Source of the DNA: Candidatus Jordarchaeia archaeon
Lineage (GTDB): Archaea > Asgardarchaeota > Jordiarchaeia > Jordiarchaeales > Jordiarchaeaceae
DNA length: 14,027 bases
Assembly: GCA_029856435.1 (NCBI GenBank)
Contig: JAHQXB010000161.1
Span: 1 to 14,027 of the forward strand
Direction of reading: 5' to 3'
Positions 1-14,027 of this stretch are shown here, piece by piece. Under the pieces are notes generated by a model that saw only the letters and a list, made by a program, of their open reading frames with translations, was not told the DNA's origin and ran no database searches. A program made the translations under genes and the position numbers. Position 1 is the stretch's first letter. Each line of letters begins with the position of its first letter.

Positions 1-126
1 GGTGGCACACCCCCAACTTCTAAGGTGGAATGGAATGAAGTGGGAGCCTAAAAAGGGCAACGAACAACAAACCTATGAGAACCTTAGAAGCAAGAATCTC
101 CCGGCTTCAGCCGTGGAGAGTGTCAA
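1..126 (+). mobile_element. Right end of an IS200/IS605-family (tnpB-carrying) insertion sequence; the element extends left of the window
   Basis: GAAT (94-97), then a hairpin TCTCC-CGGC-[TTCA]-GCCG-(T)-GGAGA (97-119), then terminal TCAA (123-126). This is the guide/hairpin/cleavage-site layout known for the IS608 right end (guide GAAT, cleavage TCAA). Confidence 0.85.
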
Positions 127-133
127 TGCTTAA
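2..133 (+). CDS. tnpB: C-terminal tail of TnpB (5'-truncated by the window; possibly frameshifted)
   Basis: Frame +2 reads VAHPQLLRWNGMKWEPKK..., stop at 131-133. Frame +3 from 54 reads RATNNKPMRTLEARISRLQPWRVS. Both resemble archaeal TnpB tails as I recall them and lie inside the IS right end. No RuvC motif is visible in the window. Confidence 0.5.
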   Translation: MAHPQLLRWNGMKWEPKKGNEQQTYENLRSKNLPASAVESVNA

Positions 134-405
134 GGATTGTCCACGCTAAATTAATGAATAAATTGAGCACACCTTCTGTAATAGTTTCAAAATGAGTAGA
201 TTTAGTCTGATGCTCCATTTCCCGAATAAAATTTCGGCAGAGGGTATATCTTATAGTCAATATTTGTGGATGGTTCTATAACTGTTTATAAGGTTATGGG
301 GGCGGGTAGGAGGCTTTGAATTTAGAGTTAATGTGTTTGGTGTAAGTTCCTGTAATGTTGGCCTATTTTTGATGGGGGGGTTGGTTCTAATCTCTGTTTA
401 ATGTT

Positions 406-470
406 CGAAAGTTTTATTAACTATAATATTATTGTCTTTTACTGTAATATATTGTTATTGACTGTAATAT
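406..470 (+). promoter_or_regulatory. Archaeal promoter (BRE CGAAAG 406-411, TATA TTTTATTA 412-419) with three phased direct repeats ACT(A/G)TAATAT, a probable operator
   Basis: Repeats at 420-429 (ACTATAATAT), 441-450 and 461-470 (ACTGTAATAT), spaced 21 and 20 bp, directly upstream of a wHTH gene. Confidence 0.55.
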
Positions 471-484
471 TTTGGTGTGTAAAA

Positions 485-808
485 TTGTGTGTTGAAAGCC
501 GCTCAGACGAGAGATTGAGCAAGTTGCAGAATCTAATGAGGGTGCTTCACTGTCCAACACGGTGGTTAATAATTGACTTCATAGGTGAAGGGGCTAAAAG
601 CACCAGGGAAATATATGAATATTTAATAGCTAACAATGAAAAACTAACACCCTCCGGACTGTATTACCACTTATCAGAATTAAAGAATGGGGAAATCATT
701 GAGGTCGCTGAATACAAGGAGGAAGGCGGTGGAGCTCCAGAAAAGGTTTGGAGACTAAAAAAGAAGAGGATAGTAATTGATTTACTAAAACCCAGAGGAG
801 ATGAGTAA
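485..808 (+). CDS. Winged-helix (ArsR-like) transcriptional regulator; probable TTG start at 485 rather than ATG 401
   Basis: LHCPTRWLIIDFI...STREIYEYL...TPSGLYYHLSELKNGEIIEV...EKVWRL fits a wHTH. The first 28 codons of the tracked ORF overlap the promoter and repeats. GGTG SD-like motif at 474-477 precedes TTG 485. Confidence 0.8.
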   Translation: MCVESRSDERLSKLQNLMRVLHCPTRWLIIDFIGEGAKSTREIYEYLIANNEKLTPSGLYYHLSELKNGEIIEVAEYKEEGGGAPEKVWRLKKKRIVIDLLKPRGDE

Positions 809-1016
809 AGTGTGCAGAATTGGAACAGGTAAGTTCCACGAAACGTTGGGTATATGTGGATGTTATAGTCCTTATGTGGAAACAGAATTTAAAGGAAGCC
901 TAGAAGACACCTTGACAAAAAAGGAAAGAATAGAGATTTTGAAGGATTATCGGAGAATCTTGGAAAAGGAGCTTGAAAAAGTGAATGAAGAAATAAAAAA
1001 ACTTGAAGAAGAATGA
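801..1016 (+). CDS. Small protein with an N-terminal CGC motif and a C-terminal coiled coil (DUF5320-like)
   Basis: TKKERIEILKDYRRILEKELEKVNEEIKKLEEE heptad pattern. Overlaps the upstream stop by 8 nt (ATGAGTAA), and the ABC ATPase starts 10 nt after its stop. Confidence 0.7.
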   Translation: MSKVCRIGTGKFHETLGICGCYSPYVETEFKGSLEDTLTKKERIEILKDYRRILEKELEKVNEEIKKLEEE

Positions 1017-1026
1017 AAGCAGGGGG

Positions 1027-1965
1027 ATGAATAGCATTTCGAGAAGTGTCATAGAGGTGGACAACCTCACCAAATATTATGGGGAACTGAGGGCTGTTGA
1101 CCACATAAGCTTCAAAGTGGAGGAAGGAAAAATCTTTGGCTTTCTCGGGCCAAACGGTGCGGGTAAGACAACCACTGTTAGAATGCTTACAGGAGTAATC
1201 AAACCGGATGAGGGGACTGCTCGAATAATGGGATACGATATTCTGAAGGAACCTATAAAAGCCAAAGAGGTTATGGGAATAGTTCCTGAAGCGTCAAATG
1301 CATATGTAGATCTCTCCGCTTGGAGCAACCTTATGCTCATGGGAGAACTCTATGGGATACCGAAAAAAGAAAGAGAACGCAAAGCCGAGGAACTGCTTCA
1401 GAAATTTGGTCTTCAAGAAAGGAAGAATGAGAAAGTAAAAAATTTCTCTAGGGGAATGAAACAGAGACTCCTAATTTGCATGGCGCTGATAAACAGCCCC
1501 CAAATCCTATTTCTGGACGAACCCACAACTGCACTTGATGTTCAGAGCGCTAGGATAATACGAGACATGCTACTTGACCTTAACAGGGGCGGCGCTACCA
1601 TTTTTTTAACCACTCACAATATGGAGGAGGCAAATCTACTGTGTGATGAAGTAGCTATAATTAACCAGGGCAAAATCGCAGCCATCGACAGTCCTGAAAG
1701 GCTAAGAACCAAAATTGGAAGACTGAACGCGGTGGAGGTTAGTTTTACTTCGTCTCCTAATATGGAAAAGTTAGCTGAAATACCTTCAGTAAGGGAGGTT
1801 AAAAAAATAGGGAACAAGGTTAGATTGTACACAAGCAGTCCCGGCCAAGTGATAACCCACCTAGCAGATTACACTAAAGAAAACAACGTACAAATAATAA
1901 CCCTTCAAACTCTTGCCCCAACACTAGAAGACATATTTATTATGCTCATAGAGGCAAGGAAGTGA
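1027..1965 (+). CDS. ABC-2-type (DrrA-like) exporter ATP-binding subunit
   Basis: Walker A GPNGAGKTT, signature FSRGMKQR, Walker B ILFLDEPT, H-loop TTHNMEEA, and a C-terminal extension ending PTLEDIF. Start placed at ATG 1027 (track start 1003 overlaps the upstream gene). Confidence 0.95.
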   Translation: MNSISRSVIEVDNLTKYYGELRAVDHISFKVEEGKIFGFLGPNGAGKTTTVRMLTGVIKPDEGTARIMGYDILKEPIKAKEVMGIVPEASNAYVDLSAWSNLMLMGELYGIPKKERERKAEELLQKFGLQERKNEKVKNFSRGMKQRLLICMALINSPQILFLDEPTTALDVQSARIIRDMLLDLNRGGATIFLTTHNMEEANLLCDEVAIINQGKIAAIDSPERLRTKIGRLNAVEVSFTSSPNMEKLAEIPSVREVKKIGNKVRLYTSSPGQVITHLADYTKENNVQIITLQTLAPTLEDIFIMLIEARK

Positions 1966-1971
1966 ATCAAA

Positions 1972-2727
1972 ATGACACTTAGTAGGGAATACACTAAGCA
2001 AATTAGACGGGCCTTTATACTTGCAAAAAAGGATATGCGCATATACTATTTTAAGGGTCCAGTTATCATCTTTGGAGTGTTAATCCCCCTATTCTTATTC
2101 TTAGCCTTTTCCATAGGAAGAAACATACCTATAAATTCGCTTGTGTCTGGCTTATTGGCAATGACTCTGTTCTTTACCGCAACAGCAGTTAGCCCAGTAA
2201 TCATACCTTGGGAAACCACCATGAGAACCCTTGAGAGACTAGTATCCACGCCAGTCACGCTATCAACAATAATACTAGGAAACATAATCGCCTCATTCAT
2301 CTTTGGAGTCATCATATCCGCGGTACCAATTATAGTAGGAATTATTATGGGAGCAACTATAGAAAATCCCCTAATTCTAATACTGGGCATAATAATCGCA
2401 GCACTATGCTTCTCCAGCATTGGAATACTACTCTCAACACCCCCATCATCCATGCCATCCACCATAATGATGCTCGCCTCATTATTAAAATTCCCCCTAA
2501 TATTTATCAGTGGAATCTTCATACCAGTAGAGCAAATGCCCGGTTGGGGACAGGCATTGGCAACGTTCTCACCACTCACCTACTTTACAGACCTAGCAAG
2601 ACACGCCACACAAGGAATAGGATACTTCCCAATACCCGTAGATATAGGAATACTCATGGCGTTCACCGCAGTCTTCCTCCTTACAGCAATAAAACTCCAT
2701 AAAAGAAACCTATCAAAAAGATTATAG
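1972..2727 (+). CDS. ABC-2-type exporter permease
   Basis: About six hydrophobic segments, E..MRTLERLVSTPV motif, FISGIFIPVEQMPGW and PLTYF motifs; 6 nt after the ATPase stop. Confidence 0.92.
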   Translation: MTLSREYTKQIRRAFILAKKDMRIYYFKGPVIIFGVLIPLFLFLAFSIGRNIPINSLVSGLLAMTLFFTATAVSPVIIPWETTMRTLERLVSTPVTLSTIILGNIIASFIFGVIISAVPIIVGIIMGATIENPLILILGIIIAALCFSSIGILLSTPPSSMPSTIMMLASLLKFPLIFISGIFIPVEQMPGWGQALATFSPLTYFTDLARHATQGIGYFPIPVDIGILMAFTAVFLLTAIKLHKRNLSKRL

Positions 2728-2866
2728 ACTTATTCCCAGTTACCCGTTCCTGTGCCCACAATTTAAGTGACGTCAACTGAAGTCAAAACAAATCTAGCAA
2801 GGATTAAGAAAAAAGAGGGGAAATCTACTGGAGGAAAACAAACAATTACAATTATTGTTAATCATC

Positions 2867-2901
2867 AAAAAAGAAAGGGGGAAATTTTAACTCTCTTTTT
2901 T
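2867..2901. terminator. Possible bidirectional oligo-T terminator region between the convergent ABC operon and acr3
   Basis: A6 tract at 2867-2872 (oligo-T on the minus strand) and CTCTC-T6 at 2891-2901 on the plus strand, partly complementary to each other. Confidence 0.3.
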
Positions 2902-4055
2902 CATCTAGTTATTTCCCTAGGTGCGGGGGTTATTTCCTTTTTGAAGAGTTTGTTTCTGAGCCAGTAGGAAACATTCACCAAGTTTATGAGTACTGGGACC
3001 TCTAGTAGTGGTCCTATAACTGCGGCGAATGCTTGACCTGAAGCTATGCCGAAGACTCCTATGGTTACCGCTATTGCCAGCTCGAAGTTATTGCTTGCAG
3101 CCGTGAAGGCTATGGTCGCCGTACTTTCATAGCTGAATCCCAGATGCCAAGACATCGCGTATGATACGAGGAACATTATGACGAAGTATAGAACTAGTGG
3201 AATTGCAATTCTCAGGACATCGTAGGGAAGCGAAATTATTTTTCCGCCTTGAAGCGAAAACATCATCACCACTGTGAAGAGTAGGCCTATAAGAGCAGTT
3301 GGAGCCAACTTCTTAACGAAATAGCCGTCGTACCATTCTTTTCCCCTCCTCCTTATTAGGGTGTATCTGGTTATCATGCCCGCAAATAGAGGTATGCCCA
3401 AGTAGATTATAACACCTTTAGCTATGTCAATAATGGATACGTTTACTGCTGCCGCTCCAGTCAGGCTCAGTATCCATGAAGGTACTCCCAAAAAGCCCAG
3501 AATCCAGCCTGATTCCGCAAGCCACGTCGGCGTCCCGGTAATTAATGAAGGCAACAGGGTGATGTATATGTAGGCTAGTATGGAGTACATTATCATCTGG
3601 AAAACCGAGTTTAGGGCAACTAAAACTGCGCAGAGTTCACTATCTCCTCTCGCAAGCTGGTTCCAAACAAGTACCATGGCTATGCAGCGAGCCAGCCCAA
3701 CAATTATGAGCCCTATACGGTACTCAGGCATGTCTGGTAGGAAAATCCACGCCAGTACAAACATCAATGCTGGACCAATGATCCAGTTTTGAACAAGGGA
3801 GACCGCGAAGGCCTTCTTAGCTCCTAGGAGTCTCGAGAGTTCCTCATATTTTACTCTGGCAAGGGGCGGGTACATCATCCATATGAGTCCAATAGCGATG
3901 GGCAGTGAAACAGTGTCTAGACGCAGTTCGTTGAGAAATCCAGAGATTTCAGGGAACATGGCACCTAGTAAGACACCTATGGCCATTGCTAGAAAAATCC
4001 ACAGGGTTAGAAACCGGTCTAGGAGTGAAAGCTTTTCGATACTCTTGTTGGACAT
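2901..4055 (-). CDS. acr3: ACR3-family arsenite efflux transporter
   Basis: [35 protein letters not shown] (conserved Cys124) and [11 protein letters not shown] (conserved Glu), [17 protein letters not shown] lies upstream. Confidence 0.95.
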
Positions 4056-4283
4056 GTTGATTTCTCACCTTTTGGGGGATTACCGTATTGATTTTTGGCT
4101 AATTCGCATACTTAATTTATCGATGAATGCAAATATAACGTTGCCACAGTAACTTGCAAATTGGGGTGTTTAAATTTAATGTTATGCCTATCCGCCATGT
4201 GCATAATCTTTATCTGAATCTTTTTAGTTGTGAAAGATGCCTATGCAACATAAATAAATTAATGGTCTTACTATGATAAACAA

Positions 4284-4323
4284 TTATATTTAAGATTATC
4301 GTCTCATATTGATATTTATCAAT
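4284..4323 (+). promoter_or_regulatory. TATA-like element (TTATATTT 4284-4291) and 7-2-7 inverted repeat ATTGATA-TT-TATCAAT (4308-4323), a candidate ArsR operator
   Basis: Perfect inverted repeat over the expected transcription start, 16 nt before the arsR ATG, in the acr3/arsR divergent intergenic region. Confidence 0.55.
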
Positions 4324-4339
4324 TTTAGGAAGTGAATCA

Positions 4340-4726
4340 ATGGAGCGTTTAGCACGCCTAATCGAAGAAGACGAGTGCTCAGCAAAATGCGAAAAATATG
4401 CAGATGAATTAAAGAAACTATCAGAGGAAATGGATAAAACCATACTATGTGAGTTTGGACCCAAGTTTTTTAAAGCCTTAGCGGATCATAATCGTCTAAA
4501 AATTTTGAAAATGCTGGCCGTTAGGGAGATGTGTGTTTGCGAATTAAATGTAGCCTTGGACATTTCTCAGGGAACAATATCGCACCACCTTAAAATTCTT
4601 CAAGAAGCCAAATTAATAAAAGGAAGGGTAAAAGGTAAATGGAATTATTACCGAGTCTACAACGAACAAATTGATAAATTCATCAAAAAAAGCGAACAAG
4701 TTTTAAAAAACATGCAAAAAACGTAA
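4340..4726 (+). CDS. arsR: ArsR/SmtB-family metalloregulatory repressor
   Basis: FKALADHNRLKIL, EMCVCEL (CxC metal-binding helix), SQGTISHHLKIL, GKWNYYR. Divergent from acr3. N-terminal extension carries extra cysteines (ECSAKC, LCEF). Confidence 0.9.
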   Translation: MERLARLIEEDECSAKCEKYADELKKLSEEMDKTILCEFGPKFFKALADHNRLKILKMLAVREMCVCELNVALDISQGTISHHLKILQEAKLIKGRVKGKWNYYRVYNEQIDKFIKKSEQVLKNMQKT

Positions 4727-4736
4727 ATTTTTGGAG

Positions 4737-5774
4737 TTATTTAATTTTGTCCATTTCTTCCATTATGCTTTCTAGGATTTGTTCTTGTGAGGGGGATGTT
4801 TTTGTGAATTTTAGAGTTCCATTAATAATTACGGCGGGTATTAGGGAGTTTTTCCCTGCCTCTATTAGGCCTTTTGAAACCATGGTTCCTGGGGGGCGGG
4901 CCTCTCCTTTTCTCCAGATTCTGAGTTCTATTTTTTGTTCTTCTCCTGACTGTTCAATTGCTTTTTTAACATTTTCCTCAGTCTCTGAGCATATTCCTGT
5001 TGGGGGATTGTCTAAAAGCAGTTCGATTAACAGTTTTCCGTAGGCTAGGGGAGGGATTCCGTAAAGCAGCCATTTTTCTGTTGTGTACTTGGTTTCGAGA
5101 ACTGTTTTAAGGAACTCTTTTTCCTGCGGCGTTAAGTCTCCTTTTACCAGTTTTACTTTGAAGTCGTTAATTATTTTAATGCAGGTGTTCTTGATGAACT
5201 CCTCTTTGGATAAGCTTTCTTTATACCTGTTTTTTATGCTTGTAATTATTCTGGGAAGCAGGTTTAGCCTGTTGGGAACTGTGAAATTTGTATCAAGGTA
5301 AACAACTCCCTGAAAAACGAGTACATCATAGTACCAGAATTGGGTTGCCTGCGAAACAATTTTCCCATCTTCAACTAGATAAAAGGGATCCTCATACATG
5401 CAAGGTACGCCATAGGATCTAACGGCTCTTATTATGGGACTATAAATTGCCGCATAAGTTTCCCGGATATTCTTGGGCAAATCAAAATTCTTCGTGTTGA
5501 TAATGAAGCTGAATATCAGCGTGTTTTCATCGACGTAGAAGCCGGGACCAAGGGTGTGCCTCCTAGCAAGCTCAATTCCATGCTTTTTGAGGACGTCTAT
5601 TTCCTCCTCCTCTAATGCGTCGTCACCAACGCTTAATGTCGGTTTACAACTCCAAAAGTGAATGGTGCTTGGCCCCAGAGAATTATGCACCTGAATCATG
5701 ATTGTTTCATCCATTGCAAATCCGACATGCGGGTTTAAGTGGTCATTAATTATCAGTCTAATTTCATCAGTCAT
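4737..5774 (-). CDS. Lipoate-protein ligase A (BPL/LplA/LipB)-like domain with degenerate active-site motifs, fused to a C-terminal thioredoxin-like domain
   Basis: GFAMDETI, PSTIHFW, LSVG, RRHTLGPGFYVD, DGKIVSQATQ, LTPQE...KYTTEKW follow the order of archaeal LplA motifs. The last ~100 aa (PPTGIC-SETEENVKKAI...IPAVIINGTLKF...PSQEQI) resemble small redox-active disulfide (MTH895-like) proteins. Confidence 0.75.
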   Translation of the reverse strand: MTDEIRLIINDHLNPHVGFAMDETIMIQVHNSLGPSTIHFWSCKPTLSVGDDALEEEEIDVLKKHGIELARRHTLGPGFYVDENTLIFSFIINTKNFDLPKNIRETYAAIYSPIIRAVRSYGVPCMYEDPFYLVEDGKIVSQATQFWYYDVLVFQGVVYLDTNFTVPNRLNLLPRIITSIKNRYKESLSKEEFIKNTCIKIINDFKVKLVKGDLTPQEKEFLKTVLETKYTTEKWLLYGIPPLAYGKLLIELLLDNPPTGICSETEENVKKAIEQSGEEQKIELRIWRKGEARPPGTMVSKGLIEAGKNSLIPAVIINGTLKFTKTSPSQEQILESIMEEMDKIK

Positions 5775-5797
5775 CTCTTGACTCCCATATCGTAATT

Positions 5798-6151
5798 TTA
5801 TTGAGACGGTAACTCCATATCCTTTGTGGTTTCTGATATTCTGCGTAGGTGTTCTAGTATAATTTCATCAACCAGCTTTAGAACGAGAAATATTCGCAGA
5901 TCCTTTACCTTATACTCTACTCTTTGCCCAATTTTTTTGTGCTCTAATATGTTGCAATCTTTTAGGATTTGAATGTGTTGGGAAACAGTAGATTGAGACT
6001 TATAAACGTGGGGCAAAATATCGCATTGGCAGCACTCACCACTCCTCAAAATATCTAGAATCTTCAACCTAGTTACGTCAGCCAAGGCTTTAAACAACTC
6101 AACCCTACTCTTATACAAAAAATCCTCCTTCTTCTCCAAACCTGACCACAT
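5798..6151 (-). CDS. Second ArsR/SmtB-family repressor with a CCxC motif
   Basis: LFKALADVTRLKIL, GECCQCDI, SQSTVSQHIQILK, GQRVEYKV. Confidence 0.88.
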   Translation of the reverse strand: MWSGLEKKEDFLYKSRVELFKALADVTRLKILDILRSGECCQCDILPHVYKSQSTVSQHIQILKDCNILEHKKIGQRVEYKVKDLRIFLVLKLVDEIILEHLRRISETTKDMELPSQ

Positions 6152-6192
6152 TGAAGATTCCTCATTTAAAATAATCCAAATGAGTTATCATG

Positions 6193-6774
6193 CTAAATTT
6201 GGATAACGTGAATCTTCTTCTCAATCTCCGCAGACTTTTCACTATCCAAATACGGGCAAGCGCGGGGAGAATTTTCCCCAGTTGCCAGCTTTATTGCAAA
6301 CCCGTAACATGTGGAAACTCCACACTCCCCACAATCCTTTTTGGGCAAAAATTTATTGAGTTCTATGGGGCTCAACTTAGTTTTACAACTCATCAACTCT
6401 GGAGATATCTTCCCGTGACGATTCACATAGATAGAAGCGCGATTCAAAAGATCCTTAACATATCTCAAAACGTTTTCGGCTTCTTCCCTATCCTTAAGAT
6501 TTGTAACAGTTATTTTCCCCGCACCAAAAATTGTGATTAGATGTTCCTGAAACATGAAGCTCATAGATTCTGACTGCTTATTATATGTGGCCTGGGGAAG
6601 GTAAAGGTAAAGGGCGGGAAGCAAATCATCCAGATTTTCACTAGTGGTTCCCACAACCCTTATCCTCTCAGAGCTTGTCAAACAGGGAAGAACTTCAGAT
6701 ATTTTAATCTCCTTCACTCTGGGGGGAATAAGTAAATTAATTAAGGAAGACCCCTTTTGCCCACCATCAACCAT
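6193..6774 (-). CDS. Fe-S-binding protein (COG4871-like): N-terminal PCL motif domain plus C-terminal putative Fe-S domain (PF04060-type)
   Basis: C-terminal LPKKDCGECGVSTCYGFAIKL...CPYL (CxxCxxxxC...C, as in the CdhE/RnfB N-terminal Fe-S domain); N-terminal VLPCL...RIRVV...LP.LYL. Start set at ATG 6774, about 7 nt after a GGAGG SD; the track gives GTG 6795. Confidence 0.8.
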   Translation of the reverse strand: MVDGGQKGSSLINLLIPPRVKEIKISEVLPCLTSSERIRVVGTTSENLDDLLPALYLYLPQATYNKQSESMSFMFQEHLITIFGAGKITVTNLKDREEAENVLRYVKDLLNRASIYVNRHGKISPELMSCKTKLSPIELNKFLPKKDCGECGVSTCYGFAIKLATGENSPRACPYLDSEKSAEIEKKIHVIQI

Positions 6775-6884
6775 AATCATATCCTCCATTGACACACGTA
6801 CCTAAACAACGGTATTTTTCTACCCACATTTCTAACCAGTTAAAAGATCATCAACTCCTACTACATTGAATATAGAAAAAAACA

Positions 6885-6896
6885 CATTTAAATATT
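6885..6896 (-). promoter_or_regulatory. TATA box (AATATTTAAATG) for the Fe-S/ArsR/LplA-like operon
   Basis: Reads CAATATTTAAATG on the minus strand ~110 nt upstream of ATG 6774. The same AATATTTAAAT core occurs near 7427 and 11517. Confidence 0.4.
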
Positions 6897-7076
6897 GCTA
6901 TATAATAATATACTAATATAACAGCATAACTTAAACCAAAAACAAAAAGATTGAACCAGCAACACAAAACGCCAAAAAAGAATTCTCATAGGTATAAGAT
7001 TCTGCAAATCCTAAACCTTAATTCAGTAGTATCTGAATACTAAGCACCTACAGGTAGAAGAGCCCCCCGTTTCAAA

Positions 7077-7355
7077 CTAATTGGGAATATTTTTTGATCT
7101 TAGTATGGATTCCCGTATCGCCTCATCCAAGATTTCTGGCTGGACATTTCTAACAAACTTTTTGGTTCCATTTATCACAACGCCTACATCTTTAATATTG
7201 TACTTTCTTGCTTCCTCAGAAAGAGAGGATTTCAAAATAAATTCAATATGGTCCCTGTATTTTAGGGAAGTAGTCCACACGCGGTCTAGAAATTCCAAAT
7301 AGTAGCAACCACATAACTCTATAGGAACAAAAATTTCTAATTTGATTTTCGACAT
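7077..7355 (-). CDS. Small thioredoxin-fold-like protein with a CxC (CGC) motif
   Basis: IKLEIFVPIELCGCYY (beta strand then Cys motif), EEARKYNIKDVGVVING (Trx-like). SD GAGG lies upstream. Confidence 0.65.
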   Translation of the reverse strand: MSKIKLEIFVPIELCGCYYLEFLDRVWTTSLKYRDHIEFILKSSLSEEARKYNIKDVGVVINGTKKFVRNVQPEILDEAIRESILRSKNIPN

Positions 7356-7422
7356 GATAATTCATCCTCGGTTTTAATTTTTCGTGGAGATGGGATTTTC
7401 ATCCCATTTATATATGTAAAAG

Positions 7423-7436
7423 TTTAAATATTTAAA
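7423..7436. promoter_or_regulatory. Perfect 14-bp palindrome TTTAAATATTTAAA, readable as a TATA box on both strands
   Basis: Seen directly. Preceded by a GTAAAAG BRE-like motif on plus; lies ~70 nt upstream of the Trx-like gene on minus. Confidence 0.45.
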
Positions 7437-7955
7437 TATATTGATAAATGGTTATATTATGATAAAAACGTGCTCCAACGTTCCCGAGGAACAGTAGGAC
7501 TACTTCAACAAGCAAACCAAAAACTGCAAAACAAAAACCGAACCAAAAACAAATTGCAACTAAACATAAAAACAAGAGACCGGCCAAAAAACAAAGACTC
7601 AAACATAGCACCTTCTCAGCACATGACTATTTTTAAAAAGAGCCTTCCACACAAAAATTCAAACCTCCCTATTCCAAGAATAAAGGCATTATGGGTAGTG
7701 CGAGCGAAGGATTATTCTAATAGGTAATATGTTTATATTAAAGAATAGCATAGATAAAAAAATTTAAATAGTATGCTTGTTAGACAAGATATATTGATTA
7801 ATGGCAATATGACGTTAATAGCGCCGATAATTTTCAAATTGATAAATATGAAACGATAATATTAAACACCATTAAAGTTCACAAATATACAAAAAGTAAC
7901 ACTCCGGAAGAAAACCCCAAAAAAAGGGGGTAAAGGGCTGGTAGGAGGTTTAAAA

Positions 7956-9410
7956 ATGGGTAGCACAATCCCCTCAATAGAAGTTTTAAAATCTACAATT
8001 GACAACAGATTCATTCGTTTCCTGTTAAGAAGACTAACCCGTAAATGTAGAATAGATGGAAAAAGCAGTTTAAACATCGCCCTAGAACTTTTCTCAGAAG
8101 CTCGAGAAAAAGCTTGCTTTACTTGCAGCCACATAACCCTACCCATTGTTCGGTGGGCTATAAGCAGAGGCGGCGCAGCATTTGGAGTTTCAGAAGAAGA
8201 TTTAAAAACCAGGTTCAAAGACCCCTATTGGCGCACGGGCCTCGTGGACGTAATTAGGGGTATAGCAAAATATGGTGTAAAAAAGCCCTTCGTTCCCGGA
8301 GCCCCCTTCCTTATTGTGTGGGACTACACCTACGCCTGCAACCTGAGATGCAAGCACTGCTACGCCTCAGCCGGAAAGCCCCTACCCGACGAATTCAGCG
8401 CTAGGGAAGCACTCAACACCGCTGATGAACTTGCCGACGCCGGAGTTACTGCTGTTGCATTTTCGGGAGGAGAACCCTTAATGCGGAAAGACCTATTCGA
8501 CACTATGAAGAGGCTGAGGGACAACGGAGTATTCACAGCTGTTGCAACAAACGGCACCCTCATAACTAGGGAGGTTGCTAAAAAACTTGCAGACCTCGGT
8601 GCGGGTTTTGTTCAGATAAGCCTAGATGGCGCAAGCGCCAAAACCCACGACAGTTTCCGCGGCGTGCCTGGAGCCTATGAGAGAACACTCCAGGCTATTA
8701 AAAATTGTGTTGAAAACGGCCTCTTCGTTGAGATCTCGACCACTGCTACAAAAACGAATTATGAAGAAGTTCCCAAGATCGCTGAATTATGTGAGGAGAT
8801 TGGTGTAGACTGGTACATGATTTTTAACTTCGTTCCAACCGGTAGAGGATACTTCATGATAGAAAACGACCTAACACCCGAAGATAGGGAAGAACTTCTC
8901 AAAATACTGTGGAACAGATTGAAAAGTGGTGGTAAACTACAGTACTTATCCACCGCACCCCAATTTGCCAGAGTGGCTCTACAAGAAGAGAAAGATTCGG
9001 AAAAGAAGATTATACCGGGACACTTCTACAACCCCACACTAATGGGGCAACTCACTAACTTGGGCGACTTCATTGGTGGTTGTGGGGCGGGTAGAATGTA
9101 TGCGGCCCTTGAGCCTGAGGGCACTCTACAGCCATGTGTCTTTCTACCAATAAAACTGGGAAACCTCAGAGAGGAGAGGTTTGAAGAGATATGGGATAAC
9201 CACCCCATTCTTCAAACGCTTAGAAACAGGGATAAGTTAAAGGGAAGATGTAAAACCTGCGAGTACAGAGATGTCTGCGGAGGATGCAGAGCAAGAGCCT
9301 ACGGATATTTCGGTGACGTCACCGCCCCAGACCCGGGATGTATATACAATAAGGATGTTTTCTACAAACTCAAGACTGAATTTGAGGAGGAAAAGGTGGC
9401 TGAGATTTAG
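7956..9410 (+). CDS. Radical SAM protein with SPASM domain and long N-terminal extension
   Basis: CNLRCKHC, FSGGEPL, ATNGT, QISLDG; SPASM cysteines CGAG...PC...CKTC...CGGC...PGC. N-terminal extension of ~115 aa with CFTC. SD GGAGGT at 7944-7949. Confidence 0.92.
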   Translation: MGSTIPSIEVLKSTIDNRFIRFLLRRLTRKCRIDGKSSLNIALELFSEAREKACFTCSHITLPIVRWAISRGGAAFGVSEEDLKTRFKDPYWRTGLVDVIRGIAKYGVKKPFVPGAPFLIVWDYTYACNLRCKHCYASAGKPLPDEFSAREALNTADELADAGVTAVAFSGGEPLMRKDLFDTMKRLRDNGVFTAVATNGTLITREVAKKLADLGAGFVQISLDGASAKTHDSFRGVPGAYERTLQAIKNCVENGLFVEISTTATKTNYEEVPKIAELCEEIGVDWYMIFNFVPTGRGYFMIENDLTPEDREELLKILWNRLKSGGKLQYLSTAPQFARVALQEEKDSEKKIIPGHFYNPTLMGQLTNLGDFIGGCGAGRMYAALEPEGTLQPCVFLPIKLGNLREERFEEIWDNHPILQTLRNRDKLKGRCKTCEYRDVCGGCRARAYGYFGDVTAPDPGCIYNKDVFYKLKTEFEEEKVAEI

Positions 9411-9426
9411 GAGGGATGTGGTCTGT

Positions 9427-10818
9427 ATGCGTGTCTTGTTTGTTTTTCCGCCATCTGTTTCAGCTATTCTCAACATTCTTGGCACTACCTCCCCACCTCT
9501 TGGGCTTGCGTATCTAGCCTCTTCGCTTGAGAGAGCGGGTGTGAATGTCAGAATTATTGATGCGCAGGCTCTAAACTTGGGCTTTGGAGAAATCGAACGA
9601 GAGATAAGAGTTTGGAAACCCGATGTTGTCGGTGTCACAGGTGCCACGCCAGCTTTCTTTGATGCACTCAGGGTTTTGGAGATAGCTAAAAATTATGGTG
9701 CCAAAACTGTGGTGGGTGGTCCTCACTTCTCGTTTACAGATGTTGAAACTCTTGAAGGCTACCCTTATGTGGACTATGTTGTGAGAGGTGAGGGTGAAGA
9801 AACGGTTGTGGAGCTTATAAAGGCTCTTGAGGGAAGAGGTGAAGTTTCGGAGATATTAGGCTTAACGTACAGGGACGGAGAAAATGTTCGAAGAAATCAG
9901 GATAGGCCGCTCATTAAAAATATTGACAGTATTCCCTTTCCCGCCTTCCACCTTCTACCCATGAACAAGTACACATTCGGCGAGTACCATTACGCAACCG
10001 TTATGACAAGCCGAGGTTGCCCGTACGGGTGTGTTTTTTGCGCCTCATCAAAACTATTCGGTAAAAGGTGGAGGGGCAGAAGCCCAGAGAATGTGGCAGA
10101 TGAGCTGGAAAAACTTACTGAAAGCTACCGTGTTAGAAACATTGAGTTTCTCGACGATACATTCACCCTCAACCAGAGGCGGGCGGAAAAGATCTGCGAC
10201 GAAATAATTAAGAGGGGACTGGACATAGTTTGGAATTGCTCCTCCAGGGTAAACACCATCAGCCACAGTTTACTTGAAAAAATGAAGAGGGCAGGCTGTA
10301 ACTCCATATACTACGGCGTGGAGTCCGGCTCCCAAGAAATACTGGACCGTATGAAGAAGGGAACCACATTAGACCAGATAATAAGGGCATTTAAAATAAC
10401 CAAACAAGTGGGTATGGAGATAATAGGTTCATTCATAATCGGCTTCCCGGGGGAAACCATAAACACCATTAAAAAAACTATTAGTTTCGCAAAGTTTCTA
10501 AAACCGGACTACGCCCAATTCACTATATGCACCCCATACCCTGGAACAGAACTCTTCCAAATCATTGAAAACACCGATAGTATGCAGCTTTTAACCAAGG
10601 ATTGGAGCGAGTACGACGCCTTAAAACCGGTTTTTACGATAAACGACGGCACTTATCCTTCACCATCAGAACTTATAAAGTGGGTGAAGAAAGCCTACTT
10701 GAATTTCTATGTTTCACTGAGCTTTCTGTTTCAACAACTTAAAAAGAAGCGCTTCATTGTTTGGAGAAAGGTTCTAAACGCGTTTAAAAATTATATAAAA
10801 GGAAATATTAGGTTCTGA
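9427..10818 (+). CDS. B12-binding-domain radical SAM protein (class B methyltransferase-like)
   Basis: RVLFVFPP...PPLGLAYLASSLE...V.IIDAQ, GGPHFS, VVRGEGEET, TSRGCPYGCVFC, FLDDTF, YGVESGS, FIIGFPGET, TPYPGTEL. True start is probably ATG 9427, 16 nt after the upstream stop; the tracked start at 9271 overlaps the previous gene. Confidence 0.92.
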   Translation: MRVLFVFPPSVSAILNILGTTSPPLGLAYLASSLERAGVNVRIIDAQALNLGFGEIEREIRVWKPDVVGVTGATPAFFDALRVLEIAKNYGAKTVVGGPHFSFTDVETLEGYPYVDYVVRGEGEETVVELIKALEGRGEVSEILGLTYRDGENVRRNQDRPLIKNIDSIPFPAFHLLPMNKYTFGEYHYATVMTSRGCPYGCVFCASSKLFGKRWRGRSPENVADELEKLTESYRVRNIEFLDDTFTLNQRRAEKICDEIIKRGLDIVWNCSSRVNTISHSLLEKMKRAGCNSIYYGVESGSQEILDRMKKGTTLDQIIRAFKITKQVGMEIIGSFIIGFPGETINTIKKTISFAKFLKPDYAQFTICTPYPGTELFQIIENTDSMQLLTKDWSEYDALKPVFTINDGTYPSPSELIKWVKKAYLNFYVSLSFLFQQLKKKRFIVWRKVLNAFKNYIKGNIRF

Positions 10819-11253
10819 GAGTGTAGAAGCAGTACCTCGATCTCAACTCGAATCTCTTAAAGCAAGACATAAAACAGTAATGCTATAAAATTTGTTTTTA
10901 GGAAAGTTTTGCAGCTTTGCCTTTTTCCTTATGGATGCGAATCAAGTGTTTTGCCAAATTCTTCTCTGACAGTCTTGCGGCCTTAAGTTAAATTTTCAAG
11001 AAGGAAAAGATACTCAGGGCTGCTTAAATGGATATAACTGAGAAGGGAGAAATGCTTCAAACTGAGAATAGATTTCGGGGAAAAGACCTTTTGAAGAGTA
11101 TTTTTAACGAATCGTGACACTTGACGTGAATTACCTGAATAGAAGAAGAAAGTGAACTCTAATTTCTACAATTTGAGTCTGCGCCATTTTAGGGCGGTTT
11201 ATGTATAAAAGCATATTTTTAATTGTCCATTTAATACGAGTTTATTTTGATCA

Positions 11254-11412
11254 TTAACAGCATCCACCACTGGAGCCACCGGAAGGTAAAATTTTTTTAA
11301 ATTCATTTTTCCAGCACTCGGTACACAGCCAAATTTTTCCTAAACTGCGATGTGTGCCGCAAAGCAGACTCACATTTTCGCCACTTTTGCCACAGATACC
11401 ACACTTATCCAT
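11254..11412 (-). CDS. 52-aa Cys-rich protein: CxxC...CxxC zinc-finger-like core and C-terminal GGSSGGCC
   Basis: MDKCGICGKSGENVSLLCGTHRSLGKIWLCTECWKNEFKKILPSGGSSGGCC. GGTGA SD 6 nt before ATG 11412 and a BRE/TATA upstream. Confidence 0.75.
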   Translation of the reverse strand: MDKCGICGKSGENVSLLCGTHRSLGKIWLCTECWKNEFKKILPSGGSSGGCC

Positions 11413-11464
11413 TTTTTTCACCATCTTCAGAGTTATATCGCTATACATCAATATAACGATTTAT

Positions 11465-11482
11465 TATTTAAACCTTTTTTCA
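11465..11482 (-). promoter_or_regulatory. BRE + TATA (GAAAAAAGG-TTTAAATA) for the Cys-rich small gene
   Basis: Consensus-like archaeal promoter on the minus strand; predicted start near 11442. Confidence 0.55.
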
Positions 11483-11511
11483 ACAATGAATTTGTTAACA
11501 ATTGATTTTTG

Positions 11512-11534
11512 TCCGAAATATTTAAATGTTTAAA
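11512..11534 (+). promoter_or_regulatory. BRE + TATA (CCGAAATA-TTTAAATG) for the BASS/Acr3-like operon; near-palindrome TTTAAATGTTTAAA
   Basis: Seen directly, ~100 nt upstream of ATG 11634. Confidence 0.45.
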
Positions 11535-11551
11535 AAGGTATGTTAATTGCC

Positions 11552-11591
11552 TTATATCGTTATATGACTATATGGTTATATAGCTTTATAG
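11552..11591. repeat. Five imperfect tandem 8-mers (TTATATCG TTATATGA CTATATGG TTATATAG CTTTATAG)
   Basis: Period-8 pattern read directly; followed by the 12-bp palindrome TCTGAATTCAGA (11601-11612). Confidence 0.55.
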
Positions 11592-11633
11592 TGTGAATCT
11601 TCTGAATTCAGATTAAATAATAAATATAGGAAT

Positions 11634-12809
11634 ATGGTGGGAATGATTTACAAATTCGCTGATTCCGTTAGGAGGAGATACGCATATCTGATTGTTTCTG
11701 CTCTCATTCTCGGAGTAGTAATTGGTTACCTTATGTTTACGCCCTGGGACATAATTAAGGATTACACCCCACCCTTCTACAAAAATGTTATCGAATACTT
11801 TACACCAAGCCTTCCTGGCGAAATATTGGAGAGATATACTAACCCGTTGGTAATAATTATGATTGCCCCAATGGGGTTCACAATAACTTTTCGTAGTTTC
11901 GGTGGGGCGTTAAAAGATGTTAAGGGCTTTTGTCTTGGTTTAGCGGTAAATCTTTTAGTGGGGCCAATACTCTGTTGGGGCCTCTCCTCAATATTTCTAT
12001 TGGTGTTTATGCCTTCAACCCTCTCAAACTTTACTCTCTCAATCCTACCACTACTACAGTATAATCCAGTTCTTTTTATAACGAATTTTGTAAATCAAGT
12101 TAATAATTTGACGCAGATTGCCACAGGTCTGGTTTTGATAGGTACTGTTCCCGCTGCGGGTATGGCCATTGTTTGGACGGGGGTGTTGGAGGGCGATGTT
12201 CCCCTCGCGATTGTTATAAGTGCTGGCACTATGATTATTGCCCCCTTTCTCATTCCCTTACTAATGGTTTGGTTGGCGGGGGCTTTTGTAACAATTGATG
12301 CTCTTCAAATGTTTATTAACTTGTTGTACACTGTTCTATTACCAATTTTGGGAGGAATGCTTCTTAGAGAGGTTCTCGGAAGAAAGAAGGATGTAGGGAA
12401 GTATCTACCGCTTTGTACAGTGATCTCTGCCGTTTCAGCTATTTTTCTAATGTTCGGTTCAATTAACACGGAGGTGCCAGTTTTACTTAAAAACATGTCC
12501 TTAATACTGCCGCTTATAGTGTCTATTGTTTTAATTTTTCCAATCCTGTTCTTTAGCGCTTACGTTTTATCAAGCAAACTCTTTACGTTTAAAAAAACTA
12601 TCGCATTAACCTATTCCTCTGGGATGAAAAGCCTTCCAGTTGCTCTTGGAATAGCCACCACATCGTTTAAGGGCTTAGTTCCCCTACCAGTAGCTGTCGG
12701 CTTTGTATTTCAAATGTTAACCGCCGTATTTTTCTACCAATTACTCAAAGGAAGGAAACAAGGGGTAGAAGAGCAATTTAAAGCTACAGAGGAGGAAACA
12801 GTTGGATGA
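11634..12809 (+). CDS. BASS/Acr3-superfamily (bile acid:sodium symporter-like) secondary transporter
   Basis: IAPMGFTI, NLLVGPILCWGL, GTVPAAGMAIVWTGVLEGD, PILGGMLLR, SGMKSLPVALGIA, FQML. About 10 hydrophobic segments. Confidence 0.85.
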   Translation: MVGMIYKFADSVRRRYAYLIVSALILGVVIGYLMFTPWDIIKDYTPPFYKNVIEYFTPSLPGEILERYTNPLVIIMIAPMGFTITFRSFGGALKDVKGFCLGLAVNLLVGPILCWGLSSIFLLVFMPSTLSNFTLSILPLLQYNPVLFITNFVNQVNNLTQIATGLVLIGTVPAAGMAIVWTGVLEGDVPLAIVISAGTMIIAPFLIPLLMVWLAGAFVTIDALQMFINLLYTVLLPILGGMLLREVLGRKKDVGKYLPLCTVISAVSAIFLMFGSINTEVPVLLKNMSLILPLIVSIVLIFPILFFSAYVLSSKLFTFKKTIALTYSSGMKSLPVALGIATTSFKGLVPLPVAVGFVFQMLTAVFFYQLLKGRKQGVEEQFKATEEETVG

Positions 12810-12856
12810 TTCTTAGAATTAAAATATTTCAAATTAATTTGTTGAAAAGATAAAAG

Positions 12857-12872
12857 GTTAAATTGATTTAAC
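12857..12872. promoter_or_regulatory. 7-2-7 inverted repeat GTTAAAT-TG-ATTTAAC upstream of the YunC-like gene
   Basis: Perfect inverted repeat in the 120-nt intergenic gap; a second palindrome CAAATTAATTTG lies at 12830-12841. The AT-rich context lowers significance. Confidence 0.3.
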
Positions 12873-12929
12873 ATGTTGGTTAAGAGAATTATTCTAACCG
12901 GTTATTAAAGAATCGGAGGTGTAATGTGA

Positions 12930-13241
12930 ATGTTTTGGAACATCGAGTTAAAATCAATAGAATTGGAAAACGGCACAGCACTGGGATTAAGTGTTGGAAA
13001 CCCGCAGAAGCCGGAGAAGGCGATGATAATAATTCTAGTTGGTAAGAAGGGTTTGATAGTTTGCAGAAACTTTGATATTAAGGCTATGGAAGAGCGGGGA
13101 ATAGCCGCCGCCAGAGTTCAGGGGATATCTTCCTTTGAAGAGGCCTTAAAAACAAACATAGAGTCTTTTACAACCAAGGCTAAAGAACTGGGTATTACTC
13201 TCGGTATGACTGGCAGAGAAGCATTAGCAAAGTTCCTTTAA
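12930..13241 (+). CDS. YunC/DUF1805-family protein
   Basis: KGLIVC..FD...MEERGIAAARVQGI..FEEAL...IES.T..AKELGI..GMTGREAL matches the family pattern. SD GGAGGTG upstream. Confidence 0.85.
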   Translation: MFWNIELKSIELENGTALGLSVGNPQKPEKAMIIILVGKKGLIVCRNFDIKAMEERGIAAARVQGISSFEEALKTNIESFTTKAKELGITLGMTGREALAKFL

Positions 13242-13254
13242 TGAAGGTGTGAAA

Positions 13255-13617
13255 ATGGATAAAGATGAAGAAATAAAAAAGAGTCTTGAATTTTTCAAGG
13301 AGGAATTCGGCAAGGTACTAGATCCCGTTGCTTTCATCGAGGAGAAAAACGCTGAGCTTTGTAAAACATTTCTAAAACTCCACGAAATGACAGTGAACGA
13401 TGGTAAAATTTCTAAGAGGTATAAGTTGCTTATGCACGCTGCTGTAACCTCTGCTCTACACGACTTTGAAGCTACAGTTATGCACTTAACAGGAGCCATA
13501 AGAGCAGGAGCTACGGAAGATGAACTCTTGGAAACAGCCTTCACAATAATTCCCGTCGCTGGAATGCCATCATTTGCAGTGTTTCTCTCCGCATGGAAAA
13601 AAGTCACCAGAACCTAG
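13255..13617 (+). CDS. Carboxymuconolactone decarboxylase (CMD)/AhpD-like protein lacking CxxC
   Basis: DGKISKRYKLLM.AAV...MHL.GAIRAGATEDEL.E......VAGMPS. Start is either GTG 13249 or ATG 13255 (SD GGTG favours 13255). Confidence 0.85.
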   Translation: MDKDEEIKKSLEFFKEEFGKVLDPVAFIEEKNAELCKTFLKLHEMTVNDGKISKRYKLLMHAAVTSALHDFEATVMHLTGAIRAGATEDELLETAFTIIPVAGMPSFAVFLSAWKKVTRT

Positions 13618-13901
13618 AAAATCTAGTCGACGCTCTTACCTTTTTGTGTTGTACAATCCGACTATGTTCATGAGCATTGGCATAATAAAAACACTCAAAC
13701 AAACCTATTAAGAAAGTTGGGCGTAAAAAGTTTTTAGTGCAGTTTTGGGCACAGTTAACCTGGAGTCACCAATCATGGGTAGATTTATAAGCTCCTCTTC
13801 TTTTGTAAATAGCTACGGTGATTTGTTTGGATTCATCTTCCTAACTTATCAAGGAAGCCCTGGAGAAGCCGAACGATACTAGGGTTAAGCAGAAGCTTAA
13901 G

Positions 13902-14027
13902 ATGTGGTCTGGCAAACTCCCCTGCCCCAACTGCGGCTCCCCCTCACGCAAAAACGGCACAAGACAGTACAGGGACGCCTCAACCACACAGGAGTACAAG
14001 TGCAAGAGCTGCGGCCTCCGCTACACC
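13902..14027 (+). CDS. N-terminus (3'-truncated by the window) of a zinc-ribbon protein typical of IS1/IS6-type transposases or some archaeal integrases
   Basis: MWSGKLPCPNCGSPSRKNGTRQYRDASTTQEYKCKSCGLRYT: CPxCGS...KNG...QxYxCxxCGxxY. The sequence is visibly more C-rich here than upstream. Confidence 0.65.
   Translation, partial: MWSGKLPCPNCGSPSRKNGTRQYRDASTTQEYKCKSCGLRYT

Follow-up and report, generated by a model that had tools for sequence, protein, structure and literature searches.

A lipoate ligase-like domain without ligase residues, fused to a one-cysteine thioredoxin-type domain beside arsenic genes in an Asgard archaeon

We analyzed a stretch of 14,027 nucleotides (the window) from a Candidatus Jordarchaeia archaeon, in which a gene encoding a lipoate ligase-like protein, P0001, lies among genes for ArsR regulators and an ACR3 arsenite transporter. 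The genes considered here are as follows.

2901..4055, minus strand: ACR3 arsenite efflux transporter (TIGR00832, 429.3 bits versus a cut-off of 282.8)
4340..4726, plus strand: ArsR2, with an MCVCE motif; oriented convergently to the fusion gene and divergently from ACR3
4737..5774, minus strand: the whole fusion gene, encoding P0001 (345 aa), an LplA fold followed by a thioredoxin fold; clade B of its family
5798..6151, minus strand: ArsR3, 117 aa, with an ECCQCD motif; directly upstream of the fusion gene and in one operon with it
6193..6795, minus strand: Fe-S protein with a C-terminal PF04060 domain; first gene of the FeS-ArsR3-fusion unit
7077..7355, minus strand: CGC protein, 92 aa; 45% identical to its paralog in the clade-A locus, an 86-aa protein encoded ahead of DUF5714

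The reading frame at 4737-5774 on the minus strand is free of stop codons and translates into 345 aa. Its ATG lies 23 nt past the stop codon of ArsR3 and has a GGGAG Shine-Dalgarno-like sequence 9 to 13 nt on its 5' side; the fusion gene is the last in the FeS-ArsR-fusion operon, with ArsR and ACR3 adjoining. ArsR3 matched HTH_5 (Pfam, E 2.5e-13) and NF033788 (77.9 versus a cut-off of 55). The ArsR3-fusion gene order is identical in loci L002 and L003 and in the congener G121, and in L002 and L003 the Fe-S protein gene is also kept upstream. That this Fe-S protein is a diverged DUF5714 was ruled out, as BLASTP detected no similarity and Pfam no DUF5714 match. The 92-aa CGC protein displays weak Trx_3-like similarity.

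The N-terminal domain and its landmarks occupy the following positions.

5049..5774, minus strand: N-terminal domain (aa 1-242), with the LplA/LipB catalytic fold but lacking the ligase residues
5646..5648, minus strand: Cys43, specific to clade B (5/5); Ser in clade A
5529..5564, minus strand: RRHTLGPGFYVD, aa 71-82, degenerate lipoate/adenylate-binding loop in place of RRxxGGGAVYHD
5400..5402, minus strand: Cys125, conserved without exception in the 14 members of the Asgard clade but missing from the wider family
5352..5363, minus strand: KIVS, aa 138-141, Ile139 standing where LplA has its catalytic lysine (E. coli K133, Mhp-Lpl K138)
5304..5312, minus strand: QGV, aa 155-157, replacing HG(T), within the invariant block SQxxQFWYYDVLVFQGV

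Pfam LplA-B_cat (PF21948) matched aa 14-192 with an E value of 2.8e-20 (73.6 bits versus a cut-off of 27), and Foldseek returned the Thermoplasma acidophilum LplA structures 2c8m and 2art as best matches (E of ~1e-17; 1.3e-17 for 2c8m). The model of the N-domain is of moderate confidence (pLDDT 50 to 75). With LplA (T. acidophilum LplA/LplB, 2c8m, 2art, and 3r07; bacterial 8cri, 5iby, and 6jom), P0001 shares the catalytic fold, the order of the motifs, and the RR, W41, T74, D82, and KY..W landmarks. It differs in having Ile or another apolar residue for Lys, L/D-G-P for GGG, Gln for the His of HG(T), and a thioredoxin fold where LplA has the LplB-type accessory domain; Pfam detected no PF10437 (Lip_prot_lig_C) match in P0001. 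The NCBIfam equivalog model of LplA, TIGR00545, gave 65.8 bits for P0001 versus a cut-off of 280, and 283.4 bits for the genome's own LplA on contig C17. A 283-aa paralog on contig C25, tried as a LipM/LipL reference for placing Cys125, was rejected, since its NCBIfam and PDB scores mark it as LplA-type and not LipM.

The substitutions at the active site were read from profile alignments to 8cri, 5iby, 1vqz, and 6jom. The GGG loop stands opposite L/D-G-P in P0001, the proline breaking the glycine loop; the catalytic-lysine column is occupied by I, V, T, P, or A in the Asgard clade; and the HG(T) histidine stands opposite Gln155. The loop RRHTLGPGFYVD aligns with RRLSGGGAVYHD in 8cri and RRDTGGGAIYLD in 6jom and retains, of RRxxGGGxVxHD, only the RR, one G, and the D, so that it is not recognized as the lipoate-binding loop of LplA; R71, R72, and G76 are invariant across the Asgard clade. 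The lysine is essential for both steps carried out by LplA, lipoate adenylation and transfer (PMC7186572). Because the essential lysine and the glycine-rich loop are missing, P0001, as judged from its sequence, is not a lipoate ligase. An earlier note on this DNA had read the motifs at aa 71-82 (RRHTLGPGFYVD), KIVS, QGV, and TGIC and had proposed a pseudo-ligase or repurposed ligase; each motif was located in the translated ORF at its position, and an LplA fold with lysine, GGG, and His replaced and an equivalog score far under the cut-off is what that proposal anticipated.

P0001 retains hydrophobic residues at positions aligned with AMP contacts, and W41, T74, S89, T144, and V153 align with hydrophobic residues of the lipoyl tunnel, which in Mhp-Lpl includes Y40 (PMC7186572). 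Trp41 aligns with this Y40, and Cys43 stands two residues past it; Cys125 stands 14 residues before the former lysine position.

The features of the C-terminal part are listed next.

4737..5048, minus strand: C-terminal domain, aa 243-345 plus the stop codon, thioredoxin (Trx) fold of the MTH895/Thioredoxin_3 type
4989..5006, minus strand: PPTGIC, aa 257-262, replacing PPCxxC (CxxC changed to TxxC)
4833..4841, minus strand: IPA, aa 312-314; its Pro313 is invariant and corresponds in position to the cis-proline loop of the Trx fold

An AF2 model of aa 243-345 (pLDDT 93) has the topology beta-alpha-beta-alpha-beta-beta-alpha, and Foldseek matched this domain to thioredoxins at a probability of 1.0. 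PF13192 was matched by 20 of the 26 C-domains in the family, P0001 taken alone staying below the cut-off (19.8 versus 24.8). HHalign paired the C-domain profile with a bona fide MTH895-type protein carrying PPCHRC (97% probability, E 4.7e-11), which matched T259 with the first Cys and C262 with the second. Throughout the fusion family, T259 is invariant and C262 nearly so, and the CxxC redox pair of the MTH895 family is not found: the nucleophilic first Cys is replaced by Thr, leaving Cys262 as the single cysteine in the domain. The cysteine that survives in TxxC, the second of CxxC, is the one normally buried in CxxC proteins. Alignment to MTH895-type proteins suggests that Pro313 is the cis-proline. 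A conserved insert of ~20 residues (RxWxRGxGxPPG...AxKxS) brings conserved basic residues, R285, R/K288-289, and K308, beside the active-site helix. An MTH895-type domain with CxxC changed to TxxC, standing in place of the LplB-type domain, had been suspected in the earlier note and is supported by the AF2 model, Foldseek, HHalign, and the family-wide PF13192 matches. The possibility that the C-domain is a diverged LplB was ruled out by its topology and its thioredoxin-type profile matches.

MTH895/ArsE-type proteins (Thioredoxin_3, TIGR00412) are common in ars operons beside ArsP permeases, and free-standing MTH895-type copies occur in related islands. Besides the fold, P0001 has the PP ahead of the active-site helix, the proline loop, and the NG turn in common with these proteins, but it is monothiol, with Thr in first place, carries the ~20-residue insert, and is fused to a ligase-like domain. 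In ArsD, a thioredoxin fold has lost redox CxxC chemistry and its cysteine thiolates pass As(III) to the efflux system. ArsD (PDB 3mwh) ranked fourth among the Foldseek matches of the C-domain, with an E value of 6.7e-4, no better than ordinary thioredoxins. The likeness is at the level of the thioredoxin fold only: P0001 has one Cys in the domain and lacks the Cys12-Cys13-Cys18 triad, an ArsA partner, and an ArsD match in Pfam.

The fusion is a real, stable two-domain protein under purifying selection. The search for homologs sharing it, suggested in the earlier note, placed it in at least 17 clusters, mostly archaeal; 12 close homologs have it at full length, as do many that are more distant; every close relative has an intact frame; and ~90 columns are invariant among relatives at 41 to 91% identity. 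The dN/dS ratio was 0.116 for the N-domain and 0.118 for the C-domain (~0.12 each) at a dS of 0.38, and the active-site strands carry new residues that do not vary. In the distant members P0026, P0028, and P0031, the same Trx domain sits on an intact ligase domain. Since these members retain the canonical ligase site, the dead site is derived; their architecture also implies that the Trx domain can replace the LplB-type domain in active-looking ligases, which bears on archaeal lipoylation. The earlier note had named findings that would speak against it, namely, a C-terminus without a Trx fold, a fusion restricted to this genome and unsupported by reads, or a normal lipoate ligase; the C-terminus does have a Trx fold, the fusion occurs widely and is under purifying selection, and the protein is not a normal ligase. 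No description of the fusion or its gene set was found in the literature on DUF5714, on MTH895 and arsenic, on the DGC domain and arsenic, or on lipoate ligase and ars operons/Acr3, in agreement with the earlier note, which knew of none.

The home of the family is a three-gene set encoding DUF5714, the degenerate fusion, and an active LplA, found in the same genome on contig C17; the fusion gene of this set always has DUF5714 on one side and LplA on the other. DUF5714 matches MbdU (E 6e-38) and is a relative of a metal-binding selenoprotein. The window copy belongs to clade B, the sister paralog of the home-set protein (clade A), and has moved into the FeS-ArsR-fusion operon beside ArsR and ACR3. 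The derived-paralog origin, the home set in the same genome, the intact ligase sites of distant members, and Cys125 and Cys43 are additions to what the earlier note contained. DGC/GcvH lipoyl carriers are often found near the home set. In G121, a single 30.5-kb contig carries the clade-B gene, a cassette of six DGC genes, DGC-GcvH, and Fer4, and then the LplA/clade A/DUF5714 set, so that both paralogs flank the DGC/GcvH lipoyl-carrier cassette. The link to this cassette rests on G121, because no DGC gene was matched in the window's own genome and its three GcvH genes lie on other contigs. The closed congener G117 has an ACR3 and DGC/GcvH island with neither paralog, and the fusion protein is therefore dispensable for the ACR3 and DGC/GcvH core. 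Complex prediction with the family alignment and the GcvH domain of the island DGC-GcvH scored 0.00, which gives no verdict for or against binding.

Lipoyl dithiols are a classic cellular target of arsenite, and As(III) prefers three-sulfur sites and the dihydrolipoyl dithiol. The gene studied here ties a lipoate-recognizing fold without ligase chemistry, fused to a thiol domain, to an Asgard ArsR/ACR3 island, and we infer that P0001 probably handles lipoic-acid thiols under arsenic stress. As the best explanation, held tentatively, we propose that the dead ligase domain holds the lipoyl arm for thiol/As(III) chemistry with Cys262, Cys125, and Cys43. Upon the appearance of arsenite, ArsR3 would switch the operon on. 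The dead ligase domain would serve as a reader or holder of the lipoyl or dihydrolipoyl arm, either as protein-bound lipoyl-lysine or as free lipoate, and the dithiol or dithiolane would be presented to protein thiols, namely, Cys262 in the Trx domain and, in the ligase-like domain, Cys125 and the clade-B tunnel residue Cys43. Two lipoyl sulfurs and one protein thiolate could make up the three-sulfur site favored by As(III), and P0001 could then remove As(III) from arsenic-blocked lipoyl groups, or load it onto such groups, and hand it towards ACR3. Alternatively, the output might be the resolution of lipoyl mixed disulfides. In favor of this explanation, all four clade-B loci have two ArsR genes and ACR3, and ArsC of neither known type was matched in the 97.8%-complete genome. 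The earlier note suggested a role with lipoyl groups or arsenic-dithiol adducts, which P0001 would bind or repair, or else ligation of a different substrate; such functions would fit the genomic context.

Several observations count against this explanation. The window's own genome lacks DGC, the G117 island lacks both paralogs, and locus L029 lacks ars genes; in addition, Cys262 occupies the position that is normally buried. Cys125 and Cys43 cannot explain the ancestral role of the fusion, because they are absent from the wider family. Furthermore, the signal for ArsR-type regulators encoded beside DsrE and lipoyl carriers can be sulfane sulfur instead of arsenic (PMC12423496).

P0001 could instead be a noncatalytic partner of a real lipoate ligase. 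As a scaffold, an LplB-like helper, or a subunit with an accessory or specificity role, it would bind the active LplA or the acceptor and direct lipoylation of special carriers, and the window copy would be an arsenic-induced version. At all eight non-B loci the degenerate fusion directly adjoins an active-looking LplA, the genes often overlapping or nearly so, and at L029 the adjoining LplA is only 250 aa long and without an accessory domain. T. acidophilum LplA requires LplB in trans for adenylation (PMC7186572), and the replacement of the LplB-type domain in P0026, P0028, and P0031 is also consistent with such a role. We nevertheless consider it rather unlikely: the four clade-B loci, each with two ArsR genes and ACR3, have no LplA neighbor, and neither does the window copy; the Asgard LplA partners of the fusion already possess their own Lip_prot_lig_C domain; and neither the near-invariant T-x-x-C nor the invariant new residues in the active-site strands would be accounted for by scaffolding alone.

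It is conceivable, although improbable, that P0001 is a redox enzyme in which Cys262 attacks arsenate or a peroxide/persulfide and the dihydrolipoyl arm in the dead pocket is the reductant, that is, a lipoyl-dependent arsenate reductase in the missing role of ArsC. Neither an LMWP-type nor an ArsC/Spx-type arsenate reductase was matched in the 97.8%-complete genome, which has ACR3; the basic residues R285, R/K288-289, and K308 lie beside the active-site helix; and the Fe-S and ferredoxin genes of the island could re-reduce the system. The TxxC within a Trx fold recalls the Thr-x-x-Cys of the peroxiredoxin active site, but the motif is PPTxxC rather than the peroxiredoxin PxxxTxxC, AhpC-TSA and Redoxin gave no match, and Pfam and NCBIfam revealed no similarity to arsenate reductase or peroxiredoxin families. 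Organisms of anoxic sediment, moreover, meet mainly As(III) and may need no reductase.

With the LipM/LipL/LipB enzymes P0001 shares the fold and a conserved cysteine in the catalytic domain, and Cys125, invariant in the clade and 14 residues before the former lysine, might form a lipoyl or octanoyl thioester to move the group between carriers without ATP, as an acyl transferase of the LipM/LipL type. LipL employs an essential Cys150 acyl-enzyme intermediate (bioRxiv 10.1101/419234), and the NCBIfam models of LipL and of an octanoyl-GcvH transferase gave weak matches over aa 10-112. However, these matches exclude the Cys125 region, the lysine of the Cys/Lys dyad is missing (Ile139 in the LplA-lysine column), and the wider fusion family has no Cys125, making this role quite improbable. 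Less probable again is a ligase for another carboxylic acid, or one working by a lysine-independent mechanism. A new ligand would fit active-site strands that are rewritten yet extremely conserved, as would the residues kept at AMP contacts, but the lysine essential for both steps in characterized LplAs is here I, V, T, P, or A, and a proline lies inside the glycine loop. There is next to no chance that the gene is a functionless, decaying relic, for although catalytic residues are lost, the copy in the phylum-mate G397 is broken by stop codons, and G117 has no copy, the selection data contradict it (dN/dS of 0.12 in both domains), as do the intact frames of close relatives, the ~90 invariant columns, and the conserved operon position.

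In its most ambitious form, the preferred explanation, in which a dead ligase domain holds the lipoyl arm for thiol/As(III) chemistry, would make P0001 the adaptor of an undescribed lipoic-acid-based arsenic-handling system in anaerobic archaea: the non-ligating fold would grip the swinging arm of a carrier, the one-Cys Trx domain would, along with cysteines of the pocket, supply what is missing from a three-sulfur As(III) site, and arsenite could be stripped from poisoned lipoyl groups, or carried on them, and passed to ACR3. We regard this version as doubtful; if true, it would give lipoate a new job and define a new pseudoenzyme class. We know of no system that protects, repairs, or exploits lipoyl dithiols against arsenite, and the proposed mechanism, if true, would offer a testable entry to lipoate-dependent arsenic defense and clearly exemplify how a ligase can become a reader domain.

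A neighborhood of comparable content is known from sHdr-LbpA sulfur oxidation, which employs LplA-like ligases dedicated to it, sulfur carriers of the DsrE type, and ArsR-type sensors of sulfane sulfur (PMC6067878, PMC10332631, PMC11094781, PMC12423496). In both cases, one neighborhood combines a GcvH-like lipoyl carrier used outside central metabolism with a ligase of its own, DsrE/DsrH proteins, and regulators of the ArsR type. In contrast, the loci of the present family have no Hdr-like genes and do have DGC domains, DUF5714, and ACR3/ArsP, and the fusion of a dead ligase to a Trx domain has no counterpart in the sHdr-LbpA system.

In the intergenic regions of the window, TATTGATWWAT-like words were found 11 times versus 2.4 expected, a count that AT-rich spacers inflate, and in front of the FeS-ArsR3-fusion operon the promoter carries no more than a degenerate copy; for these reasons, we do not claim co-regulation by a shared operator. 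Within the genome, the exact 15-mer TATATTGATWAATGG and the palindrome ATTGATATTTATCAAT are confined to the window.

The protein encoded at 4737-5774 (minus strand) is a pseudoenzyme that combines the LplA fold with a new partner domain. Its frame runs for 345 codons without a stop, and a GGGAG ribosome-binding-like site is found 9-13 nt 5' of the fusion ATG, 23 nt past the stop codon of the ArsR gene that precedes it. The LplA/LipB catalytic domain covers residues 14-192 (Pfam, E = 2.8e-20). On the curated LplA equivalog model (cut-off, 280 bits), the fusion scored 65.8 bits and a genuine LplA on contig C17 of the same genome scored 283.4 bits. The earlier note had read the ligase and thioredoxin motifs as rewritten, and each altered motif was found as it had described: RRHTLGPGFYVD at residues 71-82, KIVS at 138-141, QGV at 155-157, and TGIC at 259-262. 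We aligned a profile of the window protein and 12 close homologues with four solved LplAs. The catalytic fold is that of LplA, but in all four alignments (L/D)-G-P lies opposite the glycine-rich lipoate-binding loop, Ile139 occupies the column of the catalytic lysine, and Gln155 occupies that of the His of HG(T). The lysine is essential for both adenylation and transfer, according to the paper on the Mycoplasma hyopneumoniae enzyme (6jom), which cites E. coli work and also lists the lipoyl-tunnel residues (PMC7186572). The window protein is not a ligase. Since W41, T74, S89, T144, and V153, which align with the tunnel residues, have the small or hydrophobic character seen in true ligases, the lipoyl tunnel may have been kept while the chemistry was lost. 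The full-length AF2 model, in which the ligase-like domain has moderate confidence only, matched Thermoplasma acidophilum LplA in Foldseek at an E value of 1e-17.

In the same model, the last 100 residues have pLDDT values above 90; residues 243-345 alone, modeled from 26 sequences, reach a pLDDT of 93 with the order beta-alpha-beta-alpha-beta-beta-alpha. Foldseek matched this segment to thioredoxins with a probability of 1.0, and ArsD ranked fourth, with a score no better than those of ordinary thioredoxins. Pfam Thioredoxin_3 matched 20 of the 26 family C-domains. When profiles were compared, a free-standing MTH895-type protein of a Bathyarchaeial ars cluster matched the domain (97% probability, E = 4.7e-11), with PPTxxC aligned to PPCHRC, so the proposed change from CxxC to TxxC is correct, and the domain is a monothiol one of the MTH895 type. 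It also contains a conserved insert of ~20 residues (RxWxRGxGxPPG...AxKxS), an NG turn, and, where thioredoxins have their cis-proline, an invariant proline. Across the aligned wider family, T259 never varies and C262 hardly does.

The fusion, first noticed from the window's sequence, proved real and shared by other genomes. Twelve full-length homologues, 41-91% identical, are found in Freyarchaeota, Jordarchaeum, Lokiarchaeia, and Hodarchaeota assemblies; an exhaustive profile search yielded 17 clusters at E values up to 1e-30, with more full-length fusions beyond. One of the proteins from that search carries the database name Bathyarchaeia. In the ESM Atlas, the nearest cluster counts 154 members, of which 94% are archaeal. 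With five candidates per genome scored, the family matched at least 5 genomes among 400 from the phylum, 4 of them in the window's genus. The only copy outside the genus among these matches (G397:C41:31861-32891; L035/L040), again with five candidates per genome scored, is a pseudogene, because four or five stop codons interrupt its frame. Between the window gene and its ortholog in the congener G121, dN/dS is 0.12 in each domain (dS, 0.38), and ~90 alignment columns do not vary within the Asgard clade, among them those of the rewritten active-site strands SQxxQFWYYDVLVFQGV. The gene is under selection and is not decaying.

A maximum-likelihood tree supports the Asgard clade at 100/100, clade B, which includes the window gene, at 100/99, and its sister, clade A, at 99/99; the window copy is one lineage-specific paralog within the family. 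The dead site is derived, since three distant members (P0026, P0028, and P0031) retain RRxSGGGAVY, G-K-x-S-G, and HG(S/T)LL, and intermediate members keep the lysine having lost the glycine loop; the thioredoxin-type domain thus joined an active-looking ligase first, replacing the LplB-type domain. Cys125 is invariant solely in the Asgard clade (14/14), and Cys43 is confined to the window's subclade (5/5), with Ser in the sister clade. Because Cys43 is two residues past W41 on one strand, its side chain is predicted to face in the direction of that tunnel residue's own. Database names for the fusion proteins are generic (e.g., "lipoate-protein ligase family protein"), and a literature search turned up no publication dealing with the fusion, with DUF5714, or with lipoate ligases in ars islands.

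In clade A and in every more distant member, the same gene order recurs (DUF5714, degenerate fusion, and LplA with intact motifs), seen in Lokiarchaeia, Hodarchaeota, Jordarchaeia, Bathyarchaeia, and metagenome contigs. Recurrent nearby are ArsR-type regulators, DsrE/DsrE/DsrH, free Thioredoxin_3 proteins, ArsP, ACR3, DGC-domain proteins, and GcvH or DGC-GcvH fusions; around the family set at locus L029, ars genes are absent. The window's genome carries a clade-A set on C17 (L021):

696-1763, LplA
1763-2824, clade-A fusion
2793-3494, minus strand, DUF5714, with a WGVCGAGAG...CC pattern
3644-3904, minus strand, 86-aa protein preceding DUF5714

Past the 86-aa protein follow DsrE, DsrE, DsrH, ArsR, and ferritin. 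DUF5714, itself without a publication in our literature search, resembles the NCBIfam metal-binding double selenoprotein MbdU (E = 6e-38), covering its N-terminal half. The genome has 12 LplA-fold (LplA-B_cat) genes, on C17, C137, C35, C25, C145, C16, C36, C38, C2, C101, and the window. Several are ~370-aa paralogs with RKITGFG-type motifs and LplB-like C termini, a large expansion of this fold in one Asgard genome with only three GcvH genes.

Clade B adjoins ACR3 in every locus seen (the window, L002, L003, and G121), in the order Fe-S protein (PF04060), ArsR, fusion, then another ArsR in convergent orientation and ACR3 in divergent orientation. The window ACR3 exceeds its equivalog cut-off, and the window ArsRs contain the cysteine motifs MCVCE and ECCQCD, which we take to occupy the position of the classical ELCVCD As(III) site. 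A 92-aa CGC protein (7077-7355, minus strand) shares 45% identity with the 86-aa protein found at the clade-A locus, so the B locus has the look of a duplicated and rearranged A locus. The 92-aa protein also has weak similarity to MTH895-type domains, in their second half. The divergent ACR3/ArsR2 spacer holds a perfect palindrome, ATTGATATTTATCAAT; TATATTGATWAATGG has two exact copies in the whole genome, both in the spacer that separates the 92-aa gene from the radical-SAM gene. These sequences may serve as ArsR operators, and similar words are overrepresented in window spacers:

4308-4323, 7437-7451, 7790-7804, 7838-7853, and 11441-11455, palindrome/repeat words, candidate ArsR operators

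The fusion family is tied to lipoylation genes and to metal- or thiol-binding proteins, and the window copy sits in an ArsR operon beside ACR3. We tentatively prefer a reading in which the dead ligase domain would hold a lipoyl or dihydrolipoyl arm while cysteines C262, C125, and C43 would exchange As(III) or disulfides with it. That the fusion is instead a non-catalytic helper of a real ligase is doubtful. A lipoyl-dependent reductase taking the missing ArsC role is unlikely, although the window's genome has no known ArsC. A LipL-like cysteine transferase is quite improbable, a ligase for another acid more so, and a relic scarcely credible. For the wider family, a role in sulfur rather than arsenic is possible: DsrE proteins, lipoyl carriers, and ArsR-type regulators recur near it, and sHdr systems likewise bring together DsrE proteins, lipoyl carriers, and sulfane-sulfur sensors of the ArsR type (PMC6067878, PMC11094781, PMC12423496). 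Against this stands the constant adjacency of clade B to ACR3.

One contig of G121, 30.5 kb long, has the B locus first, then a toxin-antitoxin pair, TauE, and six DGC genes (a stretch that takes in a DGC-GcvH fusion and ferredoxin); another toxin-antitoxin pair and the LplA/clade-A fusion/DUF5714 set follow. The VapBC-type and MazE/PIN pairs (L043 1608-2262 and 8988-9700; G121:C94) separate the three modules, which suggests modular, mobile assembly; L002 also has one such pair. The closed genome of a second congener, G117, contains a reduced island:

G117:C1:622000-637000 (L045/L046), ArsR, duplicated ABC transporter, ACR3, SPASM radical SAM, five DGC genes with DGC-GcvH, ferredoxin, 86-aa protein, ArsR, ferritin

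This genome thus retains ACR3, a radical-SAM gene, and the DGC/GcvH cassette but lacks both fusion paralogs, along with the ligase set, DsrEFH, the Fe-S protein, and the B12 radical-SAM gene, so the fusion proteins are accessory modules of a variable island. Further features of the window are these:

11634-12809, plus strand, 391-aa ACR3/BASS-like transporter that scores well under the ACR3 cut-off
12930-13617, plus strand, DUF1805 and a cysteine-less CMD-family protein, forming a trio with the transporter
13851-14027, plus strand, open GC-rich frame at the contig end, a CPNCG...CKSCG zinc-ribbon fragment

The trio recurs at the island's far end in a Jordarchaeia-like metagenome contig (L006 13790-15774). 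The zinc-ribbon frame may be where a transposase gene, or another gene of a mobile element, begins; such an element would account for the break in the assembly within the island.
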